From: an uncultured Pseudomonadota bacterium
GTDB taxonomy: Bacteria; Pseudomonadota; Alphaproteobacteria; RF32; CAG-239
Direction of reading: 5' to 3'
NCBI GenBank assembly: GCA_902763535.1
Contig: CACWSG010000001.1
Span: 51,957-115,956 of the forward strand
DNA length: 64,000 bases
Shown: piece after piece, positions 1 through 64,000 of the stretch
How positions within the stretch are numbered: position 1 is the stretch's first letter
How the letters are laid out: every line of letters starts with the position of its first letter
The notes under the pieces: generated by a model
Databases searched by the model: none
What the model saw: only the letters and a program-made list of their open reading frames with translations
Told to the model about the DNA's origin: nothing
Program-made: the position numbers and the translations under genes

Positions 1-101
1 TTACTGCCTTGTATTTTTTACAACTATCATCAACAACTTATACAAAGAAAAAGGTCTAATGTTTATCCAACATCAGACCTTCAATAAAAAAACTTCAGCT
101 T

Positions 102-764
102 TTATCTGTGACCGATTAAGCCTTCAGCAATATTGCGGTTAATATCAACCAAGCTGTTCAACAATTTATCGTCAACTTTATTCAAGCTTTGACCTAATTT
201 AATAGTATTAGCTGCAACATAATCAGCCAACTTAATCAGGTTGTCACGAGTTTCCTGCGGCAGTTTAGTTTTACCTTTTTTCATCAATGTTTTAATCATA
301 ACCCACAACTGCTGGTTAGCATCCAAGGCACTTACCATCTTCATCTCATCTTTAGATTTGAATGCTTGAGCCAACTCCAAGCCGCTCTTAGCTAAATAAT
401 AAGCTTCTTGTTGAGCCATATTTGTATTAACCGATTCCATCAAACCTTGTGAAATTTGACGATTTATATCAGCCAACGACTTAAAATAGCTGCTGGTCAT
501 ATTAACACCTTTGCTCAAGGTAACCTGTTCAACATACTGTGACAATCTATACAAATTGTCTTTGATTTGTTGCGGCATAGTATTGTTTTTATCTTTGGTA
601 GAAGCCCCAATCGACACCCACATTTTCATATTATCATCCAACACCAACACTTTATAATCATTGCTATTGGAGGTTGCCGCCGCATCCAAATACTCAGCAT
701 ACTCTTGCAAAAGATTGGCTTCTTCTGCTGCACCGCTGATTTGTGTTTCAATATCATTAGTCAT
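102..764 (-). CDS. Hypothetical protein with two internal ~100-aa tandem repeats; neighbour of the flagellar genes
   Basis: ORF 102..839. Internal Met at codon 26 is preceded by an AGGAAA RBS, so start is taken at 764. Two self-similar halves (…DINRxIxxGL… repeated). No TM segment or signal peptide. Function unknown. Confidence 0.4.
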   Translation of the reverse strand: MTNDIETQISGAAEEANLLQEYAEYLDAAATSNSNDYKVLVLDDNMKMWVSIGASTKDKNNTMPQQIKDNLYRLSQYVEQVTLSKGVNMTSSYFKSLADINRQISQGLMESVNTNMAQQEAYYLAKSGLELAQAFKSKDEMKMVSALDANQQLWVMIKTLMKKGKTKLPQETRDNLIKLADYVAANTIKLGQSLNKVDDKLLNSLVDINRNIAEGLIGHR

Positions 765-1002
765 GTATTTTTCCTTTAGTAAATGTTGTTTATACCAATC
801 CACCCAAACATAAACAAAGAGGAGAAGTTTATCTGCCATTGGGGAATATCGGCTATAATATAAACTTCTTCCTCTTATTAGTCAAGTAAAATACAACAAA
901 TATATTGTATTTTAACTTTAGTTTTTTTAAGAAAAAAATTGGGGAGATTTTACACTTAAAAAAACTTCTGCAACATAATAATATTAGGGAAAAATTTTCA
1001 CC

Positions 1003-1764
1003 TTAGAACGGAGCTATGACATCAAGTATTTGTCTGCCGTATCTGGGCTGTTGAACATCGGAAATAACTCCCTTACCGCCATAAGAAACTCTCAATTCGG
1101 CAATTTTGCTTGATTCGACAGTATTGTTAGAAGAAATATCAGCCCGTCTTACAATTCCGCGCATATACAACTGACGCACTTCATAACTTATGCGAATTTC
1201 TTGAGTTCCTTCAATTACCAAGTTACCATTCGGCAAAACTTGAGTAACCACGGCCGCAAATGTTACATTAATACTTTCTTTGCGGTCAATCTTACCATCG
1301 CCTTCAATCTCACGATTGGATGTAACTCCGATAGCACTTTCATTTTTGTACCCTTTCGGAAAGACATCTTCTAAATATTTTTCGAATCCTAAAGCTGAAG
1401 AAATACTTAAAGAATCTTTGTTATCATCCCGATTTTGCTCCATTTTATTTTCCATCAAAGCGTTGTCCTTGGTCGAAATTTTAACCGTGATAATATCACC
1501 GACCTTTGACGCTCTTTGATCTTTGAAAAATCCGGCCGCTCCTTGGCTCCACAAAGAATTAGCCGCATGAACTCCTTCTTGTTTTGCCGGCATCGGCATT
1601 GATACCGGTTCATAATCTCTCGCCTCAACCGGATTGGTAATAGGAGACAACGGAGGCTCTTGCCCTACATCAGACAAACGCGAAAATATTCCGCATCCCG
1701 ACAGCGATGTTGCCATTAACAAAATCGCCGTTCCTTTTCCAATCATCATATTTTTGTTTTTCAT
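1003..1764 (-). CDS. flgH: Flagellar L-ring lipoprotein FlgH
   Basis: From Met14 the N-terminus is MKNKNMMIGKGTAILLMATSLSGC, a signal peptide with an LSGC lipobox. AGGGGAA RBS lies upstream of this start. Length and flagellar operon context fit FlgH. Confidence 0.8.
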   Translation of the reverse strand: MKNKNMMIGKGTAILLMATSLSGCGIFSRLSDVGQEPPLSPITNPVEARDYEPVSMPMPAKQEGVHAANSLWSQGAAGFFKDQRASKVGDIITVKISTKDNALMENKMEQNRDDNKDSLSISSALGFEKYLEDVFPKGYKNESAIGVTSNREIEGDGKIDRKESINVTFAAVVTQVLPNGNLVIEGTQEIRISYEVRQLYMRGIVRRADISSNNTVESSKIAELRVSYGGKGVISDVQQPRYGRQILDVIAPF

Positions 1765-1783
1765 GCTAATAGTTCCCCTGCTA

Positions 1784-2488
1784 TTATTCATTTCCAATTT
1801 CAACCAATCCTGCGGCCTTAGCTACACCGATAATTTCTTTTTTACTGCTCAAATTAAGCAATTTTACTGCCTGTCCTTGCGCTGCGTTATCCAAAGCCTG
1901 CATCTTTGAGGTTATCTGTAAACCTTTTTTGGTATACATCGCCGTAACCGCCTGACCTTTTTTAATAATAATTTCCGCTTGCAAATCATTTTTTTCAATT
2001 AATTTGCCTGATTTTAAAAATTTGGCGGCCTGTTTTCCGATAATATCTTCCTTAGTGCTGTATGCTCCGCCCTTCAAGCGACTTGCTCGCACGGTTGTTT
2101 CCTGCAAATCACTCTCATTAATCAGTTTGTCTTTGGCAATATCCTTTGCCGGCACCCAAACTTTCACCATTTGATAATAACGCCCGACCAATTTAGTTTT
2201 TGCCACCTGTTCGCCATCGGCAAAAATTTCCGCATCAGATGAAAAACGCCCCTGCTCTTCATCAATACTAAAATTGCTCAACATAATTTTTGCATCATCG
2301 GCCTGCTCGAAGTAATATTCAGTCTTACCGCCGAAAATATCCAAATCGATATTTTCCATTCCTTGTTCGGCAAACTCTTTTTTCACTTCTTCGGTTATTG
2401 CTGTTTTGCTTAAACGATACTCAGCTTGGGCTCCGAAAGCCAGCAAACTAATCGCAACAGTCAAACCAAACAATCGATTACGCATCAC
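1784..2488 (-). CDS. flgA: Flagellar P-ring assembly chaperone FlgA
   Basis: 234 aa with N-terminal signal peptide (LLAFGAQA). Sits between flgG and flgH. SAF-like C-terminal region. Confidence 0.65.
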   Translation of the reverse strand: MMRNRLFGLTVAISLLAFGAQAEYRLSKTAITEEVKKEFAEQGMENIDLDIFGGKTEYYFEQADDAKIMLSNFSIDEEQGRFSSDAEIFADGEQVAKTKLVGRYYQMVKVWVPAKDIAKDKLINESDLQETTVRASRLKGGAYSTKEDIIGKQAAKFLKSGKLIEKNDLQAEIIIKKGQAVTAMYTKKGLQITSKMQALDNAAQGQAVKLLNLSSKKEIIGVAKAAGLVEIGNE

Positions 2489-2499
2489 TTGTCAACCCT

Positions 2500-3288
2500 T
2501 TATTTCATTTGATTAATGGTATTAAGCATGGAATCCGAAGTTGTAATAACTTTTGAATTCATTTCATAAGCGCGTTGTGCCGAAATCAGTTCAGTAATTT
2601 CTGTCACCGGATTAACATTTGATGTATTAAGATAGCCCTGCAAAATCGAGCCGAATCCTTCCGAATCCGGATTATCAATAATCGGATCGCCCGAAGCTTC
2701 GGTTTCAATAAAAAGATTATCTCCGATAGCTTCCAAACCGGCTTCATTCACAAAAGTGGCCAACTCTAATTGTCCGACATTAACTTCATCGACCTCACCG
2801 TCTTGTTTAATCCAAACCTCGCCTGATGAATTTACATAAACTTCAACGGCATCCTCGGGAATAGTAATTTCCGGTTGCACAACATATCCCTCATGGGTTA
2901 CGATTGTACCGTCTCCGTTGCGTTGAAAAGCTCCGTCGCGAGTATAGCCGGTTCCTTTTCCTTCCGGCAACTCAATGGTAAAATAGCCTCTGCCGCGAAT
3001 AGCCAAATCCAAGTCATTGCCGGTTGAAGTGAGCGAACCGCCCTCCGTAATACGATAAATCGCTGAAGTTCTAACACCCAATCCCATTTGCACACCGGCC
3101 GGAACGATTGTATTATCTGCAGTTGAAGCTGATCCCGGACGAACCACATTTTGATAAATCAAATCGCTGAACTCGGCACGACGCTTGGTATATGCGGTGG
3201 TGTTCATATTAGCGATGTTGTTGGCAATTGTATCAACATTGGTCTGTTGAGCCAACATTCCGGTAGCACCTATTTGTAATGATCTCAT
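2500..3288 (-). CDS. flgG: Flagellar distal rod protein FlgG
   Basis: N-terminal rod motif SLQIGATGMLAQQTNVDTIANNIANMNTTAY and C-terminal rod-family domain (…ISAQRAYEMNSKVITTSDSML). 262 aa. Confidence 0.9.
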   Translation of the reverse strand: MRSLQIGATGMLAQQTNVDTIANNIANMNTTAYTKRRAEFSDLIYQNVVRPGSASTADNTIVPAGVQMGLGVRTSAIYRITEGGSLTSTGNDLDLAIRGRGYFTIELPEGKGTGYTRDGAFQRNGDGTIVTHEGYVVQPEITIPEDAVEVYVNSSGEVWIKQDGEVDEVNVGQLELATFVNEAGLEAIGDNLFIETEASGDPIIDNPDSEGFGSILQGYLNTSNVNPVTEITELISAQRAYEMNSKVITTSDSMLNTINQMK

Positions 3289-3307
3289 TGTTTTTCCCCT
3301 TTATATC

Positions 3308-4051
3308 CTAAGCCAAATCGGCAAAAGTTGAAATTGTGTTGGACAGACGAGTGTGTTCCTCGTCTATCATTTGTTGAACATAATCATAACTGCGTTGAAT
3401 CTTGATTAAATTAGTCATTTCCGCAATAGCATTAACATTGGAATTTTCCACCATTCCTTGAATAATGCGCGCATTATCCGCACCATACTCCATTGCATTG
3501 CCTTGAACATTCTCAAACAATACTCCGGCAACCTTTAGCAATTTTCCCTCATCGGCAAAATTAGCAATTTTCAAACGACCGATAATGCCGTTTTCGGTCA
3601 TCACATCACCGCTTTCTGAGATAACTATCTCTTTTTCTCCCGGAGCAATGAACAACGGAGCGTTACTTTCGCTTAAAACAATATCGCCCTCGGTAGTGGT
3701 AATTGCACCGTCTTCATTCAAAGTAAATTGACCTTTACGCGTATAACGCTCACCGGCTGCGGTTTCTACACAGAAAAATCCCTTACCGCGAATAGCCACA
3801 TCCAAATCATTGCCGGTTTCCTTGAAACTGCCTTCACTAAAATCGGCATAATCACCATAATCCTGCGTAAAATAAATCGGACTTGAGCCAATTCCCAAAG
3901 CTGTCGGTGTTTGTTGTAAATAAGATGTAAAAACGGCATCATCTTGCTTATATCCGGCAGTATTCATATTGGCTATATTATTAGAAACAATATTCATTTG
4001 TTTCCACAAAGCCATCTGACGCGACAAAGCCACATAATTTGTATTATCCAT
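3308..4051 (-). CDS. flgF: Flagellar proximal rod protein FlgF
   Basis: N-terminal VALSRQMALWKQMNIVSNNIANMNTAGY rod motif. 247 aa. Immediately upstream of flgG. Confidence 0.85.
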   Translation of the reverse strand: MDNTNYVALSRQMALWKQMNIVSNNIANMNTAGYKQDDAVFTSYLQQTPTALGIGSSPIYFTQDYGDYADFSEGSFKETGNDLDVAIRGKGFFCVETAAGERYTRKGQFTLNEDGAITTTEGDIVLSESNAPLFIAPGEKEIVISESGDVMTENGIIGRLKIANFADEGKLLKVAGVLFENVQGNAMEYGADNARIIQGMVENSNVNAIAEMTNLIKIQRSYDYVQQMIDEEHTRLSNTISTFADLA

Positions 4052-4180
4052 TTATTTTCCCCTTTTAATATCAGCGCTTTCCCTTATCTGCGCTATCGGA
4101 TAATTTAATCATGTGCTTATATATGCAAAACCCGTGCCAAATTTTAAAATTACAAATTTTTGTTTATTGTTTAGCAACGC

Positions 4181-4585
<405 letters not shown>

Positions 4586-4620
4586 AACCGAAAACAATCC
4601 ATCTTTTAATCCATAATTTT

Positions 4621-5883
4621 TTATTTGGCAAGATTTTTTATACAATCACCAAAATCTTTGCCGCGTTCTTCAAAATTTTTATAACAATTATAACTGGGCG
4701 CTGCCGGCGATAATACAACAACACCGCCATCTTTTGTATACTCAAAAGCTGTCTCAACTGCCTCTTTCATATCATGTACCGCCTTGCTCTGCACTCCGTC
4801 AGATGCCGCCATAATTCTTACACCGGTATCCGGCAACACCACTAAACGGATTCTGTTACCCAATGATTTAAGATATTCACCCAACTTGGCATAATCCTGT
4901 CCGCGATCATAGCCACCCGCAATCAAAGTCATAATTTGACCTTTATCCAAAGCCTTAAGTGCTGCGATTGCTGTTTCCGGTGTTGTTGAAATACTATCAT
5001 CAACAAACTCAACTCCCCTAAACTCTCCTACTTTTTGCAAACGATGCGGCAAAGCCTGAAATGACGCAAAAGCCTCCTCGCATTTTTTTAAAGAAATTCC
5101 AAGTAATTTTACAACACTTAATACCGCGCAAGCATTATGAGCATTATGTTCTCCCGGCAACGGCAAAACCTGACATGAAAATATTTTTTCATTTCCATCA
5201 TAAAAACAACCGTCGTTTATATGCACCCCCTGACTGTCATTAAACCATTCTGCCGCTTTTTTATCCGCCATCAGCAATGTGCGTTCATCATCGGCATTCA
5301 GTAGTTTTCGTTTTGCCTTATTTATCATATTCAGTTTATCAAGCCAATATTGTTGATGGCTGCCGTGCCATTGCAAATGCTCCGGATAAAGATTAAGCAA
5401 AACTCCGATATCGGCACTCCCTTCACAATCAGCGCATTGATAGCTGGACATTTCTGCCACAATCACATCAGCTTTGCTATCGACCAACTCGACCAAAGGA
5501 AGCCCGATGTTTCCACCTAATTCAGCATTTTTTCCCAAATATTTTAAGGTATGATACAACAAAGCAGAAGTCGTACTTTTTCCTTTTGTTCCGGTAATTG
5601 CAATCAGCAAAGCATCTCTACTTTTGTTGGCGAAAAACAAATTACTGCCGGAAGTAACGGTAATTCCTTTTTTCTTTGCTTGAACAATTTCTTGACGATA
5701 CAGACTGACCCCCGGTGATTTAATCAAAACATCACATTGTTCAATCTCATCAGTATTATCTTCATTTATCTCTATAATTTTGTAAGAGGAACAATGTTGT
5801 TTGACAGCCCTGATTGCAGCCTGCCCTTCTTTACCTTGTCCCCAAACACCGATAACTTTATTTTCTAAATTCTGCCATAACAT
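4621..5883 (-). CDS. Mur ligase family protein (MurD-like ATP-dependent amide ligase)
   Basis: P-loop AITGTKGKSTT and an N-terminal Rossmann-like region with SPGVSL…GI.V.S..NLF, as in MurD. 420 aa. Lies outside any dcw cluster and overlaps the next gene by 26 nt. Confidence 0.55.
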   Translation of the reverse strand: MLWQNLENKVIGVWGQGKEGQAAIRAVKQHCSSYKIIEINEDNTDEIEQCDVLIKSPGVSLYRQEIVQAKKKGITVTSGSNLFFANKSRDALLIAITGTKGKSTTSALLYHTLKYLGKNAELGGNIGLPLVELVDSKADVIVAEMSSYQCADCEGSADIGVLLNLYPEHLQWHGSHQQYWLDKLNMINKAKRKLLNADDERTLLMADKKAAEWFNDSQGVHINDGCFYDGNEKIFSCQVLPLPGEHNAHNACAVLSVVKLLGISLKKCEEAFASFQALPHRLQKVGEFRGVEFVDDSISTTPETAIAALKALDKGQIMTLIAGGYDRGQDYAKLGEYLKSLGNRIRLVVLPDTGVRIMAASDGVQSKAVHDMKEAVETAFEYTKDGGVVVLSPAAPSYNCYKNFEERGKDFGDCIKNLAK

Positions 5884-7171
5884 TGCTAAATCTTTCCGGT
5901 ATTATATGTTGTTCACTCGGCACAAACAAATCATGACCATCATTTTCAATTTTATTTGCCAAGGATTTTATCACACAATCATTCTGCCATTCCGCTCTTG
6001 TTGCCAATTGTGCCAATGCCCATTTTGACTCTGCAAACTCTCCGACACATTCAAAAGGTTTATACCCCGTCAAACCTAACAGTTCTTCATATCCCTTTAT
6101 CTGATTTTCATCATTAAGCGGATTTTTCCCCACAACTGCAATCAGCTTATCTTTATCCATAAAAGCTGCTAAAATCAAAAATACAAAACGACATTTATCA
6201 CAATCACCGCACCAGTGATTTAATCTCTTTTCTTCATCGAGTTTAAAAGCCTTATTGCAGCTGGTAAACACCTCAAAATATTTAGCACATTTCTGCACAA
6301 ACAACTTGGCAATATGAATTTCACTAATCGGACGCAACAATGAAAAATAACGAAACTCAGGAGTTATCTTTTGACTCAATTCATAAAAATCGCTTTCAAA
6401 ATCATACGATTTACTGTATTGATGATTGATTTTGACGCCGTCAAAAACCATATTACCGGAAGAAGCCGAACGTTCACAACTCATCACCACATATTTTTTG
6501 TTATAAATAATCGCTACTGCCCACAACATAAAAGCCAAAATTCCGGTTATCGGCACATGACCGTTATAAACTTCACCGCTTTCATTCAAACGCAGCAACT
6601 CCGGTGCTATTTTTCGTTTTATAATAATTTTATCCATACCGGATTTGGCAATAACATTGGCAATCGGCTTCGGCTCACCGCAAGCAATAGCGGTGGTTTT
6701 TATATTCAAATCACGCAACAACTCTGCACTCACACAAGAATCTTTGCCCCCTCCGATGGGTAAAAGAGCCTCATCATTAAAGTGCATATCTATGGGCTCT
6801 CTTGTTAACCCCTGTTGAAACGGAAACTTAATTTTTTCAAAAAAATGCAGGTTATTGCGAACTGCAAATTCACCTAATCCGTTGACATAAAAGCGTTTAA
6901 AAAATTCTGCCTCTTGCGAATTTATCGCATAATCATCTAACACAATACTCTCAGGCAAAAAAGCCTTATAATAACTTATACCGGCCGCCAAATGCCAATA
7001 TCTGAGGACTTGATGTAATGCCTGAATTTGTTGTTCGTTAAGTTCTTTGGGCGGATTGGGCAAAATAAACTTTTCAACAAATTCATATTTGTCATCCACT
7101 CCATAGCCAAAAGAAACTTCCCCATTCTCAGGTGAAAAATTAAAATTTTTGAAATGAAATTCTTTATACAA
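5858..7171 (-). CDS. PP-loop ATP-pyrophosphatase family protein with QueC-like zinc motif
   Basis: PP-loop LPIGGGKDSCVSAELL and a C-proximal WCGDCDKCRF cysteine cluster resembling QueC Zn-binding CxxCxxC. At 437 aa it is much larger than QueC. Translationally coupled to the Mur-ligase-like gene. Confidence 0.5.
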   Translation of the reverse strand: MYKEFHFKNFNFSPENGEVSFGYGVDDKYEFVEKFILPNPPKELNEQQIQALHQVLRYWHLAAGISYYKAFLPESIVLDDYAINSQEAEFFKRFYVNGLGEFAVRNNLHFFEKIKFPFQQGLTREPIDMHFNDEALLPIGGGKDSCVSAELLRDLNIKTTAIACGEPKPIANVIAKSGMDKIIIKRKIAPELLRLNESGEVYNGHVPITGILAFMLWAVAIIYNKKYVVMSCERSASSGNMVFDGVKINHQYSKSYDFESDFYELSQKITPEFRYFSLLRPISEIHIAKLFVQKCAKYFEVFTSCNKAFKLDEEKRLNHWCGDCDKCRFVFLILAAFMDKDKLIAVVGKNPLNDENQIKGYEELLGLTGYKPFECVGEFAESKWALAQLATRAEWQNDCVIKSLANKIENDGHDLFVPSEQHIIPERFSNVMAEFRK

Positions 7172-7176
7172 TTTTC

Positions 7177-9522
7177 TTAGTCCTTAGCCTGATGCAACAC
7201 AAGTTGGGTAAACGGAATTTCAATTCCCTCTTCTTCAAAACGTTTGTTTATGATAAAGCGTACATCACTCGGTGCAGTCCAACCGCTCCATACATCACTG
7301 ACATAAAACCTTACCTCAAAATCAAGACTGCTGGCACCGAAATCCTGAAACAACACATAAGGAGCCGGCTTTTTAGCAACTTTAGGATGCGACGCCACAC
7401 ATTCCAACAAAACTTTCTTGACCTTTTCCACATCACTGCCATAAGCAACCCCTACTTTAACGCCATAACGAGCCCAATTACTTTGGTGGGTTAAATTGGT
7501 TACCGAGTTGGACAGCACTTTGGCATTAGGAATAATCAGACTTGATCGTTGAAAAGTTTCAATTTCGGTGGAACGAATATTAATCTGTTTAACCTGTCCC
7601 TCTTCACCATTGATAACAACCCAATCGCCGACTTTTATCGGACGCTCAAATAACATGATAATACCGGATACAAAGTTGTTTACAATATCTTGCAGACCTA
7701 AACCGATACCAACAGACAAAGCACCGGCAATTATTGCAATATTGGATAAGTTGCCGCCCATTATAGCTATTGCCAACAATCCTGACAACACATAGCCGAT
7801 ATAAGCAAAACCTGAGGCTAAAGAATGTTTGGTTCCGCTGTCAATTGAAGTGCGTTCCAAAATCTTAAATTCAATTCGGTCTTGCAAAAATCGGATTATC
7901 CACAAACAGATAACAAATGCCAAAACACCCCAAAAGATTGAGACTAATGATATTTTAACACCGCCGACATTAAATCCGTAGATTGCTTTATAGGCCATAC
8001 CTTGCAGCATATCAGTCGGTACACCCCACAAAATCAATATTCCGGCCATAAATACCAAAGTAATTAACGGTTCAACCGCAAAACCGAACCAAAAATCCAC
8101 CTTGCGCAAAAAAATGCGACGCACATGAAAATCTTTTACCCATAAACCCATAAATAGAATTCTGCGTCCTATATCATAAATAAAGCGTCTTATAATGGTA
8201 TAGATAAACAAGGCAACCAATGACAATAATGTGCGGTTAACCACGAAGTAAGCTAATCTGGCATAGCCGGAAAATGCCACCCCGATAACAATACAAGCAT
8301 ACAGCATTGCTAAAGCACCGATTTTAGAAGCGCGATTGCGAGCAATATTAGCTTTTTCATCATCGAGATCATTTTCAGTTTGATCACTGGTAAAATAAAT
8401 ATAAGTCAACCAAACCATGCACACAGCTCTTAATGATGCCGTCAACGCCATCAAATAAGACATCAATTCCAAAGGATAATGCTGTACTGCCACGATGGCG
8501 ATTAAAATCGAAAAAATACCTACCGTATAAATTGTAAAATTAATCGCCATAAACAACCTTTTAGCCTTGATGGTTGACATACTGATAAGCCGCCATTTTT
8601 CATTATACGGGGTTAAAATAACTCGCGCTAAAGCTCTGCCCATGGTCACAAACAAAGCGTAAGACAATATGGTCTGCAAAACCAATTTGAAAAATGCATT
8701 ATTCCAAAAAACAATCAAGCTCAAATGATACCAACAATAGATTATAATTGCTGTGGGAATAATACCGTAAGCACACCAAACTGCCATTGAAGCGGCAATC
8801 TTGCGTCCCAAACGCAAATTTTCAATATCATTGCGATATCCCCAACGATTGATTACAAAATGACGCAAATAATATCCCAAGACAACAATTACAGCCAACA
8901 GCCCTAAAAATTGCAGCATTGCCAAACCGGCACCGCTTCCGCCGTTTTCTTTATATTCCTGATAGGCCAAATAAGGCGATTTGGCTATATCAACCAACAA
9001 TATAAGCAATTCACGATTAACTTGCCACAAAATTGCCGGATTGATAAAACGCAAATCTGTTTTCAGTAAATTGCCCCATAATTTTTGATTGCGAATTTCA
9101 AAAATGCGTAAATTCAATTCTTCAATTTTAGCCGATAACAAATCAATTTCTGATAATCTGGTCTTTTCGGTTGTTAATTCCTGATTAAATTCCTGACGTT
9201 TTTGCATAATAATTTTAGCCTCTACGGCTCCGTCATCATTTTCTCCTAAAGCCTCAATGCGTTTTTCAATAAGTTTTATCTCACTGGCAATAATTTGTCT
9301 TGATGAGGTCAAATGTCCGAAAGTATCATTCAAATAGGTAATTTTATCAACCAACGAGTTAACATCTGTTTTTTCATCTTTGGTAAGTTTTTCAATATTT
9401 TTTAATTCGGTTGAAATGGTTTTATAACTCAAGCCATTGCCCAAATCATCAATACGCGCGTTTTGCGCATAAACATCAAAACTCAATAAAACAGCTAATA
9501 TCCAAACAACAATCTTTTTCAT
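7177..9522 (-). CDS. Mechanosensitive ion channel, MscS family (MscK/KefA-like)
   Basis: 781 aa with signal peptide, long periplasmic coiled-coil, multiple TM helices, and C-terminal MscS core (…GIIMLFERPIKVGDWVVINGEEGQVKQINIRSTEIET…). Confidence 0.85.
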   Translation of the reverse strand: MKKIVVWILAVLLSFDVYAQNARIDDLGNGLSYKTISTELKNIEKLTKDEKTDVNSLVDKITYLNDTFGHLTSSRQIIASEIKLIEKRIEALGENDDGAVEAKIIMQKRQEFNQELTTEKTRLSEIDLLSAKIEELNLRIFEIRNQKLWGNLLKTDLRFINPAILWQVNRELLILLVDIAKSPYLAYQEYKENGGSGAGLAMLQFLGLLAVIVVLGYYLRHFVINRWGYRNDIENLRLGRKIAASMAVWCAYGIIPTAIIIYCWYHLSLIVFWNNAFFKLVLQTILSYALFVTMGRALARVILTPYNEKWRLISMSTIKAKRLFMAINFTIYTVGIFSILIAIVAVQHYPLELMSYLMALTASLRAVCMVWLTYIYFTSDQTENDLDDEKANIARNRASKIGALAMLYACIVIGVAFSGYARLAYFVVNRTLLSLVALFIYTIIRRFIYDIGRRILFMGLWVKDFHVRRIFLRKVDFWFGFAVEPLITLVFMAGILILWGVPTDMLQGMAYKAIYGFNVGGVKISLVSIFWGVLAFVICLWIIRFLQDRIEFKILERTSIDSGTKHSLASGFAYIGYVLSGLLAIAIMGGNLSNIAIIAGALSVGIGLGLQDIVNNFVSGIIMLFERPIKVGDWVVINGEEGQVKQINIRSTEIETFQRSSLIIPNAKVLSNSVTNLTHQSNWARYGVKVGVAYGSDVEKVKKVLLECVASHPKVAKKPAPYVLFQDFGASSLDFEVRFYVSDVWSGWTAPSDVRFIINKRFEEEGIEIPFTQLVLHQAKD

Positions 9523-10496
9523 TTCATCTCTTTCTTTAACATTTTAACAATCAAATCACTAATTGTGGCGGCCATAATTTTTGCCTCATCACCGGCCGTC
9601 CAAAAGCTAACAGCATTTTCTAGACTCTCATCTTGACGAACACGACTGATGAAAACATCATATTCGCCTTGGACATCAGTCAAAGCGGCATATCCTCCGT
9701 CTTTTTGACTATTCACCACCAAAATGCCTTTAGTCTTTTTCCATATAGCCAAAGCATCTTCCGGCGTTGTTTCCCGCTTAAATTTCACACTCACAAAAGC
9801 TCCTGCCCCCACAAACACCGGAGCAATTGCACAATTAGCATGAATTTTAACTTCACCTGCCAAAACTCGTTTCAAATCAACCGCCAATTGCCACTCATAC
9901 TCTGTTTCTTCACCAATAAAAGAACCTGCTTGAGGAATAACATTAAAAGCCAAAGTCTTGGGAAAAATCTTTTTATCATCGGGATTATCATTCATCAAAA
10001 TACGCCGCGTATGATTATACAATTCACTCATACCGTCTTGTCCGGCAATATCAGCTCCAACCAACAGCGTAAAGCGTAAACTTTCAATACAAAAATTTTT
10101 TAACGGCTCAACCGCCTTGGCAATCAACAGCGACAACCCATGCGGAACATTAACCACACTTTCAACAGCTCCGTTTTTATCGATGACATAAGGAATTTCA
10201 GCATAATCACTCAAAGCATCCGTTGCGTTGATAATTTTAACTCCGGCTTTGGCCCATTTGTGAGCATATTCTCTTGCCAGCTGTTCATCACCGACAAACA
10301 CCGCCAAATCATAATCTTCTGCTTTGGCTTGTACAACATTTTGCACGGCAAAAATTTTATCCACGCAGTCTATCTCTTCTCCGGTTTGAACTTTGCGTGC
10401 AAACACATCCGCATCACAATCCTTACCCTTATTCAGCAAAGCTTCCAACACTTCGCGCACAGCCTTAACTTCACCCAAAATTGCCAATTTTTTCAT
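9519..10496 (-). CDS. Aspartate-semialdehyde dehydrogenase family protein (Asd/USG-1-like)
   Basis: Active-site-like IHANCAIAP and Asd-like dimerisation region. 325 aa. N-terminal NAD-binding motif is atypical. Confidence 0.5.
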   Translation of the reverse strand: MKKLAILGEVKAVREVLEALLNKGKDCDADVFARKVQTGEEIDCVDKIFAVQNVVQAKAEDYDLAVFVGDEQLAREYAHKWAKAGVKIINATDALSDYAEIPYVIDKNGAVESVVNVPHGLSLLIAKAVEPLKNFCIESLRFTLLVGADIAGQDGMSELYNHTRRILMNDNPDDKKIFPKTLAFNVIPQAGSFIGEETEYEWQLAVDLKRVLAGEVKIHANCAIAPVFVGAGAFVSVKFKRETTPEDALAIWKKTKGILVVNSQKDGGYAALTDVQGEYDVFISRVRQDESLENAVSFWTAGDEAKIMAATISDLIVKMLKKEMK

Positions 10497-10636
10497 ATTA
10501 TTAATTCCCTAATCCAAGCCACTTTACAATATTCTTTTATAAAAGATTTAACAATAAAATCTGTTGTGCTATTAACAAGTTTCTTTATAAACAAACAACC
10601 CTCATTGCTTTTTTTAAGCAACAAGGGCTGTAAAAA

Positions 10637-10984
10637 TCATTTTTTCTTGTTTTTCCTCAGGCTCAGTAAAGGCAATGATGCCGCCGCTAATACGAGCAGA
10701 AACGGCAACCAATTGTAATTACTCAATTTGAAACCGCAGACGATTAGCAAAACTCCTGCCGCCCACACAAACATCAAGCAAAAAGCATACATCGTCATAT
10801 TGTGACCTTTTCTTGCCAAATCTTGGTTTTGTGAATCTTTTTCTGCTTCTTTGCGTCTGAGTTCCGGATGCTTCTTGTATAATTTGACAAGATAAACCAG
10901 CATCACCAGAAGAAACACGACGAAAATCAAGGACCATATAACGACATAGCCCCTTACATCTTGAAATAAAATAGTCTGTTCCAT
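10637..10984 (-). CDS. Small membrane protein (3 predicted TM helices), hypothetical
   Basis: Hydrophobic segments VVIWSLIFVVFLLVMLVYLV, AFCLMFVWAAGVLLIVCGF and WLPFLLVLAAASLPLL. An imperfect hairpin terminator follows on the minus strand. Confidence 0.45.
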   Translation of the reverse strand: MEQTILFQDVRGYVVIWSLIFVVFLLVMLVYLVKLYKKHPELRRKEAEKDSQNQDLARKGHNMTMYAFCLMFVWAAGVLLIVCGFKLSNYNWLPFLLVLAAASLPLLSLRKNKKK

Positions 10985-11133
10985 AATTTTTTAGATTTTA
11001 ATAAATAGATAGAATTATAATTTTATATTCCACTCATTAAATAAAAACCGTTTTAATGTCAAGTATATTCTTGACATAAGCTCTAAAATGGCTTTTACTT
11101 ATAACCTGATTAAATTTTAACAACAAAGGATAT

Positions 11134-12441
11134 ATGACAATGACCGCACGCACTTTGCAGGGTTTTATGGAACTTTTACCGCAGGAACAAATTGTATTCA
11201 ACCGCATAAAATCGGTCATTGCCCATACTTATGAGTTGTTTGGCTATGCTCCTTTAGATACTCCGGTACTGGAATTGGCTGAAGTTTTACTCTCCAAATC
11301 CGGTGGCGAAACCGAAAAACAAATCTATGAGTTTAAGAAAGGCGACACTGATTTAGCCATGCGTTTTGATTTGACCGTACCTTTGGCAAAATACACCGCA
11401 CTTTATGCCAATGATTTGACTTTTCCGTTCAAACGCTATCAAATCGGCAAAGTTTATCGCGGTGAACGCCCGCAAAAAGGTCGCTTCAGAGAGTTTTATC
11501 AATGTGATATTGATGTTATCGACCGTGACGAATTGGATATTGTCTATGATGCCGAACTACCTGCGGTGATTTACACTATTTTCAAAGAGTTAAATCTCCC
11601 ATCATTCAAAATTTACATCAATAATCGTAAACTTTTGAGCGGTTACTTAGAGGCGTTGAATATTGCTGACAAAACGGTTGATGTTTTGCGTTTGGTTGAC
11701 AAGATTAAAAAGATTCCCGAAGAGGTATTTTTGGGCGAACTAAAGGATTTAGGAATGCCGCAAGATAAAAACAGTCAACTGCTTAATTTTATAAAAATCA
11801 AAGGATTAAATAAAGAAATTATAGCAAAACTTGAAGATTTAAAGATTGAAAATCAGAATTTTGTTGATGGCTTAAGTGAGTTAAAAACAGTAATTGAAAA
11901 GGCTCAAGCTTTTGGTGTACCGGAACAAAATATCCAAATTGATTTGAGTATAACCCGCGGACTTGATTATTACACCGGCACGGTTTATGAAACATTTTTT
12001 GATGATTATCCGCAATTTGGTTCGGTTTGTTCGGGTGGAAGATATGACAACCTATCTTCGGTATTTTCCAACCAAAAATTACCCGGTGTCGGTATTTCCA
12101 TCGGACTTACTCGTCTGTTTGACCAGCTTAAGGACAACAATTTGTTGCAATTTCCTGCTCTTACTCCCAATAAAGCTTTGATAATCACTCAAGGAGCCGA
12201 ATTTGATGCTTTAGCCGCCCAAGTTGCCGCTCAACTGCGTCAAAATAATATTGCTGCTGATGTTATGCATCGCAGTTGCAAGTTTAAGAAAAAAATGGAA
12301 TATGCTAACAAAATCGGCGTTCCTTATTTGATTATCATCGGCGAAGAAGAAGCCCAAAGCCAACAATACACTATCAAAAATATGACCACCGGCGAGCAAA
12401 CCCGCCTGCTCCCTGCTGATTTGATAAAATTGTTGTCTTAA
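11134..12441 (+). CDS. hisS: Histidine--tRNA ligase
   Basis: Class II aaRS motifs (…RYQIGKVYRGERPQKGRFREFYQCDIDVI…, …GGRYDNL…) and C-terminal anticodon-binding domain. 435 aa. Confidence 0.92.
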   Translation: MTMTARTLQGFMELLPQEQIVFNRIKSVIAHTYELFGYAPLDTPVLELAEVLLSKSGGETEKQIYEFKKGDTDLAMRFDLTVPLAKYTALYANDLTFPFKRYQIGKVYRGERPQKGRFREFYQCDIDVIDRDELDIVYDAELPAVIYTIFKELNLPSFKIYINNRKLLSGYLEALNIADKTVDVLRLVDKIKKIPEEVFLGELKDLGMPQDKNSQLLNFIKIKGLNKEIIAKLEDLKIENQNFVDGLSELKTVIEKAQAFGVPEQNIQIDLSITRGLDYYTGTVYETFFDDYPQFGSVCSGGRYDNLSSVFSNQKLPGVGISIGLTRLFDQLKDNNLLQFPALTPNKALIITQGAEFDALAAQVAAQLRQNNIAADVMHRSCKFKKKMEYANKIGVPYLIIIGEEEAQSQQYTIKNMTTGEQTRLLPADLIKLLS

Positions 12442-12463
12442 AATCAATCTTTACCCAAAAGAA

Positions 12464-12503
12464 ACACCCCGCATCAAAAAAACATGATACGGGGCATTTT
12501 TTT
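12464..12503. terminator. Bidirectional Rho-independent terminator between convergent hisS and the autotransporter gene
   Basis: ccccgcatc-loop-gatacgggg hairpin, flanked by an A-run upstream and a T-run downstream. Confidence 0.6.
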
Positions 12504-12532
12504 GCGGAGACTTTTTATTTACCAAATACAAA

Positions 12533-14800
12533 TTAGAATTTGTACTTTAAATTCAACAAGCCGGTGTGATCACGATAATCATCACGGAACTTGCCTTCGT
12601 AACCAACAGACAATTCAACATTATCGTTGATTTCGGCGGTCAAACCTAATCCGGCTTCAACACCGAAACGCTCTAAAGCCTTGCCGACTATGGTGTAGCT
12701 TGAGCCGTTCGGCAACAAAACTGTTGAGTTAGTGGCATCATGTTTGATGTCATAGGTTAATGCTAATCTGGCCTCTGGTTTTAAGGTCATACCATTATCC
12801 AAATTCCAGTTTTTAGCAACATTTACCCCCATTACACCAGTTAAGATATCGCTCTTGTCGCCACCAACGTTTGCACCCAATGATGTGGTGTAAGCATCTT
12901 GGTCAACGTGAACATAACGCAATCCGGCTTCAGGAGTTACAGTTACATTGCCCATCAACATATTGTATCCGGTCATCATTTGTAAACCTAAAGTTTCGGC
13001 ATCATGTTTAGCTGTTGAAACCGGTGTTTTCTCGTCATAACGTGACCAGTTGTGGCTCAACATGCCGTTAACAAACCAATTTGACGGTTTGTATTCGCCA
13101 TAAGCAAATACACTGTGAGTATCAACATCGGTTTTACGCATAGTGCTCTTAACATCGCTGTTATTATAAGCATAACCTAAACCGACTTTGGTTTCATCGC
13201 TGACTTGTTTTTCAAAGCCCAAAGCCAATCCTGCGGTATCAGCTTTGAAACCATCATTATTGGCAGTCTTATCTAATTTAGCATGGTTAAATAAACCTTG
13301 TACCCAAGCGGCACCTTTTTCAAACAAGCTGTCACCTGATGACATACCTTGGTTAGCCGAAGCTAAAGTACCACCGCTTAAACGGCTGGCAATAGCTGAA
13401 AATACTTGAGCAACATTCTCGGTTGAAACAGAGACAACCATCGGAGCAGCCTCAGGAGACATAGCGGTTACCAAATCCAAAGCGGCTTTAACTTGAGCAT
13501 CATCACCTGATTGCAACATCTCGTTAATATTGTTGGCTACACTATCAAATGCAGCATTGCCGGTATCAGCACCGTCAATCACAGAAGAAATAGCTGCAGC
13601 TTGGTTAGCATCAGCACCGGTTGATTCGGATATTTCGGAAGAGCTTTTCTTTTCAATTGATAATGTTGTATTGTCATCGCTCAAAGATAAATTGTATAAG
13701 CTGTTGTCAACCACATTCCATTCGGCATCTTCCGCAGAAGCATCAACTGCATCGGCAAATTGGTGGCTGGAAGCTTCACCAGCGGCAATAGTTGCTTTCA
13801 AATCGGATTTTCCGGCTAAAGTAACTGTTCCGGCAACTTTGGCACTGCTGTCATAATTGAAAGCCAAAGCTGAACCATCTGCTAAAGTAACATCAGCAGT
13901 TAAGGTTTTATCTGCCAAATCTAAATTACCGCTGACATTGTTAGTACCTGTACCGGAAATCGTCATATCTTGGCTCAATGTGCCACCGGTCAAGTTCATA
14001 ACACTATTATTGGTAACACTTCCGGTTAAACCGGCTAAAGCTGAAGTTAATGTACCATTATTAGTAACCGCACCGGACAATGTGCCTTTGTTTTCAAAAG
14101 ATTTATCAGCATTAATCGTAACATCATTGGCAATTGTACCATTATTAACAATATTGGCATTGGCAATCAAAGCACCGGTACCTTCAACATTAACCCCCAA
14201 TGTAGTAGCACGGCTGATTTTTAAATCGCCGTTAGCAATGATTTTGCCATTTCCATTGATATCAAATGTGGCTTCACCTTCGGCTTGGGCCGGAGCCGAT
14301 AAACCGGCTATCAAACCTGCACCGGCAAATTCCAAATTACCGTTCACGGTCAAAGTCTTAGCCGGATTGTTAGCATATTCTTCTTCCGTATAATATGCGG
14401 CGATGGCAGATTTGTTAGCCAAAGTTGCATCACCAATCGTCAAATCATTCCCAATAATGATACCTTTATCATAAGCATCACTTTCAGTAGTTATTGCCAA
14501 ATTTACACCTGACAAATCAGAACCGGAATTTGTTTCGGTTAAAAAACCGTCAACCTCGAGATTTTTATTGCCAGCCATAACTATGGCATTATGCAAAGTC
14601 AATTGTCCCGTAACTTTAACATCATTTTCCAAGGCAACTTCTGATAAAGTTGTATAAACAGTGTCGTTTATCACCTTAACTGAGCCATCTTCGGTTTTGA
14701 GTTGCTCAGCATCAGTAATTATAGTATCGGCATTTGCTACCATAGCAAAACTCAAGGAAGCAGCCACCAAAGCTGTTGAAAATAAAAGTTTATTTTTCAT
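12533..14800 (-). CDS. Autotransporter (type Va) outer-membrane protein with repetitive passenger domain
   Basis: Signal peptide MKNKLLFSTALVAASLSFAMVANA. Gly/Thr/Asn-rich beta-helical repeats. C-terminal beta-barrel ending …LLNLKYKF. Confidence 0.8.
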   Translation of the reverse strand: MKNKLLFSTALVAASLSFAMVANADTIITDAEQLKTEDGSVKVINDTVYTTLSEVALENDVKVTGQLTLHNAIVMAGNKNLEVDGFLTETNSGSDLSGVNLAITTESDAYDKGIIIGNDLTIGDATLANKSAIAAYYTEEEYANNPAKTLTVNGNLEFAGAGLIAGLSAPAQAEGEATFDINGNGKIIANGDLKISRATTLGVNVEGTGALIANANIVNNGTIANDVTINADKSFENKGTLSGAVTNNGTLTSALAGLTGSVTNNSVMNLTGGTLSQDMTISGTGTNNVSGNLDLADKTLTADVTLADGSALAFNYDSSAKVAGTVTLAGKSDLKATIAAGEASSHQFADAVDASAEDAEWNVVDNSLYNLSLSDDNTTLSIEKKSSSEISESTGADANQAAAISSVIDGADTGNAAFDSVANNINEMLQSGDDAQVKAALDLVTAMSPEAAPMVVSVSTENVAQVFSAIASRLSGGTLASANQGMSSGDSLFEKGAAWVQGLFNHAKLDKTANNDGFKADTAGLALGFEKQVSDETKVGLGYAYNNSDVKSTMRKTDVDTHSVFAYGEYKPSNWFVNGMLSHNWSRYDEKTPVSTAKHDAETLGLQMMTGYNMLMGNVTVTPEAGLRYVHVDQDAYTTSLGANVGGDKSDILTGVMGVNVAKNWNLDNGMTLKPEARLALTYDIKHDATNSTVLLPNGSSYTIVGKALERFGVEAGLGLTAEINDNVELSVGYEGKFRDDYRDHTGLLNLKYKF

Positions 14801-14834
14801 ATCTTAACTATCCTTTTATTGTTATAACAAAAAT

Positions 14835-15100
14835 AAAACCACCTGTTTGAGGTGGCCGGAGAGTTAAGAAAGACATATATCACGAAGTGCCCCCTTAAGT
14901 CTTTAGGATATAAATACCCCTGAACATACACTCAAGGCTCCCCGACCTTTGCAGTCGGGAATATATTTGTCGCTTTATGTTTTTCAACAGCGACTAACGA
15001 CGATATATCTACCACCGCGTGATATAAAAGAGCTTCTTACGACTCCACACCTACCTCTAGGTGCTAAATCGAAAAAATATTTCTTCGATTCTGATGAGAA
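14835..15100. repeat. Copy A of a ~250-bp intergenic repeat family (hairpin plus ggagagtt…gctccccgacc…gtcggg core)
   Basis: Homologous to 46331-46600 over about 250 bp, sharing ccacct-N-aggtgg, ggagagtt, ctttag, gaacatac, gctccccgacc-ttg-gtcggg and agagctt…acgac…cacc blocks. Confidence 0.75.
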
Positions 15101-15276
15101 TCAAAACATTTTTTCATTTACAAGTCAAGTTAAATAAAATCAGCTTTTTAAAAGTTCATATTTTGTTCTTTTTAAGGTTGACATTTTAAATTCGTCTAAT
15201 ATACTATCCGCAAATTTTAAGAAAATCGCGAAGTGCAAACTTAAGTTCTTGTGAATAATTGAGGTTATTATTGTGT

Positions 15277-16068
15277 TTAGCCTATTTTAAAACCTCGCAG
15301 ATATTTCACATCATTAACCCATGGTGACATATCTTGAGGCAGTTCGTGTCCGGTTTCCATTGTAATTAGGGCATCATTTCGTGTAAAACTTAAGAGCTTT
15401 GCCAAATCATAATTACCTTCACCATAATGCCCATGCATATCATCAGTGCCTTGCCAATCACTGTCGCACAAATGATACATATCCGGATTTAAGTTAGCAT
15501 AATCTTGAATATCTTGCCACTTATCACGAGCAAGCGAATTAGAAGCGCATATACCATGACAAAAATCATAGCAAAACTTGCATCCTGTCGCATCTTTTAT
15601 TCGTGCAATCTCTTGCGGAGTTGTTCCTTGAAAATGCATTTTATCAATCGGACAATATTCGGGGAGATTTTCAACCGCTATCCTCTCATCAGCTATCAAC
15701 CTAAATTGGCGAATGGTTTCATCAACGCCATATTCTCTGTTGCCATAACCGACATGCAAAATAATTATATCACCATACAACAAATCAGCAAATCTTTGTG
15801 CAGAATCCAATAAGCGGCGATTGTTTTGATAAGCTTCAGGATTGCAGGTATTAACACCCTGCCCTTGGTGCGGAGCATGAATGACAACTTTCATCTGCCC
15901 TTTGACTAATTTCGCAACCTTATCTTTGGTATCTGCAAAACTCTCCGGCAAAGCCATAAGCTCCAAGAAATCAAAAATCCCATCTTTAATCAGCTCAACA
16001 CATTCACGAGCTAAATCCGGTTGTTTTATAAAATTTTGTGTAAAAAGCTTGGCTCCGAATTTTCGCAT
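15277..16068 (-). CDS. Sugar phosphate isomerase/epimerase (xylose-isomerase-like TIM barrel) family protein
   Basis: 264 aa from internal Met (MRKFGAKLF…). Conserved His/Asp/Glu-rich metal-binding pattern (HAPHQG, HVGYG, VENL, HLCDSD). Confidence 0.5.
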   Translation of the reverse strand: MRKFGAKLFTQNFIKQPDLARECVELIKDGIFDFLELMALPESFADTKDKVAKLVKGQMKVVIHAPHQGQGVNTCNPEAYQNNRRLLDSAQRFADLLYGDIIILHVGYGNREYGVDETIRQFRLIADERIAVENLPEYCPIDKMHFQGTTPQEIARIKDATGCKFCYDFCHGICASNSLARDKWQDIQDYANLNPDMYHLCDSDWQGTDDMHGHYGEGNYDLAKLLSFTRNDALITMETGHELPQDMSPWVNDVKYLRGFKIG

Positions 16069-16187
16069 TTTATTACCTCTGGTTATTATTCCATTACCTC
16101 GCCTGATGGTAGAATAAAAATAAGATAAATACAATAATTATTATTCCGGCAATCTTATCAAATTAACAATATCCAACAAAAAAGCCA

Positions 16188-16216
16188 CCTTAAAAAGGTG
16201 GCTTGTATTGATGATG
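16188..16216 (-). terminator. Rho-independent terminator downstream of the MORN-repeat gene
   Basis: Minus strand reads caagccaccttttt-aaggtggcttttttt. Confidence 0.65.
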
Positions 16217-16242
16217 CTAAGTAAGCAGTTTACGAGCTGAAA

Positions 16243-17667
16243 TTATTTAGATAAACCTAATATTTCTTTTGCCATAGCTATTTTCTTTTCAAGTTTGTTC
16301 ATCTTAGGCAAACTCTTCTTCACGCCGGTTTCAGCCTCAATTTGCTTTTCCTCATTAATGCGCCCAGTGGCGATTTTCTTTAATTTTTTATATTTTGCTG
16401 TGCAATCCTTATCCTCTTGCCAATACTTTATTTCTGCTATTGAGCCATCACTATTATACAATTTCTCAAAACCATGTTTTTTACCATCTTTATATTGCGT
16501 TTCACTCTCCAACCATAATTTTTCTTTATTATATTTTCTGCTCATTCCATGCAATTTACCATCTTTATATTCAGATTCTTCAACACATGTAGCACCTCTT
16601 TTAATTTCCCGATACAGACCATCTTTTTTGCCATCACGCAAGGTATATTTAAAAAAAGCATGTTTAGTTCTCTCAACGACATGACATACACCATCTTGCC
16701 AATGATAATCAATTGTCTCTCCTACCCTTATTCTTCTACGCAAATGTCCTGTCATCTTTCCATAATCCCATTTGGCAGAGAAATCATAATCATAATAATC
16801 AACCGCCCCTGTAAATTTACCGTCATACCAGGTTCCTACAACGGTGGGAGACATAATTCCTCCACCCAAAGAAAGACCAATATCATCAAAATCAAGATAG
16901 AATGTTCCTTTAATGTCAATCATTGGTATGGATATTTTATCTATTAAATCTTCACCTGTCTTAATTGCACACGGACTATAATTAAATACTAATTCATTCT
17001 TATATAACGGCATTCTATAATCACCTGTCAGCACACCTTTTTCAAACGATGCATGATATCCTAGTCTATCCGAATACTCCGTTAACTCACCATTTTTTAG
17101 TGTGCAAGTCCATTCTACTCCATTATTATAACTTGGGCCCCCATAAGTATCTCTCCACGATGTACTCTTTTCAATTTTATCAACTCTAACACCATTTTCA
17201 TAACTTGTTTGATGTCTTAATTTGTGTGTATGAATAAGTTCATTATGAATAGGTTCATTATGTCTACGGCTTTGAGGGCCTTCATCATCACCAAAAGCTT
17301 CATAAATGAATTCTTTTGTTCTAACGCTTTCACCATTTTTAATGGTTTCTGTTTCAACGCAGTCAACAAATGGGAAATCCCATTCGCTTCCTTTTTTACG
17401 TTTCAATTTGCCACTACTGTAGTCATATCTTCTTCGTGAGGTCTCCTCAGACTTTTCGCCGTCCTCATATATGATATACCCGTCCTTGGTTTTGACCTGC
17501 CCATTCCAAACTGCACCGTCTTTATACTCTAATTCATCGAGTATTTTATTCGAATTCTGCTTATATACAGTATAATTTCCCTGTTTTTTTCCTTGTTCAT
17601 CCACAAAATAAACAGCTTTTAACGAACGGTCAGGGTAATATTCTCTCTTTTCTTGCAACTCAGACAT
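16243..17667 (-). CDS. MORN-repeat protein
   Basis: Multiple YxDGxxxG units (YKDGAVWNG, YKDGKLHG, YKDGKKHG, YNSDGSIA). 474 aa. No signal peptide. Confidence 0.6.
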   Translation of the reverse strand: MSELQEKREYYPDRSLKAVYFVDEQGKKQGNYTVYKQNSNKILDELEYKDGAVWNGQVKTKDGYIIYEDGEKSEETSRRRYDYSSGKLKRKKGSEWDFPFVDCVETETIKNGESVRTKEFIYEAFGDDEGPQSRRHNEPIHNELIHTHKLRHQTSYENGVRVDKIEKSTSWRDTYGGPSYNNGVEWTCTLKNGELTEYSDRLGYHASFEKGVLTGDYRMPLYKNELVFNYSPCAIKTGEDLIDKISIPMIDIKGTFYLDFDDIGLSLGGGIMSPTVVGTWYDGKFTGAVDYYDYDFSAKWDYGKMTGHLRRRIRVGETIDYHWQDGVCHVVERTKHAFFKYTLRDGKKDGLYREIKRGATCVEESEYKDGKLHGMSRKYNKEKLWLESETQYKDGKKHGFEKLYNSDGSIAEIKYWQEDKDCTAKYKKLKKIATGRINEEKQIEAETGVKKSLPKMNKLEKKIAMAKEILGLSK

Positions 17668-18006
17668 GGCAAACTCCTTTCATTATTAGTTCCATTTTAC
17701 CCCCCCCGATTTTTGTCAAGTTTTTTTCGCAAAAAAATGAGAAAATTTTTATTATGAGCCGCCGGATTTTATCCGAGCGAAACAACAAAACCAGCTGAAA
17801 TTGTATAGTCGAGCTTGATCAACATTCCCAGCTCGACTACTCTGCGCCATAAATGGCTTGAGTTGCAACTGCGCTCGTTCGCGATACATCGCGAACCTGC
17901 ACACCCCGTGTGCCTCTCGCTTGTTGTCAAACTCGCTCCCCGCGAGTTCCAATTCTCTGACTATAATCAATAAAAAAATACCCTCATAAAGAGGGCATTT
18001 TTTTAT

Positions 18007-18082
18007 TGGTGATCCCAGCGAGACTCGAACTCGCGTTACCGCCGTGAGAGGGCGATGTCCTAGACCGCTAGACGATGGGACC
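18007..18082 (-). tRNA. tRNA-Glu (anticodon CTC)
   Basis: Reverse complement GGTCCCATCGTCTAGCGGTCTAGGACATCGCCCTCTCACGGCGGTAACGCGAGTTCGAGTCTCGCTGGGATCACCA. Anticodon loop CT-CTC-AC. A terminator hairpin (ccctc-ataaa-gaggg + T-run) follows immediately. Confidence 0.85.
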
Positions 18083-18194
18083 AATGTTTTATGTGCACAC
18101 TTATAAACATAAAAAAAATAACTTGCAAGCATTTTTTTCATAAAAAAACCTTATTTATGCTTTCAATCGCACAAATAAGGTTTTTTCTTCCAAC

Positions 18195-18821
18195 CTACTT
18201 TTGTTGGCGCAAGGCTTCCAAAAATTCCTGATAAGAGAAAGTCTTGATGGTCTCATCTTCCCAGAATGGTAATGAAGAGCCATACACTCCGGAAACTCCT
18301 TGGGTAAAGCGCTGAGATGTAACCACTAGTGCTACGGTCGGATAGTCCAAGCGTTTTTTCTCGTCTTTCATCACTGCCGTAACTTTATATACTTTTTTGT
18401 CGGACAGTGTTTTGAGGTAAAAGACGACGGTCTTGCCATCCTCACTTTCACCTTTAGAGACGAAGTAGGTCTCCCCTGTGAAGATGTCCTTGGTGCGAAA
18501 GGCATCATCAAACAAATCGTAACTAAGGCACGACTTGTTTGCTTTTTCATAAACTGTTTCGAACCAAGAACCTGCCCAAGCCAATCCATGTGTTATAATA
18601 TGGCTGGCATGATCTTTGTCGCCGATTGCCTCCTGCAGTTTTTTCAATGCTGTCGCAAATTTTTTGCAATCGCACTTGGCATCATGCAACTGGCGACCAC
18701 AAAACGGACACTTGTCATCATCAACCGAAAAGTTGAATGATGCGTTAAGCGGAAATCCGCCTTTTTTCTCTTTTCCGGTAAATCTGATGCACGGAAAAGA
18801 CATTTCTACATTTACTTTCAT
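18195..18821 (-). CDS. Hypothetical protein with N-terminal Cys-rich (zinc-ribbon-like) segment
   Basis: CPFCGRQLHDAKCDCKK motif. 208 aa. No recognisable family. Confidence 0.4.
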   Translation of the reverse strand: MKVNVEMSFPCIRFTGKEKKGGFPLNASFNFSVDDDKCPFCGRQLHDAKCDCKKFATALKKLQEAIGDKDHASHIITHGLAWAGSWFETVYEKANKSCLSYDLFDDAFRTKDIFTGETYFVSKGESEDGKTVVFYLKTLSDKKVYKVTAVMKDEKKRLDYPTVALVVTSQRFTQGVSGVYGSSLPFWEDETIKTFSYQEFLEALRQQK

Positions 18822-18997
18822 AATGATATTTTTTAAATTAATAATTTTATTTGTGCCGTATTATAAATAAAGTTGTCTTAAAGTCAACTTATTTTTGTCC
18901 AAAGTCCGGTTTTCTTATTGATTTTACTGGTTTTGTATTTTTCTCTTGCATTTTTCAACAAAATCATTTTTATATACCTGTGATAAGGAACATTCAA

Positions 18998-20152
18998 ATG
19001 CAGTTAATTGAAAACACTTCTGATTTAAAAAAATTATGTACAGAATTGGCTAAGAAGCCTTTTGTCTGTGTGGATTTGGAATTTTTACGCGAACATACTT
19101 ATTTTGCTCAACTCTGTCTTATACAAATTGCCAACCCTGATGTTGAAGCTATTGTTGACCCATTAGCTAAAGAACTTGACCTTCAGCCTTTTTTTGAACT
19201 TATGCAAAACCCCGAAGTAACCAAAGTTTTTCACTCCGGCAGGCAGGATATTGAGATTATCTATCAACAAGGACACTGCATACCTTCACCGCTTTTTGAC
19301 ACTCAGATTGCCGCTTCAGCTATGGGATATGGTGAATCTGTCAGTTACGAAAATTTGGTTAAATCTCTGCTTAATATCAACTTGGATAAAAGTTCCCGCC
19401 TTTCGGATTGGAGTAAACGCCCGCTTTCTCAAGAACAACTGCAATATGCTATTTGTGATGTAACACATTTGGCAAAAATGTATCCGCTTATTGTTGAAAA
19501 AATGCAAAACAAAGGACGATTACATTGGATTGATGATGAACTGCGTAACCTCAGCAGTCCTTTTCTTTATGATGTCAACCCTTACGAAATATGGACCAAA
19601 ATACGCCATCGCTCGCACAGTTCCAAGTTTTTAACCTTGTTGCGTGAATTAGCTTGTTGGCGTGAAAAGAGAGCCATGCTCAAAAACACTCCTCGCCAGT
19701 CTTTGATTAAAGATGATATTTTGCTGAATATATGCTCGGCCTGTCCGCTCAGCAAAGATGATCTCTCCGCTGTTCGCGGAATGAGAGCTGATTTAGCCAG
19801 AGGCAAAATCGGTGATGAAATTATTGAGGTTATTCAAAATGTTAAGACGATGGATAAAGATAATTATGTAACTGTTTATGAAGAAAGCAATTCTCTTAAT
19901 CCTGACAGCGCTTTGTTAGAAATTTTGCGCGTGGTTTTACACATTATTTCTGCTCAAAACAATACTTCGCCCAAACTCATTGCCTCTGATGATGAACTGA
20001 AACAATACTGTTCCGATCCAACTTGTGATGTGAAATTTATGCATGGATGGCGTTATGAGATTTTCGGAAATTTGGTTGAACAAGTAAAATCAGGCACCAC
20101 TGCCATCATCTATAACGCTGACAAACATTCTATTGATGTTAAAAAAATTTAA
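18998..20152 (+). CDS. rnd: Ribonuclease D
   Basis: 385 aa from internal Met (MQLIENTSDLKKLC…). DEDDy exonuclease motifs (VCVDLEF, FHSGRQDIEII, YAICDVTHL) and C-terminal HRDC-like region. Confidence 0.85.
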   Translation: MQLIENTSDLKKLCTELAKKPFVCVDLEFLREHTYFAQLCLIQIANPDVEAIVDPLAKELDLQPFFELMQNPEVTKVFHSGRQDIEIIYQQGHCIPSPLFDTQIAASAMGYGESVSYENLVKSLLNINLDKSSRLSDWSKRPLSQEQLQYAICDVTHLAKMYPLIVEKMQNKGRLHWIDDELRNLSSPFLYDVNPYEIWTKIRHRSHSSKFLTLLRELACWREKRAMLKNTPRQSLIKDDILLNICSACPLSKDDLSAVRGMRADLARGKIGDEIIEVIQNVKTMDKDNYVTVYEESNSLNPDSALLEILRVVLHIISAQNNTSPKLIASDDELKQYCSDPTCDVKFMHGWRYEIFGNLVEQVKSGTTAIIYNADKHSIDVKKI

Positions 20153-20439
20153 AATATTTTACTGAGCAACTCTATAATCTTCCGAGTTTTTTCATCTTTT
20201 AGCTGGTAATAAATTGTTTGCGCCGATCGTCTGGTTTTGACTACCTCATAATTGCGCAATATTGCCAAATGCTGCGATAAAGCCGACTGACTCAATTTTA
20301 TTTCTTTTTCAATTTGACCGACGCTCAATTCTTTATCGGCTATCAGGCACAAAACCTTTAAACGATTTTCATTGGCTATTGCCCGCAATTTTTGTGCTGC
20401 TGCACTGATTGTTTTAATTTTCACTGCCCTTCCCCTCAA
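20149..20439 (-). CDS. ArsR/SmtB-family transcriptional regulator
   Basis: Winged HTH LKVLCLIADKELSVGQIEKEIKLSQSALSQHLAILRNYEVV. 96 aa. Confidence 0.8.
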   Translation of the reverse strand: MRGRAVKIKTISAAAQKLRAIANENRLKVLCLIADKELSVGQIEKEIKLSQSALSQHLAILRNYEVVKTRRSAQTIYYQLKDEKTRKIIELLSKIF

Positions 20440-20564
20440 TTATCCGTCTTATTGCTTTTAATCTAATCAACGAATTGTTGTTTACCATCTATACTTAGGT
20501 ATTGCTAAAAACAAATTTATATTCTAACCTTGGCTCAATAACATTGTTATAGGAGTTATTCGTT

Positions 20565-20810
20565 ATGACTGAAGAAAATCTGGATCAACTGAGTTTTGAA
20601 GATGCTCTTGCTCAACTAGAAAAAATTGTTCAGGAATTGGAAAGCGGGCGCATAAAACTTGATGATGCGGTTGCCTCTTATGAAAAAGCCACTGCTTTGA
20701 AAAAATTATGTGAGGAAAAGCTCAAAACCGCCCAACTTAAAATTGAAAAAATTGAAATAACTGCCGATAATCAGGTAAGCTCTTCAGAATTTAGCGTTCC
20801 GGAGGAATAA
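20565..20810 (+). CDS. xseB: Exodeoxyribonuclease VII small subunit
   Basis: 81 aa with LSFEDALAQLEKIVQELESG…LDDAVASYEKATALKKLCEEKL, the XseB helical-hairpin signature. Stop abuts the ispA start. Confidence 0.88.
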   Translation: MTEENLDQLSFEDALAQLEKIVQELESGRIKLDDAVASYEKATALKKLCEEKLKTAQLKIEKIEITADNQVSSSEFSVPEE

Positions 20811-21704
20811 ATGTACGATTTTATCGCCGATCTCAAACAATTCAGTACAGATTTCAATTCTCGCCTGCCGCAATTTTTCAAATTTCCTGCCGGATTAGAA
20901 AAACGCGTCAGCGAAGCTATGTTTTATTCTTTGTCCAACGGTGGAAAGCGTTTGCGTCCTTTTCTGGTTTGTCGCACTGCTCAGCTTTTCAATGTTGATG
21001 AACAAGCTGCTTTTTATGTCGCTGCCTCACTGGAAATGCTTCATACTTATTCATTGATACATGATGACTTGCCGGCTATGGATAATGATGACTTTCGCCG
21101 CGGACACCCGACTTGCCACAAACAATATGACGAAGCAACCGCAATTTTAGCCGGTGATGGTTTATTGACCTATGCTTTTGAAGTTTTGTGTCAAAGTAAA
21201 AACATCTCCGATTCCGTAAAAATAAAACTGTGTTCACTCTTGGCTCAAAGAGCCGGTGCATTTGATGGCATGATTGCCGGACAGATGCTTGATCTTACTA
21301 CCGATCTTTCACCTGAGTTGTCATCTGCTGATACAGTTAAACATATTGAAGAAATGAAAACCGGCTGTCTGATTGCCTATGCTTGTCAGGCCGGTGCTAT
21401 TCTCGGCAATGCTTCAATGAACGAATATGATATTATCAGCCGTTATGCCCGCAACATCGGTATAGCTTTTCAAATCACGGATGATATATTAGATGTAATC
21501 GGTGATTCCGCCAAAATGGGTAAAACTTTGGGCAAAGACAAACAACAATCCAAAATGACCTTTGTATCGCTTTACGGATTGGACACCGCCCGTCAAAAAG
21601 CCGAACAACTGATAAAAGATGCCAAAAAAGAAATAGCTCATTTCGGCGACAAAAGCTTACCCTTACAAAAACTGGCCGATTTTATACTTTCACGCGATCA
21701 TTAA
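20811..21704 (+). CDS. ispA: Polyprenyl (farnesyl/geranylgeranyl) diphosphate synthase
   Basis: First DDxxD motif LIHDDLPAMDNDDFRRGHPTCH and second motif FQITDDILD. Classic xseB-ispA arrangement. Confidence 0.9.
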   Translation: MYDFIADLKQFSTDFNSRLPQFFKFPAGLEKRVSEAMFYSLSNGGKRLRPFLVCRTAQLFNVDEQAAFYVAASLEMLHTYSLIHDDLPAMDNDDFRRGHPTCHKQYDEATAILAGDGLLTYAFEVLCQSKNISDSVKIKLCSLLAQRAGAFDGMIAGQMLDLTTDLSPELSSADTVKHIEEMKTGCLIAYACQAGAILGNASMNEYDIISRYARNIGIAFQITDDILDVIGDSAKMGKTLGKDKQQSKMTFVSLYGLDTARQKAEQLIKDAKKEIAHFGDKSLPLQKLADFILSRDH

Positions 21705-22615
21705 TCCACATCCATAAAGGTCATATAAACATATTTTATGGTTGGCGCCGGATTGGGTACTGAAATCAACAGAGGAACTTTTTCGCCGGCTCGAACAATT
21801 GAACTTTCCATCGTGCGATTTTGGGTTTGCAACAACGAAGTTTCTTTGTCCATAATTTCAACATGGACCAATGGAATCTCAATATTTTTTTCTGTCTGAT
21901 TAAAGATAAAACCTCTTATATCCAGTCTGGTACCTTCACCTTCAGCCAGCATATCCCAGCTTATGTTCTGAAACTCTAGTCCCTCGCCGGCAATTTTAGC
22001 ATTGATACCAAAGGTTTTATATATTCCGTTCATGAAAGGAACTGTCCTGACAATATCATAACGATTGTTAAACAACCAAACGATTCCAAACAAAACCGCA
22101 CCAATTCCCACATACTTCCAATTAATCCTGAAATTCAGCCCCAATATGTTGTGTATCCACAACAATATGCGTTTGTAGAACGGCAGTTTACGCTCTTCAT
22201 TAATCAAATTTTCGGTTCGTTCGGATAAGCGCTCAAAAATATCTTCAATATCAAATTCTTCATCTTCAACTTCAGAATTTTTAGCCTCTGTATCTTCCGT
22301 CGTTGAATTTTCATCCGGTTTAGCATCATCTTGAAACGTATGCTCGTCTTTGGGAGCCTCTGCTGCAACATCTTTTTGTGCAACCGGTGCGGGTTCATCT
22401 ACCGGAGGATTTTTATCTTCTTTAGATTGTCCCCCCATAGCTTCTTGCAACATACCGAAAGCATTTTCCGAAACATCTTCTTCGACAATTTTATCCACAG
22501 TAAAAATCTCGCCGCAAACCCCGCAGCGCATCCGTCTTGACTTGAGTTTCAGCAACTCATCATCAATCTCATATCCTGTATTACATCTGGGACAAAAAAC
22601 TTTCATAAAATCCAA
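21701..22615 (-). CDS. MJ0042-type zinc-ribbon protein with acidic linker and C-terminal membrane-associated domain (DUF3426-like)
   Basis: N-terminus MKVFCPRCNTGYEIDDELL…MRCGVCGEIFTV. Acidic E/D-rich middle region. TM segment GIGAVLFGIVWLF. Confidence 0.65.
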   Translation of the reverse strand: MDFMKVFCPRCNTGYEIDDELLKLKSRRMRCGVCGEIFTVDKIVEEDVSENAFGMLQEAMGGQSKEDKNPPVDEPAPVAQKDVAAEAPKDEHTFQDDAKPDENSTTEDTEAKNSEVEDEEFDIEDIFERLSERTENLINEERKLPFYKRILLWIHNILGLNFRINWKYVGIGAVLFGIVWLFNNRYDIVRTVPFMNGIYKTFGINAKIAGEGLEFQNISWDMLAEGEGTRLDIRGFIFNQTEKNIEIPLVHVEIMDKETSLLQTQNRTMESSIVRAGEKVPLLISVPNPAPTIKYVYMTFMDVD

Positions 22616-22766
22616 CCTCGTTCAATTATCCTCAATATAAAATGAAAAAGATTTTAATCAAAGAAAAAAAACACTTTATTAAATGAATAATTATTGCTAT
22701 CTTCGTTTCAGTAAAATTGCAAAGAGGCAAATCGTGATTAAAAGCAGTCCTAATAATATAATTGAA

Positions 22767-23453
22767 ATGAATAATGTCGGAATCCGCTACGACCAAGGTC
22801 CCGAAATTTTGAGCAATATCAAATTGGCTTTACCGAAAGGATCTTTTCACTTTTTGACCGGACAAAGCGGTGCCGGCAAAACATCACTTTTAAGCCTGAT
22901 GTATTTAGCCCAAAAACCGAGCCGCGGTGATATCAGCATTTTCGGACATAACATAAATTTTGCCAATCACAACCAACTGGCTTCATTTCGCCGCCGAATT
23001 GGCGTTGTGTTTCAAGACTTTCGCTTGCTCGAGCATTTATCTGCTTTTGACAATGTAGCTTTACCCTTGCGAGTCTGTGATATGGACGAGCGCGAAATCA
23101 GAAAACGCGTCACCGAATTTTTAACTTGGGTTGAACTGGATCATCATATGTACGATAAAGCTTCAACCTTATCCGGCGGTGAAAAACAACGCGTTGCCAT
23201 CGCTCGGGCTGTTATCAATCGCCCCGATATTTTGTTGGCTGATGAACCGACCGGCAATGTTGATAATATAATTGCCGGCAAACTGATGAAATTATTTGTC
23301 GAGCTTAACAAAATCGGCACAACAGTCGTCATAGCCACTCACTCTGACAAAATCATCAATGATTTTAAATATCCGCGCCTGCACTTGCAAAATCGCGCCC
23401 TGCATATTTATTATCCGAACAATAATTCGGCTCTGGGAGATATCAATGTCTAA
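22767..23453 (+). CDS. ftsE: Cell-division ABC transporter ATP-binding protein FtsE
   Basis: Walker A GQSGAGKTS, signature LSGGEKQRVAIARA, Walker B ILLADEPT. Start set at internal Met (MNNVGIRYDQG), giving 229 aa. Confidence 0.85.
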   Translation: MNNVGIRYDQGPEILSNIKLALPKGSFHFLTGQSGAGKTSLLSLMYLAQKPSRGDISIFGHNINFANHNQLASFRRRIGVVFQDFRLLEHLSAFDNVALPLRVCDMDEREIRKRVTEFLTWVELDHHMYDKASTLSGGEKQRVAIARAVINRPDILLADEPTGNVDNIIAGKLMKLFVELNKIGTTVVIATHSDKIINDFKYPRLHLQNRALHIYYPNNNSALGDINV

Positions 23454-24360
23454 GCAGCAAATCGTCCCTCGCAAACAAGAATTACAACTTAAAAACGAAA
23501 ACACCGGCCTATTTTTGCAGGTTATTATCTCGATTGCGGTATTCATCTTTGCCATAACCCTATCCGGTGTTTTGGCTGTCAACTCAATGATCGGCAACTG
23601 GAATCGCAGCATATTGGGATCACTGACAGTTCAGGTTATCCCCTCACAAAATCCCAATCAAGAAAAGGCTCTCAGCGAAACCTTGGCTCATCAAGAAAAA
23701 GTTGTTGACTTTTTGCGCTCGGTTAACGGCGTTTTGAAAGTAACTCCTTTAACCAATGAGCAGCTCGGTGAATTACTGACTCCTTGGTTAGGTGATGACA
23801 TATCAATAAATGAGCTTCCGGTTCCTCGTATTATTGATGTTAAAATTGATTCCGATGCTAATATTAATTTCAGCCAGTTATCCAAAGATTTAAATAATGT
23901 TTCGCCTTTGGCATCATTGGACAACCACAAACTTTGGCTCAACAAACTTATTGCCTTTGCTGACGGACTTAAGATGATTGCCACAACTATTTTACTGTTG
24001 GTTTCACTAATCACTTCCGGTGCCATTTTTTACACTACCAAAATGAGTTTAGGACTGCAACGCGGCGTTATTGAGATATTACATATCATCGGTGCAAAAG
24101 ACACTTACATTGCCCAACAATATGCTCGCCACATGGGAGCTTTAGGCTTTATCGGCGGACTGGGCGGAATTGTTTTTGCCATTCCTGCCATATTTTTCAT
24201 CGGCAATTTGGCCTCTGCCATTGAAGGCGGCATTATCAGCGAAACTTCCTTAAGCATATCCGATTGGATTACTATATTATCATTACCGATATTTGCGATG
24301 ATTATCGCCATAACAACCGCATATTATACGGTCAAACAAACCTTAAAGAAGATGCTGTAA
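23446..24360 (+). CDS. ftsX: Cell-division permease FtsX
   Basis: Starts MSKQQIVPRK…, overlapping the ftsE stop. One N-terminal TM, a periplasmic domain and three C-terminal TMs. 305 aa. Confidence 0.8.
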   Translation: MSKQQIVPRKQELQLKNENTGLFLQVIISIAVFIFAITLSGVLAVNSMIGNWNRSILGSLTVQVIPSQNPNQEKALSETLAHQEKVVDFLRSVNGVLKVTPLTNEQLGELLTPWLGDDISINELPVPRIIDVKIDSDANINFSQLSKDLNNVSPLASLDNHKLWLNKLIAFADGLKMIATTILLLVSLITSGAIFYTTKMSLGLQRGVIEILHIIGAKDTYIAQQYARHMGALGFIGGLGGIVFAIPAIFFIGNLASAIEGGIISETSLSISDWITILSLPIFAMIIAITTAYYTVKQTLKKML

Positions 24361-24929
24361 TGATGAGAAAAATTTTCACAATTACCTTTTTTTTATTGAT
24401 CGTTTGGATTGGCGGATTGTTCTACTTCGGCTACTCAATTAACCACTATCAAACCGATACCTCCTCTCATACTGATGCCATAATTGTCTTAACCGGAGGA
24501 CGCAATCGCATTGCGGAAGCATCTAAACTTCTCAACAAAAAAATGGCTGATAAACTATTTATTTCCGGTGTTGACAAAAACACCAACCTAAAAAACATTC
24601 AAAAAACCAACAAAATCAAACAATCATCAATGCGTGATATTGAAATCGGTCGTCAGGCAACCGATACCGAAAGCAATGCTGAAGAAACTTTAAGTTGGGT
24701 TAACAGCCACCATATTGCCTCCATTCGTTTGGTTACATCCAATTACCACATGCCGCGATCGATGTTGGAATTTCGCCACCTTATGCCCGAAATAGAGATA
24801 ATTATGCATCCGGTATATTCTGAACGAATTGAAAAAAAATGGTGGACGAGTTGGCAAACTTTCTCGCTTATTTTTAAAGAATATAATAAATTTATCTTCA
24901 AACTTATACAATATCAATTACAACCATGA
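24360..24929 (+). CDS. YdcF/ElyC-like DUF218 domain protein
   Basis: From internal Met MMRKIFTITFFLLIVWIGG… (TM anchor). DUF218 core VLTGGRNRIAEASKLL…VTSNYHMPRS. Start overlaps the ftsX stop. Confidence 0.65.
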   Translation: MMRKIFTITFFLLIVWIGGLFYFGYSINHYQTDTSSHTDAIIVLTGGRNRIAEASKLLNKKMADKLFISGVDKNTNLKNIQKTNKIKQSSMRDIEIGRQATDTESNAEETLSWVNSHHIASIRLVTSNYHMPRSMLEFRHLMPEIEIIMHPVYSERIEKKWWTSWQTFSLIFKEYNKFIFKLIQYQLQP

Positions 24930-24938
24930 GGTCATTTT

Positions 24939-25703
24939 ATGCTGGTGATTCGTTCTTTGATTTTTAATATATGCGGTTATTCTATAATTGCCATAGGCTG
25001 TATTTTCAATTCGTTATTAGGGGCTATTTCGCCCAAAGCCACCATAAAAACTTGGAACTACTTTTTTATCCCTATGTTTGCTTGGTCGCTTGAGCATATT
25101 GCCGGTATCAAAATAGAGCTCAGAGGACAGCAGTATATCAATCAAGATTGTGGCATCTATGCCGGCAAGCACGAGTCGGCGGTTGAAACTTTTGTTTTGA
25201 CCAAATACCTGAAAAAAGCCTCTTATGTTTTGAAAAAAGAATTGATTTACATTCCGTTTTTCGGTTGGGCTCAAGCTTTTTACGGCATGATTCCGGTCAA
25301 CCGTTCAGCCGGATCGGCTGCCATGAAAAGTATGCTGCGTCGTGCTCAAAATATCAGCCAAGCCAAGCGTCCGATTATCATTTTTCCGGAAGGAACTCGC
25401 AAAGCACCCGAACAAAAACCCGATTACAAACCGGGTGTTGCCCTGCTCTACCAGCACTTAAACATTCCGGTCATACCGATTGCTTCCAATACCGGTTTTT
25501 TCTGGCGCCGCAATTCTTTTATGCGTTACCCCGGCAAAATTATCTTTGAGTTTTTGCCCCCTATTGAGCCGGGCTTGAACAAGCAGGAATTTATGACTAA
25601 ATTGCAGGATACCATTGAACAAAAATGCCATGAACTCAACATGGAAACTATTAAAGAATATCCTCACTTAAAAAAAATGCTTTCATCTGATTATCAAGGA
25701 TAA
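24939..25703 (+). CDS. plsC: 1-acyl-sn-glycerol-3-phosphate acyltransferase (PlsC family)
   Basis: Acyltransferase motifs KHESAVETF (HxxxxD-like) and IIFPEGTR. 254 aa with N-terminal TM. Confidence 0.75.
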   Translation: MLVIRSLIFNICGYSIIAIGCIFNSLLGAISPKATIKTWNYFFIPMFAWSLEHIAGIKIELRGQQYINQDCGIYAGKHESAVETFVLTKYLKKASYVLKKELIYIPFFGWAQAFYGMIPVNRSAGSAAMKSMLRRAQNISQAKRPIIIFPEGTRKAPEQKPDYKPGVALLYQHLNIPVIPIASNTGFFWRRNSFMRYPGKIIFEFLPPIEPGLNKQEFMTKLQDTIEQKCHELNMETIKEYPHLKKMLSSDYQG

Positions 25704-25708
25704 AAACA

Positions 25709-26803
25709 TTGCCCAAAATCTTTACAAAATTTTTTCTTCGTTGCGCTGATTGGATAGGAAATATCCGTCAATTATTCAAACTGAAAATCGGCGCAATTTT
25801 GAGTTTTGTATTTTCATTTGTTTTGGTTTTTTCTTGTCTTTATGTAACAGCCCAACGCGGTATAATGGTAAAAAAAATACGCAAAAGCTTACCGGAAATT
25901 ATTACATCGCTTAACGAGGTTGGGGTTGATCTCGCCTATGATAATATAAAATTTAATCCGGTTGCTTTTTTTCCGCTTATGAAAATAGACAACCCGCAAC
26001 TTTATTCTTTGGATGAGCGCCAATATTGGAATCTTCAATTTGATAACATCAAAATATATACCAATTTGTTAGGATCCCCCCAACTGCAAATAAAATTTGC
26101 CGACCATGGCGCATTTTCGCATGGTAACACTTTATATGAAACAACTTCCGGCAAAACCATACTGCGCATTGATGATTTGCTCTCACAACCGGAATTTCTC
26201 ATCCGCAGTGAGAAGTTTAACATTAAAAATTTGGCCCTCTTTAATAACATAACTTTTTGGCTCAAACCGAGCAATCTTACCGAACAAACCGCCAAGGGGC
26301 TGCCTTTTTACCAGTCACTGCTTGAAATCAATAATGTTACTATAAACGGCATGGTAAACTATCCGCTTTCTTCGTACATTAAAAACATTAGTGCCAAAGC
26401 TGATATTATCGGCAAGTTTTCTTTTGATGACGATTTACTCACCTCTGCCGAAAGTTGGGTAAAGAACGGCGGATTTATGGATGTTCCGCAGCTTATAGTG
26501 CAGTGGGCACCTTTGACCTTGGTCGGAAGAGGCAATGTTCATCTCAACGGAAATTTGCAACCAACCATTAATTTTAACACCTCATCTAAAGGGCTTTTGA
26601 AGCTGATTAAGAGCTTGCAGGAAATATCTTTTATTAACAGTTCTAATGTTTATGTTGCCAATATTCTCTTGAGCAACAAAGCTTTCAGGCTCAATCCCGA
26701 AGATGAAGAATTGACCATTACTACCCCCATCAGCTATTCAGACGGCAAAATCAGTATTGAAAATTTAGTGATTAAAGATTTTGACAAAGAAACTCAGCAA
26801 TAA
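25709..26803 (+). CDS. Hypothetical membrane-anchored protein (alphaproteobacterial DUF2125-like)
   Basis: N-terminal TM (ILSFVFSFVLVFSCLYV) followed by a large soluble domain. Lies downstream of plsC, as seen in Rhizobiales. Confidence 0.35.
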   Translation: MPKIFTKFFLRCADWIGNIRQLFKLKIGAILSFVFSFVLVFSCLYVTAQRGIMVKKIRKSLPEIITSLNEVGVDLAYDNIKFNPVAFFPLMKIDNPQLYSLDERQYWNLQFDNIKIYTNLLGSPQLQIKFADHGAFSHGNTLYETTSGKTILRIDDLLSQPEFLIRSEKFNIKNLALFNNITFWLKPSNLTEQTAKGLPFYQSLLEINNVTINGMVNYPLSSYIKNISAKADIIGKFSFDDDLLTSAESWVKNGGFMDVPQLIVQWAPLTLVGRGNVHLNGNLQPTINFNTSSKGLLKLIKSLQEISFINSSNVYVANILLSNKAFRLNPEDEELTITTPISYSDGKISIENLVIKDFDKETQQ

Positions 26804-27320
26804 TCACTTTGGCCAAGCCATAGCGGCGCGTATCTAACAATTTATATTGTTCCGGCAAGGTACATTCTTCGTTTTTTTCAACCTCAATCAAACATAAAGC
26901 CCCATCGCTCAGCCAACCGGTCATATTGACGAGTGCTTTTTCACTCAGCCCCTTATTATATGGAGCATCCATAAACATAACATCAAACTTTTCACTTTTG
27001 TTGGCAATTTTACAAGCATCACCTTGTATCAGTCTTATCTTATTTTTTTCTTGCGGTAACAAATCGGCATTTTTCTTTGCATCGCTCAAATCAATATCAA
27101 TCATTGTTACAGCAGCAAAACCTTGACTGACTGCCTCCAAACCCAAAGCTCCCGAACCGGAAAAAACATCCAAGAATTTCAACCCGCTGAAATCATTTCC
27201 TAAACGGGCACGCAAAATATTAAACAAAGCTTCTCGCGCTTTGTCTGCTGTCGGACGCACTGCCGCCGACTTGGGTGATAAAAGTTTTTTGCCGCGATAT
27301 TTGCCGCCGATTATCCTCAT
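26772..27320 (-). CDS. rsmD: 16S rRNA (guanine966-N2)-methyltransferase RsmD
   Basis: MRIIGGKYRGKKL…, SAM motif FLDVFSGSGALGLEAVSQG, catalytic MDAPY. 182 aa. Confidence 0.85.
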   Translation of the reverse strand: MRIIGGKYRGKKLLSPKSAAVRPTADKAREALFNILRARLGNDFSGLKFLDVFSGSGALGLEAVSQGFAAVTMIDIDLSDAKKNADLLPQEKNKIRLIQGDACKIANKSEKFDVMFMDAPYNKGLSEKALVNMTGWLSDGALCLIEVEKNEECTLPEQYKLLDTRRYGLAKVIIAEFLCQNL

Positions 27321-28069
27321 AACGCAAATTTGCTCCCCAACTGTTCGCGCAAAACCTTTTGCGGAATCTCTTTCACCTCGCCTTTTTTCATCGCCCCGAG
27401 TTGAAACGGGCCATAAGACAAGCGAATAAGGCGTGATACTTCCAGCCCGAAAAACTTCATCACTTTGCGAATTTCGCGATTCTTGCCTTCCGTTAACGCT
27501 ATTCTAAGCCAAGTATTGGCGCCTTGTTTGGATTCAACTTCGGCTTTTACCGAGCCGTAATTGATACCGTCAATTGTTATTCCTTGGCTCATTTTTTGCA
27601 AATCAGCCTCTTTAACCGCACCAAAAACTCTCACCTTGTAACGCCGAACCCAACCATTGGCCGGTAACTCCAGTTTATGTGCCAACTCTCCGGAATTGGT
27701 CAGCAACAACAATCCTTCGGAATTAAGGTCCAATCGCCCGATGGAAATCACTCTTGGCATTGAGGAGGGTAAATTATCAAACACCGTATTGCGCCCTTTT
27801 TCATCCCTATGGGTGGTAACCAACCCCACCGGTTTGTAATAAAGCCACAGGCGCGTGTTTTCTACTTCCGGTAACTTCTCGCCATCCAGCAGAATTTTCT
27901 CTTCCCCTGACACATTAAAAGCCGGCGATGATACCACCTCACCGTTTACGGTAACTCTTTCCTGTTTGATCAGCTCTTCAGCTTCGCGGCGTGAAGCCAC
28001 TCCGGCCCGCGCCAAAAATTTAGCAATTCGCATCATGATTTTTGTTTCCTTTTTTCTAATCACTAACAC
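27317..28069 (-). CDS. rluB: 23S rRNA pseudouridine synthase (RluB/RsuA family)
   Basis: N-terminal S4 domain (RIAKFLARAGVASRREAEELI) and catalytic RLDLNSEGLLLLTNSGELAHKL. Confidence 0.8.
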   Translation of the reverse strand: MLVIRKKETKIMMRIAKFLARAGVASRREAEELIKQERVTVNGEVVSSPAFNVSGEEKILLDGEKLPEVENTRLWLYYKPVGLVTTHRDEKGRNTVFDNLPSSMPRVISIGRLDLNSEGLLLLTNSGELAHKLELPANGWVRRYKVRVFGAVKEADLQKMSQGITIDGINYGSVKAEVESKQGANTWLRIALTEGKNREIRKVMKFFGLEVSRLIRLSYGPFQLGAMKKGEVKEIPQKVLREQLGSKFAL

Positions 28070-28094
28070 AAATTGCTAAAAATACAATTAAAAA

Positions 28095-28130
28095 GTCCCC
28101 TAATTTTTAATTTAAGGGACTCTTATTAGA
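28095..28130 (-). terminator. Rho-independent terminator after the 415-aa hypothetical gene
   Basis: agtccc-loop-gggact hairpin with T-run on the minus strand. Confidence 0.55.
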
Positions 28131-28159
28131 TTAATTATATCTTGATACTAAAGATTATT

Positions 28160-29407
28160 TTATCTACTTGATCCTTCTCTTGCGGCAACTTTATCAAGAG
28201 TGCTTTTGGTAACCGGCTTGCTTTCCGGCTTTTTGCCGCGTAATTGCTCAACGCGGTATGCCATACGTTGTTCTGATGACATTCCTTCCATAGCTTTGGC
28301 GCGTTCAGCTAATTTATCAACACCTGTAGTGTTTTGAATATCCTTAACACCAATATTTTCTTTTGCTTTATTTTTAATTATGTCATCAAACTTGTTACGC
28401 AATACAAATTGACAAAAATAATCTGATATGTCACTTCCATAAGGTCCTCCACCACTGGAAAGACCAAATTGCTGATGAGGTCCTTCAAGAATCCACTTTC
28501 CATCTTGTCCATATCCCATACATCTTTCTTTACGGCGATTTATATCCAGATTTTTACATTGCTCTTCTGTCCAACCATTTGCCTTAAGAATCTCTTCTTC
28601 TTTTTGGCGATAAACATTACATATTTCACTAGTGGGAACCTTACCGTTAAGATTATCTTTAGGTAAGTCAGCTAATTTCTGCTTTAAATCACTATCATAC
28701 TCTAAAGCTTGCCTCGCTGGACCATTTTTAATTTGTACAATCTCCATTTCATAATTACGACCATAATCCCGTGAGTTACTTTCAGATGCCATCATCATTC
28801 CATGAAAGACATTTTTTGTGGCTTGCATTCTAGCCTCTTCATTGTATTGTTCCGCTCTTGAATATTCTCTCGCTTTCGCCTCTACTAAACGCGGATCAAC
28901 TATTTTTCCAGCTACCTCCACCTCCTTAAGAAAAATTTGAGTAGCAATAGATTTCTCCTCATCTTCCATACTGCTAAGCTTTTCTCTAGTTTTAGGAAAA
29001 TCATCAGTAAACTCAACAGCCGCACGACAAGCATCAGGATCTTTAGAAATATCTTGCAACTCCTTGATATAATATTTCATATTCGGATATTTATCAAGTA
29101 AATCAGGATTCTTCTCCAAAAACTCATTTAAACCATCATCATTTCCTGAACGATAAATTCCTCTTCTGATATTGGTTAATTGATTATAAAGCTCAACATC
29201 ATGTTGATTTTGTAGATCCAGTCCAGATAAATTCCTTAGCGAATAATCAGCTTCACTTTCATGCCTTATGGCAGCATCATAGGGTCTAATTTTATTTTTT
29301 ACATCAGATTCTTTCTGCTTTAAAAGTTCAATATCTTTTAAAGATGTTGAAGCTTCCATAATATTAGAAAATGGAACTTCATCTAACCAACTCATATCGT
29401 AAATCAT
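28160..29407 (-). CDS. Hypothetical protein (415 aa, no recognisable domain, no signal peptide)
   Basis: Long ORF with its own terminator and an AT-rich upstream region. Sits between rluB and tadA. Confidence 0.5.
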   Translation of the reverse strand: MIYDMSWLDEVPFSNIMEASTSLKDIELLKQKESDVKNKIRPYDAAIRHESEADYSLRNLSGLDLQNQHDVELYNQLTNIRRGIYRSGNDDGLNEFLEKNPDLLDKYPNMKYYIKELQDISKDPDACRAAVEFTDDFPKTREKLSSMEDEEKSIATQIFLKEVEVAGKIVDPRLVEAKAREYSRAEQYNEEARMQATKNVFHGMMMASESNSRDYGRNYEMEIVQIKNGPARQALEYDSDLKQKLADLPKDNLNGKVPTSEICNVYRQKEEEILKANGWTEEQCKNLDINRRKERCMGYGQDGKWILEGPHQQFGLSSGGGPYGSDISDYFCQFVLRNKFDDIIKNKAKENIGVKDIQNTTGVDKLAERAKAMEGMSSEQRMAYRVEQLRGKKPESKPVTKSTLDKVAAREGSSR

Positions 29408-29557
29408 AATTGCATCCTCCTAATTATTTCATTCATATTTTCATTATACCACCCCACTAGACAAAAGTAAACATAATTTTATTTTTTTTATAAAAAGTTT
29501 TGCTTGCCTTTTTATGCAAAATCATTTTTTATATATCGCAGTTAAAGGAAAAATTTT

Positions 29558-30010
29558 ATGACACCTGAAGATTATATGCAACTTGCCTTAGCGCAAGCAC
29601 AAAAAGCCGCTGCAATTGATGAAATACCGGTCGGTTGTTTGATTGTCAATCCTGCCAAAAATGAAGTTATTGCCGCCACCCACAACCGCAACCAACACAC
29701 TTTTGATGCTACGGCTCATGCCGAGATTTTAGCCATTCGTCAGGCTTGCGAAAAATTATCTCAAAATCGCCTTTGGGATATGGATATGTATGTAACCCTA
29801 GAGCCTTGTGCCATGTGTGCTGCCGCCATTTCTTTTGCCCGTATCAAAAATCTTTATTTTGGAGCTTTTGATGAAAAAGGCGGTGCGGTCGTCAACGGGG
29901 TTAAATTTTATGAGCAAAAAATTTGCCACCATAAACCCGAAATCTATGGTGGCATCTTAGAAAAACAATGCTCGGAAATATTAAAGCAATTCTTTCAAAA
30001 TAAACGATAG
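29558..30010 (+). CDS. tadA: tRNA-specific adenosine(34) deaminase TadA
   Basis: CDA zinc motifs HAEILAIRQAC and TLEPCAMCAAAI. 150 aa. Confidence 0.9.
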   Translation: MTPEDYMQLALAQAQKAAAIDEIPVGCLIVNPAKNEVIAATHNRNQHTFDATAHAEILAIRQACEKLSQNRLWDMDMYVTLEPCAMCAAAISFARIKNLYFGAFDEKGGAVVNGVKFYEQKICHHKPEIYGGILEKQCSEILKQFFQNKR

Positions 30011-30011
30011 C

Positions 30012-30446
30012 TTATTCAATTTCCAATCTTACGGCAAAATCATTTTCCTCTATATTATCAACATTTGCCTTGTCTTCATCGCGGACATAATTGGCAACTA
30101 TAATTGCTTCACCGGGCTTTAAGGTTTTGATCTTATAAAAACTCTTTCCGCCGACACCGACCATACCTTCCGGATTTTCATCAGCAACATATCTTTCATC
30201 CACTTCTTCGACTATGCCGTCATCTTTGACATAGGTGATATATTGCCAACTGTAACCGGTTGTGGCATTAGCCTCCAACTCAACTTCAACTTCTTGTCCC
30301 GCCTTTATTGTCACAATTGCTCCACTGTCTTGTGCGCTCAAACCGACAATATCCTCACTTGCCGCAACTACATCAGCATTCTTTTCAGCATCCTTTTGTC
30401 CGCAAGCCGCCAACAACATTGCTACCAATAACAAATATTTCTTCAT
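30012..30446 (-). CDS. Lipoprotein with chagasin-like (I42) cysteine-peptidase inhibitor domain
   Basis: Lipobox LLAACGQ, then NATTGYSWQY (chagasin NPTTGY[RS]W signature) and a beta-rich Ig-like core. Confidence 0.65.
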   Translation of the reverse strand: MKKYLLLVAMLLAACGQKDAEKNADVVAASEDIVGLSAQDSGAIVTIKAGQEVEVELEANATTGYSWQYITYVKDDGIVEEVDERYVADENPEGMVGVGGKSFYKIKTLKPGEAIIVANYVRDEDKANVDNIEENDFAVRLEIE

Positions 30447-30568
30447 TTTGTTCCTTGCCTTTCCAAATAATTAGCCTCGTACCTTATGCTATACAATATA
30501 ATCTTTTTTGTAAATCAAAAAATGAACTTTTGTTTATAAAACAAGTACATCTTTATTCCAAGGCGCAA

Positions 30569-32737
30569 TTATTTGCTTAACCCCAACTCTTCCATTACCT
30601 GCTTTTTCAAGGTTACATTATCCGCCTTGCCGGTGGCAAAAGTAGGCAATTCTTTGTGCATAAGAATGACTCTCGGCAAATAAAGCTCCGGCAAGCCGTT
30701 CATCTTGATATATTCATGCAGTCTTTCCGAAGTAACCTTTTTGTTGGTTGTAACCAAAACCACCTGTTCGCCTTTGGTATCATGCGGCACGGCAACTACG
30801 CCATAATCAAACTCACCGTCTTTTTCAAAGGCTTTTACCACTGTCTCTAAAACGGCATTCAGTGATACCATCTCACCGCCGACTTTGGCAAAACGTTTGA
30901 TTCTGTCTTTAATATAAACAAAACCGATATCATCAATATCAACCACATCACCGGTATGATACCAGCCATCTTTCAAAGGAACCAACTTACCCGGATTATC
31001 CGGCATAATATAGCCCTTCATAACATTCGGACCTTTAACGCAAAGCTCGCCGCCCTTCTCAATTCCATCAACCGGCAAAAGCTTGTATTGAATCTTCGGC
31101 AAAAGCTTACCGATAGAGCCGAAACGATTGAAAATATGGTTATTGGCACATATAACCGGAGAACATTCGGTTGCACCATATCCTTCTTTAATGCTAACCC
31201 CCAATCTTTCGCCCCACAGGTTGCGCGTATCAGGTTTAATTGCTTCAGCACCGCCAACCATAACTCTGACATGATTAAAGTCCATCGGATGAGCAATCTT
31301 GGCATAACCGCGGAAAAATGTATCGGTACCCACCAGCAAGGTCGTGCCTATCTCATAAGACAATTCGGCAATAATACGATAATGCAACGGTGACGGGTAT
31401 AAAAACAACTTACTTCCTCTGAATATCGGGAACAAAGTTCCTACTGCCAACCCGAATGAATGAAACATCGGCAATGCATTCAACATCACATCATTCACAT
31501 CACAACTGTAAATACACGATATTTGATCAACATTGGAAATCACATTGGCATGGCTCAAAACTACTGCCTTTGGCGCACCTTCCGAACCGGAAGTAAACAG
31601 TACAACTGCTTCTTTATCTCCGCCGACCGGATGCGGCACGCGTTTAACCTTATAGCGGATATAGGCCTCAATTTTATCCCTCAAAGTGATATATTTACGC
31701 AAATCTTCAAGGAAAAAGATGTTATATCCGGCTTCGCGCAAATCATCAATCACATTTTCCATCTTAGCACCTCTTATAAAGGTGTGCGAAGTGATAATCA
31801 TTTTAACTTTGGCCGTATTGCACATTGACACCATGTTTTTGGCACCAACCGAAAAATTAAGCATTACCGGCACGCGCTCATAAGCCGACAAACCGAAAAA
31901 TGCACAAACCGTAGCCAAAGCATTAGGCATCAACAAAGCTATTCTGTCACCGGGGTTGGTCATTTTCTTAAAGAAACGTCCCAAAACAAACGACTTAACC
32001 ACCAAATCAAGATAGGACTGCGGCACGCGATTCACATCTTCAAAAAATTTCGGACGGAAAAACAAACCGCGCTTGGAGTTAATTTTAGCCGCTTTCATCA
32101 ACATCCCGAACAACGATATATCACCATTGTTAATTGCATCAAAACACATATCACGCATAATCATATAAATTTCGTTACTCAAGTGATCGCGTTGATTGCG
32201 CAAATTATCTTTCAACTTAAATTTAATCGGTTTTTGTACCGTGATGGTAATCTTGGGCAGCGGACGATGCGGCAACTTGCCCTTAGTCTTCGAAAAATAG
32301 CCGTATTGCGGTCCGTTAATCCAAATCGGCACTACCGGAGCATTAGCTTTATCAGCCAACAAACCGGGAGCCTCATAAATTTTCATCAAACCACCATTCT
32401 CGGTCATACGTCCCTCGGGGAAAATAACACAACGTCTGCCGGATTCGACCTTGGCAATCAATTCTTTCAAATCGGCCGGTTCAATCATGTTAAACGGCAT
32501 AATATCAGCCGTCTTCATGAATAGTCTTACCCATTTGTTACGATAGAGATGTCCGTTTAGGGCAAAAATCGGATCACCCGGCAAAAATGCAAAAAGCATT
32601 ATCGGGTCAAGATATGACACATGGTTGGAAATATAGACAGCCTTGGTCGGCAATTTATTAACATCAAACTGAATATTGCATCTGACTTTCAAAACCGTAA
32701 ACACCAAACGCAAAATAAATCGCACAAGATTTCTCAA
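30569..32737 (-). CDS. aas: Bifunctional 2-acyl-GPE acyltransferase / acyl-ACP synthetase (Aas-like)
   Basis: N-terminal PlsC-type acyltransferase domain (NHVSYLDP, VIFPEGRMTENG) fused to an AMP-binding adenylation domain (…LFTSGSEGAPKAVVLSHANV…, YGATE). 722 aa. Confidence 0.8.
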   Translation of the reverse strand: MRNLVRFILRLVFTVLKVRCNIQFDVNKLPTKAVYISNHVSYLDPIMLFAFLPGDPIFALNGHLYRNKWVRLFMKTADIMPFNMIEPADLKELIAKVESGRRCVIFPEGRMTENGGLMKIYEAPGLLADKANAPVVPIWINGPQYGYFSKTKGKLPHRPLPKITITVQKPIKFKLKDNLRNQRDHLSNEIYMIMRDMCFDAINNGDISLFGMLMKAAKINSKRGLFFRPKFFEDVNRVPQSYLDLVVKSFVLGRFFKKMTNPGDRIALLMPNALATVCAFFGLSAYERVPVMLNFSVGAKNMVSMCNTAKVKMIITSHTFIRGAKMENVIDDLREAGYNIFFLEDLRKYITLRDKIEAYIRYKVKRVPHPVGGDKEAVVLFTSGSEGAPKAVVLSHANVISNVDQISCIYSCDVNDVMLNALPMFHSFGLAVGTLFPIFRGSKLFLYPSPLHYRIIAELSYEIGTTLLVGTDTFFRGYAKIAHPMDFNHVRVMVGGAEAIKPDTRNLWGERLGVSIKEGYGATECSPVICANNHIFNRFGSIGKLLPKIQYKLLPVDGIEKGGELCVKGPNVMKGYIMPDNPGKLVPLKDGWYHTGDVVDIDDIGFVYIKDRIKRFAKVGGEMVSLNAVLETVVKAFEKDGEFDYGVVAVPHDTKGEQVVLVTTNKKVTSERLHEYIKMNGLPELYLPRVILMHKELPTFATGKADNVTLKKQVMEELGLSK

Positions 32738-32841
32738 ATTAAAGTCCTCCGAGAGTTTAAGTTGCCAATCTTCTACCCTAAAAACAAAGCTCTGTAAAGC
32801 AAAATTTTTATCCCCTTTGGTTTAGCCGATTCGCTTTTAAG

Positions 32842-32853
32842 TCAATCGATTGA
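32842..32853. promoter_or_regulatory. Perfect 12-bp palindrome TCAATCGATTGA in the aas/tetR divergent region; candidate TetR operator
   Basis: The same 12-mer recurs at 33639-33650, with a near-copy at 33617-33628, upstream of fadL. Confidence 0.55.
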
Positions 32854-32919
32854 TTTTATTATATTTTCAGAAGGAAAATAACTGGTGGATAAAATTTTTA
32901 TTGTAATTTCAAACAAATA

Positions 32920-33615
32920 ATGCATAATAAGGCAAAATTTAACAATTTTAAATCGGATAAAACTATGCCTAACGATTCCAAAGCTAAATTACTCTTAAGT
33001 GCCTTTGAAGAATTTGCCAAAAACGGATTCTTTGGTGCCTCCACTCGCGATATTGCCGCCAAAGCCAATATTAATATATCTTCTATTCTTTATTATTTTG
33101 GCGGCAAAAAAGGTATCTATACCGCTGCCTTAAAAAATATTGTCAATGTAGTTAATGATATGACGGCTGATTTGACCGCGCAATATCAGGTAGTGCAAAA
33201 AAGCGAAAATCAATCTGATGCCGCTGCCCTCCTAAAAGATTTCATGCAACGCTTTTTGATGATTATCTGCTCGGAGACCTTGTCTATTGATATGAAAAAA
33301 GTTTTTTTGAGTGAGTATTCCTGCCCCACGGAAGAATTTTCGATTCTCTATGATGAGTTGATTCGTCCCTTTCACGACAAAATTTCCTCATTGTTGCATT
33401 GGGCATCGGCCAAAAAAATTCCGCTTAAAGACTGCTATTTTTATGTAATTACCTTGTTTTCAACTTTCTTCGTCTTTATCTCGCGTGAAGAAAACATTTG
33501 CAAAATTATGGAATGGGATAAGGCTGATGAAAAAGTTTTAGACAAGTTATTAACTTATACCAACAAACAGATAGACTTTATTTTATCGGCATTTTCGCAG
33601 GACAGTAAAAAATAA
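32920..33615 (+). CDS. TetR/AcrR-family transcriptional regulator
   Basis: HTH AKLLLSAFEEFAKNGFFGASTRDIAAKANINISSILYYFGGKKGIY. 231 aa (or shorter from an internal Met). Confidence 0.85.
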   Translation: MHNKAKFNNFKSDKTMPNDSKAKLLLSAFEEFAKNGFFGASTRDIAAKANINISSILYYFGGKKGIYTAALKNIVNVVNDMTADLTAQYQVVQKSENQSDAAALLKDFMQRFLMIICSETLSIDMKKVFLSEYSCPTEEFSILYDELIRPFHDKISSLLHWASAKKIPLKDCYFYVITLFSTFFVFISREENICKIMEWDKADEKVLDKLLTYTNKQIDFILSAFSQDSKK

Positions 33616-33616
33616 T

Positions 33617-33679
33617 TCAATCGAGTGATTAAAATTATTCAATCGATTGATTGACATTTAAAATTTTTTGTTTTATAAC
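33617..33679 (+). promoter_or_regulatory. fadL promoter (TTGACA-17-TATAAC) overlapped by TCAATCGATTGA operator copies
   Basis: -35 at 33651-33656 and -10 at 33674-33679. Palindrome at 33639-33650 and degenerate copy at 33617-33628. Confidence 0.55.
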
Positions 33680-33715
33680 CTCCTTGTATTTTGAAACTAT
33701 CAAGGAGTTCTTAAA

Positions 33716-34951
33716 TTGAAAAAATTAGTAACTTTCACCGCTTTGGCCACTGTTTTGGCTATTGCAAACAATGCTAACGCCGCCGGATTCCAGCTGCGTG
33801 AACAATCGGCCGCCGCTCAAGGTAACGCTTTTGCCGGTGCCACAGCCGGAGCCGAAAACCCATCTTATGCTTTCTTTAATGTAGCCGGCTTAACTCGTCA
33901 AAAAGGAATTCAGGTCAACCTCGGTGGAACTTATATTGCTCCTCAGGCTGAAGCCAGAAACATTTCCGGAGGCTTGCCGACAAGCGAAACCGGTGAGCAA
34001 CACAATATTGTTCACGCCGCCATTGCTCCTAACGGAACCGTATCTTACCAGCTTGATGATAAAACTGTTTTGGGTGTAAGCGTTAACTCTCCTTTTGGCA
34101 TGATTACCAAATACAATGCCAACTGGGCCGGTTCTGCACATGGCAACACTTCCCGCGTTCACACCATCACTATTACCCCGATGGCTGCATATAAAGTTAC
34201 TGACCAATTATCTCTTGGTGCCGGATTTGTGGTTGAAAAAGTTCGTGCTCGTTTAACCAGCAAAGCCAGAGGTGTCTATGATACTGCTGTTCATGGCGAC
34301 ACCACCGATATCGGCTATCAATTAGGTGCTATGTATGAGTTAAACGACAATACTCGTTTTGGTATTGGCTATCGTAGTGAAATGAAACACAAAATCCAAG
34401 GTGAAATAGAATCTTCTCCACTATTGGGAGCATTGATGAATCAAGACATCAACTGCGACTTGGATCTTCCGGCAACTTTCTCTTTGGGTGCTTATCACAA
34501 ACTCAACGACAAATGGGAGTTGATGGCTGAATATCAACGCACTTATTGGTCATCTTTTGATCGTTTGGATTTCAACGGCAAAGATAATCCGGCTTTTCAT
34601 TCCAGAACCTATGAAAACTGGCGCGACACCAATTTCTATGCCTTGGGTGCCTCTTATCAAATCGACGATCAGTGGAAAGCTCGTTTCGGTGTAGCTTTTG
34701 ACCAAGCTGCTGCCAAAAGAGCCGAACGCACACCGCGTATTCCCGATTCTGATCGTATTTGGTACTCTTTTGGTTTGAATTATAAATATAATGAAAAATT
34801 GAGCTTTGATATGGCTTATACCTACATCCAAGCCAAAGATGCGACTGTTGATACTGCCAACACTCGTAACAGAGGCACCGGACCCGAAGTTTATGCCGAC
34901 TACAAAAACTCGGTTAAGATGTGGGGCTTGTCTTTGAACTACAAGTTCTAA
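33716..34951 (+). CDS. fadL: Outer-membrane long-chain fatty acid/hydrophobic compound transporter (FadL/TodX family)
   Basis: Signal peptide ending ANA-AG, N-terminal hatch segment GFQLREQSAAAQGNAFAG, C-terminal beta-barrel ending …SLNYKF. Confidence 0.85.
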   Translation: MKKLVTFTALATVLAIANNANAAGFQLREQSAAAQGNAFAGATAGAENPSYAFFNVAGLTRQKGIQVNLGGTYIAPQAEARNISGGLPTSETGEQHNIVHAAIAPNGTVSYQLDDKTVLGVSVNSPFGMITKYNANWAGSAHGNTSRVHTITITPMAAYKVTDQLSLGAGFVVEKVRARLTSKARGVYDTAVHGDTTDIGYQLGAMYELNDNTRFGIGYRSEMKHKIQGEIESSPLLGALMNQDINCDLDLPATFSLGAYHKLNDKWELMAEYQRTYWSSFDRLDFNGKDNPAFHSRTYENWRDTNFYALGASYQIDDQWKARFGVAFDQAAAKRAERTPRIPDSDRIWYSFGLNYKYNEKLSFDMAYTYIQAKDATVDTANTRNRGTGPEVYADYKNSVKMWGLSLNYKF

Positions 34952-35131
34952 GATATTTCAATTTATACAATAATGCCCTTGATAACTTCATCAAGGGCAT
35001 TATTTATTTTTAAGCAAATAACATTATTAAGATTATCAAAACAAAAGCAATCTTTCCGATATTTTGCATAAACCCCTCGCCCATTGTCAAACCATCAATG
35101 AGCATATAATGGATTTAGCTTCTTTTTCAAA

Positions 35132-35773
35132 CTAGTGATAAGTTCTAATCAGCGAACTCAGGATTCCTTGCACTTTTACTCTTCCGGCGGCCAATTTGCG
35201 CGTTTGATAAGCGCTGTTTTGCGGTATCAACTCAACATAGGCTCCCGATTTTTTGATTTTTTTCAAAGTTGCTTCCGTATTATCCACCAAAGCCACCACA
35301 ATATCACCGTTATTAGCTGTTTCGGTTCTTTTTATAATAACAGTGTCGCCATCCATAATTCCGGCTTCAATCATTGAATCTCCTTCAATCGTCAAAGCAT
35401 AATAATCACCGCCATAAACCATGGCTGCCGGAATACTGAGCTTATCATTTTCATTGGCAATAGCTTCAATCGGTGTTCCTGCTGCAATTTTACCATAAAG
35501 AGGAATTTCCACCGAAGGAGTTGCTTTTTCGGTAGGTATCACCACATTAGACGGCTTTATTTTAGGCAATCGCAACACTTCCAATGCTCTAGCTTTGTGC
35601 GGCAACTTTCGAATAAAATTGCGCTCCACAAGAGCATCAATCAAAGCATGAATGCCGGATTTTGATTTTAAACCGATAGCGTCTTTCATCTCATCAAAAG
35701 AGGGACAACATCCGGTTTCTTTGATAGTTTTATGAATAAACAGTAACAAATTATATTGTTTTGGTGTTAACAT
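35132..35773 (-). CDS. lexA: LexA repressor
   Basis: N-terminal winged HTH (LTPKQYNLLLFIHKTIKETGCCPSFDEMKDAIGLKS). Ala-Gly cleavage site (IAAGTP). S24 peptidase Ser/Lys (GDSMIEAG…VIIKRT). Confidence 0.9.
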   Translation of the reverse strand: MLTPKQYNLLLFIHKTIKETGCCPSFDEMKDAIGLKSKSGIHALIDALVERNFIRKLPHKARALEVLRLPKIKPSNVVIPTEKATPSVEIPLYGKIAAGTPIEAIANENDKLSIPAAMVYGGDYYALTIEGDSMIEAGIMDGDTVIIKRTETANNGDIVVALVDNTEATLKKIKKSGAYVELIPQNSAYQTRKLAAGRVKVQGILSSLIRTYH

Positions 35774-35805
35774 AACGCAACTCCTTAATTGATTTGTTCT
35801 AGTTT

Positions 35806-35820
35806 AGTTCTATTAAAAAC
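35806..35820. promoter_or_regulatory. Alphaproteobacterial-type LexA box GTTC-N7-GTTC upstream of lexA
   Basis: gttctagtttagttc lies 33 bp upstream of the lexA start codon, in the lexA/lysS divergent region. Confidence 0.7.
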
Positions 35821-35941
35821 ATTTTGTCAAGCCAAAAAAATATTTCTTTGACGATTTAACTGTATTTTTTATTTGAAAATAAATTAACTTGCTATTATAG
35901 TGGGTGAAGTTTTTTATAATAAATATTAATAGGAATATATC

Positions 35942-37414
35942 ATGTCTAACGAAACTAATATTCATCGTGAATCGCGCCTAAATAAGCTGCACGACTTACA
36001 AGAAAAAGGCTATAACCCCTACCCTTATTGTTTCAAACCCAATGCAAAAGCGGCTGACTTGCAAGAAAAATACAAAGATTTGGAAGCAGGCGCTGATACA
36101 TCTGACAGGGTAACCATTGCCGGACGCGCCATGGCCGTGCGCAACAACGGAATGTTTATTGATGTTAAAGACATGAGCGGCAAAATTCAGGCTTTTTGCC
36201 ACAAAAATCATCTACCGGAAGAAGATTTGGCTTTGCTTAAAGACTTGGATGTCGGCGACATCGTCGGAATTTCCGGTTATGTTCGCCGCACCCCGCGCGG
36301 AGAATTATCAATTGCCGCTGAGCACTTTGACATAATATCAAAATCACTGCAAGCTCTGCCGGAAAAATTCCATGGTCTGACCGATATTGATGCGCGTTAT
36401 CGTCAACGTTATGTTGATTTTATCATGAATGACGACAGCAAAGAAATCTATCGTAAACGTTGCGAAATTATCTCAGCTGTTCGCCGTTATTTTGAGGAAA
36501 ATGACTTTTTGGAAGTTGAAACTCCGATGTTGCACCCGATTATGGGCGGCGCATCAGCCAAACCTTTCATAACTCACCACAACACTTTGGATATGGACTT
36601 ATATTTGCGTATCGCCCCCGAATTATATTTGAAAAAATTGGTTGTCGGCGGTTTTGATCGCGTATTTGAAATCGGGCGCAACTTCCGCAATGAAGGCATT
36701 GATAAAACCCATAATCCTGAATTTACGGCTTTGGAAGCCTATCAAGCTTACGCTGACTACAATGACATGGCGGAACTCATTCCCAATCTGTTGCGCTATG
36801 TTGCTCAAAAAGTTTTGGGAACAACCATCATCAATGTTAACGGCAACGAAATTGATTTAAGCAAGCCCTTTGCCAAAAAATCAATGATTGATTTGGTAAA
36901 AGAAGCTACCGGAGCTGATTTCTTGAGCGTTGAAACTCTGGAAGATGCTGTTGCTTTGGCAAAATCAGTCGGCGTTGATGCATCATCTTGTATTTCTTGG
37001 GGTAAAGTTATATCTGAAGTATTTGATGCCAAAGTTGAGCCCAATTTGATTCAACCGATTTTGGTTATGGATATGCCGCGTGATATTTCGCCTTTGGCAA
37101 AAACACACCGCTCCAATCCACGTTTGGTTGAACATTTTGATGCTTATGTCGGCGGCATGGAAGTCGGTTGTGCTTATTCTGAATTATCCAACCCCTTGGA
37201 GCAACGCGAACGTTTTGAAGCTCAAAGTAAAGATCGCGAAAAAGGCGATGATGAAGCCCAAATGCTTGATGAAGATTTCATCAATGCGCTTGAAAACGCC
37301 TTTCCTCCCACCGGCGGTATGGGAATGGGATTGGATCGACTGGCAATTTTGTTGACCGGTGCCGAGACCATTCGCGATGTGATTGCTTTTCCAACTTTAC
37401 GCAAAAAAGACTAA
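35942..37414 (+). CDS. lysS: Lysine--tRNA ligase (class II)
   Basis: OB-fold N-terminus. Class II motifs ([23 protein letters not shown]). 490 aa. Confidence 0.92.
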
Positions 37415-38549
37415 GATATTGCAAAAATTTTCATCACTAAAGCTCAAATGGCTGTTGATTAAATGTTCGCGTTTAATCGCAGCTTTGGCTTTTGTGATGT
37501 TTATTGTCTTTCATTTTAACACATCAAACAATTCTCAAAATGATGAAGTTGCTTCTGCACCGACACCCGATGGTGATGAAACTTATGTCTCAATGTATGA
37601 GAATTTTGATAAACAGTCTTCTCTTTCGCAAGAAAATCTCTCTTCATCATCAAATGAAATCTCTCCCTCCAAAACCAATAGTGAATATGATGAGCTGGCT
37701 TTGGCTGTTGAGTTAGGAACCTCAACTGAAATAACTTATGATGATGAGATTCCTCAATTATATGATACTTTATACGAAGAAGTTTTACCTGATGACATCA
37801 TTGACTTTGACCACCCTGAAGTTAATACTAAGCATAAAAATATAAGTGTTCCTGCGCAAAAACCGGCTTATTTTGGTAAAAATCCGCTTATTGCCATCGT
37901 AATTGATGATATGGGAATAAATCATCGTAGAACTGCTGAAATAAGTTCACTTAACTATCCCCTGACAGCTTCTTTTTTGACCTATGGCACCAATATTGAT
38001 GAACAAGTCAATCATTCACAAACCTCGGGACATGAAATTATGCTGCACGCACCGATGGAAGCCTTAAGCACCACCGAAAATGCTCCTGATGTTTTGACCA
38101 CTGCTATGTCAGCACAAGAAATCAAAGATAACTTTTCCGTTATGTTGCAGAAAGTTAAAAATATTAAAGGGGTTAATAATCATATGGGAAGCAAGCTGAC
38201 CCAAGATAAGGAAAAAATGCTTGCTGTTATGGAAGTTATCAAAGAACATAACCTATTCTTTCTTGATTCGCGAACATCAGCAAAATCAGTCGCTGATAAA
38301 GCAGCTCAAGAAATGAAAGTTAAATATGCTACTCGTAATATCTTTTTAGATAACAACAACGATAAAAACTATATTCTTAAACAATTAGAACACACCGAAA
38401 ATCTGGCTCGCAAAAACGGTTATGCTATTGCTATCGGACATCCCAAAAGCCAAACGGTTGCCGCTTTACAAGAATGGTTGCCATCATTGCAAAACAAAGG
38501 TATAAAATTGGTACATTTAAGCGAAATCATCAATATTCTAAACCAATAA
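37383..38549 (+). CDS. Divergent polysaccharide deacetylase family protein (YibQ-like)
   Basis: N-terminal TM, Ser/acidic-rich linker, C-terminal domain with [12 protein letters not shown] and HAPME motifs. Confidence 0.7.
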
Positions 38550-38563
38550 AAAAAGGGGGCTGA

Positions 38564-39271
38564 TTATTTTTCAGACCCCCTTTTTTGTTGTTGTACTTTG
38601 CGACTTATCATTTTGACAACTCGTCTTTTGCGGAAAATTCCCTTAACTTGTAATTTATCGGCCAACCAATCTCGTGAAATACGATTAGCTTTCAGTCGAT
38701 CCAATATAAATTCCGGCCAACGCATCCATTCATAAGGAGAACTGACCAAGCACTCAACTATCGTGTTGTGATAAGAATTGCGCGCCAGCACATCTTTCAG
38801 ATTACACCCGCTGCCCAAATCATCGACCAAAAACTCTTCTTGGTTAAAGGGAAGAATTTTTATCAATGTTCTTGTTGCATTATAATCCGAAGAATTGTCG
38901 TGAACAACACACCAAGTTGCATTTCTTTTGACGAATTCAACCATGACTTTTACAAGCATCTTGTCTTGATTAGCCTGCCACCCCATCCAAGACGGATATT
39001 GAGATGATGATCCGAGTTCGTTTTTTATGCAAGCATAAACGAGTTCAAGTAATTTAGTCGTTTGAACTTCATCAATCTCATGCAAATCACGAACATTTTT
39101 CATAATGGCAAAAAACGCCATTTTTTTATCATCATCACATGAAACCACATCAGAAAAATGATTAATGATAATGGCAAACAAATCTAAAGCAGCCGCCTCA
39201 TTGGCAGAATTGTCATTTGTATAAGCCAGCAAAGCTGTTCGAAGTTTTTTGTAATCTTCTTTCATAAGCAT
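38564..39271 (-). CDS. Hypothetical protein (235 aa)
   Basis: Long ORF with no recognisable motif. Last gene before tRNA-Glu(TTC). Confidence 0.4.
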   Translation of the reverse strand: MLMKEDYKKLRTALLAYTNDNSANEAAALDLFAIIINHFSDVVSCDDDKKMAFFAIMKNVRDLHEIDEVQTTKLLELVYACIKNELGSSSQYPSWMGWQANQDKMLVKVMVEFVKRNATWCVVHDNSSDYNATRTLIKILPFNQEEFLVDDLGSGCNLKDVLARNSYHNTIVECLVSSPYEWMRWPEFILDRLKANRISRDWLADKLQVKGIFRKRRVVKMISRKVQQQKRGSEK

Positions 39272-39407
39272 AAAAATTTATTCATAATATAATTCGTGGC
39301 GAGTTTATATGGGTTAAACTGCTTTGTCAAGAAAGCAAACAAAAATTTTAAAAAAACTCTTGACCTATAAAAATTTTACTTGTATATAGCATAAGTCATC
39401 ATTTGAT

Positions 39408-39482
39408 GGTCCCATCGTCTAATGGTTAGGACATCACCCTTTCACGGTGGTAATATGGGTTCGAATCCCGTTGGGATCACCA
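39408..39482 (+). tRNA. tRNA-Glu (anticodon TTC); integration site of the downstream island
   Basis: GGTCCCATCGTCTAATGGTTAGGACATCACCCTTTCACGGTGGTAATATGGGTTCGAATCCCGTTGGGATCACCA. Anticodon loop CT-TTC-AC. A Rho-independent terminator follows at 39483-39520. Confidence 0.9.
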
Positions 39483-40990
39483 ATCGCAACACCCTCGATT
39501 TTCGGGGGTGTTTTTTTGTTTAAAGAATCTATCAAATCAAAAGGTTTTCTAAGGTTATAAGAGATTTTCCTATCCTTCATTTGCAAGTTCGAAAGTAAAA
39601 GTTTCAAAATCGCTCTTTTGGTCTCTACTTTCGAACTTTTGAAAATTTGGTAGGCATTATTCCCCAATGAAAGTATTGTTGATATTGCGATAGAGAAGTT
39701 TTTATCAGCCTCGGTCAATAAAGCAGACTTTCCCTCAAGTTCGTATTGTTCTTGTTTAACGTCTTCATTCATATCCCGATATTCTTCGGGCGTAATATGA
39801 CCTTCAAGCAGTAATGACCGCAATCGTTTAATCTTGTCTTGGCAATTGTCATATTTCTGACGAATTGCTCGCACTTCCTTATTATGAGCCTCATTTTGTT
39901 TATTGATGATTTTTTCCATATCAGCCTTAAGATATGGCATAATTTCTTGTGGAACGTGCAAATTCTTTAACTCACCTTCTATTGCCTCTAATGCAACATT
40001 TTCATTAATTTGAGGGTTTTCACAATTGCCTTTGAAATGCGAACACTTCAAATAGATATACTCCTTTCCGCTTGGTTTTGTTTTTTTATAGCTGCTGATA
40101 GTACAGCCACATACGCCGCAAGTCATAAGCCCTCTGAAAATAAAAGGCTCTTCAGTCGCCTTAAACGGTATTTTTTCTTCTGGTTTACGACCGTGCATAA
40201 TATCTTGGCAAGTTTGAAACAATGCAGGAGCAATGAACGTTTCATATTGATGCTTAAATACATTCTCCCTGTATATCATTTCCCCTATGTAAAATTTGTT
40301 GTTCAAAATACGATGAACTGCACTGGTATTTAATGGTTTACCGTTGTATTTACTCGTCAAACCCCATTCTTTACATTGTTTTACCATATCTTTTAATGAA
40401 TATAAGCCTGTTGCATAGCGTTCAAACAGCTTTTGTATAATTGGCGCTCGTTCATTATCAACAATAACATCAGCTTTACCATCTGGTTTTCTAACATTAA
40501 AATATCCTAAAGGAGCTCTATACATACAAAAACCGTGTTCGGCTTGATGATTCATACCACTAACAACGTTATCTCGCAAAGAAAGAACATAGTTTTGTGC
40601 CATAACGACATTTAAGCCTAAAATCGTTAAATCACCAGCTTTTGAATTTTTATCAAGCACCAAATTCTCTTGCACTAAGTGAAGTTCTAATTGACCGCTC
40701 TTACGCATTTCATCAATCATTGTATAGTTTTTGAAGTTACGCATTAAGCGGTCAGTTTTCAAACAAACCAGAGCTATACCACCACGTTGTTTCTTACAAA
40801 AAGCCAATATCTCCATAAAGTGCTTGCGTTCACCACGAGTGGAACTTTCAACCAGTTCAGCATCTTTTATAATATTTAAGCCTTTTCGTTCGCAGTATTG
40901 CTTCAACACTTCTTGCTGATTTTGCAACGAGTAGCCCTCTTGCGATTGCATAGTAGTCGATACACGACGTAATAAAACAGCATTTTTCAT
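39434..40990 (-). CDS. Large serine recombinase (integrase)
   Basis: N-terminal resolvase catalytic domain (VLLRRVSTTMQSQEGYSLQNQ…, catalytic Ser in RVST). Recombinase domain, Cys-containing zinc-ribbon region (CGVCGCT…CSHFKGNC) and coiled-coil. The last ~16 codons are antisense tRNA-Glu sequence. Confidence 0.85.
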   Translation of the reverse strand: MKNAVLLRRVSTTMQSQEGYSLQNQQEVLKQYCERKGLNIIKDAELVESSTRGERKHFMEILAFCKKQRGGIALVCLKTDRLMRNFKNYTMIDEMRKSGQLELHLVQENLVLDKNSKAGDLTILGLNVVMAQNYVLSLRDNVVSGMNHQAEHGFCMYRAPLGYFNVRKPDGKADVIVDNERAPIIQKLFERYATGLYSLKDMVKQCKEWGLTSKYNGKPLNTSAVHRILNNKFYIGEMIYRENVFKHQYETFIAPALFQTCQDIMHGRKPEEKIPFKATEEPFIFRGLMTCGVCGCTISSYKKTKPSGKEYIYLKCSHFKGNCENPQINENVALEAIEGELKNLHVPQEIMPYLKADMEKIINKQNEAHNKEVRAIRQKYDNCQDKIKRLRSLLLEGHITPEEYRDMNEDVKQEQYELEGKSALLTEADKNFSIAISTILSLGNNAYQIFKSSKVETKRAILKLLLSNLQMKDRKISYNLRKPFDLIDSLNKKTPPKIEGVAIGDPNGIRTHITTVKG

Positions 40991-41353
40991 TACTAATTAT
41001 CCTTATTATTAAAAGTATCATATCATACAATTTTAGACAAAAACAAGCAAATTATTTAAGACTAAACATTTTTAATAATGATTAGTTTTCTAATAAAAAT
41101 CTTACCAAAAACCCTTAGTTACAAATAATTTCCCAACCAAAAACCTCTTTTACATAATTTCAATACAAGCCAATTGGTGGTTTGTCAGCAAAATGCCTGT
41201 AAGCATTTTTGTCCAAACAATGATAAATGAAAAAGTTGGAAATTGTAAAATCGTGGTATCCGAATGAAACATTGTCTGATGATGATGCTTCAAGAATATA
41301 TGAACGATTATTGCAACTTTTTCTACTTTTTTACAATGAGGACAATCTGACTA

Positions 41354-42184
41354 ATGAAAGAGAGGTTACTAATGAGTCAGAAAAAAAATAAAATTTATAA
41401 AGAAGCTGAAAATCAATTGAATGAAATGCAAAAGGCATTCATCGAATTTGATAAAAGCTATATTCTTCCCAGAAATCACTTGAATTCAGCCCTCATTGGT
41501 TGTTATCAAGCTTCAACGGAATGGGAGGATAAGTTCATAGAAGAATACTGTGAACAAAACAACATCAAATATATGAAGAAGAAACGCTACAAAAATATAG
41601 TGATGCTAGCTATGAATGTTAGCGATGACTGCGATGAAAGGACAAAAGCTCGTGTTAGAACTTATGTTCGTATCTTAAAAAAATTTAAGCAGCTAAATTA
41701 TGATGTTGAAACAGCAAAAGAGCAACTTGAAGAATTCGGTACTGACTATTTTGCTAATCCAAGAAAAAAGAAGGAAAAATCGGAAGAAACTTCAAAGCCG
41801 CAACAGCTTGAGTTTGATTTCGGAACTTCTTCAAAAAATACTTCGAATGAAGAAGACGATGATGATAGCGAAGCTGATGCAGAGGAAATAAGCGATGATG
41901 ATTCCGAAGAAGATAAAGACGAATGCGATTTTGCAGATGAAGATGATGATGAAAACTATGAAGGAAAAAATCGCTTTCGTGATTATCACATTCCAGCTTC
42001 TGTAAAACAAGACAAACAATCTTCTAAAACTTTTTCAGAAGAACTTATTGACCTTTGTAACAAGTATGACTTTGAGGATGAAAACTTTGTCCTTTGGATA
42101 TGTGAGGATAAAGTCCGAATGAGTACTGATAAAAAACTCATTAATCGCTTGGAAAAACAAAATTATGAGTTCGAAGACTTATAG
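41354..42184 (+). CDS. Hypothetical protein with poly-acidic low-complexity region
   Basis: 276 aa with a 60-aa D/E-rich segment (EEDDDDSEADAEEISDDDSEEDKDECDFADEDDDE). Confidence 0.45.
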   Translation: MKERLLMSQKKNKIYKEAENQLNEMQKAFIEFDKSYILPRNHLNSALIGCYQASTEWEDKFIEEYCEQNNIKYMKKKRYKNIVMLAMNVSDDCDERTKARVRTYVRILKKFKQLNYDVETAKEQLEEFGTDYFANPRKKKEKSEETSKPQQLEFDFGTSSKNTSNEEDDDDSEADAEEISDDDSEEDKDECDFADEDDDENYEGKNRFRDYHIPASVKQDKQSSKTFSEELIDLCNKYDFEDENFVLWICEDKVRMSTDKKLINRLEKQNYEFEDL

Positions 42185-42300
42185 TTTATCTTTTGATAAG
42201 GGGGTACAGCAGTATCCCCTTATTTGCAAAACGTTGTTCAACAACGTTTTTACATCACCCCAAAAACTGCACAAATGTATACAACCATATTTAGTCATTA

Positions 42301-43065
42301 ATGCAGTTTATATTAAGGACAACTACTATGACTAACTTCGCAGATAAATTCGAACATAACGCAGTATTACAGTTAAGGAAATTAAATAGAGCTATTGATT
42401 TATATTGCAAGGATATCTTTAGAAAAAATAAACTAATAAGATATGTAAGAAGCGATAATGGATACGGTATGATGCAGCCTATGGCTTTATATAACTTTTC
42501 AGAAATAGCATTTACTCACCTAGAGCCAATTATTGGTGTTGAAAATATTTCAATGTTTACTATAGCCGTTGATACTTTCAATTTTGGGAAAGACAATTGG
42601 GATTTCAATTATCCATTATTTCGTAAAGAAATCAAAAAAATACTAAAAGGTTATGACTACATTGCTAATGTGGCTTTAGATGAATTTCCAAGAGGACGTT
42701 ACTTTGATGAAGGGATATTAATGACACCGCATATACACGGCATATTTTTCAGACCGTTAACTCGTTGGGAAAAAGGTAAAATATCCATAAAAATAAAAAA
42801 ACATTTTCCAGAATATCGAATAAGACCTTTTGTTGTCAGAGAAAAGTTTGATTTAAAATCTGCAATACATTATTCTTTCAAGGCATTATATGGCGGTAAA
42901 ACCACTTATTCTGGTACGTGCGGAAAAAATATTGAAACACCATATAGGAACCTCTTTATAAATTTTTTGCACCTTAAAGCCCTCAAAATATACGATTGTG
43001 CTTTTGCTGGTGGTAAAGGCATTGAAGTGTTAAATAATATTATCAGCGATATTAAAACTAACTAA
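42301..43065 (+). CDS. HUH-superfamily replication initiator (Rep)-like protein
   Basis: HUH motif TPHIHGIFF and downstream Tyr motif IHYSFKALYGGK (YxxK). 254 aa. Confidence 0.5.
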   Translation: MQFILRTTTMTNFADKFEHNAVLQLRKLNRAIDLYCKDIFRKNKLIRYVRSDNGYGMMQPMALYNFSEIAFTHLEPIIGVENISMFTIAVDTFNFGKDNWDFNYPLFRKEIKKILKGYDYIANVALDEFPRGRYFDEGILMTPHIHGIFFRPLTRWEKGKISIKIKKHFPEYRIRPFVVREKFDLKSAIHYSFKALYGGKTTYSGTCGKNIETPYRNLFINFLHLKALKIYDCAFAGGKGIEVLNNIISDIKTN

Positions 43066-43612
43066 CACAACTTAAATAATTATAAACAGTCCTTCGTGAA
43101 ACATTAAATTGTTTGGCGATGGTGGTTATAGGGGTACGATTATTAACCAAGGCTTTTATTTCTTCGGCTTGTTCATTGGTTAGTTTACGTTGCCCACCTT
43201 TATATTTACCTTTGAGTTTAGCCAAAGCAATTCCCTCACGTTGACGCTCCAAGATTAAGTTGCGCTCAAGCTCTGCTACAGCTCCCAACATCGTCATCAT
43301 CATTTTTTGATACGGATCTTGTTTATCGGGGGCAAATATCAAATTTTCTTTATGAAATACAACTTTAGCTCCTTTATTGGTTATTTCTTCGACCAAGTTC
43401 AGCAAATCATTTGTGTTGCGTGCTAATCTATCCATCGAGTGGACATTAACCACATCACCGGCACGAATATTAAGTAACATAGCTTGAAGTTCTGGGCGGT
43501 TAGTGTTTTTACCACTGATTTTTTCGACATATTCCCTATCGCAAGCAACATTTAACAGTTGGCGCTCGGTATTCTGGTCGGTTGTGGAAACTCTCTTGTA
43601 ATTAAACAACAT
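43058..43612 (-). CDS. Small serine recombinase (resolvase/invertase family) with C-terminal HTH
   Basis: MLFNYKRVSTTDQNTERQ… (catalytic Ser). DRLARNTNDLLNLVEEITNKGAKVVF. C-terminal HTH IAKQFNVSRRTVYNYL. 184 aa. Confidence 0.85.
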   Translation of the reverse strand: MLFNYKRVSTTDQNTERQLLNVACDREYVEKISGKNTNRPELQAMLLNIRAGDVVNVHSMDRLARNTNDLLNLVEEITNKGAKVVFHKENLIFAPDKQDPYQKMMMTMLGAVAELERNLILERQREGIALAKLKGKYKGGQRKLTNEQAEEIKALVNNRTPITTIAKQFNVSRRTVYNYLSCVS

Positions 43613-43731
43613 TTTAAGCTCCTATATGTGAAATTTACATTTATAACTTTGATTTACAGGTGTGTAATTAATGCGGTTTTCGACTTTGTTTACACACTTT
43701 TAAGGCTGCGCAATCACGGTATACTTTATTT

Positions 43732-44253
43732 TTACACCGCCTCAGCCTTGACAACTATCGTGTCCTCAACTGTCAGGTCATAAATCCTTGGCATATTGCT
43801 CGAACGTAGAAATCGCAAACCGTCAGAATCATTTAAATAAATTCTGTCTGTGGTTATTCGGTCAATCACGCTCCAATGGTCGTGTAGACCTTGTATGCCT
43901 ATAATCACGGCTGTATTCGGCTGTTTTGTTAGTGTCGATATTTTTTTGATGGCTGTTGTCGTGCGAGTTTTATCGTTGAATGGCCTATAATGCGTTAACC
44001 TGATATTGTCCAATTGTGATTGAATAATACCAAGATAATCCTCAACTTGTTCAACTTCTGAGCCTTCTTTATGGACTGCGTTTAATTTACGGTGTTTATA
44101 TAAGTATGCAATTATTTCTTGAAACCAAAATTTTACGTATTTCTTTTTAAAATTCTCCAAACCTTCTGTCGATAACAATGTCGCATTAATTGAGCTATAC
44201 ACACCACAGAGATTGTCGAGATTGCCTTGCGAAAAGTAAATATTCTTCATCAA
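43732..44253 (-). CDS. Stand-alone C39-like (papain-fold, clan CA) peptidase-domain protein
   Basis: Q-x7-CG (QGNLDNLCGVYSSINA), His motif GLHDHWSVI and downstream Asp. Paralogous to 56398..56982. Confidence 0.5.
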   Translation of the reverse strand: MMKNIYFSQGNLDNLCGVYSSINATLLSTEGLENFKKKYVKFWFQEIIAYLYKHRKLNAVHKEGSEVEQVEDYLGIIQSQLDNIRLTHYRPFNDKTRTTTAIKKISTLTKQPNTAVIIGIQGLHDHWSVIDRITTDRIYLNDSDGLRFLRSSNMPRIYDLTVEDTIVVKAEAV

Positions 44254-44573
44254 TATTCATCTCCTCTCATTATGGTTAGCACTCTGTTGGTAACGCTCTC
44301 ATCGGATATGTCGGGACTGAGGCATAAGTAGTCTAGGTCGTAGTAATCAATCTTCCAGAAGTATGTTGCCCCTTTGAAGTCTATAGCCCCGAAGTCGTGT
44401 TCTTGATTAGGATCATTATTTGCAGTGAATTTATCAAAAGTGCGAACTCGGTTTAACAGCTCAGCACGGTCATTGTCGTTTAACTCGCAAACACCAACTG
44501 TCAACATAACTTTGCCACCAGTGAATGTCTTGCGAAGTTTGTCGTTCAATAGTCGTATTTTACCAACACTCAT
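44250..44573 (-). CDS. Small hypothetical protein with candidate double-glycine leader
   Basis: 107 aa, N-terminus MSVGKIRLLNDKLRKTFTGG-KVM…. The Gly-Gly sits at residues 19-20 with hydrophobics at -4, -12 and -15. Translationally coupled (ATGA overlap) to the C39-like gene. Confidence 0.4.
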   Translation of the reverse strand: MSVGKIRLLNDKLRKTFTGGKVMLTVGVCELNDNDRAELLNRVRTFDKFTANNDPNQEHDFGAIDFKGATYFWKIDYYDLDYLCLSPDISDESVTNRVLTIMRGDEY

Positions 44574-44894
44574 TTTTTACTCCTTTAAAATAAAAAAAGA
44601 GCCAAGGTATTTAACCAAGGCTCTCAAAATTTGCGGATTAAGGCAGATGGTATGTCCCACAAAACCTATTTCGACATTAGAATTGTATGACATACCACCT
44701 CACTTTCACACCGACAAAATTAAACCTTATCTGCTCTGGTGAAAAAGCAGATTATATAAGGCTTATGTGTCAGTGATTTTGTATTCGAAATAAACGAACC
44801 GATTCGTTTTTGAATACAACTAATTATAACACAAAAATAAAGGAAAATCAAGTACTTAATTGACAAAACATCATTTTTTGACGCATTTTTTAGT

Positions 44895-45551
44895 TTATTT
44901 CAAATGGTTTAGTACCTCTTTTTTATGTTTATTGAAATAACTGATTATTTCTTGAGCAAATTGTCTGAATTGTTTTATATCTTCATCGCTTATTGTATCG
45001 GAATCATTTATTGAAACAGTATGTTGACTATCATTATAAGTGTCACAATCACAATTTTTAACAGCTATTAATTTCGATGTTTCTTGTATAATCGCAAAAT
45101 CGTCATTGTCCTGATTATTGATTGAGCTAAAAACACCTAGCTGTTTGTTTTGCCAATACATCACAACAGAAAAATTAATTTCAAAATGTTTATTTATTTC
45201 ATAAGATGCTGTAAATAATGAATAATCGCTTATATCATTTGCTAAATCAAAACAGTTATCTAAATCTGTAATATAAATTATATTATGATTTTCAATATCT
45301 AAGTCATTTACCAGATCTTCCCAAACGGCTTCCCATATTTGACGACACATAATCCAGCCGTCCGTTTTAAACTTCTGCAAAAACACCTTAGCTTGATAAA
45401 AGTTTTGATATTCATCAAACGAAATTTTGCTAGGTACTTCGGTATTGTCGAACATAGCTAAAGCTTTTATCGTATTATCTTTGCAAACTTTTTTTAAATT
45501 TTCAGGTATTTGTATCATTTTTAACACTCCCAATATAAAATTTTGTTCCAC
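44895..45551 (-). CDS. Hypothetical protein (218 aa), acidic
   Basis: Long ORF, overlaps the upstream gene by 31 nt (operon). No recognisable motif. Confidence 0.4.
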   Translation of the reverse strand: MEQNFILGVLKMIQIPENLKKVCKDNTIKALAMFDNTEVPSKISFDEYQNFYQAKVFLQKFKTDGWIMCRQIWEAVWEDLVNDLDIENHNIIYITDLDNCFDLANDISDYSLFTASYEINKHFEINFSVVMYWQNKQLGVFSSINNQDNDDFAIIQETSKLIAVKNCDCDTYNDSQHTVSINDSDTISDEDIKQFRQFAQEIISYFNKHKKEVLNHLK

Positions 45552-46306
45552 AATGAAGACCTGTAACGTTTCATATCTTCATCTTCAACCAGTCCGTCTA
45601 GGTTCTGTTCCCATAATTGCATAACATCACACCAGAGTATATTTTTCCAAGATTCTTTTTTTTCTTTTTTTGCATCAATATCTTTTTGAATATTTTTAAT
45701 AGTGATAACGACGAAGGTCAGCTCTTTACCTTTGGCAATTTTCTTCATCTGTTCCTCATAAACGCTTAATTCATTACCATCAATTACGGCATCAAATTTT
45801 ACTTCAATACATAAAGCTCCGCTATTCCATATAATTGTATTATCAATACGTTTTCGCCTTTTTTTCTTATCTTTGACATTTTTAGTAAGAACTTCGCAAG
45901 CACAATAATAACCATCTTTGGGAAGTTCTTTATTTTGATTTAATAATTTAAAAATAGCCTGTAAAAATGCTTTGCAGCTTTGTTGATTTTCGAGTAAAAA
46001 ATTTGATAATGCTTTTGTAAATTGTGGTTCTTTCAAATTTAAATAGCGATATAAAGGCTTATAACGGAATGAATGATGCGCTGTATAATTACCTAAAAAT
46101 GGAAAATCACTTAATAGATCTTCATATGTTTGATAACCGATTTTAGCATACTGCTTTGCTATATAATCGTGATAGTCTTGCAAAAACGATTTGACTTTTA
46201 AGTGATCCCCATAAAATGCTTGAATATATGGCAGACTTTGATGATATACATCATTACAATATACTTCGGATAATTGTGAAAAATATTTTTCTTTACTCAT
46301 TATCAT
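45521..46306 (-). CDS. Hypothetical protein with PD-(D/E)xK-like nuclease motif
   Basis: …IDNTIIWNSGALCIEVKFD… (D…E-V-K), embedded in predicted beta strands. 261 aa. Confidence 0.4.
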   Translation of the reverse strand: MIMSKEKYFSQLSEVYCNDVYHQSLPYIQAFYGDHLKVKSFLQDYHDYIAKQYAKIGYQTYEDLLSDFPFLGNYTAHHSFRYKPLYRYLNLKEPQFTKALSNFLLENQQSCKAFLQAIFKLLNQNKELPKDGYYCACEVLTKNVKDKKKRRKRIDNTIIWNSGALCIEVKFDAVIDGNELSVYEEQMKKIAKGKELTFVVITIKNIQKDIDAKKEKKESWKNILWCDVMQLWEQNLDGLVEDEDMKRYRSSLWNKILYWEC

Positions 46307-46330
46307 ACCAATTCTCCGAATATATCAATT

Positions 46331-46600
46331 AAAAAACCACCTTTGAATAAGGTGGTCGGAGAGTTCGTAAATCATATTAGGTAAAATGATCCTTTTAGCC
46401 TTTAGAAAGTAGATTCTTGGACATACGCTAAAAGCTCCCCGACCATTGTCGGGGATAGCTGTTGCTTCAAAAATATTGCAACTGACGATGTTATCCGACA
46501 CCGTACCTAATAAGAGCTTACGACGGCTCCGCACCTTATATAAGGTACTAAACATAGGTTGCCCTATGCCTAATAAAAACATTAAGCCTACATAGGTTAA
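46331..46600. repeat. Copy B of the ~250-bp intergenic repeat family, located inside the island
   Basis: See copy A at 14835-15100. Hairpin ccacctttgaataaggtgg, then ggagagtt and the gctccccgaccattgtcgggg core. Confidence 0.75.
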
Positions 46601-46697
46601 ATTACAATTAAAATCACTTTATTTTCAGAAAATTATTTTGCTTTTTTGGTAAAGCATAATATTATGAAAAAAAATACTAACAGTAGGATTAAAGATA

Positions 46698-47360
46698 ATG
46701 GATTTAGACAAACACGCAACCCAATATTTGGATATTATGAATAAACAGGCTCAGGAATTATCTTGTTATGAACAGCAATTTGATAATGCTGATTCTCATA
46801 TGCTGCAACACGTAATTGACTATTCGAAAATGGCTATCAAATCACTTTTTTTATTAAATGGAACGGCAGCCATTTCTGTATTTACTTTATTTACATCTTC
46901 ATCACTAAATATTCAAAAAGTTTTTCAGCCATTACTTGATGCGGTTACAATATTTTCTTGGGGTGCTGTTATTTCAGTTATATGTATTTTTTTAGCCTAT
47001 GCGGCGCAAAAATTTTATCAAGATGAGTGTGCTTGTATAGGAAGAGAGAAAATATTATATATCAAATTAAGACAATCTGAAGAAAAACGGATATTTTTTG
47101 CAAAGGAAAAAGTATTGAATAAAGAAATACCAGTTGAAAAAGATATAGAAGCCTTAGAAAATGAGGCAGAGGATACTAAAAAACAGAGGGATTTAGAAGA
47201 AAAAAAGGAAAAAAGATATGGCAAACTTGGAGATATTTTTACAGGTATCGCTATAATAGGAGTCATCTGTTCATTGTGTTTATTTATATTCGGCGTCTAT
47301 AAAGTAAAAAACGAATTTGTTCAATATACTAAGGACACAATTACTGAACAAAATAAGTAA
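46698..47360 (+). CDS. Membrane protein with two TM helices and charged coiled-coil tail
   Basis: TMs AISVFTLFTSS and GAVISVICIFLAYAA, a K/E-rich helical segment, and a C-terminal TM IAIIGVICSLCLFIFGV. Confidence 0.45.
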   Translation: MDLDKHATQYLDIMNKQAQELSCYEQQFDNADSHMLQHVIDYSKMAIKSLFLLNGTAAISVFTLFTSSSLNIQKVFQPLLDAVTIFSWGAVISVICIFLAYAAQKFYQDECACIGREKILYIKLRQSEEKRIFFAKEKVLNKEIPVEKDIEALENEAEDTKKQRDLEEKKEKRYGKLGDIFTGIAIIGVICSLCLFIFGVYKVKNEFVQYTKDTITEQNK

Positions 47361-47409
47361 AAGTAATTTTGTATAAGTGATTACCAATTTCGAAGAAATC
47401 ATCTGTATA

Positions 47410-49899
47410 TTACGATATTTCATTCTTATTTTGATTTTTTGCTTCTTTTTCTATGGCTTTTTCTACTTTTTCAAATCCACTACAACCATCTTTAATAGCT
47501 TCATTCCAGTTAAAATATGCAACCCCTATATTTACCTTATTCCAAATATCTGTTAGATAATCTCTGAAAAGAATAGATTTACGGTATCTATCTTCAATTT
47601 TAAATGACTGAATTAGAGGAAATATTTCATCTCGAGTTATTGTATCCAAAATAGGCGTATCAATCGAAACCGCATCTAAATATGAAAACTCACCTATCCA
47701 CTTATATAAATGATATACACCTATACTTGTAACTCTAAATCCTTCTGGAATATCTCCACATAACACACCTGTTTTTCTTTCAAATTCTACCCTTCCAACA
47801 GATTCTATCAATTTTTTATTAGTAAGTCTTCTAATAGAATATTCAATTTGAGGAATTGTGTAACCATATTTTTGCATTTCGGTTATAATGTCTATAAATT
47901 TAACAAAACTATCGGTATCTTTTGTTGAATATTTACTTTCGAGATATGCGACAATTAGCGATGACAAAAAATGCTCTTTAATATCAGGAGATGAAATCTC
48001 AAATAAATTCATTGCTAGTGAAGTATCTTCATTAAAATAAGAGTAATCTCCTAAAATAGCTGCTTTTGAAAATTCGTGCAAAGGAATTAAATAATCATCT
48101 TCTTTACTAAAGGATATGATTTTATCACTATCTACATTAGTATTACTTATAAATTTTGCAATAAAATCCATTACTAATCGAACATTTCCACCTGTAATGT
48201 TTGATAATATTTCTCTTATTTCTTTATTATTTTTTATAGAAAATAAAAGGGATTTAATAAATACGACTATATCGCTCAAATCTAAACTAATATTTTCTAA
48301 AGGATGTATCTTTGTATTGCCTTGTGCTATTTTTAACGCAAATTCAAGACGTTTAGCCACAACTGTTTCTATCCTTGGTGGAAGTATAGTAAATACACGT
48401 TGAGTATATCCAGACAAAGAGCGCCCTCTCATTTTTGATTGATAAAAGGTTTCTGGGCGTAACGCAATAAAAGTCATCGCTTTCCATCCAGAAGCAAGTT
48501 CTTGAGCTATAACAAAAGCTTCATCCTGTATGTCTGTAGTCCTTTGATCCGCATTATCAATAGTAATGATAATTTGTTTTTTATGAGCTTTGGCTATATG
48601 CTCTATTGCTTTACACAAATGGCTAGATTTATCTGAGGTTAATTTATCAAGATATGAGATAAGTTTTTCATTATATAATTTTGGATTCTGCTGCAATAAA
48701 TCTTTATAAATGCCATTTTCAAATCTCTTTATTTCAGAATGATAAATACCTTTTACAAAATTTGAAGAATAAATATCTATTTTGTGATTGTCCAAAAGTT
48801 GCTTTTCTATATCTAGCAATATAAAAGATTTTAAATCATTCGATAAAGTACCACTATCCCCTAAATCAATATATAAATACAGTGATTTTTCAAACTCTTC
48901 TTTAGCATTTAAATATTTTAAACTTTTAAGAAAGCTTGTCTTTCCAACTCCTACATCTCCTATTACTACAATAGGTCTCTTTGATAAAGCCTCAGCGTAT
49001 ATCTTATCAGAGAGAAGACCTTGTTTTTTATTTTTTTGCATTAAGCATTCTATATTCGTATCGCTATCCTGCGGAAACAAGTGAGCATAACGTTTGGATA
49101 AAATATCTTTACTAATAAGGGCATCTTGAGATAAGGCTCCACTTTGGCAATAGCATTCCTGAAAAAATTCTTCTTCAATTTCTGGAGAAGTTATCAAATC
49201 TTGTAGTAATAATTCAGATAAAATTTCTAAACTTTTTTGATTGTCATTTTTATATCTTATATCTCGATAATTTAGAATATATTGAGATAGTTTACTAGGT
49301 AAAAATTTTCTTTCACTTGCTATAAAAAAGTCATATAGATTTCTATCTTTAATTCCGTAAATTGAAAGGTATTGCCATACAAGCTGGAAATTTGTTAATA
49401 AATCATCTTTGTTTCTTATAATAAATGCATCCCCATCAAGAGGAGGAATACCATCTCGTCGTGATGCTAAAAAGGCTATAATTTGGTATGAATTTATAAT
49501 AACTGCAAACTCGACACCTCGTTTAGAACAATAATCAAATACTTGATTAACGGCATCTTTAGCGGCAGAACTTGTTTTTATAATTGATTGTATAGAACAG
49601 ATATATTTCTCTCTTCCGTTTGATGGAAAATCAAATTGTATACTATCTTTTTTAGCTTCAACAATACAACATTTAGGATGTCCTAGTTCATAATCGGTAT
49701 AGTCTCCATTGTGATATTTTTCAGTTTCAATATTTTCTTTATTCCAGCCTAGACAATATACCAAAAAATCATCTATAAACTGAAACCTAGTATCTTCTTC
49801 TGTCCAATTCCAAGAAGCTTTAGTGCTTTCTTCGACTAAGGCTTTTAGGTTCTCTAGACCTATCTTCATATCGTTCACATTACTTATAAAATTTGCCAC
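47410..49899 (-). CDS. Fusion protein: N-terminal HsdR-N/Mrr-like PD-(D/E)xK nuclease domain plus P-loop NTPase (STAND/AAA-like), with a long C-terminal region
   Basis: Nuclease motif …DYTDYELGHPKCCIVEAKK…. Walker A IVVIGDVGVGKTSFLK. Walker B-like QIIITIDNADQ. 829 aa and extremely AT-rich. Directly downstream, on the same strand, of the m5C methyltransferase. Confidence 0.55.
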   Translation of the reverse strand: MANFISNVNDMKIGLENLKALVEESTKASWNWTEEDTRFQFIDDFLVYCLGWNKENIETEKYHNGDYTDYELGHPKCCIVEAKKDSIQFDFPSNGREKYICSIQSIIKTSSAAKDAVNQVFDYCSKRGVEFAVIINSYQIIAFLASRRDGIPPLDGDAFIIRNKDDLLTNFQLVWQYLSIYGIKDRNLYDFFIASERKFLPSKLSQYILNYRDIRYKNDNQKSLEILSELLLQDLITSPEIEEEFFQECYCQSGALSQDALISKDILSKRYAHLFPQDSDTNIECLMQKNKKQGLLSDKIYAEALSKRPIVVIGDVGVGKTSFLKSLKYLNAKEEFEKSLYLYIDLGDSGTLSNDLKSFILLDIEKQLLDNHKIDIYSSNFVKGIYHSEIKRFENGIYKDLLQQNPKLYNEKLISYLDKLTSDKSSHLCKAIEHIAKAHKKQIIITIDNADQRTTDIQDEAFVIAQELASGWKAMTFIALRPETFYQSKMRGRSLSGYTQRVFTILPPRIETVVAKRLEFALKIAQGNTKIHPLENISLDLSDIVVFIKSLLFSIKNNKEIREILSNITGGNVRLVMDFIAKFISNTNVDSDKIISFSKEDDYLIPLHEFSKAAILGDYSYFNEDTSLAMNLFEISSPDIKEHFLSSLIVAYLESKYSTKDTDSFVKFIDIITEMQKYGYTIPQIEYSIRRLTNKKLIESVGRVEFERKTGVLCGDIPEGFRVTSIGVYHLYKWIGEFSYLDAVSIDTPILDTITRDEIFPLIQSFKIEDRYRKSILFRDYLTDIWNKVNIGVAYFNWNEAIKDGCSGFEKVEKAIEKEAKNQNKNEIS

Positions 49900-50056
49900 T
49901 TATTGTCTCCATATAAAACCTAACTGCAAAATATGACATACAAATTAACATAAACATCTAAACAATCAAGAATAAAAACAATTCGCATCATTTTGACGTA
50001 GCTTGGAAATTGGACAGATTAACAATTGCACAAGTACTAAATTTTATACCTGAGTG

Positions 50057-51289
50057 TTACTCTGCAGCCATTTCTAGTTGCAGTCCATTTGTCATTTTTT
50101 CATTTAAACAATCCAACATTTCAATTAAGCAACACCCTATATGATAACTTAAATTAACCGGAACAGCATTACCTATTTGTTTATACTGTGATGACATTGT
50201 TCCTTGAAATTTCCAATTATCAGGAAATGATTGAATTCTTGCATATTCACGAATGGTAAGTGGTCTCGTTTCACTTGGATGACAGCGTTCAGTTTGCTTT
50301 TGAGCTGGTGCGCAAGTCAACGTTAAACTCGGTTCATCCCAAGATAAACGTCTTGCCATACCAGTTTTGCCACCAGATAAATGAAAACTGCCTTTCATAT
50401 ATTCTTTTTGAACATCAATCGGTAAATCTCGCCAATACCCCCCCTCTGGAACCAATGACAATATTTCAGCTTTACGTTTAGGATAGCTTTGACCTTCTGA
50501 TTTAGGACAATCTTTTAACGCAGCTCTTAGTGAAACTGTATAATTTTTCTCTGTTGGAAAGATAAAAGGAATATTCAAATCATTACGAATTGCAATAATT
50601 ATTAATCTTTCTCTTTTTTGCGGCACATCTAAATACTGTGCTCTCAAAACCTTATATTGCACATTATAACCAATTTCTTTCAAGGCATTAACCATTGTTT
50701 TAAGGGTTCTGCCATTATCGTGTTTCAACAATCCTTTAACATTTTCACCAACAGCAATTTTGGGCATTGTTTCTTTAACGCAGCGAGCAAATTCAAAAAA
50801 CAATGTTCCTCTGGTATCTTCAAATCCCATACTTTTACCAGCATAACTGAAAGCTTGACAAGGAAATCCTGCTTGAACTATATCGACTTTACCTTTCCAA
50901 GGAGAAAAATCTACATTATGGACATCTTCGTGAATTATGTTAGTTCCTTTAGGAAAATTATGTTGCAAAGTTGCGACACAATCTTTATCTATTTCGTTTA
51001 GTAAGATGTGTCGAATACCTGCATTTTCAAACCCAAGAGCTGTTCCTCCAGCTCCTGCAAATAGTTCTATCGCTGTATAAGGAGACTTAAGTTTGGATTC
51101 CAACACTTTGAACTCTTCATCGGATTTATTATTTAATTTATCCAATAAGGCAAAAACTTCGTCATCATTGAACATACGATGATTTTTATCAGAACGTTCT
51201 GCCTTTATTAATCCTTTTTTTTCCCAACGTCTAATTGTATCAATAGATAAATTAAGTTTTTTACTTACTTCGTGAATAGATAACCACAT
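50057..51289 (-). CDS. DNA (cytosine-5)-methyltransferase with N-terminal MerR-like HTH
   Basis: Motif I ELFAGAGGTALGF, IV GFPCQAFSYAGK, VI ENVKGLL, VIII QKRERLIIIA, X QIGNAVPV. N-terminus MWLSIHEVSKKLNLSIDTIRRWEKKGLI is an HTH. Confidence 0.9.
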   Translation of the reverse strand: MWLSIHEVSKKLNLSIDTIRRWEKKGLIKAERSDKNHRMFNDDEVFALLDKLNNKSDEEFKVLESKLKSPYTAIELFAGAGGTALGFENAGIRHILLNEIDKDCVATLQHNFPKGTNIIHEDVHNVDFSPWKGKVDIVQAGFPCQAFSYAGKSMGFEDTRGTLFFEFARCVKETMPKIAVGENVKGLLKHDNGRTLKTMVNALKEIGYNVQYKVLRAQYLDVPQKRERLIIIAIRNDLNIPFIFPTEKNYTVSLRAALKDCPKSEGQSYPKRKAEILSLVPEGGYWRDLPIDVQKEYMKGSFHLSGGKTGMARRLSWDEPSLTLTCAPAQKQTERCHPSETRPLTIREYARIQSFPDNWKFQGTMSSQYKQIGNAVPVNLSYHIGCCLIEMLDCLNEKMTNGLQLEMAAE

Positions 51290-51376
51290 TATTAATCTCC
51301 TTAATTAACTGAATACAATATAAAATAACCCCTGCATATATGCAAGGGTTATTTTTAAGATATTAAATCAATATAA

Positions 51377-52087
51377 TTAATTAACTGATTCTTCTATTTC
51401 TTGAGCTAAACTGTCTATTGCATCTTCAATAATAGCTGTACCATCAATCTCATTCGCAACTTCGGCAATATTATTAATCAATGCTTCATAAAAGTCTTCA
51501 TCACCTGTCAATCTATACCAGAATTCTTTACCTGCATAGACGGGATTAGACTTATTTATGGTTTTATACATTGTTGATAAATCTTCATTACTACCATAAA
51601 AGACCCCAACAACACAGTCAACATCAGGATTGAAATCTCTTAAACCATTTGTTCGTGCTAAATTTCGGATTGCTTGGAAATGGTTTAATATTGTTGTAAT
51701 ATCATCCTTATTTATAGTATTTGGACCAGCCTTAATCTGGCAATATTTGTGTCTTCCATCAACTTGATCTGTGAATTCAATATCAATACCAGATGTTGTT
51801 GAGGCAAAACCATTTAAAACGTCTTTGCAAAAAGATTGCATCTGAGTACCAAAAATAGTATTTATCGATGTTCCTAAAACTCGAGGATAAATCAAAGCCT
51901 TTGCAATGTTTTTACTATCAGAATTGCCAAAAGCAAAATTTGCTAAATATTTCTGTAAAAAAGGATTAGGATTGAATTCCTTTAAGTGTTTAGCTTCTTC
52001 AGTTTTCTTTTTATGATTCTCAACAATATTGTCTCTAAAAAATTGTTTGGCTTTTTGCAGTATAAGTTGTTTTTCCTCTGGGGTCAT
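51377..52087 (-). CDS. Putative type II restriction endonuclease, cognate of the adjacent m5C MTase
   Basis: 236 aa from internal Met with GGAGA RBS. Candidate PD…(D/E)xK: GIDIEFTDQVDGRHKYCQIK. Position and orientation are typical of an R-M pair. Confidence 0.45.
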   Translation of the reverse strand: MTPEEKQLILQKAKQFFRDNIVENHKKKTEEAKHLKEFNPNPFLQKYLANFAFGNSDSKNIAKALIYPRVLGTSINTIFGTQMQSFCKDVLNGFASTTSGIDIEFTDQVDGRHKYCQIKAGPNTINKDDITTILNHFQAIRNLARTNGLRDFNPDVDCVVGVFYGSNEDLSTMYKTINKSNPVYAGKEFWYRLTGDEDFYEALINNIAEVANEIDGTAIIEDAIDSLAQEIEESVN

Positions 52088-52246
52088 TCTTATTCTCCGT
52101 ATAACAAACACGAGTAACATTTTATCTTAATTACCCAGAAAAGCAAGTTATAATTGGCTTTATTCTACATAATTAAACAGCAAAAAACCAAATTAATCTC
52201 TATATAATTGTAAAATGTATTTAACAAAATCCATAAATAAGAAATA

Positions 52247-52927
52247 TTATTTGTAGCTATTCAAGTCTATTTTATATTTTGAACAAAAATCGTAGATATT
52301 TTTAACTGTATAACACTTAATTCCTGTTTTTAAAGCAAATTCTTTTGCTCTATCATCATAACCATTCTTTACAAAATATGTTAAAATATAAGGATGCACA
52401 ATTGTTTTGTTTTCATCTGAAATATTCTTTATTACCCCTCCAACAAATTGTTTCATAGAGTTAAGACCTATACATTTTTTATCAAAACACTTGACTTGTG
52501 AATAAACGTCTATAATACCTAATATATCATCCTCCAATTTTCCTTTAATATCAATTGTATTAGCATCTTCTTGAGAATTATCAGCAACTTCTTCTACTTT
52601 AATTTTTTCACTTTTATTTAAAATATCACAACAGAGTTTTGCATATGATTTTGGACTTAATAGGTTTAATGCCTTACAAAATTCCATATATTCTTTTTTT
52701 CCTTTTATAACTACAAAATTTTCTTTATCATCAAACTCTACTATTTCATCGTCCTGTTCTCTAAAGAAATTTTCTAATATTCCTAAATGGTTATTAATCT
52801 CATCTTCTGAAATACTATCATCTATTTCTTGAACTACATTTGTAATTATCTTAGCAAAAGATCCAGATGTAGGATTACTACAAGCCATTTTATATATTTC
52901 GTTAAATGAAGGAAATTTGTTAACCAT
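52247..52927 (-). CDS. Hypothetical protein (226 aa) co-transcribed with the ParB-like gene
   Basis: Start codon abuts the upstream gene's stop (52927/52928). No recognisable domain. Several Cys pairs. Confidence 0.4.
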   Translation of the reverse strand: MVNKFPSFNEIYKMACSNPTSGSFAKIITNVVQEIDDSISEDEINNHLGILENFFREQDDEIVEFDDKENFVVIKGKKEYMEFCKALNLLSPKSYAKLCCDILNKSEKIKVEEVADNSQEDANTIDIKGKLEDDILGIIDVYSQVKCFDKKCIGLNSMKQFVGGVIKNISDENKTIVHPYILTYFVKNGYDDRAKEFALKTGIKCYTVKNIYDFCSKYKIDLNSYK

Positions 52928-54064
52928 TTAATTATCCTTAAGTTTTTTAATTGCCATTATCTTTTTTTGCACAAAATCCACCATATCTTCTACCAATTTA
53001 AAATCCTCATCACTAAACGATTGGATCGTTATAAAAGGCATAATATCAAACTCTGTTTTTAAATTTTCAATAGCCATTTTCCAATTATTATTGGGTTTTG
53101 AATTTTTAATTTCAAACTCTATCTCTTCTAATGTTTTATCTGTAGATAAAAAACTTTGATAAAACTTTGTATTTTCTTCTCTTAATAAATTAGATAATTT
53201 TCTCATACTTTTAGCTTCTGATAATTTTGGTGAATTATTTTCTCCTGTTGTTTCATTATACTTTCCTTTCATCCAAGAAATAAGCAATTCCAAATTATCT
53301 TTATTTAAACACTCAAAAGGATCATCTTGTATATCTAACCATTTTCTAATATTAGGACTTTTCATTGCTTCTTCAAAATAACTGTAATTATCAGGCGTAA
53401 ACGAAACATCTGTATCACCCTCAAGACTATTTGCCATTTCAAATAATTTCAGTGATCTTTTAGATTGCTTAACGGTTGCTTTTGTTATTCCCAACATATT
53501 ACTTATCTCTTCGTCAGAAATTTTATCTTTTGTTAATTTATTAATTAAAAGTGCTTTCTGATATGCTCCCCAAGATTTAACTCCTGATATATGCCTTATT
53601 CCAGGAATCAGCATATTATACGAAGCTTCTTTATCTTTATTGTCAACTAACAAAACATCTATGTTTTCCAAATCATTTTTCTCTTCTTTTGATAATGTAA
53701 TTTTTCCAACATTTTCCAAGTTTATTATAGATTTCAAAGCCGCAATTCTTCTATTACCTTCTATAACTACATATTTATTTTCAAATCCATTTATAGGTCT
53801 TACAACTACTTTATCTATAGGAAGAAAACCTACCTCAAGTATATTATCTCTTAAAGAAGATACTTCAAAAGATGGTAACAACATACGTTTTAACGTTTCT
53901 TCTTGAACTTTATCTTCTATTATTCTGTTTTCAGGAACTACGTAATTTTCCATATTAATCTCTAAAAAACGAGGATTATTAGGATCTAAATATAGATCAT
54001 TTAAGGCAATTGTTTTTTGTTTGAATTCATCTCTAGAAAAAGTTGTCATAATTACGCCTTCCAT
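52928..54064 (-). CDS. ParB/Srx-fold N-terminal domain protein with central HTH
   Basis: ParB box VVIEGNRRIAALKSI. HTH ISNMLGITKATVKQSKRSL. Long helical C-terminal region. 378 aa. No parA partner nearby. Confidence 0.55.
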   Translation of the reverse strand: MEGVIMTTFSRDEFKQKTIALNDLYLDPNNPRFLEINMENYVVPENRIIEDKVQEETLKRMLLPSFEVSSLRDNILEVGFLPIDKVVVRPINGFENKYVVIEGNRRIAALKSIINLENVGKITLSKEEKNDLENIDVLLVDNKDKEASYNMLIPGIRHISGVKSWGAYQKALLINKLTKDKISDEEISNMLGITKATVKQSKRSLKLFEMANSLEGDTDVSFTPDNYSYFEEAMKSPNIRKWLDIQDDPFECLNKDNLELLISWMKGKYNETTGENNSPKLSEAKSMRKLSNLLREENTKFYQSFLSTDKTLEEIEFEIKNSKPNNNWKMAIENLKTEFDIMPFITIQSFSDEDFKLVEDMVDFVQKKIMAIKKLKDN

Positions 54065-54446
54065 ATTTATTATTCAATACTGAGTAGAATAAAGCTCTTA
54101 CTGTACAAAAGCAAGCAAAATATATAAAAAATAAGAATAGCTTCAAATGAACATCAAAACTAAAAGAAACATTCAAAACGCAGGAAGTCGAAGGCAAATT
54201 GTTTCAAAAATGCAACTATTATCTAAAAATTTTGAAACTATTATTTACCTTGGATTTTTTTACCATACAATGCGGTTGTGCTGTTTTATGCATATTTTAT
54301 CATTAAAATGCTCGATTCGCATTGTATGAATAGAATATCGACAGTAAATAACATTTTTCATCGTAAATTATCTTTATGTAAGTTGTAACCATCTGATTTT
54401 ACACATTAAAATATGCTGCAAAAAAACATTTTCAGGCGCTTTTTAC

Positions 54447-54475
54447 TTGCTTATACTAGGAAAATATGGTATAAT
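54447..54475 (+). promoter_or_regulatory. Near-consensus sigma70 promoter (TTGCTT-17-TATAAT) driving a ~150-nt leader or small RNA
   Basis: -35 at 54447-54452, spacer of 17, -10 TATAAT at 54470-54475. Confidence 0.55.
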
Positions 54476-54595
54476 AAAATTGTATTTAGGCGGTAACCGT
54501 AGGTTAATTAAAAATGCTTAAATATAGGTTTGATGATAAAATCCTTCCGTGTGAACTAAGGGTCTAGCCAAACGTTAAGAACTCAACCCACATTC

Positions 54596-54676
54596 ACCTC
54601 AACAGGTGAAATGTGGATTTTGTTTTTTAACGAGCATCTGCATTTCACCAAAGATATGAAAGGAAACTGAAATGCA
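54596..54676 (+). promoter_or_regulatory. Leader with intrinsic terminator plus alternative, mutually exclusive pairings that sequester the start codon of the 54672 gene
   Basis: A ccacattcacc / A' ggtgaaatgtgg + T7 (terminator). B ctgcatttcacc can pair with A' or with B' tgaaatgcag. B' contains the ATG at 54672. Confidence 0.45.
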
Positions 54677-55427
54677 GACTTTTACAATTATAAAAAAGTA
54701 TATTGCTAAGCAAATTAAGCTTAATGGCAATTCTTGTAAAAATATTATACTAAGCACTAGGCAAATAAAAAAGGGTTATGAAAATCTTACTAATGCAGAG
54801 GTGTTTTATGATCTTATGACTATGGAAAATGCAGGAATTATTAAAATAAAAGTAAAAGCACGTCCAAGAAAGATATATAAAAATTTAAGGAGTAGCATAA
54901 TATTTTGCCAAAGAATTTGTCGCTATATTATAGATGTTTTACAACCTGAATATTTCTGTGTAAATGAACAAATTAATAATGATTGTACCAAAGAAAAGTG
55001 GGCTATTCAGGCTTCAGTTGATATTGATAACTGGAAATTCATTGTAAAATTAAATGGCATCGATGAAGATTTTGAATTCAATTTTAAACCTGCAGCAAAT
55101 GGATTGAAAACAAAATTGATGAGTTTTTGGGAAAAGGCTCAAAATAATCCAAATACTGAAATTGATTGCTATAGTGACGACTTGTTTAAAAGACCACACG
55201 ATTCCATAAAAGCATTTTTTAGACAATTTTGCCCCGAATTGCAGGATTATCTGATTAGTATTTCACGATCTGGAAACACCGCTCGTTTTATGCCTGTCGT
55301 ATCACCAGATATTTTAAGAGCTAAGAATATAGGCCGACTGATATTTAACAAGGGAGAAAATGAAAAAAAGTATAAATGTTCTTGGGATGAGAGTGGAACT
55401 TTTTTAGGCTGGAAGAGAATTGGCTAG
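54672..55427 (+). CDS. Hypothetical protein (251 aa)
   Basis: Long ORF behind the structured leader. No recognisable motif. Confidence 0.4.
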   Translation: MQTFTIIKKYIAKQIKLNGNSCKNIILSTRQIKKGYENLTNAEVFYDLMTMENAGIIKIKVKARPRKIYKNLRSSIIFCQRICRYIIDVLQPEYFCVNEQINNDCTKEKWAIQASVDIDNWKFIVKLNGIDEDFEFNFKPAANGLKTKLMSFWEKAQNNPNTEIDCYSDDLFKRPHDSIKAFFRQFCPELQDYLISISRSGNTARFMPVVSPDILRAKNIGRLIFNKGENEKKYKCSWDESGTFLGWKRIG

Positions 55428-55653
55428 ACTATGGTTATTGTCAAGGAATTTTCGAATATTAAAATAAGTCTGCATAGTTTCCGTATAGTACTCCTCTGAG
55501 AGTAAAAGTTCGAGATTCGTTGCGTTATTGTCACCAATTGCAACACTATTGATTTTTGAGGGAATTTTCCTGTTTAATTAATAAAAATAACATCTTGACT
55601 TCAAGATATTATTGTGCAACTTTTTGAATAGCTCAATATCAAGGAGAATTTTT

Positions 55654-56367
55654 ATGAAAAAAATCATTGTTGCTTTATTAGTTTTTTCTGCTTTTATCTG
55701 CCACAATTGCCAAGCGGCAACTTCTTTTTTAACTGAAGATGAAATTCCGACCGGAGCCAAAATCCTCCCCTTGCCCCCCAAACCGGGCGAAGCAGCTTTT
55801 TACAATGATTGGATGCGTTATGAATGGGGCAAAACCATGCGCGATACCGCACGCGGTCAACAGGCCAAAGAAGACGCCGTTCACACTTTGGAATATTTCT
55901 CTAAAATATACTCTGAACCATTCGGTATGACCATTTCACCTGAAACCACACCGGAAATTTCCTCACTTATAGAACGCATACTTGAAACTACTTTTTTGTG
56001 CAACAAAAAATCCAAAAGCCGCATTATGCGTGCCAGACCATTTATGCAATTCAATGAACCAACTCCCGTACCGGAAGACGAAGAAAAATTGCGCACCAAC
56101 TCATCTTATCCCTCAGGACACACTACTATGGGATGGGCAATTGCTCTTGTTTTGGCAGAAATTAATCCTGATCGTCAAGATGAAATTTTGCAACGCGGAT
56201 TTGAATATGGCGAAAGCCGTGTAATCGTCGGTTTTCACTATCAAAGTGATGTTGACCATGCCCGCATAATCACCTCGGCGCTTGTCAACAGATTGCATAC
56301 TAATGATGATTTTCTTCAACAAATGAAAAAAGCGAAGGAAGAATTTTTATCCCACAAATCGCTCTAA
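55654..56367 (+). CDS. Class A non-specific acid phosphatase (PAP2/PhoN family), secreted
   Basis: Signal peptide MKKIIVALLVFSAFICHNCQA. PAP2 motifs KSRIMRARPF, PSGHT, SRVIVGFHYQSDV. AAGGAGA RBS. Confidence 0.85.
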   Translation: MKKIIVALLVFSAFICHNCQAATSFLTEDEIPTGAKILPLPPKPGEAAFYNDWMRYEWGKTMRDTARGQQAKEDAVHTLEYFSKIYSEPFGMTISPETTPEISSLIERILETTFLCNKKSKSRIMRARPFMQFNEPTPVPEDEEKLRTNSSYPSGHTTMGWAIALVLAEINPDRQDEILQRGFEYGESRVIVGFHYQSDVDHARIITSALVNRLHTNDDFLQQMKKAKEEFLSHKSL

Positions 56368-56397
56368 TTTTTACCATAACAGCCCGCAAATTGGCTG

Positions 56398-56982
56398 TTA
56401 TGACAACTGTTTGGCACTTATGAAAAAAATTCCTTCTTTCATAAGCTGGGTTTCTTTTGATGTTTTCTTTTTTCTTCTTGGTTTCCATGCCAAATTTGCG
56501 AAGTTTATCTTCAAAAAATGGTATGAATCTACCAAATAACTGACCGGAAATTTAACTTTTTGGAACACTGTCCAATGATCACCGGTTTTGGGTGTATCAA
56601 CTCTGACAATACAGGAATGATCTTTCCGCAACATCCATTGTCGCAAAAGCTGAAAAGTTTTCCTGAAAGTTAAGTTTTTCCAATCCGGCATGGCTGTAAG
56701 TTTTTTCCATTGTATTAAAATATGATAATTTTCTTTCATATAATCCCGCGCTAAAAGCAAATACTTTTCTTCCAACACGCAGGTAGTGCCGTGATTAACA
56801 ACTTGCTCAATCAAATTGTTATCAATAAGATATTTCATAAAACATCTGAAAAAGGCTTCTTTTTCGCTGCTTGTCATAACCTTAAAAGATGAACAGGCAT
56901 AGCCGACTGCATTTATAACGGCATAAATTCCACAAAAATAATCCAAAGTACCTTGATACGAAATCTGAAATTTTGCAGGCAT
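56398..56982 (-). CDS. Stand-alone C39-like papain-fold peptidase-domain protein (paralog of 43732..44253)
   Basis: QGTLDYFCGIYAVINA and GDHWTVF…YLVDS align with QGNLDNLCGVYSSINA and HDHWSVI…YLNDS in the other copy. Lies 21 bp downstream of guaC on the same strand. Confidence 0.5.
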   Translation of the reverse strand: MPAKFQISYQGTLDYFCGIYAVINAVGYACSSFKVMTSSEKEAFFRCFMKYLIDNNLIEQVVNHGTTCVLEEKYLLLARDYMKENYHILIQWKKLTAMPDWKNLTFRKTFQLLRQWMLRKDHSCIVRVDTPKTGDHWTVFQKVKFPVSYLVDSYHFLKINFANLAWKPRRKKKTSKETQLMKEGIFFISAKQLS

Positions 56983-57003
56983 AATACCTTTTTCCTCTCT
57001 TAG

Positions 57004-58122
57004 CTAACTTTTACCAAAAACTTCATTTAATTGGCGATTGACACGGTAGAATGTTGTGCATTTAGGAATATCTTTCAGTCTGCGCGCACCGATATAAGCC
57101 ATTGTTGAGCGAATTCCACCCAATATCTCTTGAATCACATCTTCAATACTGCCCTTATAAGCCACCTCAACCACTTTTCCCTCCGAAGCACGATAACAAG
57201 CCATACCTCCGAAATGCCTTTCTTGTGCTAATTGTGATGACATCCCGTAAAACAGTTTATATTTCTCTTTCTTTTGAAGCAAACAAGCTTCGCCGGATTC
57301 TTCAGACACAACATTCGTTTGAATTGTCTTTTCAATCAACTCACCGGCCGCTTCATCAGTACCGGCAAACATTCCCCCCAACATCACAAAATCAGCCCCT
57401 GCGCCATAGGCTTTGGCCACATCTCCGGCGCAAGTACAACCGCCATCGGCACAAATAAATCCGTTAACACCGTGTGCGGCATCGGAACATTCCAAAATTG
57501 CTGATAACTGCGGACGTCCGACCCCGGTCAATTTTCGGGTTGTACAAACCGAACCCGGACCGATACCAACCTTGACAACATCAGCACCGCTTAAAATCAA
57601 ATCTTGGGTCATATCGCCGGTAACAATATTACCAACCATAATTAGTATGTCAGGAAACTTATCTCTTACTTCTTTTACAAAATCGGTCAATTTGGGAATG
57701 TAACCATTAGCAATATCTATGCATAATTTATCTATCTTAAAACTTTTATCTGCCAGCAGCGCAAAAAGCCGCTCCTTATCATCTTTCAAACCGGTTGAAA
57801 TAAAGGTATAAGCATTATGAGCACTCTCTTCTTTTTCATAATTTTGGGCAACATACTGATAGTTTTGGCCGTCACTAAAATCGTAATGTTTATGCAAACA
57901 GGTTATGGCTTGATATTTTTGCAAAACATCATTTACCGCAAAAGTTCCGGTTGTCGCCATATTAGCCGCCATAATTCCGCAAGACATAAGATGATGCGGA
58001 TAATACTTAAACTTATATTCTCTGATAACATCGGCTTCTTTGCGCGAATTAAGCGTTGTTCTTTTAGGCTGAAACAAAACATCGCAAAAATCTAATTCTA
58101 TACTATCCTTTATTTGTGTCAT
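57004..58122 (-). CDS. guaC: GMP reductase
   Basis: Collinear with enterobacterial GuaC over the full length: FKDVLxxPKR, IIAANM, CIDxANGY, active-site GIGPGSVCTTR, GADFVMLGGM, FYGMSS, ILGG(L/I)RS. 372 aa. Confidence 0.85.
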   Translation of the reverse strand: MTQIKDSIELDFCDVLFQPKRTTLNSRKEADVIREYKFKYYPHHLMSCGIMAANMATTGTFAVNDVLQKYQAITCLHKHYDFSDGQNYQYVAQNYEKEESAHNAYTFISTGLKDDKERLFALLADKSFKIDKLCIDIANGYIPKLTDFVKEVRDKFPDILIMVGNIVTGDMTQDLILSGADVVKVGIGPGSVCTTRKLTGVGRPQLSAILECSDAAHGVNGFICADGGCTCAGDVAKAYGAGADFVMLGGMFAGTDEAAGELIEKTIQTNVVSEESGEACLLQKKEKYKLFYGMSSQLAQERHFGGMACYRASEGKVVEVAYKGSIEDVIQEILGGIRSTMAYIGARRLKDIPKCTTFYRVNRQLNEVFGKS

Positions 58123-58278
58123 TATATCACCCCGATAAAAACTACATTTATTGAGTCAACTTTAATCATTATGCATATTTTATGCAACTGTTTAATGATT
58201 GTTATTAAAGTTATTGCAATTTTTAATTTTATAATCTTTAATATTTACTGACTTAAAATACCGCACAGGAAAACATCA

Positions 58279-59070
58279 ATGGTTATAAACAAACATAAAG
58301 ACCTTATCATCAACAAATATACGGAATACAACGAAGATGCACGATTGTTTAGTGATCGTGGACACAATGTCGAATATTTAACTACTATGCGCTATATTCA
58401 AAAATTTCTAAAACCTGGTGCTAAAATTTTAGAAATCGGCGCTGCAACAGGAAAATATTCAATTACATTAGCCAAAATGGGATATGAAGTTACTGCTGTT
58501 GATTTAGTTCCTCACCATATTGAAATAATGAAATCGAAATCACGTCATCTAAAAAATTTTCATTGTATGGTTGCCGACGCCCTTGATTTAAGTTTGTTTG
58601 ATGATAACACCTTTGATATGGTCTTAAATTTTGGCCCGATGTATCATTTGTTTCATAAAAAGGATAAAAACCAAGCTGTCAAAGAAACCTTACGTGTAGC
58701 TAAAAAGAACGGAATTTGTATGTTTGCATATATCCCAGGCGCATCTATTATTACCGGTTATGGCCTATTGCATCAAGGTATGGAGCACTTACATTCGTGC
58801 TTGGATAAATTTGGCCGTCCCAAAGATATTCCCGAAGAAATATTCAGTTGTTTTTACATCGAAGATTTCAAAAAATTATTCAATAAAACCAATAGTAAAT
58901 ATATTACTAATGTGGCAACCGACGGCATAGCCTATGCTATGAGGGAATATCTTGAGCAACTATCCGAAAAAGCCTATCAGGCCTTTTTAAATTGGCATTT
59001 TATCACCTGTGAACGAGCTGATCAACAAGGTTACAGCTCACATTTGCTCTATATTTGTCGGAAAAAATAA
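58279..59070 (+). CDS. Class I SAM-dependent methyltransferase
   Basis: Motif I ILEIGAATGKYS, acidic motif II VTAVDL, motif III-like VLNFGPMYHL. 263 aa. Followed by a strong bidirectional terminator (aagacgaaat…atttcgtctttt). Confidence 0.7.
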   Translation: MVINKHKDLIINKYTEYNEDARLFSDRGHNVEYLTTMRYIQKFLKPGAKILEIGAATGKYSITLAKMGYEVTAVDLVPHHIEIMKSKSRHLKNFHCMVADALDLSLFDDNTFDMVLNFGPMYHLFHKKDKNQAVKETLRVAKKNGICMFAYIPGASIITGYGLLHQGMEHLHSCLDKFGRPKDIPEEIFSCFYIEDFKKLFNKTNSKYITNVATDGIAYAMREYLEQLSEKAYQAFLNWHFITCERADQQGYSSHLLYICRKK

Positions 59071-59164
59071 AAAAATATCATATCATTTTACCGCATAATT
59101 TTACACTTTATAACAAACAAAAAAGACGAAATCCGGTCTCATCCGAATTTCGTCTTTTGTTGCG

Positions 59165-59668
59165 TTAATCTTCTTTTGCCGGTCTTACGATGATGTAGTG
59201 ATTTTCCACCGAATCAAACTTGACCTCACAAACAGCGGGAATTTCAGCTCTGGTCAAAGTATTATCCAACAACACTCTGATCTTTTTTCCGCCCTCTTCG
59301 ATTTCACCTTCGACAAATTCCTGATCTGTAAAGGAAATAATTCCTATCCTTTTCATAAGATATACTTTGTCTTTTTTCAATCTCGTATTGTCATAAAACG
59401 AAATCCAAGCCAAAAAGGCCATCAAATACACAAAAGCATATCCCAAAATAGCAACCAGCCATCCGTTTTGATGATGAGATGACACGAAAATGTTGTCATA
59501 GAGGATATAGGCTGTAATCAGGACAACCTCAACAACAAAAACCGTTATCCAGCTTTTTTTGCTGATAGCCCTTTTCACAACTCCGCTTACGGCAGCATAA
59601 CCGATGAAAAGATTAATTACGCATACCATTCCGAGAATGGCTCTGGAGATAATAATACTGTCTTCCAT
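59165..59668 (-). CDS. Membrane protein with C-terminal bacterial PH-like (YdbS/YdbT-type) domain
   Basis: Three N-terminal TM helices, then a beta-rich cytoplasmic segment KKDKVYLMKRIGIISFTDQEF…KIRVLLDNT. Confidence 0.5.
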   Translation of the reverse strand: MEDSIIISRAILGMVCVINLFIGYAAVSGVVKRAISKKSWITVFVVEVVLITAYILYDNIFVSSHHQNGWLVAILGYAFVYLMAFLAWISFYDNTRLKKDKVYLMKRIGIISFTDQEFVEGEIEEGGKKIRVLLDNTLTRAEIPAVCEVKFDSVENHYIIVRPAKED

Positions 59669-59866
59669 AATGTATAAGATTTTTTAATTTATAAAATTAT
59701 AATGTTTGAATCTAACATATAATTTTTTTGTATTTTGTCAAGTTGCAAAATTGTTGTGCTAAAAATAACAATTTCTTTTGACTTTATCTGAAAACAGCTT
59801 TCAAATGGTGGCATGGGAGGCAGATATCCCATATAAACTTTAATATTAAAGAAAGGAATTTTATCC

Positions 59867-60139
59867 ATGAATAAAACTGAATTTGTTGAGGCTGTTGCTA
59901 AAGAAGCCAAAGCCACCAAAGCTGCTGCTAACGAAGTTGTTAATGCTGCTATCGCTGTAATCACCAAAGCTTTGAAAAAAGGTGATTCTGTTCAATTGAC
60001 CGGTTTTGGTACTTTTGCTGTTGCCAAACGCGCTGCCCGCAAAGGTCGCAATCCTGCTACCGGTAAAGAAATCAAAATTGCAGCTTCTAAGGCTCCTAAA
60101 TTCAAAGCCGGTGCTGTTTTGAAAAAGGCTGTAAAGTAA
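59867..60139 (+). CDS. hup: HU-family nucleoid-associated DNA-binding protein
   Basis: MNKTEFVEAVAKEA… GFGTFAVAKRAARKGRNPATGKEIKIAASKAPKFKAG (HU arm). 90 aa. Confidence 0.9.
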   Translation: MNKTEFVEAVAKEAKATKAAANEVVNAAIAVITKALKKGDSVQLTGFGTFAVAKRAARKGRNPATGKEIKIAASKAPKFKAGAVLKKAVK

Positions 60140-60194
60140 TTTAGTTTTACAAGCATAAATTAGCCCCGCAGATAATTGGTCTGCGGGGCTTATT

Positions 60195-60473
60195 TTATTC
60201 CCTTTCAACCAACACAATTTGCCAATCAATTTTATAAAATTTCATCAGTTTTTGATATTTGCTCCAAGCAACACTGCCGCCGTTTTCAATTCCGTTTAAT
60301 GTCATCAATGATATATCAGTTTGCAAAACAACTTCTTCTGCGGTCATATTCTTATCCAAACGCACCTTTTTCAGTTGAGCCCCGATGCGATTGCGCATAT
60401 CATATTTAAAACTTGGTTTCATTTCAAACTCCCGTAATTTTGTTAAAACAAAACCACCTTGACAACTCATCAA
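60195..60473 (-). CDS. XRE-family helix-turn-helix transcriptional regulator
   Basis: IGAQLKKVRLDKNMTAEEVVLQTDISLMTLNGIENG. 92 aa. Confidence 0.7.
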   Translation of the reverse strand: MMSCQGGFVLTKLREFEMKPSFKYDMRNRIGAQLKKVRLDKNMTAEEVVLQTDISLMTLNGIENGGSVAWSKYQKLMKFYKIDWQIVLVERE

Positions 60474-60610
60474 GGTGGGGAGTTCGAAACTGTCGTTTTA
60501 ACAGTCCGGCGTATTCAATATATTCCGCCGGCTCCCCAAAATCTAGGAGTTTTTAAAACGAGGAGTTTCGACACTCCGCAAAAGCCTATCGCCTTTGCAG
60601 GAACTAACCT
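60454..60610. repeat. Copy C, a diverged relative of the intergenic repeat family; doubles as terminator of the MacAB-like operon
   Basis: Hairpin ccaccttgacaactcatcaaggtgg, then ggagtt…, gctcccc…cctttgcagg fragments. Minus-strand T-run follows the hairpin. Confidence 0.45.
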
Positions 60611-60779
60611 AACTGACTTAAAGTAAAATTGCAAGAATATTTTACATATATAAATCATAAAATCACAGATAGTGAGGGATATAATAAGAAATAAATTAAA
60701 AAGTACCGGAGCGTACTATAAGCGTACGTGAGGACACTTTTTAATTTGTTTCTGTATTAGATACCCACTAGATGTGATT

Positions 60780-62009
60780 TTACTCATAGCGCAAGGCATT
60801 TATCGGATTAAGCAGCGAAGCCTTATAAGCCGGATAAAAGCCGAATATCAAACCCACCATACCGGCAAACGAAAACGGTAACAAAACCGACCATAACGAC
60901 ACCGAAGCCGGCAGAGAACTTGCCGCACCAACCACATAAGAACCAATCAGTCCGCATACTACTCCGACCAACCCGCCGATAAGCGATAATACCAAAGCCT
61001 CCATTAAAAATTGCAATCTTATATCCCATGCCTTCGCCCCGATTGCCATACGAATACCAATCTCTCGTGTGCGCTCGGTTACCGATACCAGCATAATATT
61101 CATAATACCGATACCGCCGACCAACAACGAAATCGAGGCAATCGAACCTAAAAGTATGGTCATGATTTTGGTGGAGCTTTCCATCATTTCCATCATTTGG
61201 GTTAAGTTCATAATGATAAAATCATCATCTTTATTGGCCCCCAAATTATGCCGTTGGCGCAAGAGTTGTTTAATTTCATCTTGCGAGGTATAGGTGCTGC
61301 GAGAATCAACTGCTTGCAAAATAATCATTTTCACCTGATCGGGAAAAGAAATCCCCATAACTTTTTTCTGCGCTGTGGTAATCGGGATATAAACCGCATC
61401 ATCTTGGTCCTGCCCCATGCCGGACTGACCGCGTGACTGTAACACTCCGATAACCTTAAACGGTATGCCTTTAACTCGAATATTTTTGCCCAAAGGATCA
61501 ACATCGCCGAACAATTCATTGACCACGGTTTGTCCCAAAATTGCCACTTTCGCCGCCGTTTTTATATCACTTTCCGAGAAAAATTTGCCATAAGCCAAAT
61601 CCCATTCTTTGATTTGGAAAAAGCGATTATCAGTACCGGAAACCACGGTTGACCAGTTGGCATTACCATAAACCAATTGCGCTGCCTCATCCAGTTGCGG
61701 TGCCGCTAATTTGATAGCATCAATTTTTTCCTGAATTGCATCACCATCGCCTTTTTTCATGGTTGGTTGTGATCCGCCGCCCCCGCGCGCTCCTGATGAT
61801 GTTGCCACACCGGAACGAATAATAATCAAATTTGAGCCCATGGTTTTCATCTCGTTTTGAATGGAAATCTGCGCCCCATTGCCCACCGAAAGCATTACAA
61901 TTACCGCCGCCACACCGATAATAATACCCAATGAGGTCAAAATTGAGCGCATCTTATTGGCTCTTATGGCGCGTATGGCAATTGCAAAAATTGTTTTTAA
62001 ATCAATCAT
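60780..62009 (-). CDS. ABC transporter permease, MacB/FtsX-like (4 TM with large periplasmic domain)
   Basis: N-terminal TM, periplasmic ~220 aa, C-terminal three TM helices (…LLVGGIGIMNIMLVSVTERTREIGIRMAIGA…). Start set at internal Met to avoid a 62-nt overlap. Confidence 0.8.
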   Translation of the reverse strand: MIDLKTIFAIAIRAIRANKMRSILTSLGIIIGVAAVIVMLSVGNGAQISIQNEMKTMGSNLIIIRSGVATSSGARGGGGSQPTMKKGDGDAIQEKIDAIKLAAPQLDEAAQLVYGNANWSTVVSGTDNRFFQIKEWDLAYGKFFSESDIKTAAKVAILGQTVVNELFGDVDPLGKNIRVKGIPFKVIGVLQSRGQSGMGQDQDDAVYIPITTAQKKVMGISFPDQVKMIILQAVDSRSTYTSQDEIKQLLRQRHNLGANKDDDFIIMNLTQMMEMMESSTKIMTILLGSIASISLLVGGIGIMNIMLVSVTERTREIGIRMAIGAKAWDIRLQFLMEALVLSLIGGLVGVVCGLIGSYVVGAASSLPASVSLWSVLLPFSFAGMVGLIFGFYPAYKASLLNPINALRYE

Positions 62010-62688
62010 TTCGTTTGTCCGAGTTAATTTCACCATCAACAATTTTAATAATTCGCTTAGCATAGCGGGCTATGTCTTCTTCGTGGGTTACCAAAATAAT
62101 TGTGCGCCCCAACTCGGTGTTCAGTTCGGTAAATAACTTCATAATTTCCACACTCATTTTGGTATCCAAGTTACCGGTCGGCTCATCGGCAAAAATTATC
62201 GGCGCTTCATTAACAATCGCCCTAGCAATCGCCACGCGTTGTTGTTGACCGCCGGAAAGCTGATTGGGCTGATGATCCATTCTCTCAGCCAAACCTACTT
62301 TTGCCAAAGCTTTTTTGGCTCTCTCCTCACGCTCTTTTGCTCCTATATTGGCATAAACCATCGGCAGTTCGACATTTTCTAAAGCCGAAGTGCGTGAAAG
62401 CAAATTAAATCCCTGAAACACAAAACCGATTTTTTGATTGCGCACTTGCGCCAGTTCATCAGAAGATAAACTATCCACTCTTTGCCCGTCTAAGATATAG
62501 GTTCCCGATGTTGGTTTATCCAAACACCCCAAAATATTCATGCAAGTCGATTTTCCCGAACCCGACGGTCCCATAATCGCGACAAAATCACCCTTTTCGA
62601 TGGTTAAATCGATTCCTTTTAAGATTTGCAAGAAACCATCTCCCAAAGGATAGCTTTTGGTAATTTGTTTCAGCTCAATCAGACTCAT
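62002..62688 (-). CDS. ABC transporter ATP-binding protein (MacB/LolD-type)
   Basis: Walker A GPSGSGKST, signature LSGGQQQRVAIARA, Walker B IIFADEPTGNLD. 228 aa. Confidence 0.9.
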   Translation of the reverse strand: MSLIELKQITKSYPLGDGFLQILKGIDLTIEKGDFVAIMGPSGSGKSTCMNILGCLDKPTSGTYILDGQRVDSLSSDELAQVRNQKIGFVFQGFNLLSRTSALENVELPMVYANIGAKEREERAKKALAKVGLAERMDHQPNQLSGGQQQRVAIARAIVNEAPIIFADEPTGNLDTKMSVEIMKLFTELNTELGRTIILVTHEEDIARYAKRIIKIVDGEINSDKRND

Positions 62689-63833
62689 TATCGCGGCATC
62701 CTCATTCTCATCTGTGATTTGCTGACAGCAGCATTTTTGTCTTCGACTACCACTTTATCGCCGACCTTGATTTTATCCGAGATAATCTCGGTTTTATCAT
62801 CATCACTGACACCGGTTGTAATGCTCTCGCGCTGCAGTTTTCCGCCTCTCATCAACCAAATTCCCTTGTCATTATAACGTTTTACTTGTCCGTCTTCATC
62901 CGTTACATAAAATCTCAAAGCTTTGTTAGGAACTAACATGGCATCTTTTTTCTCAGCGGTAACAATCTCCACATTAGCAGTCATTCCCGGCTTAATTTTC
63001 ATATCTTTGTTATCAACACTGATAATTACTTCATAAGTTACGACATTTGAGGTGGTAATCGGGTTGTTGCGTACTTGCACCACCTTGCCCTCAAAAGTCT
63101 CGTCCGGAAAACTGTCAACCGAAAAATAAACTTTTTGTCCTTCTTTAACTTTGGCAATATCTGCCTCAACCACCGAGGCTTCAATTTGCATTTTGGTCAA
63201 ATCTTCCGCCACATTAAACAAAGTTGGAGTTTCAAAAGATGCGGCAACCGTCTGTCCTTCTTCCACTTCACGCGAAATTACCACTCCGTCAACCGAAGAT
63301 ATAATCTTGGTATAATCCAAATCAATCATTGCCTGTTTAAGTGAAGCTTCCGCTTGTTTAACCTGCGCCTCGCGCAAAGTCTTCTCTGCTACCGAATTGT
63401 TATAATCGCGTTCGGCCGCTTCCAATTCTTTGTCGGTTGAATATTTTGAAGTGTTGAGTTTTTTGATTCTGTCCAAGTGTTTTTTATAATATACAATATC
63501 ATTTTCGGTAACTTTTAATTCGGCACGGGCAATGTCCAAAGCAGCTTGTTTTTGATCAACGGCAGCTTCAAAGGTTTGCGGATCAATAATTGCCAACAAT
63601 TCGCCTTTTTTAACTATGGAATTAAAATCAACATAAATCTCGGAAATTATTCCCGAAACCTGTGTTCCGATAACCACGGTTGATATCGGATTAATCGTAC
63701 CTGATGCGGTAATTTTTTGCACTATATCGCCTTGTTCTACTTTGGTCGTCACATAATCCGGCTTATTTTTCTCACACCCCGACAACAACAAGACCACCGC
63801 CAATGCCGTCGATATCATATATTTTTTATTCAT
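62688..63833 (-). CDS. HlyD/MacA-family periplasmic adaptor (membrane fusion) lipoprotein
   Basis: Lipobox VVLLLSGC, coiled-coil hairpin, beta-barrel and MP domains. Stop overlaps the ABC ATPase start. Confidence 0.85.
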   Translation of the reverse strand: MNKKYMISTALAVVLLLSGCEKNKPDYVTTKVEQGDIVQKITASGTINPISTVVIGTQVSGIISEIYVDFNSIVKKGELLAIIDPQTFEAAVDQKQAALDIARAELKVTENDIVYYKKHLDRIKKLNTSKYSTDKELEAAERDYNNSVAEKTLREAQVKQAEASLKQAMIDLDYTKIISSVDGVVISREVEEGQTVAASFETPTLFNVAEDLTKMQIEASVVEADIAKVKEGQKVYFSVDSFPDETFEGKVVQVRNNPITTSNVVTYEVIISVDNKDMKIKPGMTANVEIVTAEKKDAMLVPNKALRFYVTDEDGQVKRYNDKGIWLMRGGKLQRESITTGVSDDDKTEIISDKIKVGDKVVVEDKNAAVSKSQMRMRMPR

Positions 63834-64000
63834 TTCCGCACCCCATAAAAAAAACAAACAACCTATATTATAATAAACGAAACAAATAAAAAAAAGTTTA
63901 AATTTTTTATTGACTAACTATTTTTAGCTGTTTATATTTTTGTCCAATAAAATAATTATTCTAACTAAAAATATAACAATATGCTTAACAACAAAGAAGA

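Follow-up and report, generated by a model that had tools for sequence, protein, structure and literature searches.

A near-obligate pair of a ParB-like gene and an Mrr-type nuclease family gene as a candidate defence module

The ParB/Srx types known in defence are DUF262 and DndB, and canonical ParB proteins with a helix-turn-helix (HTH) have so far been associated with segregation, nucleoid occlusion and gene silencing. What, then, is the role of a ParB-like gene that has no partition ATPase gene nearby and whose stop codon touches the start codon of a gene for a 226-aa protein? An earlier note drew attention to this arrangement in a 64,000-nucleotide stretch of DNA from an uncultured alphaproteobacterium (hereafter, the window), treating the 226-aa product as an orphan and placing possible nuclease chemistry in the ParB domain. 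Our analysis across related genomes locates a nuclease domain in the second protein instead, and on balance we lean towards a two-gene defence module.

The ParB-like protein and the gene junction

Both ORFs were recovered on the minus strand at exactly the coordinates that the earlier note had given. The ORF of the ParB-like protein (52928-54064, minus strand) spans 378 aa, and its product probably has 373 aa: the second ATG, at 54049, is the likely start, being preceded by a GGAAGG Shine-Dalgarno sequence and used as the start in public gene calls. The ORF of the 226-aa partner occupies positions 52247-52927 (minus strand). Direct reading of the junction (52925-52945, minus strand) confirmed that the TAA of the ParB-like gene (52930-52928) and the ATG of the 226-aa ORF are contiguous; an AAGGA Shine-Dalgarno sequence for the partner lies 7 nt upstream of this ATG, within the end of the ParB-like gene. 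The abutting codons and the internal Shine-Dalgarno sequence point to translational coupling of the two genes. The junction is tight in most of 80 related loci, where the spacing ranges from -47 to +18 nt.

For the ParB-like protein, 435 homologues of uniform length (approximately 370 aa) were collected, and a 50%-identity representative library returned 431 matches at E ≤ 1e-30, rising to 1633 when the limit was relaxed to E ≤ 1e-10. Three motifs are invariant in the family: LDPNNPRF (residues 26-33), EGNRR (102-106) and PGxRHxSGxKxWGxYQ (154-169), the second of which falls within YVVIEGNRRIAALKS at residues 98-112 of the ORF at 52928-54064. A Box-I-like PNxPRF and a Box-II GxRRxxA(L) element can be recognized, and both Box-II arginines are invariant. 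The ParB box had been described as intact, which holds for the two arginines but not for the Glu of GERR, which is replaced throughout the family by an invariant Asn (EGNRR), leaving the box only partly canonical; similarly, the QPR of ParB appears as NPR. The Pfam ParB_N model gives 15.9 bits over residues 67-124, below its cut-off of 26.3 bits, and the NCBIfam models also score under their cut-offs (parB_part, 13.6 versus 58.45 bits; RepB, 13.6 versus 201.5 bits; PRTRC_parB, 18 versus 278.6 bits).

The AF2 model of the ParB-like protein has a pLDDT of 81.7, and Foldseek matches it best to KorB (8qa9), Noc (7ol9 and 7ng0), ParB (7bnk, 7bm8 and 6t1f) and Spo0J (1vz0), with E values of 2e-6 to 1e-4 over approximately 250 columns covering the N-terminal domain and HTH; KorB is the closest. 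The predicted fold is thus of the ParB/Noc/KorB type, a ParB/Srx N-terminal domain followed by an HTH, and resembles the solved clamps. Three lines of evidence support the HTH after the N-terminal domain in this modelled protein: the structural match, a designed HTH repeat that matches positions 170-198 of the family profile, and a weak hhalign match to the HTH of Spo0J (E = 0.024). The original description as a ParB/Srx protein with an HTH therefore stands. In Caulobacter crescentus ParB, the E102A variant binds CTP and does not hydrolyse it. The CTP-hydrolysis residues of that protein appear, by sequence alignment, to be replaced by invariant Asn in the ParB-like family (GERR to GNRR and QPR to NPR); with Asn at these positions, as judged from the same weak hhalign alignment, the NTPase activity of the ParB-like protein is uncertain.

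The partner family and its linkage to the ParB-like gene

The apparent orphan status of the 226-aa protein reflected a single-sequence search that returned two proteins, and was overturned by collecting the downstream genes of syntenic loci and by profile searches. Of these downstream genes, 70 of 73 fall into one BLAST cluster with the window partner, which BLAST (E values of 1e-10 to 1e-4) and a shared gene order tie to its relatives. On this evidence the 226-aa protein can be assigned, as a divergent and fast-evolving member, to a partner family with a PD-(D/E)XK domain of the Mrr_cat type (PF04471). The window protein itself reaches 13.8 bits on Pfam Mrr_cat (residues 90-170), under the 21-bit cut-off; the six relatives that were tested score 21.5-42.2 bits, above it. 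A precomputed PF04471 assignment exists for 24 of 27 partner-profile matches, relatives are annotated in their sources as ‘restriction endonuclease (Mrr)’, and in the PDB the partner profile is best matched by MspJI, an Mrr-like enzyme (4f0p, E = 0.0015). Because the partner carries the Mrr-type nuclease domain, nuclease chemistry does not have to reside in the ParB domain, where it had initially been sought.

The partner consists of a family-specific helical N-terminal domain (residues ~1-90) and an Mrr_cat-type PD-(D/E)XK core (~90-215). Its AF2 model has a low-confidence pLDDT of 67 and places an alpha-beta-beta-beta-alpha-beta core at residues 92-201; a fold search with this low-confidence model gave no significant match. 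The Mrr_cat catalytic signature consists of a Glu on helix 1, D...D on strand 2 and QxK on strand 3. The motif residues of the partner are D121, D126 (in TIDIKG) and Q144-V-K146, and among 66 partner sequences D126 and Q144 are conserved in 100% and K146 in 98%. Where the ‘FE’ motif has its helix-1 Glu, the window protein has Ala96, a loss shared with the related loci L001 and L004, so that the predicted nuclease activity of this copy may be altered or reduced. In two archaeal loci the N-terminal domain is kept and the C-terminal domain is a different one, an exchange that fits a design in which an adaptor is joined to a swappable effector.

Linkage of the two genes was assessed in 80 loci, drawn from genomes of numerous bacterial phyla and of four archaeal groups. 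An intact gene of the partner family follows the ParB-like gene in 70 of these, nearly always directly downstream and on the same strand. The other ten comprise one partner cut by a contig end, four that are split, two with the N-terminal domain only, one absence and two uninformative loci; a six-frame HMM search recovered the partner, intact or split, in most of the approximately ten loci that had seemed partnerless by greedy ORF calls. The earlier note had proposed surveying whether the 226-aa gene co-varies with the ParB-like gene across genomes, and it does: pairwise identities within the two families are correlated over 66 loci with a Mantel r of 0.93, which none of 2000 permutations reaches. 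The partner evolves faster, with a mean identity of 23% compared with 39% for the ParB-like protein. The 150 top-ranking representatives of the family included no ParB-nuclease fusion protein.

Conservation around the locus is confined to these two families, the next commonest neighbour family being present in just 10 of 81 loci. Close homologues of the pair (74%/64% and 64%/56% identity) occur in unrelated contexts, and the L004 pair adjoins an ABC transporter operon, with no Pbe, Dnd, MADS or RM genes. Conversely, the RM module beside the window pair, an EcoO109I-like restriction endonuclease (REase) with a MerR-C5-methyltransferase, is found without the pair on more than 20 contigs, where it lies beside Hachiman. 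The pair is therefore strictly a two-gene unit, near-obligately linked, co-evolving and independent of adjacent RM genes.

Genomic surroundings and competing explanations

The window pair is carried by an integrative element that also encodes serine recombinases. It occupies a low-GC island (26-33% compared with ~39%) that is bordered by a tRNA-Glu gene and a serine recombinase gene and holds the RM module and further defence candidates. The far end of the island yielded no att-like direct repeat of this tRNA-Glu. A promoter scan of the AT-rich window was uninformative (50 found, 46.7 expected), and the only strong terminator-like hairpin follows the REase gene, not the pair. Across the other loci, a descriptive tally of the variable neighbours includes RM, Dam, N4/N6 methyltransferases, PbeA/PbeC, DndH, MADS, pAgo, type IIG and serine recombinases, in line with the defence-type context suggested from the window alone. 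Because these neighbours differ from genome to genome (m5C, m6A and N4/N6 methylases, phosphorothioate (PT) systems), a simple modification-dependent trigger is not evident. An identification of the ParB-like and Mrr-like proteins as PbeB and PbeD was considered and rejected, as those are a 66-aa small disordered protein and a 152-aa DndE-like protein.

A ParB/KorB/Noc-like fold with an HTH, weak matches to the ParB and RepB models of NCBIfam and a location on a mobile island could suggest that the protein is the partition or maintenance ParB of an integrative element or plasmid, with ParA and parS encoded elsewhere and the nuclease an unrelated passenger. This explanation is very improbable and, in our assessment, largely refuted. 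As the earlier note had stated, no partition ATPase is evident: the deviant Walker-A ParA motif KGGxGK[ST] is absent from all frames of the 64-kb window, and no ParA family is among the conserved neighbours of the 81 loci. No parS- or operator-like palindrome stood out upstream of the pair in the window, the NCBIfam partition scores are far under their cut-offs (18 versus 278.6 bits; 13.6 versus 58-201 bits), and 72,556 plasmid records yielded only three distant matches, most loci being on large chromosomal contigs. A passenger would also leave the near-obligate, co-evolving nuclease partner unexplained. Less strained, although still improbable, is the idea that the pair serves as an accessory or sensor-effector sub-module of Pbe/CxC-ABC, Dnd, MADS or RM systems, non-functional alone and, for example, reading or enforcing the modification made by its neighbours. 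In L082 and L083 the pair is flanked by PbeA on one side and PbeC on the other, and in L078 it sits just upstream of both; DndC-like, DndH, mad3/mad8 and several methyltransferase genes recur nearby; and in the window the RM module starts 126 nt downstream of the pair with no terminator-like hairpin between them. However, no neighbour family exceeds 10 of 81 loci, close homologues of the pair such as L004, beside its ABC transporter operon, lack such genes, and the RM module of the window exists elsewhere without the pair.

We also considered a toxin-antitoxin or addiction system, in which the Mrr-type nuclease would be the toxin and the ParB-like HTH protein its repressor and/or neutralizer, in the manner of KorB. 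The regulator-first gene order, the overlapping or abutting stop-start junctions and the movement from one context to another all resemble such systems, KorB, the nearest protein in structure, is a clamp that represses transcription in a CTP-dependent way, and the faster evolution of the partner (mean identity 23% versus 39%) and the presence of serine recombinases on the integrative element of the window copy are in keeping with the idea. The pair might stabilize a mobile element or abort infection upon titration or degradation of the ParB-like protein; since this overlaps with abortive-infection defence, it is not fully exclusive of a defence module. We regard this explanation as unlikely: the two proteins are large for a toxin-antitoxin pair, the ParB pocket, with its invariant arginines, hints at an activity that depends on nucleotide and is not simple repression, and no conserved operator-like palindrome is evident upstream in the window.

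A candidate defence module and its relation to known systems

The reading that we prefer, with somewhat better than even confidence, is that the pair is a self-contained, horizontally mobile two-gene candidate module against phages or plasmids. It draws on how closely the two genes are linked and co-evolve, their status as the only conserved pair in otherwise unrelated contexts, their independence of RM genes, the conserved Mrr_cat residues, the structural match to KorB, Noc and ParB, the defence-related neighbours, the low-GC island of the window copy, the exchanged C-terminal domain in two archaeal loci and the PDC-M38A match described below. Weighing against it are the half-covered PDC-M38A model and the unmatched partners, the apparent Asn replacements at the hydrolysis positions, the loss of the helix-1 Glu in the window clade, the low-confidence partner model with its fruitless fold search, the absence of ParB-nuclease fusions among the 150 top representatives and the varied modification systems nearby. 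We infer nucleotide binding, clamp behaviour, physical contact between the ParB-like protein and its partner, cleavage of DNA and a sensed target along the following lines. The ParB-like protein would act as a DNA-binding, nucleotide-gated sensor or clamp, and the partner as its effector, a family-specific N-terminal adaptor fused to an Mrr-type (D...D...QxK) PD-(D/E)XK endonuclease. A ParB-like dimer may use its conserved Arg-rich pocket to bind an NTP, be it CTP or a different one, load on DNA and then close, and the closed clamp would recruit or license the partner nuclease, so that invading DNA is cut. In a bolder form, which we offer as a tentative and rather doubtful proposal, the pair would represent the first use of a canonical-type ParB nucleotide switch in immunity: a sliding clamp, NTP-locked through the invariant Asn at its hydrolysis positions, would load on invading DNA and carry or license the nuclease by way of the adaptor, with the effector exchangeable in archaea.

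We found no experimental report on the ParB-like/Mrr pair in the literature. The coupling of a canonical ParB architecture to an Mrr-type nuclease in a two-gene module is widespread among bacteria and archaea, where 431 or more clusters can be counted (50% identity, E ≤ 1e-30). Our analysis also revises how a fast-evolving nuclease family is annotated, one that appears as an orphan in single-sequence searches. If the module is defensive, it would offer a compact, tractable system for studying how a nucleotide-gated DNA clamp discriminates and destroys foreign DNA, give a function to a large family of ‘hypothetical / ParB-Srx domain-containing protein’ entries, and clarify what PADLOC matches to PDC-M38A represent. 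Should the clamp-locked form be true, nuclease delivery for immunity would join segregation, nucleoid occlusion, transcription silencing and toxins among the uses of ParB CTPases.

PADLOC already has an entry for the ParB-like family, the phage defence candidate PDC-M38A, a model that matches the window protein with E = 1.4e-48 over residues 15-367. The match covers model positions 8-357 of 715, and with the relatives L010 and L083 included (E ~1e-48) coverage is likewise confined to positions ~8-365; the partners of the window and of seven homologues (eight in all) match no PDC-M38 model at E ≤ 0.1. PDC-M38 is a two-gene phage defence candidate, derived by guilt-by-embedding from its location inside systems of the BREX, DISARM or type I RM kind (Payne et al. 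bioRxiv 10.1101/2024.01.29.577857). One PDC-M38 cassette, its composition readable as family numbers only, is headed by FAM_00005, the family that also heads HEC-01 ABC-ATPase cassettes. The half-covered model, the unmatched partners and the presence of FAM_00005 suggest that PDC-M38 may be related to the present pair but differently built. PD-Lambda-5_A matches ParB-like proteins of the family over the first ~170 residues (E values of 1e-13 to 1e-4); membership of PD-lambda-5 was rejected, as these matches span only the shared ParB N-terminal domain and PD-lambda-5 is a compacted RM+Abi system with a methyltransferase (Vassallo et al. 2022). Menshen combines DUF262 with an ABC ATPase and RNase-type effectors (PMC12065111). 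Both PD-lambda-5 and Menshen NsnA are thus defence systems with a ParB-superfamily N-terminal domain, like the ParB-like protein, but they lack the HTH and C-terminal domain of its family and the Mrr partner.

Each half of the pair has well-characterized relatives. The clamps ParB/Spo0J, Noc, KorB and PadC are the best structural matches to the N-terminal domain and HTH of the ParB-like protein and share both Box-II arginines with it. Unlike them, the ParB-like protein has no ParA, KorA or parS context, scores below the Pfam and NCBIfam thresholds and is accompanied by a nuclease; it has Asn in place of the hydrolysis Glu and, as far as a weak alignment indicates, probably of the Gln too, and a helical C-terminal domain of ~160 aa where canonical clamps have a short dimerization domain. 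Mrr and MspJI cleave DNA in a modification-dependent manner. The partner shares with them the Mrr_cat domain and the D...QxK signature, MspJI being its best solved relative, but lacks the Mrr_N winged helix and SRA-like readers and has instead the ~90-aa family-specific helical N-terminal domain and a near-obligate ParB-like neighbour; the window clade also lacks the helix-1 Glu.

As a whole, the pair most readily invites comparison with type IV restriction and PT-sensing defence by GmrSD, BrxU and SspE, in which a DUF262 ParB-superfamily NTPase (motifs QRxxxW, DGxQR and FxxxN) is combined with a DUF1524 HNH nuclease (PMC12065111). The earlier note had set the pair apart from DndB and from DUF262 proteins of the GmrSD type, and no Pfam or PADLOC model for DUF262, DUF1524, GmrSD, BrxU, SspE or DndB matches at E ≤ 0.1; the concept, by contrast, appears to be the same as in GmrSD, BrxU and SspE, realized with different domain families. 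By analogy, both would unite a nucleotide-binding, DNA-sensing domain of the ParB/Srx superfamily with an endonuclease effector in a defence-island context. The pair could then be a split, two-polypeptide analogue, with a canonical-type ParB protein taking the role of DUF262 and Mrr_cat that of HNH. GmrS and GmrD also occur as two polypeptides. The present pair differs in having EGNRR rather than DGxQR, a true ParB-type HTH, a PD-(D/E)XK domain of the Mrr_cat type rather than HNH, and separate genes in every locus examined.

A two-gene cassette with near-obligate linkage

The pair consists of two abutting ORFs on the minus strand, one encoding a ParB-like protein (52928–54064, −, 378 aa) and the other, directly after it, a 226-aa partner (52247–52927, −). 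At the junction (...AAGGATAAT TAA ATG GTT...) the ParB-like stop abuts the partner's start, and the partner's Shine–Dalgarno sequence sits within the ParB-like gene. The ParB-like protein contains YVVIEGNRRIAALKS and likely begins at the second ATG (54049), which follows GGAAGG and gives a 373-aa product, the length in public gene calls. A six-frame search of the 64-kb window revealed no ParA-type deviant Walker A motif. The earlier note's description is therefore borne out. The pair is a real feature rather than a chance arrangement.

We fetched 80 loci with ParB-like homologues, one genome per species, and called the genes that follow. At nearly all of them a gene of 225–320 aa comes next on the same strand, the junction spacing running from −47 to +18 nt. 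With a six-frame HMM search picking up partners absent from the ORF calls, the partner was intact at 70 of the 80 loci, split by frameshifts at 4, cut by a contig end at 1 and absent at 1, with 2 uninformative. At two archaeal loci, the gene that follows the ParB-like one (L071:7032–7862 and L084:7108–8010) keeps the partner's N-terminal domain of ~85 aa (HMM positions 12–84, E = 4.8e-5) and carries a different, unannotated C-terminal domain, which suggests that effectors are swapped while the adaptor is conserved. The two families' pairwise identities are correlated (Mantel r = 0.93; 0 of 2,000 permutations), with the partner evolving faster (mean identity 23% versus 39%). Clustering of all genes within ±6 kb at 81 loci showed conservation of these two families alone; the commonest other neighbour family reached 10 of 81. 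The neighbourhood conservation that the earlier note had proposed to survey is thus present, as is co-variation of the two genes. The closest homologous pairs (74%/64% and 64%/56% identity, ParB-like/partner) occur in unrelated settings, one beside serine recombinases and one beside an ABC-transporter operon. The pair is translationally coupled, near-obligately linked, co-evolving and modularly mobile.

Domain identities of the two proteins

The ParB-like family is large and very uniform (~370 aa), with 435 matches in a word-indexed search; an exhaustive search of 50%-identity representatives gave 3,102 proteins at E ≤ 1e-3, 1,633 at E ≤ 1e-10 and 431 at E ≤ 1e-30. The motifs LDPNNPRF, EGNRR, PGxRHxSGxKxWGxYQ and YSYFEE are invariant. 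The Pfam ParB_N score is 15.9 bits, below the cut-off of 26.3 bits. The AlphaFold2 model (pLDDT 81.7) matches KorB, Noc, ParB and Spo0J in Foldseek (E = 2e-6 to 1e-4) over ~250 columns spanning the ParB/Srx N-terminal and HTH domains, and sulfiredoxin weakly; GmrSD, BrxU and SspE structures were not among its best 50 matches. No ParB–nuclease fusion was found among the best 150 family representatives. The sole long member among these, P0234 (655 aa), looks like a partial tandem ParB-like duplication, with two LDPNNPRF/GNRR-type halves, rather than a nuclease fusion.

In a weak profile alignment (E = 0.024) with what we take to be the B. subtilis Spo0J sequence, EGNRR aligns with GERR and ISDEEISNMLGITKATV with the HTH. 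The GERR glutamate of C. crescentus ParB is required for CTP hydrolysis, and the E102A mutant binds CTP and remains clamp-locked. The ParB-like family has an invariant Asn at the position aligned to this Glu and retains both arginines, making nucleotide binding plausible and hydrolysis uncertain, as judged from sequence.

The partner's orphan appearance arose because a single-sequence search gave two proteins only. Of 73 downstream proteins, 70 group in a single BLAST cluster, and the 226-aa protein of the window is among them, matching several members at E = 1e-10 to 1e-4. Family members pass the Pfam Mrr_cat threshold (21.5–42.2 bits versus 21); the window partner scores a sub-threshold 13.8 bits over residues 90–170, the same place as in its relatives. 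D126 and Q144 (100%) and K146 (98%) are conserved in a 66-sequence alignment, and D121 is invariant in a curated subset; by alignment, these residues read as the Mrr/MspJI-type D...D...QxK signature. The best solved relative of the family profile is MspJI (E = 0.0015), and a profile search retrieved 27 proteins, 24 with precomputed PF04471 and some named 'restriction endonuclease (Mrr)'. A weak AF2 model of the window partner (pLDDT 67) contains the expected alpha-beta-beta-beta-alpha-beta core at residues 92–201; its fold search gave no significant match, with nuclease folds heading the list. One reservation concerns this copy: in the window clade (the window and loci L001 and L004), the helix-1 Glu of the family 'FE' motif is replaced by Ala. 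BLAST cluster, profile and conserved residues place the partner in an Mrr_cat-type family, and it is predicted to be a divergent Mrr-type nuclease. The earlier note's interpretation, which took the partner as an unknown, holds in part.

Defence and mobile-element context

The window copy of the pair sits in a low-GC island (26–33% versus ~39%) bordered by tRNA-Glu(ttc) (39408–39482, +), into which the 3′ end of a large serine recombinase ORF extends (39434–40990, −). No direct repeat matching this border was found at the other island end near 55.5 kb. Beginning 126 nt downstream of the pair are genes for an EcoO109I-like REase, a MerR-HTH C5-methyltransferase and an 829-aa AAA_22 ATPase. The REase (247 aa as an ORF, 236 aa as called publicly) and the methyltransferase, whose HTH is N-terminal, form a type II RM module (50057–52120, −; compare loci L093/L094), with a strong terminator-like hairpin (51355–51322) between their genes. 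On more than 20 metagenome contigs, this module (methyltransferase of the same 90%-identity cluster) occurs without the pair and is flanked by Hachiman (HamA and helicase), a different defence island, so the RM module and the pair are separate modules. Since Hachiman there takes the place of the 829-aa P-loop gene (47410–49899, −; GDVGVGKT; strong phrog_14719 match, 1.8e-74), the latter is probably another uncharacterised defence gene. Its product has a weak HSDR_N-like N-terminus. A PDDEXK_4 nuclease-family gene (45521–46306, −; PADLOC candidate PDC-S26, 7.5e-9) and an overlapping gene for a 218-aa protein that matches no family (44895–45551, −) are possibly another two-gene candidate. Two small paralogues of 173 and 194 aa (43732–44253 and 56398–56982, both −; BLASTP 6e-9), neither with a Pfam match, share a Cys/His-dyad-like pattern, LDxxCG(V/I)Y ... 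DHW(S/T)V; the first lies within the island and overlaps a DUF3768 gene (44250–44573), and the second is just outside it.

Elsewhere, variable neighbours include the CxC-type ABC ATPase PbeC and PLD-helicase PbeA, DndC-like and DndH genes, Dam and N4/N6 methylases, DpnII, a type IIG enzyme, the MADS genes mad3/mad8, pAgo and serine recombinases. These loci set the pair in a defence and mobile-element context.

Proposed function and known systems

We regard the cassette as a widespread two-gene candidate defence module. We propose that a ParB-like dimer would bind NTP through its Arg-rich pocket and use its HTH to engage DNA; given the Asn substitutions, it may form a long-lived clamp. Its helical C-terminal domain may recruit the partner or activate it. 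In the partner, the private N-terminal domain would act as adaptor and the Mrr-type domain would cut DNA. Neighbouring methylases of several types and phosphorothioate systems argue against one fixed DNA modification as target.

A partition function is poorly supported; the ParB-like protein falls far under the thresholds of NCBIfam partition models, and its family is nearly absent from plasmids (3 distant matches in 72,556 records). The family's phage matches are distant ParB-domain proteins, some in P2-like phages. A toxin–antitoxin or addiction module is a rival that overlaps with abortive infection. The pair could also be an accessory to larger modification-based systems: it is embedded between PbeA and PbeC at loci L082 and L083 (3856–10278) and lies directly upstream of both at L078 (5992–12438). 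PbeA and PbeC are parts of the phosphorothioate-associated Pbe system, of which PbeB and PbeD are small proteins, ruling out the pair as these components.

In PADLOC, the ParB-like protein matches PDC-M38A (E = 1.4e-48) over positions 8–357 only of a 715-position model, as do its relatives with the same partial coverage, and none of 8 partner proteins matches a PDC-M38 model; the pair therefore cannot be taken as an established PDC-M38 system. The PDC systems are 145 untested candidates from 'guilt by embedding' (Payne et al. bioRxiv 10.1101/2024.01.29.577857), PDC-M38 being given only as two-gene cassettes, FAM_01405>>FAM_00135 and FAM_00005>>FAM_00745. PD-lambda-5, a methyltransferase-based RM and Abi hybrid, was rejected, as PD-lambda-5_A matches are confined to the ParB N-terminal domain. 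Our literature search found no description of a ParB and Mrr pair. A ParB-superfamily sensor with a nuclease is a kind already known, of which we regard this pair as a new variant. Whereas GmrSD, BrxU, SspE and Menshen have the DUF262 type of ParB domain, the protein described here does not, and its modelled N-terminal domain and HTH instead resemble KorB, Noc and ParB; the interest lies in the use of this canonical architecture.

Follow-up and report, generated by a model that had tools for sequence, protein, structure and literature searches.

The 64,000-nucleotide stretch analysed here (the window) carries a defence island that includes a large serine recombinase (39434-40990), a resolvase, a PDDEXK_4 nuclease, an AAA protein, a C5 methylase and an EcoO109I endonuclease forming a restriction-modification pair, and a ParB-like PDC-M38A protein. 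In this setting lies a gene for a 251-aa protein, preceded by a predicted promoter, a predicted leader RNA, a predicted intrinsic terminator and a predicted hairpin over the start codon, and followed by a conserved block in the 3'-UTR. In other lineages, the neighbours of the gene comprise AAA_14/DUF4143, Fic, Eco57I, a Schlafen-like helicase and RT. The features of the module are as follows.

54197..54446, no strand assigned: conserved upstream part of the module, with a left-edge motif (54204-54222) and a long imperfect palindrome (54235-54274 / 54318-54357)
54447..54475, plus strand: predicted promoter, with the -35 hexamer TTGCTT (54447-54452), a 17-nt spacer, TGn (54467-54469) and the -10 hexamer TATAAT (54470-54475)
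54482..54628, plus strand: predicted leader or terminated small RNA of ~147 nt, by folding a 5' stem-loop (54482-54525) with an inner hairpin (54494-54506), a middle domain (54527-54569) and then the terminator
54588..54628, plus strand: predicted intrinsic terminator, with the 5' arm A (54588-54599), the loop CAAC, the 3' arm B (54604-54616) and the tail AUUUUGUUUUUU (54617-54628)
54605..54649, plus strand: predicted alternative helix B:A', 54605-54618 with 54636-54649
54637..54678, plus strand: predicted start-codon-occluding hairpin, A' (54637-54649) with C (54662-63 and 54668-54678)
54672..55427, plus strand: 251-aa ORF, with an N-terminal winged helix and a remainder without a fold match
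55457..55538, plus strand: conserved 3'-UTR block, ~96% identical to lineage L004 while the CDS is 55-80% identical

Predicted promoter, leader RNA and start-codon pairings

Analysis of the region upstream of the ORF indicated a promoter with a perfect -10 hexamer, which is preceded by TGg at 54467-54469 and thus forms an extended -10 element. The -35 hexamer matches the consensus at only 3/6 positions, and for this reason the promoter is absent from the list of a simple consensus scan, in which promoter-like hexamers in the region (30 found) were as common as in shuffled sequence (26.4 expected). The near-consensus promoter TTGCTT-17-TATAAT that had been read from the letters is present where it was placed, and the TG before its -10 makes it an extended -10 promoter. 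The position and hexamers of the promoter are kept in the related lineages L003, L004 and L014, with L004 and L014 reading TTGCTA-17-TGcTATAAT.

The predicted RNA begins at an inferred start near G54482 and ends with the U-tract at 54628, a length of 147 nt that agrees with the leader of ~150 nt proposed in the sequence-only reading. Folding of the 209-nt leader yielded -54.4 kcal/mol (z = -4.1), with 0/200 shuffles as good. A scan of the leader against Rfam 15 detected no family at the gathering score or at E<=10, with chance-level scores only (E >= 0.45, far below the gathering scores), and the window-wide Rfam scan returned three tRNAs and nothing else, in line with the earlier statement that the leader belongs to no recognisable aptamer class. 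No tandem repeats were detected in 54100-54750 (TRF, minimum score 30), nor was a direct-repeat family found within the RNA, and a covariance model of the window RNA revealed no second copy and no distant relative in the window and eight loci. Candidate leader peptides, namely an 8-codon ORF (54533-54559), a 17-codon ORF (54515-54568) and a 19-codon uORF (54611-54670) that starts inside the terminator 3' arm, were rejected, as they are not kept in frame or not present in L004, L014 and the other clades. A hydrophobic ORF of 52 aa on the minus strand (54599-54757) was likewise set aside, as its frame is interrupted by a stop in L014 and ends elsewhere in L004.

At the end of the leader, CCACAUUCACCU (54588-54599) is predicted to pair with AGGUGAAAUGUGG (54604-54616) in a 12-bp stem with one bulged A (-16.0 kcal/mol, pair probability 0.999 in the ensemble fold), and the tail following it reads U4-G-U6. 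A stable G+C-containing hairpin thus stands directly before a U-tract, the arrangement of an intrinsic terminator, and it was missed by a simple scan because of the single bulge. The strong terminator described earlier is recovered by this prediction, but the stem of 11 bp and the T7 tail attributed to it are replaced by 12 bp with a bulged A and by the interrupted U-tract. Downstream of the terminator, a second predicted hairpin (-13.6 kcal/mol) is formed by 54637-54647 with 54668-54678 (11 bp) and by 54648-49 with 54662-63 (2 bp). The AUG (54672-54674) is located inside its stem, with the SD AAGGA (54660-64) partly in the loop, and the probability that the AUG is unpaired is <= 0.002 in the Boltzmann ensemble of the read-through transcript, which bears out the claim that a second hairpin buries the start codon.

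The two hairpins share strands with a third pairing. The segment GGUGAAAUGUGGAU (54605-54618) can pair with AUCUGCAUUUCACC (54636-54649) over 14 contiguous positions, consisting of 12 Watson-Crick and 2 G.U pairs. The energy of this B:A' duplex is -20.2 kcal/mol, compared with a shuffle mean of -6.4 (sd 1.8), and none of the 2000 shuffles was as good (0/2000), so that the complementarity noticed between the 3' arm of the terminator and the 5' arm of the second hairpin withstood this control.

Comparison of the predicted states indicated that the OFF state, in which A pairs with B and A' with C, has an energy of -54.4 kcal/mol, and that the best structure with B paired downstream has -51.0 kcal/mol, a gap of 3.4; the same gap is ~7 kcal/mol in L012, L017 and L018. 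At equilibrium, the transcript is predicted to be >99% OFF with >99% of the AUG paired. Since A' is transcribed after the U-tract, B:A' pairing cannot itself prevent termination, and an antiterminator distinct from B:A' is required. In the transcript that stops short of B, the region of arm A is paired with GUGAA/GGGU of the middle domain in the minimum-energy fold. The sole antiterminator candidate, GUGAA/GGGU (54551-55, 54560-63) with ACCC/UUCAC (54586-89, 54593-97), does not exceed chance (258/2000 shuffles). The best predicted B:A' structure shows weak re-pairing of the SD and AUG with the middle domain (54526-54534, 54542-54546), so that the predicted ON state is not a clean one. The proposal of the sequence-only reading that the two OFF structures can be exchanged for an ON structure thus survives in part: the mutually exclusive pairings are non-random, but the OFF state dominates at equilibrium and the antiterminator candidate stays at the level of chance.

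The 3'-UTR contributes a further predicted pairing, between 55465-55483 (UAAGUCUGCAUAGUUUCCG) and the complementary region of the SD and AUG (AGGAAACUGAAAUGCAGACUUU). The duplex has -23.3 kcal/mol in the window (1/1000 shuffles) and -24.0 kcal/mol in L004 (0/1000). This fold-back was not found in the other clades and is confined to the window clade. The sequence-only reading included neither this third anti-start element nor the defence-island context.

Conservation in close lineages and recurrence in distant homologues

Contigs of close relatives keep a 1.3-kb module (window ~54233-55539) though the divergent neighbour gene differs, being ParB-like in the window and AAA_14/DUF4143 elsewhere. 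The comparison comprises three lineages, the window, L004 and L014/L015, with proteins ~61% identical (window versus L004, BLASTP 61%). L003 was discarded as independent evidence of conservation, being recombinant, with window-like sequence at 54460-54900 and L004-like sequence in the remainder. The nucleotide identity between the window and L004 is distributed as follows.

Upstream of the promoter: 72-80%
54440-54735: 86-100%
54513-54587: 100%
Rest of the CDS: 55-80%

Synonymous changes in conserved codons occur in ordinary numbers between the window and L004, indicating that the flat profile of the RNA reflects constraint and not recent transfer. Across the three lineages, 7 of the 147 RNA columns vary and no helix is broken. 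The varying columns comprise a compensatory pair at 54498/54502 (C-G to U-A), the loop of that hairpin, one unpaired base, two bases of the terminator loop and one indel in the U-tract, so that between-lineage variation in the terminator hairpin is confined to loop bases. Only two positions vary in the arms A, B, A' and C, namely 54636, with which A' begins on its 5' side, and 54668, at the stem end of C. Position 54636 is A in the window and L004 and G in L014, where a U.G pair with 54618 is still possible, and because 54636 and 54668 both change in L014, the 11-bp stem is kept. Variation further downstream is concentrated in the spacer 54631-36 and in the loop of the second hairpin. With only three close lineages, the critical arms offer no informative covariation. 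Judged from these alignments, the RNA is under purifying selection and far more conserved than the flanks or the CDS. The unpaired linkers of the RNA are near-totally invariant; this exceeds the need of a simple attenuator, hints at an additional trans or RNP function and suggests a macromolecular partner.

The genes of distant homologues of the 251-aa protein (27-41% identity) are preceded by RNAs unrelated to that of the window. Its covariance model found no match in L008-L013, and alignment of the window RNA with L012 and L013 revealed similarity limited to the promoter and the first ~10 nt. The RNA before the 5' arm of the terminator also differs in length between subfamilies, from ~35 to 110 nt. 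The sequence-only reading had recognized in the locus the architecture of a riboswitch or attenuator, or of a small RNA with read-through. The unit of promoter, leader, terminator and hairpin does appear to be real and selected, but a metabolite aptamer, and with it a metabolite riboswitch, is unlikely because the pre-terminator RNA is not conserved between subfamilies.

The promoter-RNA-terminator layout is kept in 4/6 subfamilies, and the order of promoter, RNA, terminator and gene was observed upstream of homologues at 31-41% protein identity, with consensus-type promoters at the equivalent site in L012, L016, L017 and L018. In L012, L016 and L017, TTGACA-17/18-TATAAT or TATACT is followed by an RNA of ~153 nt whose stems covary, a terminator that covaries as well, and the gene, and in L013 an RNA of ~110 nt ends in a hairpin and U8. 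L018 carries TTGACT-17-(TGn)TTTAAT, followed by an RNA of ~85 nt and a terminator, and its SD is buried in an 11-bp hairpin. In this locus, the post-terminator segment CUGUUUCCUUU has two alternative partners, the SD strand AAAGGAGACAG and the 3' arm of the terminator GAGGAGAUAGUU (3/2000 shuffles). By these predicted pairings, L018 re-creates the A:B, B:A' and A':SD topology independently and from unrelated sequence, and this recurrence is the strongest argument for regarding the alternative pairing as a design feature rather than a coincidence. In the L012 clade, complementarity of the B:A' type is weaker, with 7/2000 shuffles in L012, 24/2000 in L017 and 103/2000 as the third value, and in L013 it is absent by the shuffle test. 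L008 and L009-L011 have no terminator, and their SD is still occluded.

The 251-aa protein and its distribution

Searches of Pfam, PADLOC, PHROG, NCBIfam and, by sequence, the PDB assigned no family to the 251-aa protein. An AF2 model based on 13 sequences (pLDDT 83.7, compared with 40 for an earlier model) contains an N-terminal winged helix. Foldseek against the PDB and BFVD returned weak matches of the MarR/HxlR/ROK type for this winged helix (E >= 4e-3), and no match in either database for the rest of the fold. The protein is very rare, with three 90% clusters among 5.8 billion proteins and 11 relatives among 1.84 billion representatives, and the element occurs in one genome among 185,579 species representatives (MAG RUG10672). 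No copy was detected in plasmids and phages by protein or DNA, in viral contigs, or in a pattern scan of metagenomes.

In the relative P0012, the N-terminal two-thirds are replaced by a NucS-like PD-(D/E)xK nuclease domain. Several family members are frameshifted, truncated or fused, and the frequency of frameshift and truncation fits a costly gene. In L014, L017 and L018, the frameshifted or truncated gene is accompanied by an intact RNA.

Known systems and competing explanations

Of the known systems, RCd22-abiF of Clostridioides difficile is the closest in layout. In that module, a sigma-70-type promoter drives an ncRNA of ~100-130 nt that ends at a Rho-independent terminator and is followed by abiF, which has no promoter of its own; the short transcript is dominant, read-through is rare, and the start site lies 168 nt upstream of the ATG (PMC12373285). 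The predicted start in the window lies ~190 nt before the ATG, and both modules are located in a mobile-element or defence context. The two differ in that the window RNA has no match to RF03085 (abiF motif) at the gathering score or E<=10 and the protein has no Abi_2/HEPN domain. For RCd22, the section considered makes no mention of a start-codon hairpin, of mimicry by a terminator arm or of a 3'-UTR fold-back (PMC12373285).

Type III antitoxin RNAs (toxIN, cptIN and tenpIN) consist of tandem repeats processed by an endoribonuclease toxin (PMC8860590). Their order of promoter, RNA, intrinsic terminator and protein gene is found in the window and also in L012, L016, L017, L013 and L018. The terminator sets the stoichiometry in type III systems, and a subfamily-specific RNA and an association with defence are common to both. 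Unlike theirs, however, the RNA of the window is without repeats, and neither its protein nor the relatives of that protein have a Pfam, PADLOC or NCBIfam match to ToxN/AbiQ, CptN or TenpN.

In hok mRNA (tac / ucb / dcb / fbi), an anti-start strand sequesters the start or is itself trapped, and a 5'-3' fold-back adds a lock, following the logic of a toxic gene (PMC9841398). The predicted structures of the window contain counterparts of the sequestered start, the exchangeable strand and the fold-back, with A' pairing with either C or B and 55465-55483 of the 3'-UTR pairing with the SD and AUG. In contrast to hok, which encodes a small hydrophobic peptide, the product is a wHTH protein of 251 aa, an antisense RNA was looked for and not found, and the strand that would trap A' is supplied by the 3' arm of the intrinsic terminator upstream; that processing activates the module would be conjecture here. 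The module is not a member of the type III toxin-antitoxin, AbiF or hok families. In terminator/antiterminator attenuators and riboswitch platforms, termination depends on which of the mutually exclusive helices forms, and access of the ribosome is governed by a sequestrator further downstream. The window module differs from these in lacking a conserved sensor, a leader peptide conserved in frame and a significant antiterminator, and its strand exchange takes place downstream of the U-tract.

We tentatively prefer a reading, somewhat more open to doubt than to assent, in which a cis-acting multi-lock leader RNA keeps a rare, probably costly gene of the defence island silent. The strong extended -10 promoter would fire constitutively, and most transcripts would end at the terminator A:B, giving rise to a pool of structured RNA ~147 nt in length. 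In the read-through minority, A' would pair with the start-codon strand C, blocking translation too, and the 3'-UTR segment would fold back on the SD/AUG as a third lock. The first two of these predicted locks, the terminator and the hidden start, are supported by prediction, conservation and recurrence. B would act as a sequence mimic of C, such that when the terminator stem is prevented or opened, B would capture A' and the start codon would be freed, thereby coupling read-through and translational activation; we infer this coupled release through the trapping of A' with good support, and likewise infer where transcription starts and stops, that read-through and switching occur and that the protein is harmful. 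The trigger may be macromolecular, such as the cognate protein, a host or phage factor, or an RNA processing event that removes arm A, and a widely conserved metabolite aptamer is unlikely in this role. By analogy, a double lock of transcription stop and hidden start is a design typical of tightly controlled harmful genes, and the 251-aa gene is probably harmful. The multi-lock reading is weakened by the antiterminator candidate at chance level, the dominance of the OFF state, the lack of B:A' in L013, the lack of a terminator in L008 and L009-L011 and the limitation of the 3' fold-back to the window clade.

The main alternative, rather unlikely though compatible with the cis locks, is that the terminated RNA is an antitoxin or partner as in type III toxin-antitoxin systems or AbiF/RCd22, where it would bind, neutralise or regulate the 251-aa protein and the terminator would set the RNA:protein ratio. 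The sequence of promoter, ncRNA, terminator and promoterless protein gene is that of toxIN and RCd22-abiF, the RNA is specific to the protein subfamily with its layout kept, as expected for co-evolving partners, the invariant unpaired linkers suggest sequence-specific contacts, and both the intact RNA beside disrupted genes and the defence-island setting point the same way. Against these stand the missing tandem repeats, the absence of an abiF motif or ToxI match in Rfam, a protein that is not ToxN/AbiQ, CptN, TenpN or Abi_2 and whose only recognisable domain is a winged helix, usually DNA-binding, and an RNA that is identical between the lineages whose wHTH region diverged most (codons 26-50, 9/25 identical). 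A more elaborate proposal, which we consider unlikely, is that the 147-nt RNA and the winged-helix protein form an undescribed addiction or abortive-infection module, type III-like but with a non-repetitive, subfamily-specific RNA and with hok-style gating by three anti-start strands and a start-mimicking terminator arm. Dominance of the OFF state and the non-significant antiterminator would also suit a constitutive damper, in which terminator and hairpin hold expression low without a regulated switch and the 147-nt RNA acts independently in trans on a host protein or on a genome or phage target; the RNA body is in addition conserved beyond the need of a pure attenuator. This explanation is quite improbable, as the longest trans-antisense match of the RNA within the 64-kb window is 13 nt and lies in the shuffle range, complementarity between the RNA body and its own translation start region is not significant (143/1000 shuffles), and the non-random B:A' complementarity, which recurs in unrelated sequence, is left unexplained.

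A new class of metabolite riboswitch, whose expression platform would unite terminator and sequestrator, would account for a structured and highly conserved leader, mutually exclusive helices, a small gap between OFF and ON and a gene without a separate promoter. We give it little credence given that no Rfam aptamer appeared even at E<=10, that the pre-terminator RNA is wholly different in sequence and length between subfamilies of one gene, that the element is extremely rare (1 genome/185,579 species representatives) and that the downstream gene is not metabolic. Functionless chance structures in AT-rich intergenic DNA are scarcely credible: the tiny family and the shuffled-level frequency of promoter-like hexamers agree with this explanation, but the conservation profile with compensatory or loop-only substitutions, the shuffle tests on the fold, on B:A' and on the 3'-UTR duplex, and the recurrence of the layout in four subfamilies oppose it, and the comparative data make it very unlikely.

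If the multi-lock reading is true, rumen proteobacteria carry, at the margin of variable defence cargo, an RNA family and a protein family that are both unannotated and that move together. Such a design would merge the upstream terminated ncRNA of type III toxin-antitoxin systems and AbiF with the strand-exchange start-codon gating of hok, a combination apparently not described before. It would provide a compact, testable case in which antitermination is coupled to translational activation through a start-mimicking terminator arm, and would point to a new candidate for a toxic or defence effector. Should the RNA be no more than a damper, the element would be an ordinary, though elaborate, 5' UTR.

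Upstream of the promoter, homology with L003, L004 and L014 begins at ~54233 despite the different divergent neighbour. The left-edge motif at 54204-54222 is also found in L013, and three lineages retain the palindrome, in which one pair has changed in a compensatory manner.

Pairing around the translation start

Analysis of the 3' UTR of the 251-aa gene revealed a block at 55457-55538 with approximately 96% identity to that of L004, the locus of a close relative. Within this block, the sequence UAAGUCUGCAUAGUUUCCG (core 55465-55483) is complementary to the SD sequence and AUG of its own gene, with a predicted duplex energy of -23.3 kcal/mol (1/1000 shuffles; 0/1000 for the L004 equivalent). 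On this predicted pairing, the 3'-UTR block may serve as a fold-back lock similar to that of hok, a type I toxin-antitoxin mRNA with a sequestered start. The anti-start complementarity was not found in other clades of the gene family.

The 3' arm of the terminator, AGGUGAAAUG, resembles an SD sequence and then reads AUG (54604-54670 region); in the window, this AUG starts a 19-codon upstream ORF (uORF) that ends with UGA at 54668-54670, 1 nt upstream of the main AUG. The U-tract of the L004 type is one U shorter, so that the uORF there reads into the main ORF in the same frame; this accounts for P0020 and P0022, both called as 270-aa genes. In L014, a third lineage, the uORF is out of frame, and a conserved peptide was therefore rejected. 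The sequence UCACCUC, identical to the 16S rRNA 3' end, is located in the terminator 5' arm and loop of both the window (54594-54600) and L018, a distant homologue (2913-2919), and the 3' arms of both terminators are SD-like, suggesting that part of the strand mimicry may stem from SD/anti-SD-like sequence. A hydrophobic ORF of 52 aa (54599-54757, minus strand) lies antisense to the terminator and gene start; it is probably spurious, since it carries an in-frame stop in L014 and has a different C-terminus in L004.

Variation within the module and gene family

The L003 locus, from a further close relative, is a mosaic, with RNA and codons 1-82 of the window type (L003 5800-6240, corresponding to window 54460-54900), and with the upstream region and remaining coding sequence of the L004 type. 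This arrangement shows recombination inside the module. In two distant lineages, L014 and L018, the reading frame is broken at one and the same codon (approximately aa 63-66), within an A-run:

L014, 3190-3200: CCGAAAAAATC, corresponding to approximately window 54862-54875
L018, 3180-3192: TCTCAAAAAGTT, corresponding to approximately window 54862-54875

Restoring the ORF requires one added A or a -1 slip in each, and the shared frameshift could mark a site prone to mutation, or arise through phase variation or programmed slippage. In P0012, a 195-aa family relative outside the window, a NucS_C-like PD-(D/E)xK nuclease domain is fused to the family C-terminal domain (window protein aa 160-247), a fusion hinting that this domain may work with nucleases.

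Upstream region and defence island

Conservation of the module also covers approximately 250 bp 5' of the promoter (54197-54446). Its left-edge motif, TCAAAAATGCAACTATTAT (54204-54222), is common to the window and the distant homologue L013 (5597-5625), where it overlaps a strong promoter-like site on the minus strand. Three lineages keep a long imperfect palindrome (54235-54274/54318-54357), in which one pair has changed in a compensatory way; it could act as the winged-helix protein's operator or as a promoter of the divergent defence operon. The defence island starts at a tRNA gene, and the contents listed here lie within 39408-54064:

39408-39479: tRNA gene, forming the left end of the island
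39434-40990: large serine recombinase ORF, its end overlapped by the tRNA gene
Variable cargo: resolvase, PDDEXK_4, 829-aa AAA protein, C5 methylase with EcoO109I, 226-aa protein and ParB-like PDC-M38A protein

The recombinase is common to the window island and L003, and the cargo differs in L003.
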